From TPA_inf: Saccharomyces (Eukaryota): a stretch of DNA of 64,000 bases. Of this stretch, positions 1 to 64,000 are shown one piece after another. The stretch's first letter is position 1; each line of letters opens with the position of its first letter. The stretch lies in assembly GCA_000146045.2 (NCBI GenBank), contig BK006943.2, positions 384,001 to 448,000 on the forward strand, written 5' to 3'. Position numbers and translations under genes: made by a program. The notes below the pieces were generated by a model, which worked only from the letters and a program-made list of their open reading frames with translations, was not told the DNA's origin and made no database searches.

Positions 1-1
1 T

Positions 2-2149
2 TTAAGAGAATCATCCTTTATAAAACTTACTGAGATCCAAGCCGATTCTATTCCCGTGTCCCTGCAAGGTCATGATGTATTGGCGGCCGCAAAGACAGGT
101 TCCGGTAAGACATTAGCATTTTTAGTTCCAGTAATTGAAAAGCTATACCGCGAAAAATGGACCGAATTCGATGGGTTAGGTGCCCTTATCATATCTCCAA
201 CAAGAGAGTTGGCTATGCAAATATATGAGGTTTTGACGAAAATAGGTAGTCACACTTCATTTTCAGCTGGGTTAGTTATCGGTGGTAAAGATGTTAAATT
301 CGAACTAGAAAGGATATCAAGGATTAACATTCTTATCGGTACACCTGGTCGTATTTTACAACATTTAGATCAAGCCGTAGGTCTAAATACTTCCAATTTG
401 CAGATGCTTGTTCTTGACGAAGCTGATAGATGTTTAGACATGGGGTTTAAAAAAACTCTGGATGCCATCGTAAGCACATTGTCACCATCTAGACAAACAC
501 TTTTATTTTCAGCGACTCAATCACAATCTGTTGCAGACTTGGCTAGGCTTTCCTTGACAGATTATAAAACCGTTGGTACACATGATGTGATGGATGGGTC
601 GGTTAACAAAGAAGCATCTACTCCAGAAACTTTGCAACAATTCTACATTGAAGTTCCTTTGGCAGATAAATTGGATATCCTTTTCAGTTTTATAAAATCA
701 CATTTAAAATGCAAAATGATCGTTTTCTTATCAAGTTCCAAACAAGTGCATTTTGTCTATGAGACATTTAGGAAGATGCAGCCTGGTATTTCTTTAATGC
801 ATTTACACGGTAGACAGAAACAACGTGCTAGGACAGAAACTTTGGACAAATTCAATCGTGCTCAACAGGTGTGTCTTTTTGCTACCGATGTCGTTGCTAG
901 AGGTATTGACTTTCCTGCAGTCGATTGGGTTGTTCAAGTGGATTGTCCAGAGGACGTTGATACATATATCCACAGAGTCGGTAGATGTGCTCGTTACGGT
1001 AAAAAGGGTAAATCTTTAATCATGTTGACTCCACAAGAGCAGGAAGCGTTCCTAAAAAGACTTAACGCTAGAAAGATCGAACCAGGCAAACTTAATATAA
1101 AACAGTCAAAAAAGAAATCCATTAAACCACAATTGCAGTCATTATTATTCAAGGATCCAGAACTAAAATATCTAGGACAAAAGGCTTTTATATCGTACGT
1201 GAGATCTATATATGTGCAAAAGGACAAACAAGTTTTCAAATTCGATGAGTTACCAACAGAAGAATTCGCTTATTCTCTTGGTTTACCAGGGGCCCCAAAA
1301 ATCAAAATGAAGGGTATGAAGACCATTGAGCAGGCCAAAGAAAGAAAGAATGCTCCAAGACAGCTAGCTTTCTTATCAAAAGCAAATGAAGATGGTGAAG
1401 TAATTGAAGATAAGTCGAAACAACCAAGAACAAAATATGATAAAATGTTTGAACGTAAAAATCAAACCATCTTAAGTGAACACTATTTGAATATAACGAA
1501 GGCTCAAGCACAAGAAGACGAGGATGACGATTTCATTTCTGTCAAGCGTAAAGATCATGAAATAAATGAAGCTGAGTTACCAGCTCTAACTCTTCCAACT
1601 TCAAGGCGAGCACAGAAGAAAGCGCTTTCAAAGAAGGCATCTCTGGCCTCCAAGGGTAACGCTAGCAAATTAATATTTGATGATGAAGGCGAAGCCCATC
1701 CAGTTTATGAACTTGAAGATGAAGAAGAATTTCATAAGAGAGGTGATGCGGAGGTACAAAAGACAGAATTTTTAACTAAAGAATCTGCAGTAATGGCAGA
1801 CATTGACAATATTGATAAGCAGGTGGCTAAAGAAAAAAAACAAGAGAAGAAGAGAAAAAGACTAGAAGCCATGAGAAGGGAAATGGAGGCTGCTATGGAA
1901 GAAGAAATTTCTGGAGATGAAGAAGAAGGGAAGACAGTAGCATATTTAGGAACAGGAAACTTGAGCGATGATATGAGCGACGGTGATATGCCTGACTCGG
2001 AAGGCCACTTGAAAAAGAAAGCTAGAACTGTTGACTATTCCCACGGCCACAATCCATCCAATTCAGTTGATGATGACATTATTGAAGTGGAAGAACCACA
2101 AACTTTGGAGGATTTGGAATCTTTGACAGCTAAATTAATCCAGGGTTAA
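2..2149 (+). CDS. HCA4: DEAD-box ATP-dependent RNA helicase Hca4/Dbp4, C-terminal ~715 aa; the N-terminus lies left of the window
   Basis: The frame is open from the window edge. DEAD-box motifs are present: Q-motif FIKLTEIQ, Walker [27 protein letters not shown], followed by a K/E-rich tail. Track ORF 56..2149 begins at GTG, not a real start. Confidence 0.9.
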
Positions 2150-2367
2150 ACCCTCCTGCATAGTCTAACCTATAGTATTTAGAACTTGTATACATCTATT
2201 CTCTACACTAATATACTTATTTCTTTGTTCAAATCATCGGTAATATTACAATAAAAGAAAAATATGCATATACTTTCGTGCATTGAAGGTGTCAAATGAA
2301 ATCCCGCTTATAGTGAACAGGCTTCCATCATATATACATATATATATATGTTTATATATGTATATCA

Positions 2368-3438
2368 TCACTTATGCTGCTCCAGGAGATGTAGGTATCT
2401 ATTCTTTCTTAACGGATCCGCATCTATTAATTGGACCAAATATTGTTCCGAGCTTCTTTCCGTTAGAGCTTCCTTTTCTTCCAGAATATCTTCGAGAACT
2501 AATAAAATTTTCAAGCACCAAATATTTTGCTTCCCGGAAAATTCAATTTCGTCATTATTTATTAACAGAATGTTTTCTCTCAAGTCTTTCAACATTTTAA
2601 GGTACTCTTGTTCGTCCAGAGTTTTACAAACAATGTCGTTTTTAATGAACCACTTGATATAAAACCATACGGATTGGTCTTCGGCGTCGGTAAACATAGC
2701 GTTGATGATATAAGATATTTCAGTCCGAATATACTCCTTTTGATTCCCAACCTCTCCTTTCTGAAACATTCTGCTTATGATCTGTACTCTTTGGTGCCAT
2801 GCAGAATAATTTGAAATGTTATTGTTAATCTTTATTGTTGTGTATTCAAACTCCTCCTTGTCAAGACTTTTATTAGTGATACTCTCTATGTTACCAACAA
2901 CTATTCTGCGGTAATGCCATCCGTGGTAATTTCTTGCATCTTGTTCCAATAACTTATTCACGACAGCAAGTTCAGTTTGCCACACTTTAGGGGAACTCGT
3001 AGGATAATGTTTCAAGACCCAAAGTCTGTGATTCCATATCCAATAGACTTTGGGGTAATCCTTCAATAGCATCATTACAAAAACTAACTCTTTATCCCAG
3101 AAAGGTATTTCCAACTCAGAAGCCAAACTCGCTATAATATCCCTTCTGTAATTCCAAATAGCATTAAATTCCGGATTTTTCTCAAGAAGTTCTGATGTTT
3201 TCTTCAGAGCTTCAATTGAGTAAATTTTTTCATCTCTCATATTCAAAACATTTTCAGTCAAGCTTCTATAATCATATATTTTCTTTTCGTCTTGAACTCT
3301 CTTTTGTCTCAGTAATTCCTTGGTCCACTGTTTCCTTTTAATGCCATGCTGTTTAATGTGGCAAATATAAAAAATTGCTTGGTAGTCAGTAAAAAAAAGA
3401 ATTCATAATGTAACGAACATTTGAAGTGCACATACCAT
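2368..3438 (-). CDS. BET4: Rab geranylgeranyltransferase alpha subunit; two exons: 3436..3438 (ATG only) and 2368..3348; 327 aa
   Basis: The track ORF starts MTENVLNM, but the frame continues upstream without a stop, giving HGIKRKQWTKELLRQKRVQDEKKIYDYRSL. There is no in-frame ATG before that stretch. The minus strand reads ATG|GTATGT at 3438..3430 and the acceptor aaacag ends at 3349. Joining them gives MHGIKRKQW..., which matches my memory of Bet4. Confidence 0.8.
3349..3435 (-). other. BET4: BET4 intron (87 nt), GTATGT donor, CAG acceptor, branch-like TACTGAC
   Basis: Minus strand reads ATG-GTATGTgcacttcaaatg...ttttttttactgactaccaag...ttaaacag-CATGGCATT. Confidence 0.7.
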
Positions 3439-3656
3439 TGCTGACCTACTGCTTTATAGTATAAATTCAGTATACTAGGTATATGTGGCTCAAAAATGTG
3501 GTTTTTTTCTTTTTTGCCTTTAATTTTTTTCAAATGTTTACGTATGGTTTATGATTTAACATTTCAAGAATAGAAATCGCCCCGAAGAATGATTGATGTT
3601 AAATACTCGTACAAGAGTATTGAAAACCACTTCAAAGGGGCCCAATAGCACATTTA

Positions 3657-4247
3657 ATGTCACAATCAATATCACTAAAGGGTTCAACAAGGACAGTTAC
3701 AGAATTTTTCGAGTACAGCATTAATTCCATTTTGTACCAAAGAGGCGTATACCCAGCAGAAGATTTCGTAACGGTGAAAAAGTACGATCTTACGTTACTA
3801 AAGACACATGATGATGAACTGAAAGATTACATTCGGAAAATTCTTCTACAAGTTCACAGGTGGCTTCTTGGTGGAAAATGCAATCAATTAGTATTATGTA
3901 TTGTAGACAAGGATGAGGGAGAGGTGGTGGAAAGATGGTCCTTCAATGTGCAACACATTTCTGGCAATAGCAACGGGCAGGATGATGTTGTAGATTTAAA
4001 TACAACACAATCACAAATCAGAGCTTTAATCAGGCAAATCACCTCAAGCGTTACCTTTCTGCCCGAACTAACAAAAGAAGGTGGGTACACATTCACAGTA
4101 CTTGCATATACAGACGCGGATGCTAAAGTTCCGTTAGAATGGGCCGACTCCAATAGTAAAGAGATACCTGATGGTGAAGTAGTTCAATTCAAAACATTCT
4201 CTACCAACGATCATAAAGTTGGTGCGCAGGTCAGCTATAAATATTAA
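3657..4247 (+). CDS. MAD2: Spindle assembly checkpoint HORMA-domain protein Mad2 (196 aa)
   Basis: ATG at 3657. The sequence MSQSISLKGSTRTVTEFFEYSINSILYQRGVYPAEDF matches Mad2. Confidence 0.92.
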   Translation: MSQSISLKGSTRTVTEFFEYSINSILYQRGVYPAEDFVTVKKYDLTLLKTHDDELKDYIRKILLQVHRWLLGGKCNQLVLCIVDKDEGEVVERWSFNVQHISGNSNGQDDVVDLNTTQSQIRALIRQITSSVTFLPELTKEGGYTFTVLAYTDADAKVPLEWADSNSKEIPDGEVVQFKTFSTNDHKVGAQVSYKY

Positions 4248-4384
4248 TAGAATTCAAGTCAAAAAAAAAAAAAAAGACGGAAGTCCAAAAAAATCTCGTT
4301 TTCGATGTTTAGAAAGAATATAGATTTATGAACTATATTATACTATACTACGTACTTCCTCTGTAAACCACTTCATGCGTTTTT

Positions 4385-6853
4385 TCAAGTGCCTCTGTTA
4401 AAGAACCTTGAGTGAGAAACGAAGTCTTTGACACTCAAACTTTGCTTTTTTTGTTCTTCTTTTTGTTGTTGTATTTGAGGGGTGGATACTATCCTCTTCA
4501 TAACAGGTGGTGATATTTTCAGATCTTGCCTCACAAATTTTGACCAATTCGGATCTTGCATCCTTGCCAAGTTGTTTTCAAATTGACCCAAAAGTACCTT
4601 GTCCCACTTGAATATGAAAAGATCGCGATTACTGTCTGGCCTGCTGCCCTCGTCAGTGTCGTCTGTTTCTAAGTTGTAGGCACTCCATAGCTTTTTCCAT
4701 AATGCCAGGTCCCATGGAATGCCCTTTAAAGCGAGGACAAAAGACCATACCGCTGAATCAGGGTTATTATTGGTCAATTTGGAGTAGGTCTCGTAATAGT
4801 CATCAGCGGAATCCAGAGGAGCCATTAGAAGTTTAATAAACTTCAGCAGCTGGTCTATATTATTGTCTGCATGTCTTTTCACCCTCTTATAAGAGGTATT
4901 TTCTCGCAAGTCAGAATCGTTACTTACACTTTCTGGTAAAGTGTGAAAAATCTCCTTCAGCAATTCTAAATCAAGGAGAAGCTGCTCGCCAATGTTGACA
5001 ACAGTTCTGGTTTCAAATTTCCTTTTGCTGCCCGCCAGGGAAAAGGGTGGAACGGGCTGCAGAAGGCGGATGGTATTGCTTACAAAATTTGTAGTGATGA
5101 TATCAATCACCTTATCCAAGAAATTCCACTTATAAACATCTCTATTGAATTGCGACAAAATAAATGCCAAAGTCGAAGGTTGCTCTTGCTGTTGTTTAAT
5201 AGAGGCATCTGTTAATGCGGGCATTTTAAGTACGGATTTGAGGGTTACCATGTACCTGCTATAATCTTCTATCGCAGCATTTGACCAATCATTGTTGATA
5301 AACTCTCTCCATACAAAATTTAGATCTAAGGGTATGACACGGTTTAATAGAAAAGAAGTTCCTTTTGCTAGTAAATCGTCGTATATATTTTTCGTTTTCG
5401 TAAAACTGTTTGCCAGCTTTTCACGATTACCGCTGAATTCAGATAATTTATCCTCCAATTGATCTATAGTCGTGGCACAATAATCTGCAGTATTGATCAA
5501 TAAAACGGTATACTTGGCAGCTTCTAGCTTATCCTGGACTTCAATATTGTCGGGCAGCAGTAAAGGAAGAAGAATTTTTTGTGAGTAAGTTTGAAGCCAT
5601 CTACTGAAAAAATTTGCCAATGAAGTCAATATGCTATCATTGGCATTATTATCAATGAGCTCTAAGGTCTGAGTCAGTACGGAACGATATGTCCTGAAAA
5701 GGTCTGCACTCGAGGGTAACACGAGAGATTCTGTTTCATTAGATGGGTACTTCGGCTCACTCATATAAGAAAGAAATTTCTTTTCCATCATTTGGTTTTG
5801 GTGAGACACCCATAAAGTCAAATAAGGTTCGAAGCAGGAACTTAGTTTTGGTTCCTTAATTTTTTTTGAAAATCGTACGTCGATGTATTTTTCGAAATCT
5901 AGCGTCGATTGTAATGCTGTCATGAATAGATCAATGGAAGGGTTCTTGTCTTTGAATTCCCTTTTCAGAAGTGTCTGAAGGTCCTTGTGTGTAATGTGAT
6001 AAAAAGTGGTGGTCAATCTGACTGCCATTTCCCAGTCTTTTAAGAAATAGTCTGCGAACTTTGAATTGAAGTTATTAAGAATTTTTTTGAAGTAAATGTA
6101 TCTTCTCGATAAATTTTCTAGGGATCCGGCTTCATCGTCGACCCTAAATATCTCTTTCATTTCGAAGAGAAGTTTGTCCAAACACCAATCTATCATCTGG
6201 GCTCTCGTACTTGTATCGCAGTCGAGTAGCTCGCAGGCACCTTCGCGCAATTCCATAGTGAGTGCTGTATCATGCTCTGAGATATTGCCGCCGGAAAAGA
6301 GCGCATTGTAGTTTTGTTTAATTTTGGACAAAGTGTCTCCTTTCAGTCTTGAAATGGAGCTCAACAAATAGTTTATCTCGTCCAATGATTTGTAAGAGAT
6401 GAATGTGTTTTCAGCAAGCGAACACATTATCTTATAAGGGGACACCATTTTTTTGAATGAGCCCTGTGAGAGTAATTCATTGCATTGTATGTAACTGTCT
6501 GTCAATATCTTTAAATTTTGGAAAAGAGTCAAAGAGTGGGTGAGGTTTTTCTTGGCAATGTCCAGGTACGAGATACCTTCTGTCAGATTCGATATCGTCA
6601 ACTCGGTGGAGGCTGAGACATCTTGAGTTTCTTTGAAATCTTGGAAAACTTTCCTCAGAGAAGCCTCTATTTCAGCGGAATTTTTAGGGTGTTCCTTCAA
6701 TTCATTCTCTTCTTTGAGAATATCCTCTTGCAATTGCTTTTTGTAGCTTCTGGTAATACTGATCAGTTCATCTATGTTGTTCAGGGATTCTTTTGAAAAA
6801 AGTATATTGGTAATATCTTCCAGCGGGTCATAATCTACCGTACCTTCCAGCAT
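4385..6853 (-). CDS. VPS53: GARP complex subunit Vps53 (822 aa)
   Basis: 822-aa ORF beginning MLEGTVDYDPLEDITNILFSKESLNNIDELI. Start is cat at 6851-6853. Confidence 0.88.
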   Translation of the reverse strand: MLEGTVDYDPLEDITNILFSKESLNNIDELISITRSYKKQLQEDILKEENELKEHPKNSAEIEASLRKVFQDFKETQDVSASTELTISNLTEGISYLDIAKKNLTHSLTLFQNLKILTDSYIQCNELLSQGSFKKMVSPYKIMCSLAENTFISYKSLDEINYLLSSISRLKGDTLSKIKQNYNALFSGGNISEHDTALTMELREGACELLDCDTSTRAQMIDWCLDKLLFEMKEIFRVDDEAGSLENLSRRYIYFKKILNNFNSKFADYFLKDWEMAVRLTTTFYHITHKDLQTLLKREFKDKNPSIDLFMTALQSTLDFEKYIDVRFSKKIKEPKLSSCFEPYLTLWVSHQNQMMEKKFLSYMSEPKYPSNETESLVLPSSADLFRTYRSVLTQTLELIDNNANDSILTSLANFFSRWLQTYSQKILLPLLLPDNIEVQDKLEAAKYTVLLINTADYCATTIDQLEDKLSEFSGNREKLANSFTKTKNIYDDLLAKGTSFLLNRVIPLDLNFVWREFINNDWSNAAIEDYSRYMVTLKSVLKMPALTDASIKQQQEQPSTLAFILSQFNRDVYKWNFLDKVIDIITTNFVSNTIRLLQPVPPFSLAGSKRKFETRTVVNIGEQLLLDLELLKEIFHTLPESVSNDSDLRENTSYKRVKRHADNNIDQLLKFIKLLMAPLDSADDYYETYSKLTNNNPDSAVWSFVLALKGIPWDLALWKKLWSAYNLETDDTDEGSRPDSNRDLFIFKWDKVLLGQFENNLARMQDPNWSKFVRQDLKISPPVMKRIVSTPQIQQQKEEQKKQSLSVKDFVSHSRFFNRGT

Positions 6854-7041
6854 TGTCCTTCTGAGAAAACAAAAATGGAAGATGTTGTGAAAATGCAGTA
6901 AGTGACAATAAGCTAGCGACTTTTCAATGATCGCAGATTAAGTATATATACACTTTAGGTCTCCTTCTCTTCTTTACTAGCTACGAAAAAACAAAGAAAA
7001 AAAAAACAAAATAGAGGGAAAAAAGATATACGTATAAAAAT

Positions 7042-7114
7042 ATGCTCCAGGGGAGGTTCGAACTCTCGACCTTCAGATTATGAGACTGACGCTCTTCCTA
7101 CTGAGCTACTGAAG
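7042..7114 (-). tRNA. tM(CAU): tRNA-Met (CAU) elongator, 73 nt
   Basis: Reverse complement is GCTTCAGTAGCTCAGTAGGAAGAGCGTCAGTCTCATAATCTGAAGGTCGAGAGTTCGAACCTCCCCTGGAGCA. The anticodon loop is CTCATAA and a T-run lies downstream. It is identical to the copy at 38937..39009. Confidence 0.93.
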
Positions 7115-7310
7115 CACTATTTCTTGTTCCAACCGAGGAATAATACTAGACCTGTAGAAAAGTACCGCTTATCTAATATCCAACTTTTTCTTCTGTTCCC
7201 TTTAGTGAATTCAAGATGAAGGAACATAACAGAACGGAAAACAAAAAAAAAGGGAAGAAAAAAGATATCACCACCAATTGGCACGCTCGCAACGGTTTCG
7301 GGCCAGATTC

Positions 7311-7646
7311 ATGGCCCTGTGGGGTAGAAGTGCCTACAGACAAAAAACCGTTACGTCCCGCCTCACCAAGCATCGACACACAAGCCCTCTCAACCTCCTT
7401 AATTTCTTTATCTTTTTTTCCCTTCACCTCTGTGCTCTTTTTTTAGCCACAGCTGTGCATTACGCTTGCTTTGCTTGTTTTGTTCTCTTTCGCCATGCCA
7501 TATTACTACTTTTCTACTTACTGGCACGAGGCCGCGCAAGCCAGATCCAAGCACGCCAGAAAGTGCGGTGTACTGGTGCAACCTTTTATCGATTTCTCAT
7601 CATATCGCTATCGCAACGGGCATGGGCGACGAAAAAGCCAATCTAA
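7311..7646 (+). CDS. YJL028W: Small ORF of unknown function, 111 aa from the internal ATG; recalled as YJL028W
   Basis: Track ORF 7278..7646 with an internal ATG at 7311. It has low complexity, lies in the RNR2 upstream region and has no recognisable domain. Coding status is uncertain. Confidence 0.25.
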   Translation: MALWGRSAYRQKTVTSRLTKHRHTSPLNLLNFFIFFSLHLCALFLATAVHYACFACFVLFRHAILLLFYLLARGRASQIQARQKVRCTGATFYRFLIISLSQRAWATKKPI

Positions 7647-7832
7647 AGCGTTGTCTTCCTCGTTCCTCGCGCACGCGATTTTGCGTTCTGCATAGGAAGC
7701 CGAAGTCGAACAAGAAGCAGGCAAAGTTTAGAGCACTGCCCCTCCGCACTCAAAAAAGAAAAAACTAGGAGGAAAATAAAATTCTCAACCACACAAACAC
7801 ATAAACACATACAAATACAAATACAAGCTTAT

Positions 7833-8249
7833 TTACTTGACATCGCGCGATCTTCCACTATTCAGCGCCGTCCGCCCTCTCTCGTGTTTTTTGTTTACGC
7901 GACAACTATGCGAAATCCGGAGCAACGGGCAACCGTTTGGGGAAAGACCACACCCACGCGCGATCGCCATGGCAACGAGGTCGCACACGCCCCACACCCA
8001 GACCTCCCTGCGAGCGGGCATGGGTACAATGTCCCCGTTGCCACAGAGACCACTTCGTAGCACAGCGCAGAGCGTAGCGTGTTGTTGCTGCTGACAAAAG
8101 AAAATTTTTCTTAGCAAAGCAAAGGAGGGGAAGCACGGGCAGATAGCACCGTACCATACCCTTGGAAACTCGAAATGAACGAAGCAGGAAATGAGAGAAT
8201 GAGAGTTTTGTAGGTATATATAGCGGTAGTGTTTGCGCGTTACCATCAT
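7833..8249 (-). CDS. YJL027C: Small ORF of unknown function (138 aa); recalled as YJL027C
   Basis: 138-aa ORF overlapping the RNR2 regulatory region. It is Cys/Arg-rich with no domain signature. Confidence 0.25.
7964..7976. promoter_or_regulatory. X-box TCGCCATGGCAAC, a Crt1/Rfx1 repressor site, in the RNR2 upstream region
   Basis: Exact palindromic RFX-type X-box about 430 bp upstream of the RNR2 ATG. Additional GCAAC half-sites lie near 7288, 7613 and 7927. Confidence 0.7.
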
Positions 8250-8403
8250 CTTCTGGATCTATCTATTGTTCTTTTCCTCATCACTTTCCCCTTTTTCGCT
8301 CTTCTTCTTGTCTTTTATTTCTTTCTTTTTTTTAATTGTTCCCTCGATTGGCTATCTACCAAAGAATCCAAACTTAATACACGTATTTATTTGTCCAATT
8401 ACC

Positions 8404-9603
8404 ATGCCTAAAGAGACCCCTTCCAAAGCTGCTGCCGATGCATTGTCCGACTTGGAAATCAAAGATTCCAAGTCCAACCTTAACAAGGAATTGGAGACAT
8501 TGAGAGAGGAAAACAGAGTAAAGTCAGACATGCTTAAGGAGAAATTGAGCAAGGACGCTGAAAATCACAAGGCTTACTTGAAATCTCATCAAGTTCACCG
8601 TCACAAACTTAAGGAAATGGAAAAGGAGGAACCTTTGTTGAATGAAGACAAGGAGAGAACTGTTCTTTTCCCTATCAAGTACCATGAAATCTGGCAAGCC
8701 TACAAGCGTGCCGAAGCTTCTTTCTGGACCGCTGAAGAAATTGATTTGTCTAAGGATATCCATGACTGGAACAACAGAATGAACGAAAACGAGAGATTTT
8801 TCATTTCCAGAGTTCTTGCCTTTTTCGCCGCTTCTGACGGTATTGTTAATGAAAACTTGGTTGAAAACTTCTCCACCGAAGTCCAAATTCCAGAGGCAAA
8901 GAGTTTCTACGGTTTCCAAATCATGATTGAAAATATTCACTCTGAAACTTACTCCTTGTTGATCGATACTTACATCAAGGACCCTAAAGAAAGTGAATTC
9001 TTGTTCAATGCCATTCACACCATCCCAGAAATCGGTGAGAAGGCCGAATGGGCTTTAAGATGGATTCAAGACGCTGACGCCTTGTTTGGTGAAAGACTAG
9101 TTGCCTTTGCCTCCATTGAAGGTGTCTTTTTCTCCGGTTCCTTTGCCTCCATTTTCTGGTTGAAAAAGAGAGGTATGATGCCCGGTTTAACCTTTTCCAA
9201 CGAATTGATCTGTAGAGACGAAGGTTTGCACACCGACTTTGCATGCTTGTTGTTCGCCCATTTGAAGAACAAACCAGACCCAGCCATTGTTGAAAAAATT
9301 GTCACCGAGGCTGTGGAAATTGAACAAAGATACTTCTTGGACGCCTTACCAGTTGCTTTGCTAGGTATGAACGCTGACTTAATGAACCAATACGTTGAGT
9401 TCGTCGCCGACAGACTGTTGGTTGCTTTCGGTAACAAGAAATACTACAAGGTCGAAAACCCCTTCGATTTCATGGAAAACATCTCCTTGGCCGGTAAGAC
9501 CAACTTCTTCGAAAAGAGAGTTTCTGACTACCAAAAGGCTGGTGTTATGTCCAAGTCGACTAAGCAAGAAGCCGGTGCTTTCACCTTCAACGAAGACTTT
9601 TAA
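8404..9603 (+). CDS. RNR2: Ribonucleotide reductase small subunit R2 (399 aa)
   Basis: ATG at 8404, [25 protein letters not shown]... The ferritin-like di-iron fold is recognisable, the sequence includes SGSFASIFW, and it ends FTFNEDF. The track ORF is extended upstream to a TTG at 8233. Confidence 0.95.
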
Positions 9604-9966
9604 GAGTATCTCTCTATATATTTCTTTTTACGCAGTCTCTTCAATCTCTTTATGTGGGCTTTCGCACCTCTTATTTATATATATATATATACACTGAATC
9701 ATATAAACTTTTTTTTATATTGAATCTAATATATTATCAAACGGAAACTTCGGCTGAATTTCATACGTATATTGATTAAAGTGGAAAGGGCATCGGAAAA
9801 GTAAGAAAAGCTTAAAAAAATTGAAAAAAAAAAAAAAAAAAATAAAAAATAAAAAATAAAAAAACCTATACAATACATACATATGTATATGAATATAAAC
9901 CTGGAACGATGTGTCTTTAAAAATAGTTGAACGAACTACTCGGACATACCCCTACATCACTTAAGG

Positions 9967-11511
9967 ATGTCTACTTTCATAAGAGGTCCCATCTGCGGTA
10001 CAGACAACTGCCCCTCACGGCTTTGGCGTATCATTGATGGGAGAAGAACCTGCCAATATGGTCACGTTATGGAAGGTGACGTGGAATTTAACGACGATGA
10101 AGATGATCTCAACGGCCTCGGTGCAGGTGTTATCACAAGACGTCTGAATCTTACCACCAATGCCACTGGTAGTTTTCAATCTAGTCAACTTACCAACTCG
10201 CAACTGCTGCAACAACAGCAAAGGCAATCTCATAAAAAATTTAAAAAACTTATCGGTCATGAGGCCAAATTACTATTTCTCAAATCCTTCCAGTTCATCT
10301 TGAAAAGGCAAATCCGCTGGCTCATAACTGAAATGCGGTTTCCGAAAGAGTTCGAACATGTCGCCAAGATAATTTGGCTCAAGATATTAAAGACGATTAA
10401 CGACCAACCGCAAGAAGAACTAAAACTTCAATTACATATGACTTCGACAATTTCGATCCTCTACCTTGCATCCACTCATTTGTCCCTACCAGTTTATACC
10501 TGTGACTACATCAAATGGATATGCACCGCCAAAATGCCGTATTTCCAGGCAAGTGAAATACTACCGAAATCGTGGAGGATCCAGCTGCCAAATTATTATG
10601 TTTCCATACTAGAGGGCTCAATTTCACCTTTTAATGGGCAACTGTACAACAAAATCGCATTGACGTGTGGTATGATCCACTTCAAAGAATTCTTCAACTC
10701 TGAAATTTCGTGTCAGGGCTTATTACTGAAACTAGTGATGCAATGCGCTCTTCCTCCAGAATTTTATTTTTATACCAAACAAGTTATCGAATTTGAAGAA
10801 ACAGACATTCGGAACCTGACACTGTGGGAAAGAACGGACGAACGTCACACAGGGCGAGTAAGTAATCATGCCGAACTCAGGGTCCTCTCTTATTTTATGC
10901 TCACAATAAATTGGATGCTTTCTTTTGATAGAGACCGACAATACCCACTAAAATGGATCCTTTCCCTCACGGAATCATTGACTCAGCGCACAACCACAAG
11001 TGAATCTATCGGCAGAAATATCGTTAAAGTGGTTTACCCAGACAAACCGACTTCTAGTGATTATTTCCAGTGGTCTGAGGAGGAGACCCTAGAGTTTTTG
11101 AAGTGGATGGAAAAGCAATTTTTGCCCACACAAACAAAATCTTTGCATAATGAGAATGGTTCGATGGAGATGACAATTGATCAAAAAATTGCTAGAAGGA
11201 AACTGTACAAGATTTTCCCCTTGGATCGAGAGGCCAATCATGATGGCGAATTTAATGACTCAACGCATCAGTTAACTTTTATTGAAGATCTGCAAGAAAG
11301 ATACGCTAAACAAACCCCCTTTTTTGAAAGCAACAAAATACGTGATTCTCTCAATTATCAAGAGGCTAATCCACCGGCCAGAAAGGAGGCTATCGGTAGA
11401 CTTCTAACCCATATAGCATCACAGCTTTTAGTGGATTTTGCCATTTCTAAAGAGCAACTGAAAGACTGCATTTCAAGGATCAAAAATGCCTGTCTGCATA
11501 GGATGAATTGA
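9967..11511 (+). CDS. RRN7: RNA polymerase I core factor subunit Rrn7 (TFIIB-like, 514 aa)
   Basis: MSTFIRGPICGTDNCPSRLWRIIDGRRTCQYGH is the zinc ribbon. Length is 514 aa. Confidence 0.88.
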   Translation: MSTFIRGPICGTDNCPSRLWRIIDGRRTCQYGHVMEGDVEFNDDEDDLNGLGAGVITRRLNLTTNATGSFQSSQLTNSQLLQQQQRQSHKKFKKLIGHEAKLLFLKSFQFILKRQIRWLITEMRFPKEFEHVAKIIWLKILKTINDQPQEELKLQLHMTSTISILYLASTHLSLPVYTCDYIKWICTAKMPYFQASEILPKSWRIQLPNYYVSILEGSISPFNGQLYNKIALTCGMIHFKEFFNSEISCQGLLLKLVMQCALPPEFYFYTKQVIEFEETDIRNLTLWERTDERHTGRVSNHAELRVLSYFMLTINWMLSFDRDRQYPLKWILSLTESLTQRTTTSESIGRNIVKVVYPDKPTSSDYFQWSEEETLEFLKWMEKQFLPTQTKSLHNENGSMEMTIDQKIARRKLYKIFPLDREANHDGEFNDSTHQLTFIEDLQERYAKQTPFFESNKIRDSLNYQEANPPARKEAIGRLLTHIASQLLVDFAISKEQLKDCISRIKNACLHRMN

Positions 11512-11930
11512 CTCCTTTTAAATTATTCTCGCTGGATTGCTATTTCTATGCATACTCCTTGAATTACATATACCAATCTGCATATATTATAGGTACATAT
11601 TAATATAGAAATGTATCCTATTTTACATTGTTTCTATAACTTTTACATTATCAGAACTTATTTTTTTCCTGTCAAAAAGAAAGAAAACTCATTCTCTAGA
11701 CACAGCGAGATCTTACTTTTCCTAACGGTGTGACCATATTGTACGTACAATATTATCTATGTTTTATGACCAGATCTAGTTTTAAACAGAATTTTAAAGG
11801 GAGGGTGCCTAATTTTGTATTATATATTAAAAAAGCTGGGAAATGCCCGGCTCAGCTAATTTTCTTCAAGCCGGTTTTACGTGCAGATCTTGACGAACGA
11901 AAATAACCATCATCCGATTAATTTGTTTGT

Positions 11931-12592
11931 TTATTGCCCCGTTGCCCATTGTGCAAATCCGCCTTGAGCAAACGCTTGTAGTGCGCTTCCAAATCCAGTG
12001 GACGTTAGTCTTCCAATTTTACTATCTGTGGACTCGGCAGCTTTGTTGAGTTCGTCAACAGAAGCAACTATTCTGTTCACATTTGTTTCAATGACCATGC
12101 CCCCCTGCACGATTTCTTCTAATACACTTTCCAAAGTTTGCCAGTTAAAAATCAAATCAAGTTCATTGACTTCAGTAAAACAACGGTCCAATGATTCCAC
12201 AAAAGTTTGGATCAGATCTAATATGGCCAGTTCTGATTCTTGATCATCCACGATGAAAGTGAAATATAGTGTAGCGTAGTTTTTATAGATGATTTGAATA
12301 TCTTCATTGTTTACCTCATCATTATTATTTTCATTGCTTAACAGAAGCGATGGTGGCGTGACTAAAAAAGAACTTTGAAAATCGCTATTCCTTTGAGAAA
12401 TCAATTCATATACTTGCTCTAATAGCAGTTTTTGCTTTGGAAGGTCGACCGGCGTGTAGAATTTCACTAATCTTGGTTGGCATTTCTTATTGACTATACC
12501 AAAAATGATGAATTATGTTAGTAATGTATAATTTTGGCAGAAGAAAAGACCCTTGAGAAATCTTACATACATATTAGAACTGCATGAATCAT
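11931..12592 (-). CDS. APS3: AP-3 adaptor sigma subunit; two exons: 12571..12592 and 11931..12493; 194 aa
   Basis: Track ORF 11931..12467 is an internal piece. Exon 1 is ATGATTCATGCAGTTCTAATAT (reverse complement of 12571-12592), followed by GTATGT. A TACTAAC branch lies at 12518-12524 on the minus strand. The acceptor is tatag, ending at 12494. Splicing gives MIHAVLIFNKKCQPRLVKFYTPV... Confidence 0.85.
12494..12570 (-). other. APS3: APS3 intron (77 nt) with GTATGT, TACTAAC and TAG
   Basis: Canonical yeast splice signals read on the minus strand. Confidence 0.8.
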
Positions 12593-12725
12593 TGTGTAAC
12601 GTTATATGTGTTCTGGCCTCTGTAACCCAGATCTGGTATAGTTACAACAGAAATGATATTGTTCCAGTGGACTATTTAAAAAAAATATACTCCTACAACG
12701 TAAGAGAAGAAATATAAAAAAGAAA

Positions 12726-12796
12726 TGCGCAAGCCCGGAATCGAACCGGGGGCCCAACGATGGCAACGTTGGATTTTACCACTAAACCACTTGCGC
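12726..12796 (-). tRNA. tG(GCC): tRNA-Gly (GCC), 71 nt
   Basis: Reverse complement is GCGCAAGTGGTTTAGTGGTAAAATCCAACGTTGCCATCGTTGGGCCCCCGGTTCGATTCCGGGCTTGCGCA. Confidence 0.93.
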
Positions 12797-13354
12797 TTAC
12801 TTTTGATATGAATCTTTCATTCATACTCAATATTAATAAGCAAGATATTTTTTGAAATGAAGAACCTTAATCGAGCCATCGTATTCAAAAAGAAAGAAAA
12901 AAGACTGAATGAGAACTATTTTTTTATTGCCTTATAGAGAATTACTTGAGACTTTTTTTTTTTGCCTAAAATATATGACTTTATTTTCGCTTGGCCTTTC
13001 TTACCTCGTTTTGTGATTACTCATTACTTACATCAGCGTAAGCTTTCCATATCTATAACATTTATGAAAGTGGAACTCCTCATACTCAAAAGTTATTGCT
13101 ATCCATTTATATTGTGATCTTACCATTAAGATATATAGCAGATCATAATGGCTTGATTCTAATACTCCTCGAGTATGACCATGCAACGGTTCAAAATCCC
13201 GGGTTGTAAATATTTCTTTTATCACGAAACATGAGTGACAACCACTTAGACTCGAAAGTGACGTTCTTGTATTTGCACATTCGATGATAAATATTTAAAA
13301 CGTATATGTAGATACATAGTGGACAGCAAGAGAGATGCATGGTTGGCCCATTTC

Positions 13355-14398
13355 TCAGCCTTCTGTTTGTTCTCTTCTTAATTCAAATGGAAACTTGTTG
13401 ATCTCGAGTATCTTGTTAATTGTTTGAACGTTTATACTGTCATTGAACGATTCTACCCAATTTTTGCCTTTCGTGCCTTTTTTTGGGGTCAAGAACCCAT
13501 CCCAATCCAAATTGGCAACCTTTTGAACGCTTCTATTGACCTCGTCATTAAATTCTCCTAACATATCTTTATCAGGAAATATGCTAACAATGTATAAATA
13601 ATAGCCGTCCTTTGCGGTTCCCACAGTACTTCTACCAAGGTTATCTAAAAAACTTTTCTTTGGCTTGCCCTTCATGCTAGCAGGATTAATATTTGGAGAT
13701 CTGTTAAGATTAACGTACTCTCGAATGGCCTTATCACCATTTAGTTTACACCACTCCTTGATAAACGTTGTTTTCACCTTTAATTTTAAATCTCGTCTCA
13801 AGTACGCAAATTCAGAGGGAATACTGTTTCTATGTCTATTTGTAAGCCGTGTCATCGCTGTTTGAATTTTGCTTAGTTCGACTTCATTAGCTTTTGATAT
13901 CCTAGTTTCATTGAAATATTCTTTGTCCTTGTTGAAAACCTTCCCATTTAAATAAAACTTCTTATTGGATTTTACCGTTATTGCTGGTTTACTTTTTCTA
14001 AAACAAGACATAAAATGGTCTTCAGGGAAGTAATGAAGTTGAAAGAATCTACTAGTGTATACCAATGAGTTAGGGGAAAATTTTTTTCCAATCGTCACAT
14101 AGGCTTGGATGGGTGAAATTACACCTCGAAGTTTACCAGCAACAAATTTCACTGGATCCCAGTTTCTTTCTTCTTCTTTTTGTAAATCAGTTAGCGTACT
14201 TAATATAGTATTTTCAGCATTTAAGCACACAGCTGAATTTCCTGAATCGCTTTTTCGAAGGTCACCAAGAGAAAGAGGCTCGGTATTCTTCGTCACTATA
14301 AATTTTGAAAAGGGATCACTACTATGTATAGTGGTTGATGGTCGAATTACCAGTTTGCCTTTAGGTTTTTGCGATAAGAGTGTGGAGAATATCTTCAT
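13355..14398 (-). CDS. PET130: Mitochondrial protein Pet130 (347 aa)
   Basis: 347-aa ORF beginning MKIFSTLLSQKPKGKLVIRPSTT. It matches my recollection of YJL023C. Confidence 0.75.
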   Translation of the reverse strand: MKIFSTLLSQKPKGKLVIRPSTTIHSSDPFSKFIVTKNTEPLSLGDLRKSDSGNSAVCLNAENTILSTLTDLQKEEERNWDPVKFVAGKLRGVISPIQAYVTIGKKFSPNSLVYTSRFFQLHYFPEDHFMSCFRKSKPAITVKSNKKFYLNGKVFNKDKEYFNETRISKANEVELSKIQTAMTRLTNRHRNSIPSEFAYLRRDLKLKVKTTFIKEWCKLNGDKAIREYVNLNRSPNINPASMKGKPKKSFLDNLGRSTVGTAKDGYYLYIVSIFPDKDMLGEFNDEVNRSVQKVANLDWDGFLTPKKGTKGKNWVESFNDSINVQTINKILEINKFPFELRREQTEG

Positions 14399-14936
14399 GA
14401 TTTGGTTTTTCTATTAACCTTCTTAATCTTTTCTTTCTTCATCTGCCATCGCCTTTCTATGTTTTCCGTATTTCTTCCCCGCAAGTTCTTTAAACTCAGA
14501 TAGTATTAGAATCGATAATTAAGGCCAGGTCAAAGTTCGTATTAATTTCAACCTTTGGGCACCTATATTGGATTAATTTCCGTAAGATAATATATGAGAG
14601 CACTATCATGGAGTGATGAAGAAAAATTCAAACTCTAGGGGCAAACCGTTTGTTACGATTGCTCAAAAATTACTGCGTCTGAAGCCAGAATTGTAGGTAT
14701 ATACGAAAAGGTACAACTTGGGATACTATTGACGGCGGTAAGATAAGTGAATCCTACCTTTCGTTTTGAGCCGCTCAAATAAGACCTGATACAAAAACGG
14801 TTGTTTAATCTTTGTATAGTTTCTTCTGTAGAAGAGTTATGAAAATATACACTTAAACTATAACGATAAGAAAATGCGAAAGGAAAATGATGAAATCGAA
14901 AGCATTCACAATTTCCCCTTGGAAGCATTGGGTAAA

Positions 14937-18473
<3,537 letters not shown>

Positions 18474-18896
18474 TTACTACCGACTTGACGCTACTGTTTC
18501 ACAGTGTGCTAGTAAATACCACTTCTAGTTGAAGTCTTAAGGAGATTATAATTCTGGAGGTAAAATAGGGGCATTGTAGACCTCTAACTATTTTCAGGGT
18601 ATATTCCTATATTATATAGGTTTATTCTTAAAATATGAGGTTTATAAATGATACACATCACTTATTGATAGGGTTATACTCTTTGATACGGGTAACATAT
18701 GAGACGCGAAAATGGAATATAATGACAATGTAAATATCGTCATCTTGAGATAATTATCAACAAGGTTGTCATGAGGAGTTACAGATAAAAGTCAACAGAG
18801 TGGAGTTAGTGGTGTTTTAACTGTAGTGCTCCATAGTTTCACGGCGGTTTCTCTTGTTTTCAGTTGGTAGTAACTTTTATCCTGGAAGTGCTGGAA

Positions 18897-20945
18897 ATGA
18901 ATAACTCAAATGAGCATAGGCGGGAAGAGGCAGGAGCGGCTAATGAACAAATGCCTTACAATAAGGCTGTAAAGTCCGCGTATGCAGATGTCCTCAAGGA
19001 CAAAATGAATAGGGAACAGGAGATTAGCCTACGAGCCATCAAAAAAGGGATATACACCGATGGCGGTGAAACTGACAACTATGATATGGATAAAGAGAAT
19101 GATTCCGCGTACGAAATGTTCAAAAAAAATCTTGATTTTCCGTTAGACCAACATAATGATGACGACGATGATGATCCGTACATTGAGGATAATGGACAAG
19201 AGACCGACGGATATAGCGACGAGGACTATACAGATGAGGCAGACAAGAGTTTTATAGAAGACAGCGATTCCGACAGCTACGATTTGGAAAGTAATTCTGA
19301 CTTTGAAGAGAACTTGGAAAGTTCAGGTGAAGCTAAGAAGTTGAAGTGGCGGACGTACATTTTCTATGGAGGCCTTTTCTTCGTTTTTTATTTTTTTGGA
19401 TCTTTTTTGATGACAACCGTGAAAAATAATGATTTAGAAAGCCATTCATCCGGCGCTACATCCTCTCCAGGCAAATCATTCAGCAACCTACAAAAACAGG
19501 TGAATCATTTATATAGTGAGTTGAGTAAGCGGGACGAAAAGCACAGTTCAGAATTGGATAAAACAGTAAAAATCATTGTCTCTCAATTTGAAAAGAATAT
19601 TAAAAGACTTTTACCCTCAAATTTGGTTAATTTTGAAAATGACATTAACTCGCTGACAAAACAGGTTGAGACAATTTCAACTTCCATGAGTGAGTTACAG
19701 AGGCGAAATCACAAATTTACGGTCGAGAATGTTACTCAATGGCAAGATCAACTGGTAAAACAGTTGGATACACACCTCCCTCAAGAAATACCCGTTGTAA
19801 TTAATAATTCTTCGTCGCTTTTAATAATCCCTGAATTGCACAATTATTTGAGTGCTTTGATTTCAGACGTTATTGAGTCTCCAGGCATTGGTACTGCTGG
19901 AAGCGCTGAAAGTCGTTGGGAGTATGATTTGAATCGCTATGTAAAGGAAATTCTTTCGAATGAGTTGCAATATATCGATAAGGATTATTTCATCCAAGAA
20001 ATGAACAGAAGGTTGCAATCTAACAAACAGGAGATTTGGGAAGAGATCACAAATAGGTTAGAGACACAGCAGCAGCAGCAGCAGCAGCAGGTTCAACAGG
20101 ATTATTCTAACGTGCCACAGCAGTATTCGAGCATATTAATGAAAAGATTAATTCACCAAATTTACAATTCCAATCAACACCAATGGGAGGACGATTTAGA
20201 TTTTGCTACTTATGTTCAAGGTACTAAACTATTGAACCATTTAACTTCACCAACCTGGAGACAGGGCAGTGGGGTACAGCCGATAGAATTACTGACCGAC
20301 TCCAAACAAAGCTCCTCAACTTACTGGCAATGTGAGAACGAACCTGGGTGTTCATGGGCCATAAGGTTTAAAACTCCTTTGTATCTAACCAAAATTTCGT
20401 ACATGCATGGCCGTTTTACTAATAACCTACATATAATGAACTCAGCACCAAGACTGATCTCATTATATGTAAAACTGTCACAGACTAAAGAGATCAAAGC
20501 ATTGCAGACATTGGCAAATCAATACGGTTTCGGGCAGCATCACAAGAGAGACCGAAATTACATCAAGATCGCAAAATTTGAGTACAGGTTGACAGATTCT
20601 AGAATACGCCAACAAATGTATCTGCCCCCATGGTTCATTCAGTTAAAACCACTCGTACGCTCAATTGTCTTTCAAGTGGACGAGAACTACGGGAACAAAA
20701 AGTTCATATCTCTGAGGAAATTTATCATCAACGGAGTGACACCGCAGGATTTGCAAATAATTGAAAATAACGAGTTCCCTGTTTTACTGGGTGACACCCC
20801 AGAATATGGTGTCACTCAGAACACCGACGAAGGCAAGAGGAAAGTTCTCCTATCAAAGCCTCCTTACGCGTCTTCATCTACTAGTACCAAGTTTCATCCC
20901 GCTTCTAACGTCCCATCATTTGGCCAAGATGAGCTAGATCAATAA
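18897..20945 (+). CDS. MPS3: SUN-domain inner nuclear membrane / SPB half-bridge protein Mps3 (682 aa)
   Basis: ATG at 18897 ([18 protein letters not shown]). The track start at 18864 is not a true start; residues 1-11 are placed upstream. Acidic N-terminus, TM segment [19 protein letters not shown], polyQ, C-terminal SUN-like domain. Confidence 0.9.
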
Positions 20946-21587
20946 ACGACAATAAAAAATTAAACGTTCTAACCCCCTGGCCCCCAGAAAATCGCGCAGA
21001 TTGACGGCACTCCCTTTAAATCATAGAGTTAATCAGCTACTCACCACTCTCTTTCGGTACTGGCGTTATTCTGAATTCCAACCTTGAACACAGCCACACG
21101 GCATTCAGATGTTGCTCCCATGCGTGGACTCACGCTCTGCGATTAACAGCTCATGGAAATTTCCTCGTGCTATTTAAGACTGCAGTCGTTTGGAAATCGG
21201 AATATCTTTTTTCGTGCAGTTTTGCGGGAAATTTTCCCTACTTAAAAAGCTGAATGAAAATCAGAAATATCTGCAAAAAAAAAAGGTAAAAAAGGGAAAT
21301 TTTAAGACATAGCATAAAGGACTTGGTTTTGTTTCAATACTCAGCCCTTTTCATTCATTTCTATCACAAGTTTTTTTTTGCTCTCGTTTCCATTTTCTTC
21401 GTTTACTTATTATTGACGTACATCTTTTTTAGTTTCAAATAACATAGCAAGAAGGCTTAACTAAGTTCCTATATTCTTGGCATATTTATCATCATCAGGT
21501 CTTTTAAAAGTATCTCAGAACGTAACTTCAACGCCTTTAGATTTTTTTCACAACACGACTCTATTGCAAGAGACAAAAAAAATTAAA

Positions 21588-23273
21588 ATGGGCATTTTGG
21601 ACTCGCTGAAAAAACCTGTTAATATCAAGAGTTCGCTCCCCAAATTCTCCCGCAGTGCTACCAGCATCAATTTAAGTAGCCACCCAGTAAGTTCACGGTC
21701 CTTCCTCGAATTACCACCAGAGCTTTTCAGCATCACTAAACCTATATTTAAGCTTCTGCAAGCACACGCAAATAAGATTTACTTCCAATCTTCCGACGCT
21801 GAGGCTGTATGGAATGTTAAGGATTCTTCTGGACATGTTTTTGAAGCAGAGTCAATTTCTTTGCTCGGCTCTCATATAATTATCACAAATTCCTCTGTAC
21901 AAGTCGCAGACGTGGCCATCATAGATTCCCCTTCCAACATAAACCAATGTGAAATTTCAAGCGTTGGAGAGTTCCTGCAATTCAATAATGGCCAACTATC
22001 TATCACATGTAACGATTTTGGTTTACTGGAGAAGTTCAAAAGGTTGTGTATGATTTCTATTTTTGAGTTCATTTCTATATATAAGGCCTTGACAGGCACA
22101 GTGATTTCCTCTTATGGGCTGAGAATGTCTGATATGCATATCATTTTGAACTCGCCGTTCAATTTTAAGGATTGGTGTGAAGTTTATCTTGATGGTCAAG
22201 GTTGGGTGAAAGTGTGGTGTCATATTGATAAAGTGTCTAAAACCAATAATTCTAAAAGTAGTAGTGACAATGATGCTAAAGGAAAGTATCAAATACGGTT
22301 TTATAGAGATGACAAATCCACATCTAGCAAGAACTGCGTTTTTTTTATTCCTGACAATGAGTACGTTCAAGATATTTTCTTTTATAACATCAATGCGGCA
22401 GAACCTTCTAAAAATATGAACGACTTTTTTCAAGGGTTGCAAATGATAAAGCTCGTTGGTAATGTACGCTTTTGCAGTGATACGGACTTTAATGATGTGG
22501 TGGATAGTGGATCCATCTATAGTAGTGCAAACAACGGCAGTGGTGACAGCAGCTCGACAGCATTGAATAATGAAAGTCCTAACACTACACCAAAAAGTAG
22601 AACTTTCTTTTCACCTAAAGGGCACAGAAGAAATAGCTCCCATGTAAGTTCGTTAACTTCTAGATCAACAAAAAAGCCTATAACTAACTTCACTACACGT
22701 ACAAATGGGCTTTTGATTAGGCCATTGCCCCATCATGGCGTACATCACCTGGAAGCAATGATCAGGTTCATTATTCCTTTGATGGATTGTGCAAGACTTT
22801 ATGGGCGTCCAGTTCAATTCAAGACAGAAAGAACCGATATAAATTCGTTAATGTTTGGATTACCTAAATTGCCCTCAGTGGATTATTTTGCTGAAGAGGA
22901 GATTGCCCATTTGATGACCCAGGAATTTAATCCTTTGAAAGAAAAAGATACTGACGATACTATGGCTTTAACTATGTCAAGATTTTCTAGCTACCTGCAA
23001 GAAAGAATGACAAAAGTCTCCAAGAGAAACACAGAACTCAACTTCAGGACCTTTAGTGATGTAATGGGCATGTATAATACTACGAGGGATCACTCTAAAC
23101 TTAATTGCATGAGTGACAAGGATAATTCTGTGAAGGAATTTTCATTGAGTGATAAAAGCAATGTTAGTTCTGAAACGACTAATATGATGAATCAATTGCA
23201 AGTAAACGCCCATGAATACAAAAGTTCTATGTGCGAACGTCCTATCGTCGCAAGTACTTCGCCCATTGCATAG
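21588..23273 (+). CDS. YJL016W: Protein of unknown function YJL016W (561 aa), Ser/Asn-rich
   Basis: ATG at 21588 (MGILDSLKKPVNIKSS). The track ORF is extended upstream to a TTG. Confidence 0.75.
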   Translation: MGILDSLKKPVNIKSSLPKFSRSATSINLSSHPVSSRSFLELPPELFSITKPIFKLLQAHANKIYFQSSDAEAVWNVKDSSGHVFEAESISLLGSHIIITNSSVQVADVAIIDSPSNINQCEISSVGEFLQFNNGQLSITCNDFGLLEKFKRLCMISIFEFISIYKALTGTVISSYGLRMSDMHIILNSPFNFKDWCEVYLDGQGWVKVWCHIDKVSKTNNSKSSSDNDAKGKYQIRFYRDDKSTSSKNCVFFIPDNEYVQDIFFYNINAAEPSKNMNDFFQGLQMIKLVGNVRFCSDTDFNDVVDSGSIYSSANNGSGDSSSTALNNESPNTTPKSRTFFSPKGHRRNSSHVSSLTSRSTKKPITNFTTRTNGLLIRPLPHHGVHHLEAMIRFIIPLMDCARLYGRPVQFKTERTDINSLMFGLPKLPSVDYFAEEEIAHLMTQEFNPLKEKDTDDTMALTMSRFSSYLQERMTKVSKRNTELNFRTFSDVMGMYNTTRDHSKLNCMSDKDNSVKEFSLSDKSNVSSETTNMMNQLQVNAHEYKSSMCERPIVASTSPIA

Positions 23274-23557
23274 TTCTTCGCATATATAGCCACATCTCAA
23301 AAACTTACATACAGTGTATATATTTGTGGTACAGTTTCTGTATAGCCAAATATACCCTGATATAATCTTATGTGATATTATATACTTCCATCCTAATACT
23401 AAACTTTTTCGTTTAACGTGACGCATGGTGCGAAGAAAAAAAAATAGCAAATCGCCACTCAATAAAGTGAGTAGAGAGCATTATATCAAAAAAGCATCGA
23501 TAATATCGAGTGATCATACGTTGAAAATCATCAAGTACAATAGTGATATAAGCCACA

Positions 23558-25162
23558 ATGCAAGCTCCAGTGGTATTTATGAATGCTTCTCAAGAGAGAA
23601 CTACCGGTCGTCAGGCCCAAATCTCCAATATCACTGCTGCAAAGGCAGTTGCCGATGTCATTCGAACTTGCTTAGGTCCAAAAGCTATGTTAAAGATGTT
23701 ATTGGATCCTATGGGCGGTCTTGTGTTGACTAACGATGGCCACGCTATTTTAAGGGAAATTGATGTTGCACATCCAGCAGCTAAATCAATGTTGGAGTTA
23801 TCCCGTACTCAAGACGAAGAGGTTGGTGACGGGACTACAACAGTTATTATTCTAGCTGGTGAGATTTTAGCTCAGTGTGCACCTTATTTGATTGAAAAAA
23901 ATATTCACCCTGTTATTATTATCCAAGCCTTGAAGAAAGCACTGACTGATGCACTAGAAGTTATCAAACAAGTAAGTAAACCTGTCGATGTGGAAAATGA
24001 TGCCGCTATGAAAAAATTGATTCAAGCCTCTATCGGTACTAAATATGTCATACATTGGTCAGAGAAAATGTGTGAATTAGCTCTAGACGCTGTTAAGACT
24101 GTCCGTAAAGACCTGGGACAAACTGTGGAAGGTGAACCTAATTTTGAAATCGATATCAAAAGATATGTCCGTGTGGAGAAGATTCCTGGGGGGGATGTTC
24201 TAGATTCTCGCGTCTTAAAGGGTGTCTTATTGAACAAGGATGTTGTTCATCCAAAGATGTCCCGTCACATAGAGAATCCACGTGTTGTTCTTTTGGATTG
24301 TCCACTAGAATATAAGAAGGGTGAATCTCAAACCAACATAGAAATTGAAAAGGAGGAAGATTGGAATAGGATTTTACAAATCGAGGAAGAACAAGTTCAG
24401 CTAATGTGTGAACAAATTTTAGCCGTTAGGCCAACACTAGTCATCACTGAAAAAGGTGTTTCAGATCTAGCACAGCATTATTTACTAAAGGGTGGATGTA
24501 GTGTTTTAAGAAGAGTGAAGAAATCAGACAATAATAGAATTGCTCGTGTAACTGGTGCAACCATTGTCAATCGTGTAGAGGACTTGAAGGAAAGTGATGT
24601 CGGTACAAACTGTGGATTATTCAAAGTAGAAATGATTGGGGACGAATATTTCTCATTTTTGGATAACTGCAAGGAACCAAAAGCTTGTACCATAATGTTA
24701 CGTGGTGGTTCCAAAGATATATTAAACGAAATAGATCGTAACCTACAAGATGCTATGGCTGTTGCTCGTAATGTGATGTTGAGTCCTTCCTTGTCCCCAG
24801 GTGGTGGTGCCACCGAGATGGCAGTTTCTGTCAAATTAGCAGAAAAGGCAAAGCAATTAGAAGGGATCCAGCAATGGCCATACCAAGCTGTAGCTGATGC
24901 TATGGAGTGTATTCCACGTACTTTGATACAAAATGCAGGTGGTGATCCTATTAGACTCCTATCCCAACTAAGAGCCAAACACGCACAGGGAAATTTTACA
25001 ACAGGTATTGATGGTGACAAGGGGAAAATTGTAGATATGGTTAGTTACGGTATTTGGGAACCTGAAGTCATCAAGCAGCAAAGTGTCAAAACCGCTATTG
25101 AAAGTGCATGTTTACTATTAAGGGTTGATGATATTGTTAGTGGTGTAAGAAAACAAGAATAA
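23558..25162 (+). CDS. CCT3: Chaperonin CCT/TRiC gamma subunit (534 aa)
   Basis: MQAPVVFMNASQERTTGRQAQISNITAAKAVADVIRTCLGPKAM. The TCP-1 family motif GDGTTT is present. Confidence 0.93.
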   Translation: MQAPVVFMNASQERTTGRQAQISNITAAKAVADVIRTCLGPKAMLKMLLDPMGGLVLTNDGHAILREIDVAHPAAKSMLELSRTQDEEVGDGTTTVIILAGEILAQCAPYLIEKNIHPVIIIQALKKALTDALEVIKQVSKPVDVENDAAMKKLIQASIGTKYVIHWSEKMCELALDAVKTVRKDLGQTVEGEPNFEIDIKRYVRVEKIPGGDVLDSRVLKGVLLNKDVVHPKMSRHIENPRVVLLDCPLEYKKGESQTNIEIEKEEDWNRILQIEEEQVQLMCEQILAVRPTLVITEKGVSDLAQHYLLKGGCSVLRRVKKSDNNRIARVTGATIVNRVEDLKESDVGTNCGLFKVEMIGDEYFSFLDNCKEPKACTIMLRGGSKDILNEIDRNLQDAMAVARNVMLSPSLSPGGGATEMAVSVKLAEKAKQLEGIQQWPYQAVADAMECIPRTLIQNAGGDPIRLLSQLRAKHAQGNFTTGIDGDKGKIVDMVSYGIWEPEVIKQQSVKTAIESACLLLRVDDIVSGVRKQE

Positions 25163-25492
25163 TAGCCTCGAGGTTAAACTTCATTACTGCCGTTTAATAT
25201 TTGGTGTTTCTTCACATTTTTTTGTTTTTTTATACTATTGTAATGTATTTATATAGAATTAAAGTCCTCACTATAATTTTGTCATCCCTACAGTATGTCA
25301 TAAGCGTTAATCGGACAAACGTTCATTTTAAAATTGGCCTTTTTATATTTATATTACTCCTCATAGGATTTAATATAGAAGTATCATTCGTTAAATAATC
25401 ATTATATCATCTGTGCTTTAAATAAAAAAGTCGGCCGTCGATGTGTTTACGATTGGCCAGTATACTTACTCATTCATGGGATTAGTTTTATT

Positions 25493-27040
25493 TCAACGCT
25501 GTGGTGGGTACGATATGAAAGACGAACTCGACTTGTCATCATCTGAAATGATCTCAGAATTTTTGCTTTGAGAAAAAGAATTTGATTCTCTCATTTCTAA
25601 AATTGGGGTTAACTGCCGCGGCTTGACAGCTGAGATGATATCAGACGTCTCAGTGCTTCGTCCCTTTGGCGTCATAGGGCAGTTTATGTACTCTTCGCCA
25701 GAAAACATTCTTCCCTGGTTTGAGGGGGTCAACGACTTGGAGACTAAGGCTTTTCTACTTATTTTTGGTCTTTTCGATTGTGCTTCAGCTTCTTTTTGAT
25801 TTGCGCTTTCTTCTTGCCCTAAATTTGCTTCTCTTGGATGTTTCCTATTTGTCCTAACCCTTTTATAAACGTTTCTAGAAATTGCCAAGACTTCTTCTAG
25901 CGAAAATTCTAGTCTACCACCTTTAGATTCCTCATCTTCACAATAAATCAGTTTAAAATTACAGTCAATTTTTTCTGGTTTCTGGTCCTTTGTATTAATC
26001 ATTTGATAAACAGGGTCACTTCTACCTATAGAATCTCTAAAGATCGGTAGTTTTTCATCATATGGTCTCTTTTTTTGCGATAACATCTCATGTTGTTTAA
26101 GCTCACCCAAATTGGTATTTGCTTCTAGCAATGATATTCGAAGGTTGTTTTCTTTGTTCCTTTCTGCCTTTAAGTCAAAATTTTCCCAGCCATCTCTATA
26201 AACACCTCTATTCGGAGTTTCGAATAGTTCTACATCAGACTCTTCTCCATCTACAAATACGTTGTTTTTTGTTAAATTGACGTCACTTGATGTGCCATTT
26301 TGATTTGCAAGCTCTAGTCTATTGACAAATTCAGATCTGGTTTTCCCAAGTACTGTAGACTCTAATGAGTCCATCGATATTTCATTTCCTAGCTGAATAT
26401 TGTTCTCCCCCAGTTCTCTCAGGAGATGGTTTAACCGGTCTTCTAAAACCTTATTAGGCCTAGCCTTATTTTTGATTCCTAGCTGTAGAATTTTCACGGC
26501 ATATTGAAATTTTTCTTTCTGAATTAATAGATTCGTAAATTCTTCATAAAATGACGCTAACTCGGAACCAATTCCATTTCTTAACATATACATGAAAATG
26601 TCTCTGCTTTCCATGAATGAATTTCTGGTAAAAAGTTCTATGTACCAAAACCATATTTTAAGAAACCTAACATCATTGCGATATCTCTCCAAATCCTTTA
26701 AGTGAGATAAACATCGCTCCAAAAGGGTGAGCATTCCAGATTGTTTGGAATTACCGCCTTGTGGATAGGCGTTGTTCAGCCACTTTATGTATTCAAGATA
26801 CAAAGTAATTGGGTCGCTTAATGCAGGGAGCTCATCTATCAGTCTTTGTTCGAAGCTTGATTTAACTTGGTTTATTTCCACCAGTGGTTGATGTATCGCT
26901 TTCGAGAGTGCCGCTGCTGATCTGCCTTCCTTCAGGGGAAGAATGTTTTCTTTTTGAGTTTCGATTTCTTCAAAGTTAATAACATTTTGTGATGGTGACG
27001 ATGGCATGTAAGAGATACGTTTCTTTGCGTACGCTTTCAT
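25493..27040 (-). CDS. MAD3: Spindle checkpoint protein Mad3 (BubR1-like, 515 aa)
   Basis: [46 protein letters not shown] contains the KEN box. TPR-like Mad3/Bub1 homology region. Confidence 0.88.
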
Positions 27041-27233
27041 TCTATCAAGTTAACGTCTTTTATTGTATTTTCGCATGATTTTGTTTACTATTTTTGAACC
27101 AGTGTGCGCCTGGTGAAGGTGTGCATTTCAGGCAAGAGGGTAGTTCTCATATATAAAAAAATGGCGCTAAAGAAATTATTATATCTAATATGATTATTAC
27201 TTAATTATACAGTAAAAAAAACACGCTGTGTAT

Positions 27234-29444
<2,211 letters not shown>

Positions 29445-29506
29445 TTAGCCTGTAACTTCTTTCTGATTGCCTCAATATATAAAGATAGTATTGCTTCTTT
29501 TTCATT

Positions 29507-29524
29507 CACGTGTGCAGCCACGTG
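29507..29524. promoter_or_regulatory. Two CACGTG E-boxes (Pho4-type) 108-125 bp upstream of the VTC4 ATG
   Basis: ttcaCACGTGtgcagcCACGTGcgg, with CACGTG at 29507-29512 and 29519-29524. VTC4/PHM3 is a known PHO-regulon gene. Confidence 0.6.
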
Positions 29525-30284
29525 CGGATGAATAATAAAAATGCAACATATATGCATAGTGCGGTGTGTGAAAAAGTGAACCTACAAGTCAGTAGCTCTC
29601 CGTCAAAACGCAGACAAACCAATTTTTTGTCGGTGTTTTCCTGTGCAATTCCAGTAAGTAACATATTAATACAATTTCCTATGATGGGTTACGTGGAAAG
29701 CAGAGAGGCAATTGCGTGATTAATTCGGAATATTAGCAACGCTTCTCTTAGTATGAAAAAGCTCTTCGAAAGACTATATTTTTGAAAGCTTTAATATGTT
29801 TATAAGTTAAATATTGTCGAACTTGTTTGCGACAGCTCTTGAAGTCACGGTGCGTCTTTTTTTACTCGTCAACTGGTATAACAATGCGTATGACAATTAT
29901 TATATAACTATTACTTTATTCTTGCCATGAAGGGATTACTGTAACGCCCTCAACTAGTATACCCTTTTAAGCCTCGACAAAAATACAGAATAAACAAAAG
30001 TTAAATCTCACCGAAGTTGCTTGTGGTACTGGCTTTACAGACGTTTATAACGCAGCACTAAATTTCCAAATAATAACCTTCCTCCAATGGAAATAAAAAA
30101 AATCGAGACTAACCCAAAGTGTGCGCAATAAACTCTAAAAAATAAAGTATATTCTTGTAAATATTTCTATATGCTTAAGTTCAATAATACATGCATACTC
30201 ATTGAACATGTTATATTGTTACACAACAAAGTAATTTCTGTTTTTCGGAAGTGCCAGTCCAAATCAATTCAAAGCACTGTACAC

Positions 30285-30770
30285 TCATGCGTAGCCAGAG
30301 ATGATCTCTAGCATTTCCTCAATTGTTTTTTCGTCAAATCTTGCATCACACTCCTCCACTATGGAGTAAAGGTGGACCATATTGGCAGGAAGTTGATTGA
30401 CAATCTGCAGTTTTTCAGCCTTGAATAATTTAAAAGAATTCAGTTTAGTCATCAACTCAGCAAAGCTTTCATCGCTCATTTTGCTTATACCCGATTTTTC
30501 AGCATCTTTTGCACCACTGCTTTCTCGTTCCTCGCCTTCATCTTCCTGGTTGATAAAGTTTTTGTTTATACTGAGATAGTTAACCACATTGCGAGTAATA
30601 CCTTGCAATTCAGGATGATTGTAGGGCCTATTCTGCTTACCTTTCGAGCGACTTTTCTTCAGCGCAGCCAAACTTTTTTGGTCCCAAAGATGTTTTTTTT
30701 CTAGATCTGTTAGGAACTTCAAGACTTCATAGTCACTTAAAAATGCATTCCTTTCCTCAAGAACTTTCAT
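30285..30770 (-). CDS. RPC17: RNA polymerase III subunit C17 (161 aa)
   Basis: MKVLEERNAFLSDYEVLKFLTDLEKKHLWDQ, 161 aa. Confidence 0.88.
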   Translation of the reverse strand: MKVLEERNAFLSDYEVLKFLTDLEKKHLWDQKSLAALKKSRSKGKQNRPYNHPELQGITRNVVNYLSINKNFINQEDEGEERESSGAKDAEKSGISKMSDESFAELMTKLNSFKLFKAEKLQIVNQLPANMVHLYSIVEECDARFDEKTIEEMLEIISGYA

Positions 30771-30965
30771 AACGTTTAAAGTTTTTTGTTTAAGTGTCGA
30801 TTTTTTCAGTGGTGGGTGTTGGATTCACTCAACTTCTCTTCTACTGTGGCTGTTATTTGCTTAACTTTCATAGATCGATGGCATTGAAAAAAATAATTTT
30901 TCAGGCAATTTTCCTTTTTTTACTTGGTATAATTTTCAGGAATTGAAGGATTTTTCAACGAATTA

Positions 30966-31038
30966 GCCTTGTTGGCGCAATCGGTAGCGCGTATGACTCT
31001 TAATCATAAGGTTAGGGGTTCGAGCCCCCTACAGGGCT
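30966..31038 (+). tRNA. tK(CUU): tRNA-Lys (CUU), 73 nt
   Basis: GCCTTGTTGGCGCAATCGGTAGCGCGTATGACTCTTAATCATAAGGTTAGGGGTTCGAGCCCCCTACAGGGCT, followed by a T-run. Confidence 0.93.
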
Positions 31039-31930
31039 AATATTTTTTTCTTGCCCACTTATTCAAGGAATAAGTGCTAATTATCTTTCAACCTTGCAGC
31101 GAAGCTTTCTTTTGTATTTCATCTCATAGAAGGTGAAATATCACACTATTTTGTAAATAGAAATAGTATATGTAGTTCGTGGAGAACCAGACTGCAGACT
31201 ATCAATAAAAGGTTACATTCTGTTCAACTCATGTGACCAGAAGTTTGATTAAGCAAAATTGTTCTTCTCCTTAACATATGATATTATCTGAAGGAATCTA
31301 GAAAAGCTTGATCATTCCGCAGAATAACCTATCAAAATGATTGGGAGGACCATTTTATAATTCATGCTACATATATAACATTATACAGTAAACCCTTTTA
31401 ATGTAATGGATTGCTCATAGTTGTGTACACGAACTGTTTGCTAATAAGCTTGTTTTAGCTTCTATTGCTAAAGAAATTACTGACGAAGAGTTTATGACAA
31501 GGAAAGATGAACGAAAGTACAATTTACCGGTTAGTGTCAGCGCCAAAGGATCCACGCACTAGCAAAATAATGAAAATTGTGCCGGATATTCAAGACTAAG
31601 AGATGTACAAGTTGAAATATAAGTAACCCTCGGCATAAACTACTCTGTCGTAAGATCATTAACATGTCGATTTGCCTGTGACATTTAACGATTCACAAAT
31701 AGCGGAATTAAATGATACTTTATCTATCCTAAAACGCACGAAGCATACTTTAGAATGCATGCTCTTAGTAAGTATGCATTGCCGACTTCTCTGTAAGACT
31801 TTTATCTCGTTTCAGACCTAATCTGCAACAAGAGAAAGGGAAGAGGACGGTATTGTTACGACGTTATTGGCGGCTAGGAAAGAGAGAATCACCATGAACG
31901 ATATGGTGCAAAAAAAATAAAAAAATAAAT

Positions 31931-32036
31931 TGAAACGGACAGGAATTGAACCTGCAACCCTTCGATTGCAATCTTATTCCGTGGAATTTCCAAGATTTAA
32001 TTGGAGTCGAAAGCTCTACCATTGAGCCACCGCTTC
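31931..32036 (-). tRNA. tW(CCA): tRNA-Trp (CCA) with a 34-nt intron, 106 nt
   Basis: Reverse complement is GAAGCGGTGGCTCAATGGTAGAGCTTTCGACTCCA-[intron]-AATCGAAGGGTTGCAGGTTCAATTCCTGTCCGTTTCA. Confidence 0.9.
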
Positions 32037-32099
32037 AACTTTTGTTGAAAATTTAGGCTAACATTTTCTAATAGGTGACATTACAAAATCCAGTCTTAC

Positions 32100-32470
32100 A
32101 GTTATGCTTAATATTGACCAGTAGTCATATTACTGGCATATTATCTGTTAGAATAGTGACATACTATTCTTTATTACTGATGAATTTGTAATTGTGAAGC
32201 AATTAGACGCAAACGTCATTGATGTGTCAGGATGGAGAACGATATAGACTATGTGATAATGTAAAGTTAAATATCTGTTACTTGAACAATTAACTTGACG
32301 TTTGTATATGTAAGGATATGGGTCATTACATAGAAACTATAGTAAATAGTCTCAGTATTGTTATATTTGTCATGTTTGATATGACTAATCGGCGCATGTT
32401 TTACACCTCTTTTGTATAGTATAAGAAGATCTGCTTTTATTCTTGAACCCTACCACTATCTCGCCAAGTT
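32100..32470. mobile_element. Probable truncated or diverged Ty LTR remnant adjacent to tW(CCA)
   Basis: A stretch like cagtagtcatattactggcatattatctgttagaatagtgac resembles the 5' part of Ty1/Ty2 delta (tacattactagtatattatcatatacggtgttagaagatgac). There are no ORFs and it lies just upstream of a tRNA gene. Confidence 0.4.
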
Positions 32471-32499
32471 TTTAAAAGATCCACTGCGATCATTGAAGA

Positions 32500-33020
32500 T
32501 TCTATTTCAAATAAAAATCAACTATTACCTATCATCTAGCATTCATATTACTTGTATATTATCATATCTGTAAGAAGATGACATGAATGATGAGAAATAG
32601 TCATCAGACTTAATAAAAGCCGAAATTCAAGGTCGATAATGTAATAGGATAGGGTGTTGAATGACAATGTATAAAAGGAACGAAGACAGAGTAATACTAT
32701 TATGTAAGAAATACCGATTCCCTTGTGAGTATATAAACATAACCATTTCATTAAAATAATTTATTCAATGGTATGTATGATATTATAATAACATACTTAT
32801 ACTTGTCTCACTCTGTTCATAAACGCAACAATACAATTACTTTTGAATATTATCTTTAATAAATACACTTAGTAGTTACCAATAAATAATAAAATCCTTT
32901 ACTAATACTAATATAAGGATTTCTATGTTCTCGAGGAGAACTCGTAGTATGTTCTGTATCCCTAATATTGTAGCCCTTAACAACAATGGAATACGAACAA
33001 TTTTCTTAATATTCGGCTAT
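32500..33020 (+). mobile_element. Degenerate delta-like solo LTR (Ty1/Ty2 family) carrying an internal insertion of about 190 bp
   Basis: The 5' end aaatcaactattacctatcatctagcattcatattacttgtatattatcat...gatgagaaatagtcatc and the 3' part ctcgaggagaactcgtagtat...cctaatattgtagcccttaacaacaatggaata align by eye to the canonical delta. Confidence 0.6.
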
Positions 33021-33561
33021 TTCTGAAATATACATATTCACGGGATACTAGGAGGTCAGCATGTTACAAATTTCATGATAGTGCATCAAGAGACCCTAAA
33101 ATTAATATCCTTTATGTGCGTATTGCTTTCATGGTAGTAAATTATCACTGTTTTCATCTAGACGTGGGACGGTAACATTTTCGATAAATATCAAAAGATG
33201 GCAGTCATTGTATAGAATACCACAATTTGTGAGCATCTCTGAGGTTTTTTACAAGCTTCCGTAACTCATACAGACTTCTATCGTCCTACTCTAGTATTAT
33301 TTACCTATTCATAACCACTTTTTTATCCTTCTATTTAAATTTATAGATGCAAAGGGCGGAAAGAATTGACTGGAAAGTAAACTAAATATAAAAAATATCG
33401 CCAACTTATTCATACAATATCGTAGCAACTGACAACTTTTAAAAATCTGCAAAATTCTTTGTAGTGTTCCTTAATAATGTTTAAGCTAAGGTTTTTTATT
33501 AAGAGGAAAATATTGCATAATTCTATAATTTACATCAGTACAGTAGTAACATATTATCCAA

Positions 33562-35562
33562 TTATCTATAGTGCTTTTGCTTTTTGAAGGCGCTTCCTTC
33601 CTTCGAATTATTTCTTTCTCTTGAGTGCTTTTCTGGCTTTGGCTGTAGCGGTTTAGAATTTGGAAATATTTCAAATTCTTGCTCCTTAATTAGTTTTTTC
33701 CAATCCCACATTTTTCTAACATATAATTCCAGTTTCCAATTCTTCCACACTTGCCTGCCATAAATACTATTCTTCACCTTCTCAGTTTCTAAAACTAATG
33801 CTCTAGCAATACGCTCCTTATATAATGTTAATTTTGCCGTAAATTCCCACAATTTGTCCATTATATGAGAGCCATATACATTGCATGCCAAATTTACAGA
33901 CTCTTTAGACAGTATGTTCAATAGCATTTTTCTCTTAATTATGTCCACCCTAGTAGTTTGTAGTACGTGCTCAACAACATGCGAAAATACTCCATGGTAA
34001 CACATTTGTATCAACCTTTCCTCAGGCAGAGCCAACATGCTGTCAATGGTAATATTCAAAAACTTGTCGTCGTAGTCAATTAATTGTTCCAAGAAAACTG
34101 ATCGTCTTCTTTCTTCTGCTGTTGGCCAGTCATCTCTGGTATTGCCCAAAGTCGATGCACTCAACAACAGGCAACTTTCCAAAATATTCTTTGCATCAGA
34201 CTTTTCTGGATAATATTTTTGTATTAATTGAGCAATGACATCATCCCTTAAGTAACCACCTTGTTTATTGCTTGCGTTGATAATAGCAGTACCAAAATCC
34301 ATATTTGAGTTTAAAAGCATGCTTAATTCAGGAACTACTGCATCCAATATCTGTTTTACGTCCTTCTCCTTCAAATGTTCCAGCAATGCACGCACTACAA
34401 AGGCACCTGTAGTATCCCTTTTTGCTAGTTTCACAATACGGTCTTTCATATATAAACGATAAAGTCTTTCAACATATTTTAGCCTGGCAGAGCCAATCAC
34501 ATTTTCTAAGAAATGAGAACCGACAGGATCTGACAGTAAATATTCCAGGAATGATTCCTCCTTAGGATCCTTCTCATCTGCTGTATTGAAGACCAATCTC
34601 CAAAATGAACGGTCCCTGTCAAAAATACCTTCGACTTGAATAATGAGCTGAATTACAGGGGAAGCCACTTTATCCACACTGTACTCTCTAAATTTGGTGA
34701 TAGTAGATTGCGAAATATCAGAACGCGACTCGGCACCATTAGTAAATCCTTTGTATAAAGTAGTTATTATGTCACGAAGTTCAGATTTGAAAGATTCCGG
34801 TGTTTGGTAAACTTTATTGAAATCGTCATTATCTTTAATGTCAATCATTTTTCTTGCAATTTTTGACTTTTTGGAACGTAAAGTAGAGTTCGCTTTAGTT
34901 GAATTAGGCAATGTCTTGGAAGACAAAATTAATATTAGCAATCTCAAAACATGTGATGCATACTGATGGTTCATCATAGTTTTCAAGTGCGGTTTCAGTT
35001 CATTCAACATAAAGAGAAACATATTTTCCATAGTCACATAAGGCCCTTCTTTTTCATTGTTATCAAAACTTGGTGTTAAAAGTTCTCTTTCTACCAAGGC
35101 GGCACTTCTAACAAATAAAGTCTCTAAAACATGGGAAGCATATTTATGACATGACAACCCGAAGAAAACGCCATTGAAAGATTGGAAAATGTCTTTTAAC
35201 TGAGTCTCATCACATTCAAGAATAACTCGTTCCATCAATTTCGAAGTTATTTGGGAAGTAACCAATTTCAGTTCTTTACCTTTTGCTTCCTCAATAATGC
35301 TCGTGACGAATTGAAACTTTTCCTCAGGTGCTTCGAAGGCGTCTAATTGCAAAGTCGATTCGGCTTGCTTGAAATACTCCAGTTCTTCTCTATCTAGCAC
35401 ACCAAAAAACATTTGTGGCTGAGTCTCTTTAATTTCGGCTTCGTCATTGTAAGTAGACTCTTCTTGCTGGATGTGCTCCTTCGCAGAATTTGAACTGGGT
35501 TCAAATTCGTCCTTTCTCTGTTTGTCTTGGTGTCTTCTGCCTCTTGTTTTAGTCTTTCCCAT
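33562..35562 (-). CDS. NOP9: Pumilio-repeat pre-rRNA processing protein Nop9 (666 aa)
   Basis: [30 protein letters not shown], 666 aa. Confidence 0.88.
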
Positions 35563-35956
35563 AATAACAATAATGTGGTTTTTCCGTGAAGGTTTCAGCG
35601 TCGTTCACAGTATACTAGTTGTAACAGATCGCAGCTCATCTAATATAATTTTCTTCATTATATTGTAGATGAGCATGAAAATTCTCGCTAACCGAAAAAA
35701 AATTGAAAAAAAAAAAAGTATTACAATCATCGAACAAATATACAGGCCAAGAGTTCGTCGGTTTTGCAGGTTGCTTCTTGGTTAATGTATACAGTACATC
35801 TGCATTATCAAAAATTCAAACATTATATATATCTTTACTACTATACAGGTACACATGATACAGCCTAGCAAGTTTGAAAACTTGATTGCAATTTATGACA
35901 TTATATTCTGCTGTTTGCAGGTATATCTACTTTGTAAGTATAAAGATGCAAACAAA

Positions 35957-37663
35957 TCAGTCTTCTTGGTCCCAGTTACCTGGCCTTGGGCCTTGAGGTG
36001 CTCTTGGACCACCCGCCTTCTTTGCCATGATAATTTGGTCAATGGAAAGCACAGTAGTTGCAGCTTCTGTAGCGACGTTAATAGCAAACTTTTTCGTTGC
36101 AAGCATGTCATAAATATTTTCCTCTCTGATGTCCTTTACACCTTCATCAGATTCGCCATCAATATCCACACCTTTATATAAATGATCTGTCTTAACTGCA
36201 CCAGGTTCAGTTACGTTATGTGCAGCGTATAAGTTTGGTAGTACCTCATTAACATCAAGACCAGCGGTCTCCGCTAGGGTACGAGGAACCACTTCAAAAG
36301 CCACGGCAAACTGTTTTATAGCTAACTGTAGCAATCCAGGTGTTCGTTCACCATACTTAGTTATCCTAGAAATCAATTCAATTTCGGTAGCACCAGCACC
36401 AGGCAACAACTTACCGCCTGATGGCTTCATTAGTCCCTTGACGGCTGCAACACCATCATCAATGGCTCTTTCAATATCATCCAAATTATTCTGTGTGGCA
36501 CCTCTTAAAATGATAGTAGATGTTCTTGAAATTTCACCTTGCTCTTGTTTGAACACAGTTACTCTATCACCACCTATCTCCATTGTCTTAACAGTTTCCA
36601 CTAAACCTAATTCTTCTGGAGTTGGCGCACCTAATCTAGGCAATGGAGTGGCCCCACAAACGCGACATAATCTTCTTAATTCGAATTTGCTTGGTACCTT
36701 CAAGACTAGTATACCGTATCTATTCAAATAATGTAACGCCAATTCACCAACACCAGCACCTGCAACAATGCATTCTACGCCCATGTCGGCAATCTCTTTC
36801 ATCATGGCATCTATTTGCTTTTCCTCGCCCTTAGAAAAATCGAGCATTTCTTGTGCATTATGTAATAAAACAGTGCCTTTCGTTTCAGTATTGGCTATGT
36901 CAAGCGGACAAGTGAAAACTGCAACTTTATGCTTTTTATCTTCGGATAATGATTTTACATGGCCTTCAGGCTCACGATTGAAAACCATACCTTTGATGAC
37001 GGTAGAATTGGAAAGCGATCCACCCATAATCTTTACTACTCTGATAGAATCAACATTAAAATAAGGAATTTCTCCAGCTTGCTGAGCAACTGGTAAAACG
37101 TGAGATACAGCTTCAGAAACAAGTTCACTCAATATGTCTTCAGATCCGTACTTTTTGGAGGAGATGACTGGTTTAATCATTTTCAAAAGTTCGTTTTTAT
37201 CATTCTTGTCAGTAATTTCACCAACAACCATTTCGTCTAGTTCTTTCAAAGTAAACTTCCTTGCCATATTATAACCTTGAATAATCTCAACGGCAGACAA
37301 GCCCATTGAAATCAGTTTTTCGGACACATTTAATAGTTCGCCAGCCAAAATCATGACTAAATTTGTACCGTCTCCCATGTCGATCTTCTGTTGTTCAGTC
37401 GCCATTACGAGGACTTTCACTGCAGGATGGACAATATCTAGTTCTCTTAGCATGGTGGCCGCGTCGTTGGTAATAATGATTTTACCGAGATGGTTAACAA
37501 TGATCTTGTTTCTACCACAGGGTCCCATAGAAGTCAAACACATTTGATGTAATTCGCGAATGGCCGCAATTGATTTAATAATTTGGCCATCGGCGTTAGA
37601 GTAACTATTGTAGCCTTGTTTAAACAATCCCGCGTTGGGATTTTGTGGCAATCTAAGTGACAT
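35957..37663 (-). CDS. CCT8: Chaperonin CCT/TRiC theta subunit (568 aa)
   Basis: MSLRLPQNPNAGLFKQGYNSYSNADGQIIKSIAAIRELHQ. TCP-1 family fold with a GDGTN motif. Confidence 0.92.
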   Translation of the reverse strand: MSLRLPQNPNAGLFKQGYNSYSNADGQIIKSIAAIRELHQMCLTSMGPCGRNKIIVNHLGKIIITNDAATMLRELDIVHPAVKVLVMATEQQKIDMGDGTNLVMILAGELLNVSEKLISMGLSAVEIIQGYNMARKFTLKELDEMVVGEITDKNDKNELLKMIKPVISSKKYGSEDILSELVSEAVSHVLPVAQQAGEIPYFNVDSIRVVKIMGGSLSNSTVIKGMVFNREPEGHVKSLSEDKKHKVAVFTCPLDIANTETKGTVLLHNAQEMLDFSKGEEKQIDAMMKEIADMGVECIVAGAGVGELALHYLNRYGILVLKVPSKFELRRLCRVCGATPLPRLGAPTPEELGLVETVKTMEIGGDRVTVFKQEQGEISRTSTIILRGATQNNLDDIERAIDDGVAAVKGLMKPSGGKLLPGAGATEIELISRITKYGERTPGLLQLAIKQFAVAFEVVPRTLAETAGLDVNEVLPNLYAAHNVTEPGAVKTDHLYKGVDIDGESDEGVKDIREENIYDMLATKKFAINVATEAATTVLSIDQIIMAKKAGGPRAPQGPRPGNWDQED

Positions 37664-38575
37664 GGTTAATTGATGATTTTATTGCCCTTGAGGTTCAAGT
37701 TGTCTTGTCGGTATCTGTAAAGTGAGAACATCATCATGCTATACTATTTTCTTCACTTTTTTTTGCCACTAGCGGAGGTGATGAACATTTTCGAATACCG
37801 TTAATAATGACAAAAACACCATTAACTTGGCTTATATAAAATAAGCTATTGAAATAGTAAATGTGCTCGCAACTCTTTAATTATCTAAATCCGGCAGCTT
37901 CTTTATTGATTAATAATACAAAATGTTCGGACAAGTGATCATTAGATATCAACATGAATTCAATTGGTAACAATTTCGATGCTTACATTTTATGCTAGTA
38001 TACACCACGCATATGTCTGTCAATGTACCTATTACAGAAGGAAATGTTCAAGAAGCAGTTCAGACAGTACCGAAGCAGAATTAAAAATCCATTATTTGAA
38101 TATGATCTGATAGTCATATATATGAGCAATACAGGTCTTCACATTAAATGTATGAGAACTGCCGGAACCACTATTACATTGGTCACAATTAGGAATGAAC
38201 CAATCGGCGTGTGTTTTATATCCCCCTTATATAAGTCTAAGAAGATCGATATTCAATCTTCATTAATAAAGCTTTTTGACCTCTACCTATGAGCAATAAA
38301 CCATATCCATCAATAGTGGTCAAGCCGTAAGAATGTTTTTACCGAGAATAGAAGTAAACTTTTCTTATTGTATATAAGAAAAGCATATAAACACGCGCCC
38401 AGAGAACATATTCAGTATGCCCTAGCTTGGAAACACATCAGTAAAATACTACGCGCCTAGTATAATGACTTCTATATCCAAAATTTTTAAGTTAACCTTT
38501 CAAGTAAAAGATCTTTGCCTTATACTACTGTCTGAACAACTCGTATAAATTAATGTATGATATGAACATTCCCAT

Positions 38576-38922
38576 TGTTACGATAGATGTCCTAATGAGG
38601 ATCAACTATAATCTATCGAATAGTATTCATATTACTAATATATTATCATGTACGATGTACCAAGATGGCATGAAGATTGAGAAAACAGTCATCAGATTTA
38701 ATAGATGCTGAAATGCCAGGACTGATAGTGTAACAGAATAATGAATGATATCATATAAATTGGGGAAACAATAATGACAATATTATGTGAAAATATCAAT
38801 TCTCTTTTGTGGATTACAAGATCCCCTGGAGAACTTCTAGTATGTCCTGTATACCCGGTGCTATATCCTTTAATAACCATGGAATCCGCAAATATTTGAT
38901 GTAAAGTTTGTTTTTCTTCCCC
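38576..38922 (+). mobile_element. Diverged delta (Ty1/Ty2) solo LTR ending about 15 bp upstream of tM(CAU)
   Basis: tgttacgatag...tattcatattactaatatattatcatgtacg...gagaaaacagtcatcagatttaatagatgctgaaatgccagg...cctggagaacttctagtatgtcctgtatacc...ccatggaatccgcaaat is about 70-75% similar to delta by eye. Position immediately 5' of a Pol III gene is typical. Confidence 0.65.
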
Positions 38923-38936
38923 AACATCCTTTGTAT

Positions 38937-39009
38937 GCTTCAGTAGCTCAGTAGGAAGAGCGTCAGTCTCATAATCTGAAGGTCGAGAGTTCGAACCTCC
39001 CCTGGAGCA
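38937..39009 (+). tRNA. tM(CAU): tRNA-Met (CAU) elongator, 73 nt; identical to the copy at 7042..7114
   Basis: GCTTCAGTAGCTCAGTAGGAAGAGCGTCAGTCTCATAATCTGAAGGTCGAGAGTTCGAACCTCCCCTGGAGCA, followed by a ttttcttttttt terminator. Confidence 0.93.
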
Positions 39010-39137
39010 CATTTTCTTTTTTTGTGAATTAAACCTCGAAGCTCAACATTCATGTTTTGAGATAAAAAAAGGTACTTATTACTTGTGTAAAAGAAAGTTT
39101 ATAATGATGATCTTATTTAAGTTTATAGTAGGACTTT

Positions 39138-40109
39138 CTATGCATGTCTTGTAGAACTATTTATGCTGGACTCGCCATTAATTAGCTCCAGTGAAAGTAC
39201 ATATCTTCTTTCTTGGACATTATTATCTCTAGTAATAGTGATATAAGGATCGGCATTCAACAGGTGATCTGGTATTTGCGGCAATCCAGATTCTGGTCCT
39301 GCGTTTTTTTTCAGTTCCATAAACCTTTCAACGCCAATCGGCAGCAAATCAGCCGGTAAATGACGTTGTAGATCGCACATATCGAATGAATTGATGTAAA
39401 AATTGACTATATCAAAATAAGCTTCATTTACGGATTTCTCGTCTGTTTCAAATAAAGAATACCTTTTACTTGACCAATTCTTATTATCTAGTAATTCATA
39501 TGCTATTTTCAAAATGGCCAATGCAATGGAATGTTGGGGTATGACTAAAATAGTTTCTAGCTTCAAAGCATCATAAGCAATTACCCAAGCCAGATTGCAC
39601 AACTTATAATCAAAGGATAGCTCCCTACCAATTTTTATAACATATTCATCAATATGAACGTAATTGTTGACTCTATAATCGAATGAGCATGACTCTAATA
39701 TCCGAAGTTCTATTTGAAATACCCTTTTTTTAAAATTTTCCAAAATGTCCGTATTGATTTTAACCACATTCCTCAATCGTAATGACAAAGTACATATATC
39801 ATTTGTTTTTTTAATTGTCTCAACTTCTTTACAGCCCAAAGTCAGGCAGCTTGTCGCTACAGTGTAGCAAACCTCGGTCTCGAAGCGATTAAAGAGGTGG
39901 TATCTTTGGTAAAAGTATACTGCTGTTTCTAAAGTCTTCCGTGGAAATTTCAGCTGAACACACAAGTCACTTAGAAATTTGAACACGGCAAGTTTTTTCT
40001 GGTTGTAATTTCGATAGTCCGATATTGTATTCTTTTGGGCTCTTTGAATTTGCCTTTTAGACAGAAACGGTCTCGAAAAAAAAAGCTGGGATTCAAACGT
40101 GCTAGGCAT
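39138..40109 (-). CDS. CTK2: CTDK-I cyclin-like subunit Ctk2 (323 aa)
   Basis: MPSTFESQLFFSRPFLSKRQIQRAQKNTISDYRNYNQKKLAVFKF, cyclin fold. Confidence 0.88.
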   Translation of the reverse strand: MPSTFESQLFFSRPFLSKRQIQRAQKNTISDYRNYNQKKLAVFKFLSDLCVQLKFPRKTLETAVYFYQRYHLFNRFETEVCYTVATSCLTLGCKEVETIKKTNDICTLSLRLRNVVKINTDILENFKKRVFQIELRILESCSFDYRVNNYVHIDEYVIKIGRELSFDYKLCNLAWVIAYDALKLETILVIPQHSIALAILKIAYELLDNKNWSSKRYSLFETDEKSVNEAYFDIVNFYINSFDMCDLQRHLPADLLPIGVERFMELKKNAGPESGLPQIPDHLLNADPYITITRDNNVQERRYVLSLELINGESSINSSTRHA

Positions 40110-40431
40110 ATCAAAGTACGTAATTTTCTTAGTTTTGCTGGCTCTATATCTCCTCTCGCTCTATAGATACAGATATATATATATATATATATATATCTAT
40201 GTGTATAAAGACGGCTTTCAGGACAGTACTTGTTTGGATTTTTGATCATCGCGGATTTTCGCAATGCAAGTATAAAGAGAGCATTACCCGCCACACAGTG
40301 ATTCTTCAGCAAGTTGTACCGAAAAGGACCATTTAGGTACGTGGGATCGCAAAGGTTCCCAAACGGTGTGCATCAAGCCGTAGACTTCATGAGTGCTTTC
40401 GGTGCAGCAAAAAGATAAGGACAAAAAATAC

Positions 40432-40515
40432 TGAAGGATGCGAGGTTCGAACTCGCGCGGACAACCGTCCAACAGATCTTAAGTCTGCCGCCTTAGACCA
40501 CTCGGCCAACCCTCC
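40432..40515 (-). tRNA. tL(UAA): tRNA-Leu (UAA), 84 nt with a long variable arm
   Basis: Reverse complement is GGAGGGTTGGCCGAGTGGTCTAAGGCGGCAGACTTAAGATCTGTTGGACGGTTGTCCGCGCGAGTTCGAACCTCGCATCCTTCA. The acceptor stem pairs with G-U wobbles. Confidence 0.9.
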
Positions 40516-41156
40516 ATCTTATTTAAAAATCCTAGGAAATAGATGTTATATAAGTCATACATCATTGAAAACATCAAATACCGTTCCCTGCGTTGTTCTA
40601 CAGAAAAGCGCATTAGAGTAGGTCATACCCTTTAAAAAATGATTTTGTAAATGCCAGAAAGTAAACAAATATGCATTTCGCCTAGCTCCCAATGTAAATA
40701 GCCATAAAAAAGGATAAAATGCCAGATTTAGAGTCAGTTCTCGTTCTTCTTCTTCTCTGTGTTCAATTGTTCAATTGCATTGTTAATCACTGAAATTCTA
40801 TGTTTCAAATTGGAATGGCAGACTGAACTGAGACCTTCCTTACTTTCTCCTCTATCAAACCTAAATATTCAATCATAACCTTATTTTTTCACTTCCTTTT
40901 TCTTACTTTTTTTTTTTTTTTTTTTTTGTATTTTGGAAGGAAAGCAGGGGGGACTTACCATAAGAAAAGCGACTCTAAAAAAGTGTATTTTCTTCCAAAG
41001 TTCAGTAAAGACAGCTGGGAAGTATAGTAACAGAGGAGAGAAAGCATAAGGAGACCTCTTGCTGCAGTTCACAACCAAAAATAGCATATCTTTACTATTG
41101 TCGCTAACCATTGCGAAACGAGCTAAAGCAACAGCAAACGAAATCCCTAGGTCGAA

Positions 41157-44100
41157 ATGTCATCAAAACCTGATACTGGTTCGGAAATTTCTGGCCCTCA
41201 GCGACAGGAAGAACAAGAACAACAGATAGAGCAGAGCTCACCTACGGAAGCAAACGATAGAAGCATTCATGATGAGGTACCAAAAGTCAAGAAGCGTCAC
41301 GAACAAAATAGTGGTCACAAATCAAGAAGGAATAGCGCATATAGTTATTACAGCCCACGGTCGCTTTCTATGACCAAAAGCAGGGAGAGTATCACTCCAA
41401 ATGGTATGGATGATGTAAGTATTTCGAACGTGGAACATCCAAGGCCGACAGAACCGAAAATCAAAAGGGGTCCATATTTACTGAAGAAAACATTGAGCAG
41501 TCTTTCAATGACGAGCGCGAATAGTACTCATGATGATAATAAAGACCACGGTTACGCTTTGAATTCATCCAAGACGCACAACTACACATCTACTCATAAC
41601 CATCATGACGGTCATCATGATCATCATCATGTTCAGTTTTTTCCCAATAGGAAGCCATCATTAGCGGAAACCCTATTCAAAAGGTTTTCAGGGTCAAACA
41701 GTCACGATGGCAATAAGTCAGGAAAGGAAAGTAAAGTTGCTAACCTTTCCCTTTCAACGGTAAATCCTGCACCTGCTAATAGGAAACCTTCTAAAGACTC
41801 CACTTTATCTAATCACTTGGCTGATAACGTGCCAAGCACTTTACGAAGGAAAGTGTCCTCATTGGTACGTGGTTCTTCCGTCCATGATATAAATAATGGT
41901 ATTGCAGATAAACAGATTAGACCAAAGGCTGTTGCGCAATCAGAAAATACATTACATTCATCCGATGTTCCCAATAGCAAACGCTCGCACAGAAAAAGCT
42001 TTCTGCTAGGCTCCACATCTTCTTCAAGCAGTAGAAGAGGTTCAAATGTCAGTTCAATGACTAACAGTGACAGTGCAAGTATGGCGACGTCGGGTAGTCA
42101 TGTTCTCCAACATAACGTATCTAATGTTTCTCCAACTACTAAAAGTAAGGACAGCGTTAACAGCGAATCCGCCGATCACACTAATAATAAATCCGAGAAA
42201 GTGACTCCAGAATATAATGAGAACATTCCGGAAAATTCTAACTCTGACAACAAACGCGAAGCCACAACGCCTACTATAGAAACACCCATTTCATGTAAAC
42301 CATCCCTTTTCAGGCTAGATACAAACCTTGAGGATGTTACTGATATTACAAAGACGGTGCCACCCACCGCTGTCAATTCTACACTAAATTCTACACACGG
42401 GACTGAGACTGCCTCACCCAAAACGGTGATCATGCCTGAAGGTCCTAGGAAGTCGGTGTCAATGGCTGATCTCTCCGTCGCTGCCGCAGCACCTAATGGT
42501 GAATTCACATCAACTTCCAATGATAGATCACAATGGGTAGCACCTCAAAGCTGGGATGTGGAAACCAAAAGGAAAAAAACAAAACCTAAAGGGAGATCGA
42601 AATCAAGAAGGTCAAGTATAGATGCTGATGAACTTGATCCCATGTCACCGGGGCCACCTTCAAAAAAAGACTCTCGTCATCATCACGATCGAAAGGATAA
42701 CGAATCAATGGTCACTGCGGGTGACAGTAACTCAAGTTTTGTTGATATATGTAAAGAAAACGTTCCGAATGATAGCAAGACCGCACTCGATACTAAATCT
42801 GTGAACCGCTTAAAAAGTAATTTGGCTATGAGTCCCCCAAGTATACGATATGCTCCATCAAATTTAGATGGGGACTACGACACGTCTTCCACTTCCTCAT
42901 CTTTACCGTCCTCATCTATTAGTTCAGAAGATACATCTTCCTGCAGCGATTCCTCTTCGTACACTAACGCGTATATGGAGGCCAACCGAGAGCAGGATAA
43001 TAAAACACCGATCCTGAATAAAACGAAATCGTATACCAAGAAATTTACATCCTCTTCGGTAAATATGAATTCACCAGATGGTGCCCAGAGTTCTGGATTA
43101 TTACTACAAGATGAGAAGGACGATGAGGTCGAGTGCCAACTGGAACATTACTATAAAGATTTCAGTGATTTAGATCCAAAGAGGCACTATGCTATTCGTA
43201 TATTCAATACTGATGACACTTTTACGACTCTCTCATGTACTCCAGCGACTACCGTCGAAGAGATAATACCTGCACTTAAAAGAAAATTTAACATTACAGC
43301 GCAAGGGAATTTTCAAATTTCCCTGAAGGTGGGAAAGTTGTCAAAAATTTTGAGACCAACTTCGAAACCTATTTTAATTGAAAGAAAACTTTTACTTTTG
43401 AATGGTTATCGAAAGTCAGACCCACTTCATATTATGGGTATAGAGGATTTAAGTTTTGTTTTTAAGTTTCTTTTCCATCCTGTCACACCTTCTCACTTTA
43501 CTCCTGAACAAGAACAAAGAATAATGAGAAGCGAATTTGTTCACGTAGATTTAAGGAATATGGATCTGACTACACCTCCCATCATTTTTTACCAGCATAC
43601 GTCAGAAATAGAAAGTTTAGACGTTTCTAATAACGCAAATATATTCCTACCTCTGGAGTTCATTGAAAGCTCGATTAAATTATTAAGTTTGAGAATGGTT
43701 AATATTAGAGCATCTAAATTTCCTTCCAATATCACTAAGGCGTATAAACTAGTATCTTTGGAATTACAGAGAAACTTCATAAGAAAAGTACCGAACTCAA
43801 TCATGAAACTGAGTAATTTAACGATATTAAACCTTCAATGTAATGAGCTTGAAAGCCTACCGGCTGGATTTGTTGAACTGAAAAATCTGCAATTGCTAGA
43901 CTTGTCTTCAAACAAGTTCATGCACTACCCAGAAGTTATTAACTACTGCACCAATCTTTTACAAATAGACCTATCATATAATAAAATCCAAAGCTTACCA
44001 CAGTCCACTAAGTACCTAGTAAAGCTTGCGAAGATGAACCTTTCTCATAACAAACTAAATTTTATAGGCGACTTATCGGAAATGACAGATTTGAGGACGC

Positions 44101-47100
44101 TGAACCTAAGATATAACAGAATATCATCAATTAAGACAAATGCGTCTAACTTGCAGAACCTTTTTTTAACAGATAATAGAATTTCGAACTTTGAAGACAC
44201 TTTGCCGAAACTAAGAGCCCTTGAAATTCAAGAGAATCCAATCACTTCTATATCCTTCAAAGATTTTTATCCAAAAAACATGACAAGTTTGACGTTGAAC
44301 AAGGCACAGTTATCGAGTATTCCTGGAGAATTACTCACCAAACTATCTTTCCTCGAGAAACTTGAACTTAATCAGAATAATTTGACTAGACTGCCACAGG
44401 AGATATCCAAGTTGACTAAATTAGTTTTCCTTTCAGTGGCGAGAAACAAACTAGAGTATATTCCACCCGAGCTATCTCAACTGAAAAGTTTGAGGACATT
44501 AGATCTACATTCTAACAACATAAGGGACTTTGTTGACGGTATGGAAAACCTTGAACTAACATCGCTAAATATTTCATCGAATGCATTCGGTAACTCTAGC
44601 TTAGAAAATTCTTTTTACCATAACATGTCATATGGGTCAAAGTTATCTAAAAGCCTGATGTTTTTTATTGCTGCAGACAATCAATTTGATGATGCTATGT
44701 GGCCTCTTTTCAATTGCTTTGTCAATCTGAAAGTGCTAAATCTTTCTTACAACAATTTTTCAGATGTATCGCACATGAAACTTGAGAGCATTACCGAATT
44801 GTACCTCTCCGGTAATAAGCTCACGACATTGTCGGGTGATACAGTTTTGAAATGGAGCTCTTTAAAGACTTTAATGTTGAATAGTAACCAAATGTTATCT
44901 CTGCCTGCAGAATTATCAAATCTCTCACAGCTAAGTGTATTTGATGTTGGAGCAAATCAATTAAAGTATAATATATCAAACTATCATTACGATTGGAACT
45001 GGAGGAATAATAAAGAACTAAAATATTTGAATTTTTCAGGAAATCGAAGGTTTGAAATAAAGTCATTTATAAGTCACGATATTGATGCTGATTTGTCAGA
45101 TCTGACAGTATTACCTCAGTTAAAGGTACTAGGTTTAATGGACGTAACTTTAAATACTACCAAAGTACCGGATGAAAATGTCAATTTCCGTTTAAGGACA
45201 ACTGCATCAATAATAAATGGGATGCGCTACGGTGTTGCTGATACATTAGGTCAAAGAGACTATGTGTCATCTCGTGATGTTACCTTTGAAAGATTCCGCG
45301 GAAATGACGACGAATGCTTACTATGTCTTCATGATAGTAAAAACCAAAATGCAGATTATGGCCACAATATATCAAGAATTGTTAGAGATATTTACGATAA
45401 AATACTGATCAGACAACTGGAAAGGTATGGAGACGAAACAGATGATAATATAAAAACTGCACTTCGTTTCAGTTTTTTGCAACTGAATAAGGAGATTAAC
45501 GGAATGCTAAATTCTGTTGATAATGGTGCCGATGTTGCCAATCTTTCATATGCAGACTTGCTAAGTGGCGCTTGCTCTACTGTGATATATATCAGAGGGA
45601 AGAAACTCTTCGCTGCAAATTTAGGTGACTGTATGGCTATTTTATCCAAAAACAATGGTGACTACCAAACGCTAACCAAACAACATCTCCCAACAAAGCG
45701 GGAAGAATACGAGAGGATCAGAATATCTGGCGGGTATGTCAACAATGGAAAATTAGATGGTGTTGTAGATGTGTCTAGAGCAGTGGGTTTTTTTGATTTG
45801 CTTCCCCACATTCATGCTTCTCCCGACATATCTGTCGTGACATTAACAAAAGCAGACGAGATGCTTATTGTAGCAACGCATAAGTTATGGGAATACATGG
45901 ACGTGGATACAGTTTGTGATATCGCGCGTGAGAATAGTACTGATCCACTCCGTGCCGCAGCTGAGTTGAAGGATCATGCCATGGCTTACGGCTGTACAGA
46001 GAATATTACAATTTTGTGCCTTGCTCTTTACGAGAACATTCAGCAACAAAATCGGTTCACTTTAAATAAAAACTCTTTAATGACTAGAAGAAGTACTTTC
46101 GAGGATACTACATTAAGAAGACTTCAACCTGAGATTTCTCCGCCAACAGGTAACCTAGCAATGGTCTTCACTGATATCAAAAGCTCAACCTTCTTATGGG
46201 AGCTATTCCCTAACGCAATGAGGACCGCAATAAAAACTCACAATGACATTATGCGTCGTCAACTACGAATTTACGGTGGTTACGAAGTAAAGACAGAAGG
46301 AGACGCCTTTATGGTGGCATTTCCTACGCCAACTAGTGGTCTGACATGGTGCTTAAGTGTTCAATTAAAACTCTTGGATGCACAATGGCCGGAGGAAATT
46401 ACCTCAGTTCAAGACGGCTGCCAAGTTACGGATAGAAATGGTAACATTATCTATCAAGGCCTATCAGTTAGAATGGGTATTCATTGGGGCTGCCCAGTTC
46501 CAGAGCTTGATTTAGTGACTCAAAGAATGGACTATTTGGGGCCGATGGTCAATAAGGCAGCAAGGGTCCAGGGCGTCGCTGACGGTGGTCAGATTGCAAT
46601 GAGTAGTGATTTTTACTCTGAATTCAACAAGATAATGAAGTATCATGAGCGAGTAGTGAAGGGCAAGGAATCTCTCAAGGAAGTTTATGGTGAAGAAATT
46701 ATCGGAGAGGTTCTTGAAAGAGAAATTGCCATGCTGGAAAGTATTGGTTGGGCATTTTTTGACTTTGGCGAGCATAAGCTAAAGGGACTCGAAACCAAAG
46801 AACTCGTTACTATTGCGTATCCTAAGATTCTTGCTTCCAGACACGAATTTGCATCTGAAGATGAGCAGTCAAAATTAATCAATGAAACGATGTTGTTTCG
46901 TTTAAGAGTCATTTCAAACAGACTGGAATCTATAATGTCAGCTTTAAGCGGCGGATTTATTGAACTAGACTCTCGGACGGAGGGAAGTTATATTAAATTT
47001 AACCCTAAAGTTGAAAATGGTATTATGCAATCGATTTCTGAGAAGGATGCGTTGTTATTTTTTGATCATGTAATTACTAGAATCGAATCCAGTGTGGCAT

Positions 47101-47237
47101 TATTACATTTACGACAACAGAGGTGTTCAGGACTGGAAATTTGCAGAAACGATAAAACATCTGCTCGAAGCAATATTTTCAATGTTGTTGACGAACTTTT
47201 ACAAATGGTTAAGAACGCAAAGGATTTATCAACTTGA
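41157..47237 (+). CDS. CYR1: Adenylate cyclase Cyr1 (2026 aa)
   Basis: Ser/Asn/His-rich N-terminus, RA domain, long LRR array (LxxLxLxxNxL repeats, about 43600-45150), PP2C-like domain, class III cyclase catalytic domain ([12 protein letters not shown]...GDAFMVAF), C-terminal CAP-binding region. Confidence 0.95.
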
Positions 47238-47588
47238 GTTCTGTTCGTAAATTATGTACCACCCTGTTACTCGTTTCATATTCACGCTAGAGAAGTACCT
47301 CAGCTTACTAGATCCATTCACACATTGCAAGTATACTAAAACTATATAAAATTTAAGTACGTAAACTCTTTACTTATTATTATCTTCAATGTCATCACGT
47401 ACTTAATTATGTTAAATATAGATTGTGTATAAATAAGAAATAGGATCTGTTTTGAAAAATTGGCCAAAAAGGCAGATTTATTAAGCCTATAGAGATAAGG
47501 TTCTTGCCATTTTTCATACATTTACTGTTTTCTCTTGAATGACTATAATATTGCCAAAATTGCCTCGAATATGTTGTTTCATCTCCTC

Positions 47589-48200
47589 TCATATTTGGCT
47601 TTCTAAGTCTTTTAGTTGTATTGGTGATTGCTCCAATTCTGAATGATTACTATGCTGCTGACTAGGCGTAACCAATCCAACTTCTCCTTCATTAGGATCA
47701 ACCAAGCCCTCAAAAAAGGTGTCTCTAAGCTCTCTCCATCTTGTTGTCCATGTCCCCAAAAATATTAGTATTAAAGATGATAAAATTTGAAGAAAAAACC
47801 AAGAAAAAGAAGGAAATTTCCGAGTATAGAGGAACACCACAATAAAATTGATGGCATGTATAGTGATAGCAAAATCCCATGCGAGTTTACTCCGTCCAAC
47901 GATAACAGTTAAGAAAAAAACACATATTAATGAATCCAGAAGCCATAACAGTGAGATTGATAAACCGTATGCGTTCGTAAAGTCGATATTCTCCCAAGAA
48001 AACAGCCATTCCTTGATATTGAGATCATATCCCGCTAGCTTCGCCCAACAATAAAAAAGAACGATCGCTGTGGTGTAATAAAAAATCTGTAAAAGAACAA
48101 TTTGAAGTCCAATCTTACTTGGAGAGAGAGAATCTTGTTTGAAGATCTGGGAAGGTTTCAACTCATTCGGCACTCGCAAATACCTTCTTATCGAAACCAT
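47589..48200 (-). CDS. SYS1: Golgi membrane protein Sys1 (203 aa)
   Basis: True ATG at 48200 (MVSIRRYLRVPNELK). The track ORF starts at a TTG at 48215. Four TM helices. Confidence 0.85.
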   Translation of the reverse strand: MVSIRRYLRVPNELKPSQIFKQDSLSPSKIGLQIVLLQIFYYTTAIVLFYCWAKLAGYDLNIKEWLFSWENIDFTNAYGLSISLLWLLDSLICVFFLTVIVGRSKLAWDFAITIHAINFIVVFLYTRKFPSFSWFFLQILSSLILIFLGTWTTRWRELRDTFFEGLVDPNEGEVGLVTPSQQHSNHSELEQSPIQLKDLESQI

Positions 48201-48643
48201 GTTACAGTAATTCAAATGCCTATTTTTTATCTCACTTCTATGTGTACCCTTCCTTAGCCTTCCTAAAGATCATCTCTTAACATGAAGTTACAGAATATTA
48301 CCGTGAATATCGCGAGCTACGAATATTTTGGGTGGGGAGATATTTATTCATGATTAGCCTTGTCCTATAGTGTTACAATGGAGCAAATTGTTCACCGTTA
48401 GTATTTTGAATACGACAATATTAAATGAATAATAGCGCCTATCTCTTGTTACGTTTGGCGATTTGTATACCTTGTTAAATAAACTGATTAAAAGCCGGGT
48501 TATGGCCGTACACAAGTTATTAGAAAGCAAATACACTTCCTTATATCTGGTCACCTAGTTAATAAAAGGAAGTCTTTAATTTTGGCAAAAACCACTATAT
48601 ATATTAGTCAACAACTGAAATATTACCAGAATTTGTCTCCTAA

Positions 48644-49000
48644 ATGTCGTTCAGCGGAAAAAAATTTAGGTCTAGAAGACAGCAGCTAGTATATGAAGCA
48701 TCTTTAGCGGGGCGATACAAAAAAGCATTGAGTAAGCACCCCTTTCTTTTTTTTGGTTTACCATTTTGTGCAACAATAGTATTGGGTTCGTTTTGGTTGT
48801 CAAGCTTTACAGCGATCAAGTACGAGCAAGGCGATCGTAAAGTTCAGGAAATTAATGAAGAGGATATCTTGAAAATAAGGAAGAATCAAAGGGAATTTGA
48901 TATTAAAGAAGAATATTATCGTTTACAAGGTCTTTCTGAAGAGGATTGGGAGCCTGTGCGCGTCGCTAGGTTAAAGGATGAATCTGAGAATGTCTGGTAA
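48644..49000 (+). CDS. COX16: Cytochrome c oxidase assembly protein Cox16 (118 aa)
   Basis: MSFSGKKFRSRRQQLVYEASLAGRYKKALSKHPFLFFGLPF, 118 aa. Confidence 0.9.
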   Translation: MSFSGKKFRSRRQQLVYEASLAGRYKKALSKHPFLFFGLPFCATIVLGSFWLSSFTAIKYEQGDRKVQEINEEDILKIRKNQREFDIKEEYYRLQGLSEEDWEPVRVARLKDESENVW

Positions 49001-49220
49001 CATTCAAAACGTGAACATCTTTGTTATTCTTCTGTCCTTAAACTACTAAACAAAAAAAACTATGACCATTGATTGTGCAAAGAAAAGACCACGAGAATGT
49101 CTAGGAAATGATTGTAAATACCTTTATTCATTGGAAAATTCTTATCTATAAAACTTATAAAAAATTAAATACTGAATTTATTGCTCTGCATCATAAGGTA
49201 TATATCATTCAAACGTGAAC

Positions 49221-50651
49221 TCAGTTAGTTACGTTCATGTTCAAAGTTTTTAAGACAAAAACTCCCATTAGTGCGGTGAAAATATAGCAAGCAATAGACA
49301 GAGGCTTCTTGAAAAAAGAGCTTTTCGGGTAGTCGTACTTTATCAAGACTTGGCCATTGGCAACTTGACTAATCAAATTTCTGTAACTGAAAGTTAATTT
49401 AACGTGACCTTTATTTAGGTCAAAGTATGATTTCTGGGTTTCTATAGAAACATTTGTAAAAGGGACTGGAGAATCAATATCGAATATTTCGGCCCCTTCC
49501 GGAAGAAATACCGATAATTCAACATTATCATATACAGTGTCCGGTGGGCCGTTTAGAATTGGGATAGAAGCAACGAATTTCTCGTCTGAGCCAGAGGATA
49601 CATGCAAGAAATCGGACAATTTATTAGTCCAACCGACAGTAAAATTGTAGTTCCAACCTCCAAAGATTGGGAATCTTGGTCTTATAAAGAAATGGTCACG
49701 TTCTGCATGCGACGTGGAAACAAGGCCAACCAAATCAGTGAAATAATGATCAGTAGCTCCCTCAGGCAGGAGCATGTCTAAGACAGTAACAAAGTGAGTT
49801 TGTCTCATATTCTGAGTTTGAATCTGTTTCATTAATTCTAATCTTGAAAATCCTTTAGACAGTTTTGCGGCTTTGTTTGTTAATTCATAATATTCCTCAA
49901 ATTGTATTGTGGAAGCCCAATGAGAAAGCCAAATATCTCTTCTCAAATTCACTACCTGATTCAATGGGGCATTGTGGGAATAAACAATTGCTAAGGTTTC
50001 GTTTGAAGAAAATCTCGGAATATCTTCCCAAGGCCCAAACTCAAAAGAGTTTCCATTAGCTTTTCCCAGTAAACTCTCGTCATTTGGGGGGTGGTACTCC
50101 TCAAATGATGAGCTACCAATCAGCGTAAAAGAGGCCTTCTTGGTATCGTAAGCAGAAAGCGGCAATCTGTTCGTTTCCCACAATAGGTGTTGTTCTTCTG
50201 ACATTCCAACGTGCTCAGGATAAGGAATACCTACGGTATTATAGAAGCTCTTAATCACTAAAGAAACTTCTTCCTGAGGGGAAATTGCATTTGGAAATTG
50301 AATGATCCCGTATCTAATTTCACTTTCACCATCGTCACCAGGTGCTGTAGTCGAATTGGCAAGTAATTGGCTATTTAAAAAAGTTGCCTCGTTGGTAAAA
50401 TAGGCTGAAAAAAAGGAAACTTTACTGAAGATGCCACTCTCAAAGGCTGTGAAGTATTCAGTCGCAGGTTCGCTTGCTATGTTTTTGATAGTTATTTCGA
50501 TTGTTTCTGAAATATAAGCGTTTGACACGTCTATTGTCCTCTTATAATCAACATTCTCCCAAGTCGCAGGTGGCTCGTATTGGGCAGCAGAAGACACGTT
50601 GAAAAAACATAGGAACAATCCCACAATCCAAGAGAACCAAACCTGCCTCAT
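49221..50651 (-). CDS. OST1: Oligosaccharyltransferase subunit Ost1 (ribophorin I, 476 aa)
   Basis: Signal peptide [22 protein letters not shown], lumenal domain, C-terminal TM segment. Confidence 0.92.
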
Positions 50652-51044
50652 TTTTTCAGCACCAATATTTTGTAGTTTGCGTCTTGTTCCGAGCTAAAGA
50701 AGCAATCGGGTACTTGTCAAAGAAGTAGCTTGCTTAATAAAAAGCAAACATTAATTTGTTCTGCATACTTTGAACCTTTCAGAAAATAAAAAACATTACG
50801 CGCATACTTACCCTGCTCGCGAAGAAGAGTAACACTAACGCATTCTATGGGCAATTGAAGACAGTATTCAGTACAAGACATAGTCCGTTTCCTTGAGTCA
50901 ATTCCTATAGCATTATGAACTAGCCGCCTTTAAGAGTGCCAAGCTCTTCAACACCGATCATTTTTGATGATTTGGCGTTTTTGTTATATTGATAGATTTC
51001 TTTTGAATTTTGTCATTTTCACTTTTCCACTCGCAACGGAATCC

Positions 51045-51053
51045 GGTGGCAAA
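51045..51053. promoter_or_regulatory. PACE element GGTGGCAAA (Rpn4 site) about 110 bp upstream of PRE3
   Basis: Exact 9-mer ccGGTGGCAAAaa. The proteasome-associated control element is characteristic of proteasome subunit promoters. Confidence 0.7.
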
Positions 51054-51162
51054 AAAGGGAAAAGCATTGAAATGCAATCTTTAACAGTATTTTAAACAAG
51101 TTGCGAGACGGTGTACAATTACGATAAGAATTGCTACTTCAAAGTACACACAGAAAGTTAAC

Positions 51163-51926
51163 ATGAATGGAATTCAAGTGGACATCAATCGTTTGAAAAA
51201 GGGCGAAGTCAGTTTAGGTACCTCAATGTATGTATATAAGAATTTTTCCTCCCACTTTATTGTTTCTAAAAGTTCAATGAAGTAAAGTCTCAATTGGCCT
51301 TATTACTAACTAATAGGTATCTTATAATCACCTAATAAAATAGTATGGCCGTGACATTTAAGGATGGTGTGATACTAGGTGCTGATTCACGTACCACCAC
51401 TGGTGCGTACATAGCTAACCGTGTGACAGATAAATTAACGAGAGTACATGACAAAATTTGGTGTTGTAGGTCCGGTTCTGCAGCAGACACGCAGGCGATT
51501 GCCGACATTGTTCAGTACCATTTGGAATTATATACTTCTCAATATGGTACCCCCTCCACAGAGACTGCTGCCTCGGTGTTCAAAGAATTATGTTACGAAA
51601 ATAAAGATAACCTTACTGCTGGTATAATTGTGGCTGGTTATGATGACAAAAACAAAGGGGAAGTATATACTATTCCATTGGGTGGCTCCGTCCATAAGCT
51701 GCCTTATGCGATAGCAGGATCTGGCTCTACTTTCATATATGGGTATTGTGATAAAAACTTTAGAGAAAATATGTCAAAGGAAGAAACCGTAGATTTCATA
51801 AAGCATTCGCTATCGCAAGCCATTAAATGGGACGGATCTTCCGGTGGTGTTATAAGAATGGTTGTTTTGACAGCTGCTGGTGTGGAACGTTTGATATTCT
51901 ACCCTGATGAATATGAACAACTATAA
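51163..51926 (+). CDS. PRE3: 20S proteasome beta1 subunit Pre3; two exons: 51163..51227 and 51344..51926; 215 aa
   Basis: Exon 1 encodes MNGIQVDINRLKKGEVSLGTSI and is followed by GTATGT. The branch is TACTAAC at 51305-51311 and the acceptor is aaatag, ending at 51343. The track ORF 51345..51926 is exon 2 only. The Thr-protease motif GTT..GADSRTT lies at the splice junction. Confidence 0.88.
51228..51343 (+). other. PRE3: PRE3 intron (116 nt)
   Basis: Canonical GTATGT...TACTAAC...TAG signals. Confidence 0.85.
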
Positions 51927-52305
51927 TAGACCCCAAAAGAACAAATTCTGAGTGATTACTTCTCTTTATATTTGTTAACAAATGCCTCTGGATCTACACT
52001 GATATAACATATAATAGTCTATAACCTCTTTCTCTTTTTCTCTTCGCTTTACGCTTTTTTCTCTAACTGTTAGAACGACAAAGTATCTCAGAAGGGAATT
52101 TCGTAAGCAAGATATTTTACGACTAATCATTTTTTTGTTGTATAAAAACGTATGTGAGATTGATTCACTAATTCTTCGGAGTCCTGGAAGGCTTACCTTA
52201 TCTATGCATTCGTACAGTTGTGTGCAATGTTAAAAATGGTGACTGTATCTACGTATCTATAAAAAAAGGTTAACTACCGGAAAATCATTTCTTCTCGTAA
52301 AGTGT

Positions 52306-52425
52306 ATATTTAGGTTCGGAAATCATAAACATTGTTTTTTTGTGTTTTTTATTTTTAAATAAAAAGAATAAATATTTTATATTAAAAAATAAATTTTAAA
52401 GTAAATTAATTATTTAACACGTGAT
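52306..52425 (-). other. CEN10: Point centromere CEN10: CDEI (ATCACGTG, reverse complement of 52418-52425), CDEII (52332-52417, 86 bp, >90% A+T), CDEIII (TGTTTATGATTTCCGAAcctaaatat, reverse complement of 52306-52331)
   Basis: The three elements are in the canonical order and spacing. The CDEIII core TGTTTATGATTTCCGAA has the invariant central CCG. It is flanked by PRE3 (YJL001W) and AVT1 (YJR001W), as expected for chromosome X. Confidence 0.9.
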
Positions 52426-52801
52426 TAAGTTACTCTAATATAATCCTATTTAATAATTAGTAGAGTTGTTGAGAACGAGTATAATATTATTTTTTTTTTA
52501 TTTTTTTGTAGGTTCTTTGGCCATCCTAAATAGAATAAGCATCCACAACAACTAAACTGGTATTTTGTTATACACAACGCGTCTTGGTTAGGCATCTGTT
52601 TTGTTTTAGCTATTGTTCATCGCGTTTTTTTTTTTCTTATCTCTTTTACCGAGGGGCGAAAATAGCGATAGATCGAGAATATAAATAAATAAAATATTGT
52701 TGTGTTGTGTAGTTCTAAAGAAAAATTTTACAGTGAAAAGGTAACACCGGGGAGTCATTACGTAGACTTACGTATTCTGTATAACTGATTCCGAGACGCA
52801 A

Positions 52802-54610
52802 ATGCCTGAGCAAGAACCATTGAGTCCCAATGGCCGTAAGCGCTCTGAGGTTCACTATATCTCAATCCCATTGAACAGAGGTTCCGCATTCTCACCAGAT
52901 GATTCTGTATCACAGTTTCAGTCTGACGGGTTCATGACACGTAGGCAATCCATATTGGACCATCCTGTGGGCTCATTTAAGGGAGTTAATTCTTTAAGTC
53001 GATTTGCGACTTCGTTGAGGAGAGCCAATTCGTTTCGTAATATCGAGCTAAATGCGGATAATGAAAGATCCTTTTTCAAAGAGAGTAACGATGAAACCTA
53101 CGATCCGGATACTTTAGCACCAGCTTTGGACGGTAGAAGATTATCAGTAACTTTAAATAATGCTGGTCGCCCGCGCATTACTAATTTGGCTAACAACGAT
53201 AGAGTTAGTACAGCCAGCATGGCTATTCACGATGATGATTATGGGTCCATCCAAAATTCAACAATTGGGGATTCTGGGTCAATATTACGCCCTACTGCCT
53301 CCTTAACAGAAATGATGAGTGGTGGAGCGGGGAGAAGGTTTACAAATAATGACATGGATTCAATTGTAGTGAAGAGAGTGGAGGGTGTAGATGGTAAGGT
53401 AGTAACTCTTCTTGCTGGTCAGTCGACCGCTCCACAGACCATATTCAACTCAATCAATGTACTGATTGGTATTGGGCTCCTGGCGTTACCTCTTGGTTTG
53501 AAATACGCCGGCTGGGTTATAGGACTTACTATGCTTGCAATCTTCGCCTTAGCGACATTTTGTACTGCTGAACTTTTGTCTAGGTGCCTAGATACAGATC
53601 CAACTTTGATATCTTACGCGGACTTGGGATATGCAGCATTTGGTACAAAAGGGCGCGCACTAATTTCTGCTCTTTTCACACTTGACCTACTGGGTAGTGG
53701 GGTGTCCTTGGTGATTCTCTTCGGAGATTCTTTAAATGCTCTATTTCCTCAATACTCCACCACTTTTTTCAAAATAGTTTCATTTTTTATCGTTACACCC
53801 CCGGTTTTTATACCATTGAGTGTTCTATCTAATATCTCGCTTCTGGGAATCCTTTCAACAACCGGAACTGTGCTAGTCATTTGCTGCTGCGGACTATACA
53901 AGTCGTCTTCTCCAGGTTCATTAGTTAATCCGATGGAAACGAGCATGTGGCCGATAGATCTAAAGCATCTCTGTTTATCTATAGGTTTATTGAGTGCCTG
54001 CTGGGGAGGACATGCGGTTTTTCCCAACTTAAAGACAGATATGAGGCATCCAGATAAATTTAAAGACTGTTTGAAAACTACCTATAAGATAACATCGGTT
54101 ACGGACATAGGTACTGCAGTTATTGGCTTTTTGATGTTTGGAAATCTTGTTAAAGATGAAATTACTAAGAACGTTTTGCTGACGGAGGGATATCCAAAAT
54201 TCGTTTATGGTCTGATTTCAGCGCTTATGACTATCATTCCTATCGCAAAGACCCCATTGAACGCAAGACCTATCGTTTCTGTATTGGACGTTCTGATGAA
54301 TGTGCAACACATAGATGAAGCGGCCAGCGCCATAAAAAGAAGAGCTGCGAAAGGCCTTCAAGTATTCAATAGGATCTTTATTAATGTTGTCTTCGTTTTG
54401 ATAGCTATTAATTTCCCTGAATTTGATAAGATTATCGCATTTCTGGGGGCCGGTTTGTGTTTTACAATTTGCCTAATTTTGCCGTGTTGGTTCTATTTAA
54501 GATTGTGCAAGACAACAATCAAACCATGGGAGAGAGTGGCTTGTCACGTAACCATATGTATTAGTGTCGTGTTGTCCACATTAGGTGTTGGTGCTGCAAT
54601 TATTTCATAA
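52802..54610 (+). CDS. AVT1: Vacuolar amino-acid transporter Avt1 (602 aa)
   Basis: Hydrophilic N-terminus followed by about 11 TM helices of the AAAP family. [25 protein letters not shown]. Confidence 0.88.
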
Positions 54611-54772
54611 TCGACGAGGGGCATACTTACTCTACTTAAAATTCATTTACATTAGCTCTGTACTTCTGATAATGAAAAACCATTGCGTAATATACATATT
54701 TTCGTGTAGAATTATTTCCATAAAATATTCACCGCCTTTTCTGTACTGGCCGCCGGCATGCGAGGGAAGCAG

Positions 54773-54795
54773 AAAATTTTCAATTTTGCGATGAG
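54773..54795. promoter_or_regulatory. RRPE (AAAATTTT, 54773-54780) and PAC (GCGATGAG, 54788-54795) motif pair upstream of MPP10
   Basis: gcagAAAATTTTcaattttGCGATGAGctc lies 70-90 bp 5' of the MPP10 ATG. This is the classic ribosome-biogenesis regulon motif pair. Confidence 0.65.
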
Positions 54796-54864
54796 CTCTT
54801 GAAGAAACAGTGTTTTGTTATGAATAAATGATGTGTGCACGAAAGACCCAAGGAAAGTCGTATA

Positions 54865-56646
54865 ATGTCAGAACTCTTTGGAGTATTGAAATCTAATGCT
54901 GGCAGAATTATTTTGAAGGACCCCTCCGCCACTTCTAAAGATGTTAAAGCATATATAGATTCAGTTATCAATACCTGTAAGAATGGGAGTATTACAAAGA
55001 AAGCAGAACTGGACGAAATCACTGTTGATGGTTTAGACGCCAATCAAGTTTGGTGGCAGGTCAAACTAGTTCTTGATAGTATTGATGGTGATCTAATTCA
55101 AGGAATTCAAGAACTCAAAGATGTTGTCACGCCTTCTCACAATCTCTCTGATGGTAGCACCCTGAACTCATCATCCGGGGAAGAAAGTGAACTAGAGGAG
55201 GCAGAAAGTGTTTTTAAAGAAAAGCAGATGCTCTCTGCTGATGTTTCTGAGATTGAGGAGCAGAGTAATGATAGTCTTTCCGAGAACGATGAAGAACCTA
55301 GTATGGATGACGAAAAAACCAGTGCAGAGGCAGCTAGAGAAGAATTTGCGGAGGAAAAAAGAATTTCTTCTGGGCAAGATGAAAGGCATTCTTCACCCGA
55401 TCCTTATGGTATCAATGATAAGTTTTTCGATCTCGAAAAGTTCAATAGGGATACTTTAGCTGCAGAAGATTCTAACGAAGCTTCTGAGGGGAGTGAGGAT
55501 GAAGATATAGATTATTTTCAAGATATGCCTTCAGATGACGAGGAGGAGGAGGCTATTTATTATGAAGACTTTTTTGACAAACCCACAAAAGAACCTGTGA
55601 AGAAGCACTCTGACGTAAAAGATCCAAAAGAAGATGAAGAATTGGATGAAGAAGAGCATGATTCTGCCATGGATAAAGTGAAATTAGACTTATTTGCGGA
55701 TGAGGAAGATGAACCGAATGCTGAGGGAGTGGGAGAAGCCAGTGACAAGAACTTATCTAGTTTCGAAAAGCAACAAATAGAGATTAGAAAACAGATAGAA
55801 CAATTGGAAAACGAAGCGGTTGCCGAGAAGAAATGGTCTTTGAAGGGTGAAGTAAAGGCAAAGGATCGTCCCGAAGATGCATTGCTCACTGAGGAACTTG
55901 AATTCGACAGAACTGCAAAGCCTGTTCCTGTTATAACAAGTGAGGTCACAGAATCATTAGAAGATATGATTAGACGAAGGATACAGGACAGTAACTTTGA
56001 CGACCTTCAAAGAAGAACCCTGTTAGACATCACACGTAAGTCTCAACGGCCTCAATTTGAATTGAGTGATGTTAAATCCTCGAAGTCGTTAGCAGAAATA
56101 TATGAGGATGACTACACACGCGCTGAAGATGAATCTGCATTAAGTGAAGAGCTTCAAAAGGCACATTCCGAAATATCAGAACTTTATGCTAACTTGGTAT
56201 ATAAATTGGATGTGCTTTCATCAGTGCACTTCGTTCCTAAGCCAGCAAGTACTTCTTTGGAAATTAGAGTTGAAACACCCACTATATCGATGGAGGATGC
56301 TCAACCTCTCTATATGTCGAATGCCTCTTCTTTGGCTCCTCAAGAGATATACAATGTCGGTAAAGCAGAAAAGGACGGAGAAATTCGCTTGAAGAATGGT
56401 GTTGCAATGTCTAAGGAAGAATTAACCAGAGAAGATAAAAACAGATTGCGCAGGGCTTTGAAAAGAAAAAGATCGAAAGCTAATTTGCCAAATGTAAACA
56501 AAAGATCTAAAAGGAATGATGTTGTTGACACTTTGTCAAAAGCCAAGAATATTACTGTTATCAATCAAAAGGGTGAAAAGAAAGATGTTTCCGGTAAAAC
56601 GAAGAAGAGCAGATCAGGGCCAGATAGCACAAATATAAAACTTTGA
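54865..56646 (+). CDS. MPP10: U3 snoRNP / SSU processome protein Mpp10 (593 aa)
   Basis: True ATG at 54865 (MSELFGVLKSNAGRIILKD). The track start at 54835 is GTG. Acidic D/E-rich middle, basic C-terminus. Confidence 0.88.
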   Translation: MSELFGVLKSNAGRIILKDPSATSKDVKAYIDSVINTCKNGSITKKAELDEITVDGLDANQVWWQVKLVLDSIDGDLIQGIQELKDVVTPSHNLSDGSTLNSSSGEESELEEAESVFKEKQMLSADVSEIEEQSNDSLSENDEEPSMDDEKTSAEAAREEFAEEKRISSGQDERHSSPDPYGINDKFFDLEKFNRDTLAAEDSNEASEGSEDEDIDYFQDMPSDDEEEEAIYYEDFFDKPTKEPVKKHSDVKDPKEDEELDEEEHDSAMDKVKLDLFADEEDEPNAEGVGEASDKNLSSFEKQQIEIRKQIEQLENEAVAEKKWSLKGEVKAKDRPEDALLTEELEFDRTAKPVPVITSEVTESLEDMIRRRIQDSNFDDLQRRTLLDITRKSQRPQFELSDVKSSKSLAEIYEDDYTRAEDESALSEELQKAHSEISELYANLVYKLDVLSSVHFVPKPASTSLEIRVETPTISMEDAQPLYMSNASSLAPQEIYNVGKAEKDGEIRLKNGVAMSKEELTREDKNRLRRALKRKRSKANLPNVNKRSKRNDVVDTLSKAKNITVINQKGEKKDVSGKTKKSRSGPDSTNIKL

Positions 56647-56993
56647 ACACGCCGAAGAAGACTTAGTTTGTATTTAGGTAAAAAATTATTTCTTCATAAC
56701 TCTGTTCACCCAGCATTTTTTATGGAATATCGACCTTGTAATGTCATTAACCCCTTAAAGGACCACTTAAAGAAAATGAAGTGCATCATGAAATATTCAT
56801 GACGAGATGCGGAACATATACACTCATAAATACCAGAAGAATGTGCTGAATAATTTTTTGTTGGTAATTGGCTGTCATTTAAAGTATCGTTGAAACAAGA
56901 GGTATTGGAAGATAGCTAATTTTAGTATTATTTATGACGTTCTTTCCTGGATAAATGTAGATGTATATACGTAATAAAATGTTAATTAGTAAG

Positions 56994-58553
56994 TTATATG
57001 CTTTCCATATAATGTTCTATCTTAGTCTGCATAACTTGTTTGCTTGTTTTTGTTTCTAACGCTTCTCCATACTGGGCTAAGAGATTTTTTATTTTTTTTG
57101 CAGCAGTCGGCCCTGATATCAGCTTTTCTCCTAGTGCGCCATCAAAGATGACCCTGGCAAAATCAGCATCATCTCTGGATAAGAATGCTAAAATGAGCGA
57201 TTCAGTTAATACGTCACTTTCAGCAAGATCTGTGTACTTATCTTTCTCTCGTTTAGCAGTAGATATATTAGAATTGTAAATTTTGAGAGATAGATCAATA
57301 TTTGCTTTCGCGTTAGCAACAATTAACACACTTTGAATTTTACTCTCTAGTTTGGAATCAAAGTCTTCTTTAATAAAAGCTTCAGCGTATTGTAGCATTT
57401 TTTCATTACTGCTTTTATAACCCTGGCAGCAGAGCGTTAAAAACGCTTCAAACATTAAGTCGTCCTCATTATTTTTGAATTTTAAGAGATATTCGTCGTA
57501 TAATTTAAAAAATAGAGAAACTTTACCTTTGAAAGCGCCAATTAATCTTAACAGCTTGTGAGCTAATTCGAAATCCTTCTTGTCTATGTTTCTTTTTTGG
57601 ATCTCTAAAAATAATTCTTCGAATGAAGTTGCAGTTTTGCGTACACTCCAATTCGGAAATTCGAGGCTCCAATTATCATGACATTGTGATTTAACAATAT
57701 CTATTTCTTCCTCCAACTTGCTAATAATTTCTTTTTCTTCTTCAGTTTGCTGAATTTTCTCGTTTTCGCCCAGAACAGTTAGACACTTGTGTAGTACTAA
57801 TGGATCAGCTACTATATTATCAAGCGAATAAAAATCATAAAGTTCACAAATTTGGTATTGTGTCATTTCACTGACATACTTATCAAAAAAGCTCAGCGGT
57901 ATTTTATATTTGAGTACAGAACCTAAAACATTGGGAATTCCGTTGTCCACTATGTAAATAAGGATAGGTTCCACGAGCTCTGAAGGCAAATTATAATTTG
58001 AAGAAAAATGGTTGATTAAATAAAGACATCTAACGAGGTCTTGATAAGTCAGACTCTTTTTTCCATCAACCTTTTCTGCCTTGTCAAACTTGATAATTTT
58101 TTCTAAGACCACTTCCATCAGTTCATCAGGAACATTTTCCATTGAGGCCTTGTATTGTGTAAAAAGTTCCCAAGAGCTTTGTACTCTTCCTGGATTATTC
58201 CTAATAATTTGTTTGATGGCGGGAAGTGAAGGTTTTAAATCAAGATCACGCAAATTATTTGAGTGAATTGTTGCAACGCCGTAGTCAAGATCACTTAAGT
58301 TTTCTATCATCATATTGTGTACCATGGCCGCATCCTTTTTAGGAACCTCTAATTTGTTTAAACTTTCGATAACATTCTGCGATAGAGAGTATGGGTCAAT
58401 GGTGGTTATATCTTCAGGCAAATGATGACGAATTGGATCGAAAGAAGGGTGACGTAGAAGCTTTTTGATTATGTTCTTTCTATTTGAATGAGATATGAGA
58501 GAGTAAAACCTCTTGTTAGATAACGTAGCCGCAGAATGAAGAGAGCGTAACAT
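56994..58553 (-). CDS. YJR003C: Mitochondrial protein YJR003C (recalled as Mrx12, 519 aa)
   Basis: The ORF is open to an ATG at 58613 (539 aa). I favour the internal ATG at 58553 (MLRSLHSAATLSNKRFYSL, an amphipathic presequence), which matches the recalled 519-aa length. The start choice is uncertain. Confidence 0.7.
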   Translation of the reverse strand: MLRSLHSAATLSNKRFYSLISHSNRKNIIKKLLRHPSFDPIRHHLPEDITTIDPYSLSQNVIESLNKLEVPKKDAAMVHNMMIENLSDLDYGVATIHSNNLRDLDLKPSLPAIKQIIRNNPGRVQSSWELFTQYKASMENVPDELMEVVLEKIIKFDKAEKVDGKKSLTYQDLVRCLYLINHFSSNYNLPSELVEPILIYIVDNGIPNVLGSVLKYKIPLSFFDKYVSEMTQYQICELYDFYSLDNIVADPLVLHKCLTVLGENEKIQQTEEEKEIISKLEEEIDIVKSQCHDNWSLEFPNWSVRKTATSFEELFLEIQKRNIDKKDFELAHKLLRLIGAFKGKVSLFFKLYDEYLLKFKNNEDDLMFEAFLTLCCQGYKSSNEKMLQYAEAFIKEDFDSKLESKIQSVLIVANAKANIDLSLKIYNSNISTAKREKDKYTDLAESDVLTESLILAFLSRDDADFARVIFDGALGEKLISGPTAAKKIKNLLAQYGEALETKTSKQVMQTKIEHYMESI

Positions 58554-58908
58554 TATTGAATGGCGGTTAGCTGTTAAGCATTTGAAAAAGTAGCTCTCAT
58601 CGAACTCTTTCATGGTGATGAAATTTTTTCATCTACTTACTTAATCAGTGGTCTACTGAAACAGCCTTCGGGTAATGAAACGAGCGGTAACGCTCACAAA
58701 TTTTTCTTTTTACGAACAAAATATAAATTTAATACTATGATAAAATCTGCGGTGAGACGGAAAAGGATAAGAACTAGAAAAGTATTATTAGAGTTAAGAT
58801 ATGAACTGTCCATTTAACTATGGTTGAAGAAAAAAAGAGCCAGGATGAAAATTATGAACAATAATTTCGTATATTTCGACTCAATGTACTAACTGTACAG
58901 TACCCGTT

Positions 58909-60861
58909 TTAGAATAGCAGGTACGACAAAAGCAGAAAAATGATCGAACCGAGCTCAGCTGAGAAAAATATAGACGCTTTACCTTCATAGGTTGAAATCA
59001 TGAGAGAAGTTGATGTGAAATTCTGTTGGATACCGGACAATTGGCTTCCTGATGCAGAAGAAGGATATGCGATCAAGGATGACACTAAAAAGGTGTCAAT
59101 TTTCGTTCCCTGAGATGAGACTGCTGTTTCACTAAAAGAATTAAGGCCAACTGAAGATGTTGTCAAAGCCGTGTGCTCAAAGTAACCCGTATTTTTCGTT
59201 TTGATATATGTATTAGATGTTGGCACAGAAGGCGTAAAACTGGTGCTTAGTAATGTTTTGCTTACGGAGAGGGACGATACGAGTGGGGAAGACGTATAAG
59301 ATGAGGGACTGGATGGCTGTTTGCTGCTGCAGAAGGAATTTAAGGAGTTTCTCGTGGCATTTACAAAAGTGGGCTCTTCAGATGGAACAGCAGCAGTATT
59401 CGTGATATTTTCAGTGTGCACATTGACAATTGAAGCATCTGAGGTTTCAAATACTGCTGATGAAGAGATTATTGGTGTGCTGTTGATTGTTGCGAAAGAA
59501 GAGGATGTAAATTGCGAGATGTAAGTATTCATAGCGCCTGTCCATCCAGTTGTTGAGGTTGGAGCGGCTACAACGGTCGAAGCTGTTTCTCTGCTAATGG
59601 TTTCCACATCACTAATCACTTCTGATGTGGTGTGAATATCTGTTCCTACTGTGATATTTGAGTCAGTAGAATAGATACTGGTTTGTGCAATTGTCAGGCT
59701 GGTAGTAGCAGTTGGAGACAGTTTTGTGCTGGTAGTCACCACATGGCTGATCACTTCTGATGTAGTTCGATTGCCTGTTTCTACTGTGGAAATGGATCCA
59801 GTGGAATACGCACTAGTGTTTATACTTGTTAAATCAGTAGTAGTGGTTGAGATAAAAGAGCTTTTGGCGCTAGCTGTACCGAGGTTCCGACCCTGATAAA
59901 CAATAAATTCCCTAGTAGTCGAGAATTGCGTAGCGTACGTAGTATTTGCTATGGTATCAAGGCATGTGTATTGAAATTCTAACGCATGATCTATTGTGTT
60001 TACATTAGCGGGTAGAGATTGTAATGCATTAACCCATAACATTTCCCCATCATATAGTTTTTCGTCAAGTGTAATCCACAGATTACTACCAAAACAAGTG
60101 ACGTCAGCATTGGTATCATTGTAACTTTGCGGGAACCACCAATCATTAAAATCATTGGATGAATAAACCTGAACTGAAGAACAATCCAAATCGACATTGT
60201 TATTGGAACTGTCGTAATCAATCTTCTCAGTACCACCCAGGAAATATCCGTTTGGACAATACATACCCAAATGATAACTTTCAAAAGAACCGTAACCAGT
60301 TGAACGCCCAGAGTGAAAAACATTCTCTGTAAAAGCAGCAGGATCGAAATTCACCACATCTGACATTTGATTACCAAGTTTAACAAGCATTGGCCCAGAT
60401 TTGAAAAACTTAGCGTTTTCTAACTCATATTCATAGCTGGAACCACCATCACTAAAATTTAGCGAAAATGTTATGGATCCATCAATCGTATTATAGGAGG
60501 ACAGGTCATTTTGAGCAGTACATGTGAAAGTAGTATTTTCATACAAGTATGCAGCCTGTTGCGAAACATAGCATTTGAAAGCCTCAGTACCATCCGCTAA
60601 GGAAATAGTAGCTGTTTGCGATGAGTTTAATAGCTTAATCCTATAAACATGTGGCATTGATAATGTGAATTCATCGCCCTCCCTAATGGAAGACGCATCT
60701 GCAATACTAAAATCAAAAGTGGCAGTCCAACCTTGATCAGGTTGTTTATTTGCAGTCAGTGGAGTAATTTCTAAATTGGAAAATGTGATATCGTTGATAT
60801 TTATAGCAGAGGCCAATGCCAAGGAAAAAAGCCACAGAATAATTTTGAGAAAAGTGAACAT
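58909..60861 (-). CDS. SAG1: Alpha-agglutinin Sag1 (650 aa), GPI-anchored cell-wall adhesin
   Basis: Signal peptide MFTFLKIILWLFSLALASA, Ig-like N-terminal domains, Ser/Thr-rich stalk, C-terminal hydrophobic GPI signal (GSIIFLLLSYLLF). Confidence 0.92.
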   Translation of the reverse strand: MFTFLKIILWLFSLALASAININDITFSNLEITPLTANKQPDQGWTATFDFSIADASSIREGDEFTLSMPHVYRIKLLNSSQTATISLADGTEAFKCYVSQQAAYLYENTTFTCTAQNDLSSYNTIDGSITFSLNFSDGGSSYEYELENAKFFKSGPMLVKLGNQMSDVVNFDPAAFTENVFHSGRSTGYGSFESYHLGMYCPNGYFLGGTEKIDYDSSNNNVDLDCSSVQVYSSNDFNDWWFPQSYNDTNADVTCFGSNLWITLDEKLYDGEMLWVNALQSLPANVNTIDHALEFQYTCLDTIANTTYATQFSTTREFIVYQGRNLGTASAKSSFISTTTTDLTSINTSAYSTGSISTVETGNRTTSEVISHVVTTSTKLSPTATTSLTIAQTSIYSTDSNITVGTDIHTTSEVISDVETISRETASTVVAAPTSTTGWTGAMNTYISQFTSSSFATINSTPIISSSAVFETSDASIVNVHTENITNTAAVPSEEPTFVNATRNSLNSFCSSKQPSSPSSYTSSPLVSSLSVSKTLLSTSFTPSVPTSNTYIKTKNTGYFEHTALTTSSVGLNSFSETAVSSQGTKIDTFLVSSLIAYPSSASGSQLSGIQQNFTSTSLMISTYEGKASIFFSAELGSIIFLLLSYLLF

Positions 60862-61922
60862 TTTGAAAACTGGCGAATTGTTGTTCCTTTTGTGCTGACT
60901 ATATTAAGCGAGGCGACTGATATAAGGAAGATATGAGAATGGACGATTACTAGAATAAATAGAGGGCATTTCGCATATTTATAGTATGCTAAAAGGAATC
61001 TTTTTTTGATTCACATGGCTTTTTTTTTAGAAGATTGCATTTCGTTACATGATCAAACAATTCCATTGTAACGTTTTTGGGAATATTTAAGCGCCGTTAC
61101 TGAAGAATGAAGTGACATAAAGCTGCCATTGTATGGTAAAACACCAAAGGCGAGTACCCTTAGCATTTCCTTATCGAGCTGGAGCGGCTTCTACCTTCCT
61201 AATTAGGTCATCAATGACCTGCAAAACAAAGCGAAATGGACAAAGGACCTACACTTGCCTCGTGGCGGGAAACTGCATGTAGTTGTTCAATGTTTCACCA
61301 CTCAGTGTTGAAACTGTTTACTCCATTGAATTGAGGTGACGATGGATAAACTTTCTTTATTTTTTATATTTTTTTATAATTTAATTAACCTAAATTGAGC
61401 CTAACAGAGGAATTTGAAACAACACAATAGAAAACATGAGTTTCAAAAGCTAAATATGGTATTACTATTCATAGTGGTCTTGGTAATGAATAATGCATAT
61501 GTATACTCTTCTTAACGCCTTATCTTATGTAACCATACACTTTTTTAGTAAGGTTTCAATTAAGCTACTATTCTCAATTAAATACTGCTCTGAGCTAGAT
61601 AAGGCCTATTGAAGTTGGAGGATTAGATGGATAGAAATAAGGAACTAAATCGTCAAGTTCGAAAGCCTATTCCCATTCATGCATATCACTTACCTTTCCT
61701 TAATCATGATCTCTTTAGTGCCATCAGAACTATTTTCTTAACATCGCGATTCTGTCTTCCGGGTATCGCTCCAAAAATGTGCGAGGAAATAGGAGATCGT
61801 TCAAATCATCAACTTTTAGTATTGGGTATCAAAGTATCGCAGCCTGGAAACAGAATTAATCTACTGCACAAGAAGGGAATACAGCAAGAACATTCACTTC
61901 ATTAATAGGACGTATTTCGCTT

Positions 61923-64000
61923 ATGTCCGATCAAAAAGTTTTTGCCAGATATAAAGCAAATGAAATCGTCACAGATCTGCAACATTTTGGAGTAAAAAAG
62001 TTTAAATCGAATATAACAAGAAGGAAAAATGCTCTGAGAAAAATTATCGCCAATTTGGTTCTAGGAAACTATGGCGAAATGTCCGTTCTGTTTTCTGAGC
62101 TCTTGAAATTTTGGCAAATTGAAGATGATCTAGAAGTGAAAAGAATTTGCCATGAGTATATTAGGGTGATCGGCGCATTAAAACCTCAGCAGGCCAGAGA
62201 GGCTTTGCCATTTATAATGGACGATTTCAAAAGCAGAGATGAAAAGTTACAAATAATGGCACTAAGAACTCTGGTATTAGTCCCGGTGAAAGAGCTATCT
62301 GATCAGGCCTTCGACTGTATCATTTCATTGGTAAATCACAAGTCTCCACCTGAACAAGTGACGAGGACAGCAATTTACGCACTGTTGGATTTAGATGAAA
62401 TTGATCATGAAAGGGTATTGGGGTTATCAAGCATTCTACATGACATTGTAAAAGCACAGTCGAGCTCTCCAGAAGTCATTGTAGCTGCATTACATACTTT
62501 ATATTCCATTCACGAAAAAAACGCTAACATGGAACCCTTCAGGATTCCCTTGGAACTCGCTTTTGACATGCTAGAGCTTTTACCCGAATTAAATGAGTGG
62601 AATAAGGCTACTGTTTTGGAAGTTTTGACGACTTCGGTTGTGCCGCAGCATTATTTGGATACCCATGAAATGATCGAACTAGCTTTACCGTACCTGCAAC
62701 AAGTAAACACATACGTAGTGTTGAACTCTTTAAAATTCATCATGTACTTGTTGAATTATGTTGACGTCATCAAAGAAACTCTAGCCGAAAAGCTATCTAA
62801 CTCTGTAATAGCTTTGTTAGATAAGCCGCCTGAATTACAATTTTTAGTATTAAGAAACGTTATTCTTCTTTTATTGAGTAGGGAGTCATCTCTACTCAGG
62901 CTAGACATTTCGTATTTTTTCATCGAGTACAATGACCCCATATACATCAAAGACACGAAATTAGAGTGTTTATATCTTTTAGCTAACAAGGAAACATTAC
63001 CAAGAATTCTAGAAGAGTTGGAACAATATGCTACAGATATTGATATTCAAATGTCAAGGAAATCAGTCAGAGCCATTGGTAATCTGGCTGTTAAGCTAGA
63101 TGAAGACTCTGTACACGATTGTGTCGCTGTTCTACTAGATTTGTTAGAATTCGGTGTTGATTATGTCGTCCAGGAGATTATTTCGGTTTTCAGAAATATT
63201 TTGAGGAAATATCCCAATAATTTTAAAGCAAACGTAACAGAACTAGTCAAACACACTGAAGTTGTACAGGAACCTGAATCAAAAAACGCTATGATCTGGA
63301 TAATAACGCAATATTCGGATGTAATTCCAAACTACCTGGAGTTATTTAGAGTTTTTTCCTCAAACATGTTTAGTGAGACGCTAGAAGTGCAATTTTCCAT
63401 TCTGAACTCAGCAATAAAATTCTTCATCAGAAGTCCTACAAAGGAAACTGAAGAACTTTGTATGGATTTATTAAAAGGATGCATCGATCACGAAAATAAT
63501 CCTGACTTAAGAGATAAAACACTGATGTATTGGAGATTGCTGTCATTAACGAAAACGTCTCGTATATCAAACGCGATAACTTTTGAATCTTTAAAATCAG
63601 TACTGGACGGAGAGTTGCCACTAATAGAAATGAACACGAAATTAGATCCCACCGTTTTGGAGGAATTGGAGCTAAACATTGGTACAATAGTATCGATTTA
63701 CTTAAAACCTGTTTCTCATATCTTTAGATTGAATAAAACCAAACTGCTACCACAAAGTCCTATTTTGAATCCAAACAAAGACCTCTTGCCAGTTGTAGGT
63801 AACTCATTTCCTCCAACTGGAGCTAATAGGGACCGTCAAAATTCAGAAAGCCAGTCCTCGACGAAGTCCAGAAAGACTGCTATGATGGATGATTATGATA
63901 AGCCCGCTGAAAAAATTAATCAGTTGAAAGGTAAGCGTAAATCTAGTTCAAACAACCCCTCAAAACTATCACGGAAACCCTCAACTTTATTAAGAAAACT
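61923..64000 (+). CDS. APL1: AP-2 beta-adaptin Apl1, N-terminal ~692 aa; about 8 codons and the stop lie right of the window
   Basis: ATG at 61923 (MSDQKVFARYKANEIVTDL...). The frame is open to the window end and is absent from the track because no stop is in view. Adaptin N-terminal HEAT/ARM region. Confidence 0.85.
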   Translation, partial: MSDQKVFARYKANEIVTDLQHFGVKKFKSNITRRKNALRKIIANLVLGNYGEMSVLFSELLKFWQIEDDLEVKRICHEYIRVIGALKPQQAREALPFIMDDFKSRDEKLQIMALRTLVLVPVKELSDQAFDCIISLVNHKSPPEQVTRTAIYALLDLDEIDHERVLGLSSILHDIVKAQSSSPEVIVAALHTLYSIHEKNANMEPFRIPLELAFDMLELLPELNEWNKATVLEVLTTSVVPQHYLDTHEMIELALPYLQQVNTYVVLNSLKFIMYLLNYVDVIKETLAEKLSNSVIALLDKPPELQFLVLRNVILLLLSRESSLLRLDISYFFIEYNDPIYIKDTKLECLYLLANKETLPRILEELEQYATDIDIQMSRKSVRAIGNLAVKLDEDSVHDCVAVLLDLLEFGVDYVVQEIISVFRNILRKYPNNFKANVTELVKHTEVVQEPESKNAMIWIITQYSDVIPNYLELFRVFSSNMFSETLEVQFSILNSAIKFFIRSPTKETEELCMDLLKGCIDHENNPDLRDKTLMYWRLLSLTKTSRISNAITFESLKSVLDGELPLIEMNTKLDPTVLEELELNIGTIVSIYLKPVSHIFRLNKTKLLPQSPILNPNKDLLPVVGNSFPPTGANRDRQNSESQSSTKSRKTAMMDDYDKPAEKINQLKGKRKSSSNNPSKLSRKPSTLLRK

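Follow-up and report, generated by a model that had tools for sequence, protein, structure and literature searches.

The gene for the alpha subunit of Rab (type II) geranylgeranyltransferase, BET4 (YJL031C), occupies positions 2368..3438 on the minus strand of the window, the 64,000-nucleotide stretch of Saccharomyces DNA analysed here. Its neighbourhood includes a DEAD-box helicase ORF (56..2149, plus strand), a HORMA protein (3657..4247, plus strand) and a Vps53-like ORF (4385..6853, minus strand), and the order of the neighbouring genes agrees with the surroundings of BET4 in related genomes. A second gene with an intron is found at 11931..12592 of the minus strand. Its ATG is located at 12592, its first exon has 22 nt, its intron (12570..12494, minus strand) is canonical, measures 77 nt and carries GTATGT, TACTAAC and TAG, and its second exon spans 12493..11931. 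The encoded 194-aa protein, MIHAVLIFNKKCQPRLVKFYTPV..., looks like an AP-3 sigma subunit and is tentatively APS3-like. Rfam also matches a 106-nt tRNA at 31931..32036 (minus strand, 56.4 bits) that ARAGORN did not report; it has a CCA anticodon followed by an insert, which makes it a probable tRNA-Trp gene with an intron. A further five tRNA genes of the window lie at 7042, 12726, 30965, 38937 and 40431.

The start codon of BET4, an ATG at 3438..3436 of the minus strand, makes up the whole coding part of exon 1, which in the RNA consists of the 5' UTR plus this ATG, and the coding share is therefore exactly 3 nt, as in the class of genes with an AUG-only first coding exon. No further ATG is found on the minus strand from 3560 to 3438. 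The spliceosomal intron, with 87 nt, covers 3435..3349 (minus strand). Its 5' splice site, the consensus GTATGT at 3435..3430, lies directly 3' of the ATG, and both together form ATGGTATGT at 3438..3430. The branch site, TACTGAC at 3391..3385, departs from the strict consensus UACUAAC at position 5, where A is replaced by G, and its branch A, at 3386, is located 37 nt before the last intron base. The 3' splice site is the CAG at 3351..3349, the first usable AG after the branch A, an acceptor being taken as a YAG roughly 10 nt or more downstream of it. Exon 2 (3348..2368, minus strand) runs from His2 to Lys327 and the stop codon (2370..2368), and contains the Pfam PPTA repeats and the region aligned with the rat protein. 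Along the minus strand, the order is ...GTCAGCA, ATG, the intron from GTATGTGCAC through TTTTTTTTACTGACTACCAAGC to CACATTAAACAG, and exon 2 from CATGGCATTAAAAGG onwards. An earlier note on this DNA, made from the letters, had placed the junction between ATG and GTATGT and the CAG at these positions and had read the branch site as TACTGAC, and all three are exact on the minus strand.

With the ATG joined to 3348..2368, the CDS measures 984 nt and encodes a protein of 327 aa that begins with MHGIKRKQW (MHGIKRKQWTKELLRQKRVQDEKKIYDYRSLTENVLNMRDEK...). The intron has what characterizes a U2-type intron: a 5' splice site, a variant of the branch heptamer that keeps the branch A, a YAG, and a restored conserved frame. 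Besides the CAG acceptor, it contains one AG only, with its G at 3378; this AAG was considered as an alternative acceptor and rejected, because 8 nt separate it from the branch A, its use would shift the frame, and it lacks conservation in S. uvarum. The possibility of a structured or embedded RNA inside the intron was rejected as well. The single-sequence fold of the intron has z = -0.29 and shows no significant structure, the consensus fold of four Saccharomyces species has -0.65 kcal/mol with covariation absent, and the Rfam search of the window returned tRNAs only, with no RNA embedded in the BET4 intron.

Excision of the 87 nt yields exactly the sequence deposited in a public protein collection as [quoted passage not shown], which is also named there "Geranylgeranyl transferase type-2 subunit alpha". 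The proposal of the earlier note, a one-codon first exon and an intron whose removal restores MHGIKRKQW, is thus borne out by a 327-aa product identical to S288C Bet4. In annotated S. cerevisiae genomes, BET4 has a gene span of 1071 nt and a product of 327 aa, which implies an 87-nt intron. The comparison with the SGD gene model that the note had suggested gives the same answer, since the SGD/RefSeq entry for BET4 (YJL031C; 327 aa, two exons) has the identical protein, the same span and the AUG first coding exon, with no difference.

Bet4 matches the PPTA repeats of Pfam PF01239 in four stretches, with 128.3 bits against a cut-off of 29.5 and E = 1.7e-38. Its alignment with the rat RabGGTase alpha subunit starts at residue 1 and has E = 2.6e-40, against 8.6e-19 for FTase alpha, and by these comparisons Bet4 is clearly nearer to RabGGTase alpha than to FTase/GGTase-I alpha. 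The rat/mammalian RabGGTase alpha (PDB 1DCE, 3DSS, 4EHM) has a PPTA-repeat helical domain and an MHG N-terminus, as Bet4 does. The full-length rat alpha (567 residues, 1dce_A) aligns to Bet4 over residues 1-237 only, whereas the rat alpha chains of 330-334 residues in PDB align with Bet4 nearly end to end. The extra segment of the rat alpha corresponds to the Ig-like and LRR domains, which are missing from yeast Bet4.

Alone, the motif ATGGTATGT is not significant: 0.53 copies are expected per shuffled window, two are observed, and at least two copies are found in 10 of 100 shuffles. The second copy, at 32768..32776 of the plus strand, was examined as another one-codon exon and rejected as a chance match, as no ORF lies downstream of it; it is located in ORF-free, AT-rich, LTR-like DNA beside tRNA genes and works as a negative control for the motif. 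The arrangement GTATGT-N(20-50)-TACTRAC-N(8-38)-YAG, which is expected 0.03 times per shuffled window, is found twice, in BET4 and at 12494..12570 (minus strand).

Orthologous loci were compared in S. paradoxus, S. uvarum, S. kudriavzevii, Vanderwaltozyma polyspora, Lachancea quebecensis, Torulaspora globosa and Eremothecium sinecaudum. An intron directly after the ATG is found in all seven of these Saccharomycetaceae loci, its excision reproduces the deposited protein each time, and every one of them comes with a 5' splice site, a branch site and a YAG of its own. The AUG-only first coding exon is therefore also present in seven other yeasts, and the position of the intron is common to eight species with S. 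cerevisiae included. The gene models of the other yeasts may be homology transfers from S. cerevisiae, while the splice signals in their DNA are independent observations. The introns measure 88 nt in S. paradoxus, 92 nt in S. uvarum, 94 nt in S. kudriavzevii, 172 nt in V. polyspora, 58 nt in L. quebecensis, 70 nt in T. globosa and 61 nt in E. sinecaudum. The ATG with GTATGT (AATGGTATGT) is invariant across the four Saccharomyces species of the sensu stricto alignment; elsewhere the 5' splice site is GTATGT in V. polyspora and T. globosa, GTAAGT in L. quebecensis and GTATGG in E. sinecaudum. In Komagataella pastoris, BET4 is without an intron and reads ATG CAC GGA (ATGCACGGA).

In S. cerevisiae, S. 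paradoxus, S. uvarum and S. kudriavzevii, the TACTGAC heptamer and the 37-nt spacing are identical, and the more distant genera have TACTAAC or AACTAAC instead. The 5' half of the intron accumulates substitutions and indels of 6-7 nt among the four species. A U-run and AUUUGCCAC form conserved blocks adjoining the branch site, and within 3355..3397 (minus strand) the blocks TTTTTTACTGACT and ATTTGCCAC are invariant in the four Saccharomyces species, with no RNA structure that accounts for them. The acceptor is also invariant in the four as a YAG, and is TAG in S. uvarum and S. kudriavzevii. In these two species, and in V. polyspora and T. globosa, the TAG of the acceptor is an in-frame stop that abuts exon 2, so that read-through from upstream cannot reach exon 2 in any of the four.

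Other yeast loci show different starts. In Arxiozyma heterogenica (L013:601-645), BET4 is intronless and starts with ATG-CAG-CAT-GGA (MQHG), which corresponds to the ATG, the last three bases of the S. cerevisiae intron (CAG) and exon 2. Such a start may have been left behind when the intron was lost imprecisely or the acceptor shifted, or MQH may be the older state, given that it is found in 22 retrieved homologs, Candida species among them. At the BET4 locus of Candidozyma auris (L014), the gene span exceeds by 48 nt the need of the 369-aa product, and no single-intron placement yielded the deposited protein.

The N-terminus restored by splicing is conserved. HMMER aligns residue 1 of Bet4 to residue 1 of the rat RabGGTase alpha (MHGRLKVK...) and residues 2-37 to residues 2-37, and 46 of the 134 retrieved protein sequences start with MHG, S. 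cerevisiae entries counted and basidiomycete homologs among them. Some yeasts (Arxiozyma/Kazachstania-like, and Candida species) have the MQHG start, so the His is not necessarily residue 2 exactly. Residues 2-37 are conserved as well as the remaining Bet4, and the variable columns at codon positions 1, 2 and 3 number 9, 3 and 16 in codons 2-37, and 57, 39 and 182 in the rest of the CDS; this bias to the third position, as in the rest of the CDS, indicates that residues 2-37 are coding. According to the earlier note, the frame stays open for 31 codons upstream of an internal start, MTENVLNM. Between the TTG at 3261 and a TGA upstream of it, at 3405..3403, the open stretch has 47 codons, 29 of exon 2 and 18 of the intron; moreover, the first residue of MTENVLNM is no Met, as its codon is a TTG, Leu31 of Bet4, which an ORF finder using table 11 (bacterial) prints as M.

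The first true internal ATG is that of Met38 (3240..3238, minus strand), with which an obsolete 290-aa model of BET4 starts (MRDEK...). In a reading without a functional intron, the contiguous ORF would be translated from this codon into the historical 290-aa protein, which is the longest ATG-initiated ORF that can be obtained without splicing. Public data still carry the 290-aa sequence on 624 contigs, from many S. cerevisiae strains, where it is called Rab geranylgeranyltransferase or alpha subunit of type II geranylgeranyl transferase, and it falls in the same protein cluster as the 327-aa Bet4. Met38 is nevertheless specific to S. cerevisiae: S. paradoxus, S. uvarum and S. kudriavzevii have Leu at this residue, and the seven other yeasts all have their next Met at residue 90-93; the model also discards residues 2-37, with their conservation, their third-position-biased substitutions and their alignment to the rat protein. 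On unspliced RNA, the ATG at 3438 opens an 11-codon ORF only (MVCALQMFVTL*) and seven ATGs with ORFs of 2-15 codons precede Met38, which makes such RNA a poor template for any form of Bet4. The reference annotation and the published tables use the spliced model, and translation from Met38 is considered very improbable. That the splice-like signals are a chance juxtaposition in the 5' leader, with no role, is harder still to credit. The second ATGGTATGT in non-coding DNA and the shuffles with at least two copies would fit such a view, but the complete arrangement of 5' splice site, branch site and 3' splice site is rarely expected by chance, the restored frame gives a conserved N-terminus, and the intron position is shared by eight species, comparative data by which this view is already refuted.

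A further alternative accepts the intron and takes its splicing as deliberately inefficient or regulated: UACUGAC would leave a fraction of the pre-mRNA unspliced, tuning the dosage of Bet4 against Bet2, and the unspliced RNA would either decay or serve as a template for short peptides or the 290-aa form. TACTGAC, the T-run, ATTTGCCAC and the 37-nt spacing do not vary among the four Saccharomyces species, while the 5' half of the intron does; this is consistent with it, and so is the TACTAAC or AACTAAC of distant genera in place of TACTGAC. The same heptamer accompanies conditional splicing in SUS1 intron 1 (PMC4338336), the score of BET4 is low in the part of PMC3226532 Table 2 retrieved, and Bet4 is subject to dosage control at the protein level (PMC7652333). 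On the other hand, UACUGAC is among the non-canonical branch sites given as 'No difference' in the Prp40 WW-domain preprint, an in vivo splicing screen with a prp40 WW-domain mutant allele, four close relatives have little power to tell constraint from recent ancestry, no structure is conserved in the intron, and the literature search returned no documented intron retention for BET4. Regulated splicing of this kind is judged unlikely. The narrower idea that UACUGAC, the U-run, AUUUGCCAC and the 37-nt spacing are under selection in Saccharomyces, with a sub-optimal or condition-dependent splicing that throttles the dosage of the RabGGTase alpha, is likewise doubtful; if true, it would mean a post-transcriptional throttle alongside the known protein-level dosage compensation of Bet4.

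The preferred reading, an ordinary 87-nt U2-type spliceosomal intron exactly between the AUG and codon 2 (CAU, His), is almost certain, and is based in this analysis on the signals, the frame, the identity with the annotated protein, and the conservation of the intron position and of MHG. Primary descriptions of yeast introns are reportedly those of Davis et al. 2000 and Spingola et al. 1999. In vivo splicing, the MH- N-terminus of Bet4 and the contact of the rat His2 with zinc are taken from the literature. BET4 is one of four example introns in a preprint on MPE-seq kinetics (10.1101/2020.10.13.338152), which plots its pre-first-step and lariat-intermediate counts over time, and these counts indicate that the intron is spliced in vivo. 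The N-terminus, for which the earlier note had proposed mass spectrometry, has been covered by N-terminal proteomics, in which Bet4 is an "MH-starting protein" with detected N-acetylation (PMC7652333).

In the text and the retrieved part of Table 2 of PMC3226532, the first coding exon of BET4 is given as "3, AUG", among 20 such yeast genes, which include BOS1, DCN1, MND1, MPT5, QCR9, RPL30, RPL35A/B, RPS17A/B, RPS24A/B and RPS27A/B, so that such an exon, contrary to the earlier note, is not unusual in yeast. Like BET4, the other genes of this class have a phase-0 intron exactly after the initiation codon. Most of those listed encode ribosomal proteins; BET4 differs as a non-ribosomal, low-abundance gene whose intron is short and whose branch site departs from the consensus. 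In the retrieved part of that table, BET4 has the second lowest PWM score, 4.30, and this score and the non-consensus branch site suggest that the splicing of BET4 may fall short of full efficiency. The note was right that TACTGAC is not canonical but overstated its oddity, as SUS1 intron 1 has UACUGAC as its documented non-consensus branch point (PMC4338336). The two introns share this heptamer; set against SUS1 intron 1, which is conditionally spliced, BET4 has the consensus GUAUGU. Existing annotation and publications thus already cover the gene model of BET4, the branch-site variant and the group of genes with an AUG-only first exon, and the present result is a re-derivation of the existing annotation, with nothing new biologically.

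In yeast, U1 pairs with the GUAUGU of an intron, and the branch site is bound first by Msl5 and afterwards by U2. In the BET4 pre-mRNA, U1 recognizes the consensus GUAUGU, and Msl5 and U2 recognize UACUGAC, in which the change from A to G at position 5 of the heptamer would exchange an A-U pair with U2 for a G-U wobble without disturbing the bulged branch A. The wobble and the intact branch A would explain why UACUGAC works. The acceptor is the first AG that can be used, at a distance of 37 nt from the branch A on its downstream side. Since splicing sets His2 directly after the initiator Met, the native protein requires it. In Rab GGTase, His2 of the alpha subunit is the fourth ligand of the catalytic zinc, which sits in the beta subunit, and the contact, which FTase and GGTase-I lack, is auto-inhibitory (PMC9141697). 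It is described for the rat enzyme and, for yeast Bet4, is predicted by homology; in yeast, His2 probably extends to the zinc in the Bet2 beta subunit, as in rat. The invariant weak branch site, its neighbouring blocks and the 37-nt spacing in Saccharomyces might hint at tuned splicing.

Truncated models, the 290-aa one among them, abound in public annotations of S. cerevisiae strains and in metagenome-style gene calls, often with starts such as MRQKR... or MKRKQW..., and in this respect the warning of the earlier note that ORF finders easily miss the exon was well founded. Further BET4 models of 204 aa and 320 aa (MWTKELL...) are found in S. cerevisiae strain annotations (P0009, P0011), and these look like pipeline artefacts or strain-specific truncations. 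The 37 residues lost in the 290-aa model include His2, which is zinc-binding and auto-inhibitory in the rat enzyme, so work built on that model would miss a mechanistically relevant element. The correct N-terminus of Bet4 hinges on the recognition of a 3-nt coding exon, at which automated annotation still errs.

Follow-up and report, generated by a model that had tools for sequence, protein, structure and literature searches.

The element between PRE3 and AVT1 is almost certainly CEN10, the point centromere of Saccharomyces cerevisiae chromosome X

The roles of Cbf1, CBF3 and Cse4 at point centromeres have been described (PMC13017519; PMC1557759), and the sizes of the elements that make up a point centromere have been defined (PMC3155921). 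CDEII, the spacer between CDEI and CDEIII, has a species-specific and narrowly constrained length (~84 bp, +/- 3%) together with a very high A+T content (PMC1557759), contains runs of A and T (PMC1557759; PMC3155921) and is among the fastest-evolving sequences of the yeast genome (PMC3155921). CEN10 is one of the centromeres at which ChIP-seq peaks of Cse4, Mif2, Ndc10 and Ndc80 have been found (PMC3547844). A Cse4 nucleosome has also been reconstituted on CEN10 DNA and Mif2 footprinted on it, with Mif2 on the side of the dyad nearer to CDEI, whereas on CEN3 it occupies the other side (PMC5710141). CEN10 is already known: it has been cloned, annotated and biochemically used for decades, and there is nothing new in identifying it again. 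Here we describe how an element found in 64 kb of S. cerevisiae DNA (referred to below as the window) compares with these systems.

Both strands of 52100-52640 were read, and the minus strand, which runs ...acttaATCACGTG ttaaataattaatttactttaaaatttattttttaatataaaatatttattctttttatttaaaaataaaaaacacaaaaaaacaa TGTTTATGATTTCCGAACCTAAATA tacact..., carries CDEI, CDEII and CDEIII in canonical order at 52307-52425. The whole element measures 119 bp when read directly, and its parts are as follows.

52425..52418, minus strand: CDEI, ATCACGTG, 8 bp, an E-box that fits RTCACRTG, the consensus of CDEI
52417..52332, minus strand: CDEII, an 86-bp spacer with many A and T runs
52331..52307, minus strand: CDEIII, TGTTTATGATTTCCGAACCTAAATA, 25 bp, with the central CCG at 52319..52317
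52331..52315, minus strand: the 17-nt core of CDEIII, TGTTTATGATTTCCGAA

The sequence-only reading that preceded this analysis had described a CDEI and a CDEIII with a central CCG on either side of an 86-bp CDEII of more than 90% A+T, all on the bottom strand, and we confirmed each of these points. CDEII is 94.2% A+T (81 of 86 bases; 44 A, 37 T, 5 C and no G) and ranks first in A+T among all 63,915 86-mers of the window; in the composition profile, GC dips to 11-13% at the element, compared with 37.7% across the window. The span proposed in that reading, 52306-52425, is nearly exact and differs from ours by one extra base (120 versus 119 bp), which matches the 26-nt form of the CDEIII consensus. 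Its description of a textbook 125-bp centromere holds for the full anatomy but not for the length, which is 119-120 bp, 125 being the nominal textbook figure. The 26-nt consensus is matched at 52306-52331 with three mismatches, all of them in the degenerate 3' flank, where CCTAAATA differs from the AANNNAAAAA-type consensus at three positions that are degenerate among species. The bases of CDEII are also arranged in longer runs than their composition predicts. Seven A/T runs of at least 4 cover 37 bases, as opposed to 20.7 in composition-matched shuffles (P = 0.029), and runs of at least 5 are likewise in excess over such shuffles (P = 0.017). The element is non-coding, with no ORF of at least 80 aa over 51927-52801.

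Each of the ingredients of this element can be found elsewhere in the window, as would be expected if a Cbf1/Pho4-type promoter E-box had by chance ended up close to a TTCCGAA and to AT-rich intergenic DNA. RTCACRTG occurs five times, CACGTG is present at 4 sites besides CDEI, nine of the ten copies of TTCCGAA lie outside the element, and two places reach an AT content of 90% or more, with 9814-9899 at 90.7%. However, the three parts are combined nowhere else in the 64-kb window, which holds one tripartite element. The 17-nt CDEIII core pattern has a single match when both strands are scanned, and the 26-nt consensus with at most 3 mismatches has one match against 0.01 expected. The pattern TCACGTG-N(76-90)-TGTWTWTGNTTTCCGAA is likewise matched once in the window and not at all in 100 dinucleotide-preserving shuffles. 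From the motifs and their spacing alone, the analytic expectation is ~1.2e-7 per 64 kb, or ~2e-5 per 12-Mb genome. We consider a chance juxtaposition vanishingly improbable on these numbers, and raw sequence suffices to recognise a point centromere with essentially no false positives.

Two other places in the window carry one ingredient each. The tract at 9814-9899 ranks second in A+T among the 86-mers of the window and consists of a long stretch of poly(A) type between an RNR small-subunit ORF and an RRN7-like ORF; it has neither CDEI nor CDEIII and serves as a negative control for the notion that AT-rich means centromere. A pair of CACGTG E-boxes at 29507-29524, spaced 12 bp apart, is found ~110-125 bp upstream of the minus-strand ORF 27234-29399, which encodes a VTC/SPX-domain protein of 721 aa. 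These probably serve a polyphosphate-synthesis gene as promoter sites of the Pho4/Cbf1 type, indicating that CACGTG by itself is not centromeric.

A full-text literature search with the CDEIII string TGTTTATGATTTCCGAA gave no match, and a search with the coordinates 436307/436425 gave unrelated matches only, mostly SNP identifiers. Rfam reported no RNA family at the locus of the element; across the window it gave six matches, each of them a tRNA. Five of these lie at 7042, 12726, 30965, 38937 and 40431. The sixth, at 31931-32036 on the minus strand (56.4 bits), is absent from the ARAGORN output and probably contains an intron, given its 106 nt.

The element sits in an 875-bp gap between two genes, and two further genes to the left match named S. 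cerevisiae proteins.

51164..51926, plus strand: PRE3 (proteasome beta-1), the left neighbour, with the ATG of exon 1 at 51164, an intron, and exon 2 at 51345-51926
52802..54610, plus strand: AVT1 (vacuolar amino-acid transporter), the right neighbour, 602 aa
49221-50651, minus strand: OST1, with an identical sequence among the named S. cerevisiae proteins
48644-49000, plus strand: COX16, likewise matched exactly by a named S. cerevisiae protein

The location between PRE3 and AVT1, as the earlier reading had it, is borne out by protein matches on both sides. Exon 2 of PRE3 (51345-51926, plus strand) gave a 433-bit match over residues 23-215 to PDB chains with the name 'Proteasome component PRE3', and the intron signals GTATGT and TACTAAC are found upstream of this exon. 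The AVT1 product agrees at every residue with Avt1p of S. cerevisiae S288C (NP_012534.1). Genes of the window are ordered RNR small subunit, RRN7, BBC1-type SH3, VTC4-type (VTC/SPX), adenylate cyclase, COX16, OST1, PRE3, then, beyond the element, AVT1 and MPP10, an order that we take to be that of the chromosome X pericentric region. The SH3 gene, an ORF of AIM3-BBC1-type at 14937-18410 on the minus strand (1157 aa), contains at ~16110-16340 a degenerate unit of 9 bp (three codons) repeated in tandem about 25 times, a low-complexity protein repeat. Orthologues in sister species bear chromosome-10 locus tags (SKDZ_10G, SMKI_10G, SUVZ_10G and SEUBUCD646_0J). Gene order and locus tags, together with the orthologous elements described below, support the earlier assignment of the window to chromosome X around its centromere, and the element acts as the anchor that fixes the window to this pericentric region of S. 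cerevisiae. In SGD, CEN10 has the coordinates chrX 436307-436425, as would be expected for a window start at chrX 384001, and it is flanked by YJL001W/PRE3 and YJR001W/AVT1. The name 'CEN10' as used in papers is presumably that of the element in the window, a connection made through the reference annotation.

To compare the locus among species, orthologous loci were retrieved via the COX16 and AVT1 orthologues from S. paradoxus, an S. mikatae-type contig, S. kudriavzevii (two assemblies), S. arboricola, S. uvarum and S. eubayanus. In all six other species a single CDEI-CDEII-CDEIII element, in the same orientation, lies in the PRE3-AVT1 gap. CDEI reads A/GTCACGTG in 7/7 Saccharomyces species (mean pairwise identity 0.94), and in CDEIII the columns TG..T.TG...TCCGAA do not vary among the seven, with a mean pairwise identity of 0.71 for CDEIII as a whole. 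CDEII stays within 83-87 bp and 85-94% AT, and its mean pairwise identity over the seven species is 0.597, compared with 0.595 +/- 0.03 for CDEII against shuffled CDEII. The 100-bp flanks are likewise unalignable among species (identity 0.51-0.54). Since CDEI and CDEIII are conserved while the identity of CDEII is at the level of shuffled sequence, selection maintains two short stretches, in keeping with sequence-specific protein sites, and a spacer of given length and composition, but not the spacer sequence. That the three-part arrangement and its spacing recur in six other species, in spite of CDEII and flanks that cannot be aligned, also argues against a chance juxtaposition and for a centromere.

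The same comparison bears on whether the AT-rich DNA between PRE3 and AVT1 could instead be an ARS, or a bidirectional promoter or terminator element of the two genes. The element is intergenic and AT-rich, several 10/11 matches to the ARS consensus WTTTAYRTTTW lie inside it, and CDEI is also a transcription-factor site. No exact ARS consensus is found in the 875-bp gap, however, and near-matches are expected in DNA that is 94% AT. Moreover, neither an ARS nor a promoter would explain an invariant TG..T.TG...TCCGAA located 83-87 bp from an invariant E-box with an interior that is free to change. We therefore regard these functions as very improbable and favor a centromere at this site.

Outside Saccharomyces the locus differs. 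PRE3 is not adjacent to AVT1 in K. africana, T. globosa or E. gossypii. In Nakaseomyces bracarensis the two genes are adjacent, and their 438-bp gap (L020 3563-4000) has neither a CDEI-CDEII-CDEIII pattern nor a strongly AT-rich tract; the centromere of this species is not in the PRE3-AVT1 gap. The position of the element is thus kept in seven Saccharomyces species and not in one more distant species with PRE3-AVT1 adjacency. In Torulaspora globosa (CP059271.1, L022), the gene upstream of AVT1 is a fasciclin-domain gene, and a CDE-like element is found on the minus strand between this gene and a dynamin-like gene (L022 ~698-530). Its GTCAGCTG and TTGACTTCCGAA are separated by ~136 AT-rich bp, and it may be the pre-duplication counterpart of CEN10.

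Variation within S. cerevisiae was examined in an alignment of the window with 10 strains (L008-L017), giving 11 sequences. None of the 8 columns of CDEI is variable, and 2 of the 25 columns of CDEIII are, both peripheral (52312 and 52307). In CDEII, by comparison, 22 of 86 columns vary (25.6%), making it five times as variable as the flanking intergenic DNA (38 of 756 columns; 5.0%). In the ~25 bp of CDEII adjoining CDEIII (52332-52357) the window allele is unlike all ten other strains: the window reads AAAAATAAAAAACACAAAAAAACAA there, and the others carry variants of A(A/C/T/G)TTAAAAAAAACAAAAAAACA(T/C)T. CDEII is 86 bp long in the window, 85 bp in 9 of the 10 strains, and 86 bp with a different sequence in the remaining one. 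This divergence of the window CDEII falls within the known high polymorphism of CDEII, and our default reading is neutral turnover under a high centromeric mutation rate. It is unlikely that the strain-specific variation alters the segregation fidelity of chromosome X or, alternatively, the side of the dyad occupied by Mif2. Taken together, the comparisons across species and strains reproduce the published picture, in which the binding sites are conserved and CDEII evolves fast, held only in length and composition.

Another reading is that of an inactive centromere relic or a 'centromere-like region'. The window shows 64 kb, so that the remainder of the chromosome may carry a further CDE element, and centromere-like regions do exist in yeast (PMC3547844). 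The published ones, however, are without the CDEI and CDEIII consensus motifs (PMC3547844), both of which are intact here. That CDEI and the core of CDEIII are conserved both among the 11 S. cerevisiae sequences and among the 7 species indicates continuing purifying selection, which argues against a relic. So does the position of AVT1 at about 0.43-0.48 Mb on chromosome-scale contigs that are mostly 0.72-0.83 Mb long, as this fits the single centromere of chromosome X. With this evidence, there is very little chance that the element is a relic or a centromere-like region rather than an active centromere.

Everything by which a point centromere can be recognised at the level of sequence was found at this locus: CDEI, the length and A+T content of CDEII, its A/T runs, the CDEIII core, the order and orientation of the parts, and the evolutionary signature. 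Based on the tripartite anatomy, the uniqueness statistics, the location between PRE3 and AVT1, the orthologous elements and the signature of selection, and with no substantive observation to the contrary, we conclude that 52307-52425 on the minus strand is almost certainly the active CEN10, the point centromere of S. cerevisiae chromosome X.

The way in which it would act can be outlined from established knowledge of point centromeres and the papers cited above. CBF3 (Ndc10, Cep3, Ctf13 and Skp1) would recognise CDEIII, with the zinc-cluster domains of Cep3 reading the central CCG, and this recognition would be essential. A Cbf1 bHLH-zipper dimer would bind the E-box of CDEI, a contribution expected to be non-essential and to improve the fidelity of segregation. 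Through Ndc10 and the chaperone Scm3, CBF3 would then direct the deposition of a single Cse4/CENP-A nucleosome, which would wrap the 86-bp AT-rich CDEII between CDEI and CDEIII. Mif2/CENP-C and the rest of the kinetochore would assemble on this nucleosome and capture one spindle microtubule. A point centromere, of which each chromosome has just one, is further defined by making an ARS plasmid stable in mitosis and meiosis, and by losing its function when the central CCG is mutated. As far as sequence can speak to it, the locus fits this mechanism, with two constrained sites about one nucleosome-core gyre apart and a spacer that appears to be constrained only in composition and length.

Among known systems, the centromere-like regions and the 2-micron STB locus resemble the element in that Cse4 can be accommodated on a short stretch of AT-rich DNA, but centromere-like regions have no recognisable CDEI or CDEIII and need Cse4 overproduction (PMC3547844), whereas the element in the window has both motifs. 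The likeness is much closer to other point centromeres of the Saccharomycetaceae (CEN3, CEN4 and CEN6, and the CEN10 of S. paradoxus through S. eubayanus), which have the same RTCACRTG, a ~84-bp AT-rich CDEII with A/T runs, and the TG..T.TG...TCCGAA core. Among the orthologous CEN10s the CDEII sequence is unrelated between species, as is the norm for this family. With S. cerevisiae CEN10 itself, the element agrees in everything compared: in anatomy, in the lengths of its parts (8 + 86 + 25 bp), in orientation, in flanking genes and in chromosome-10 synteny.
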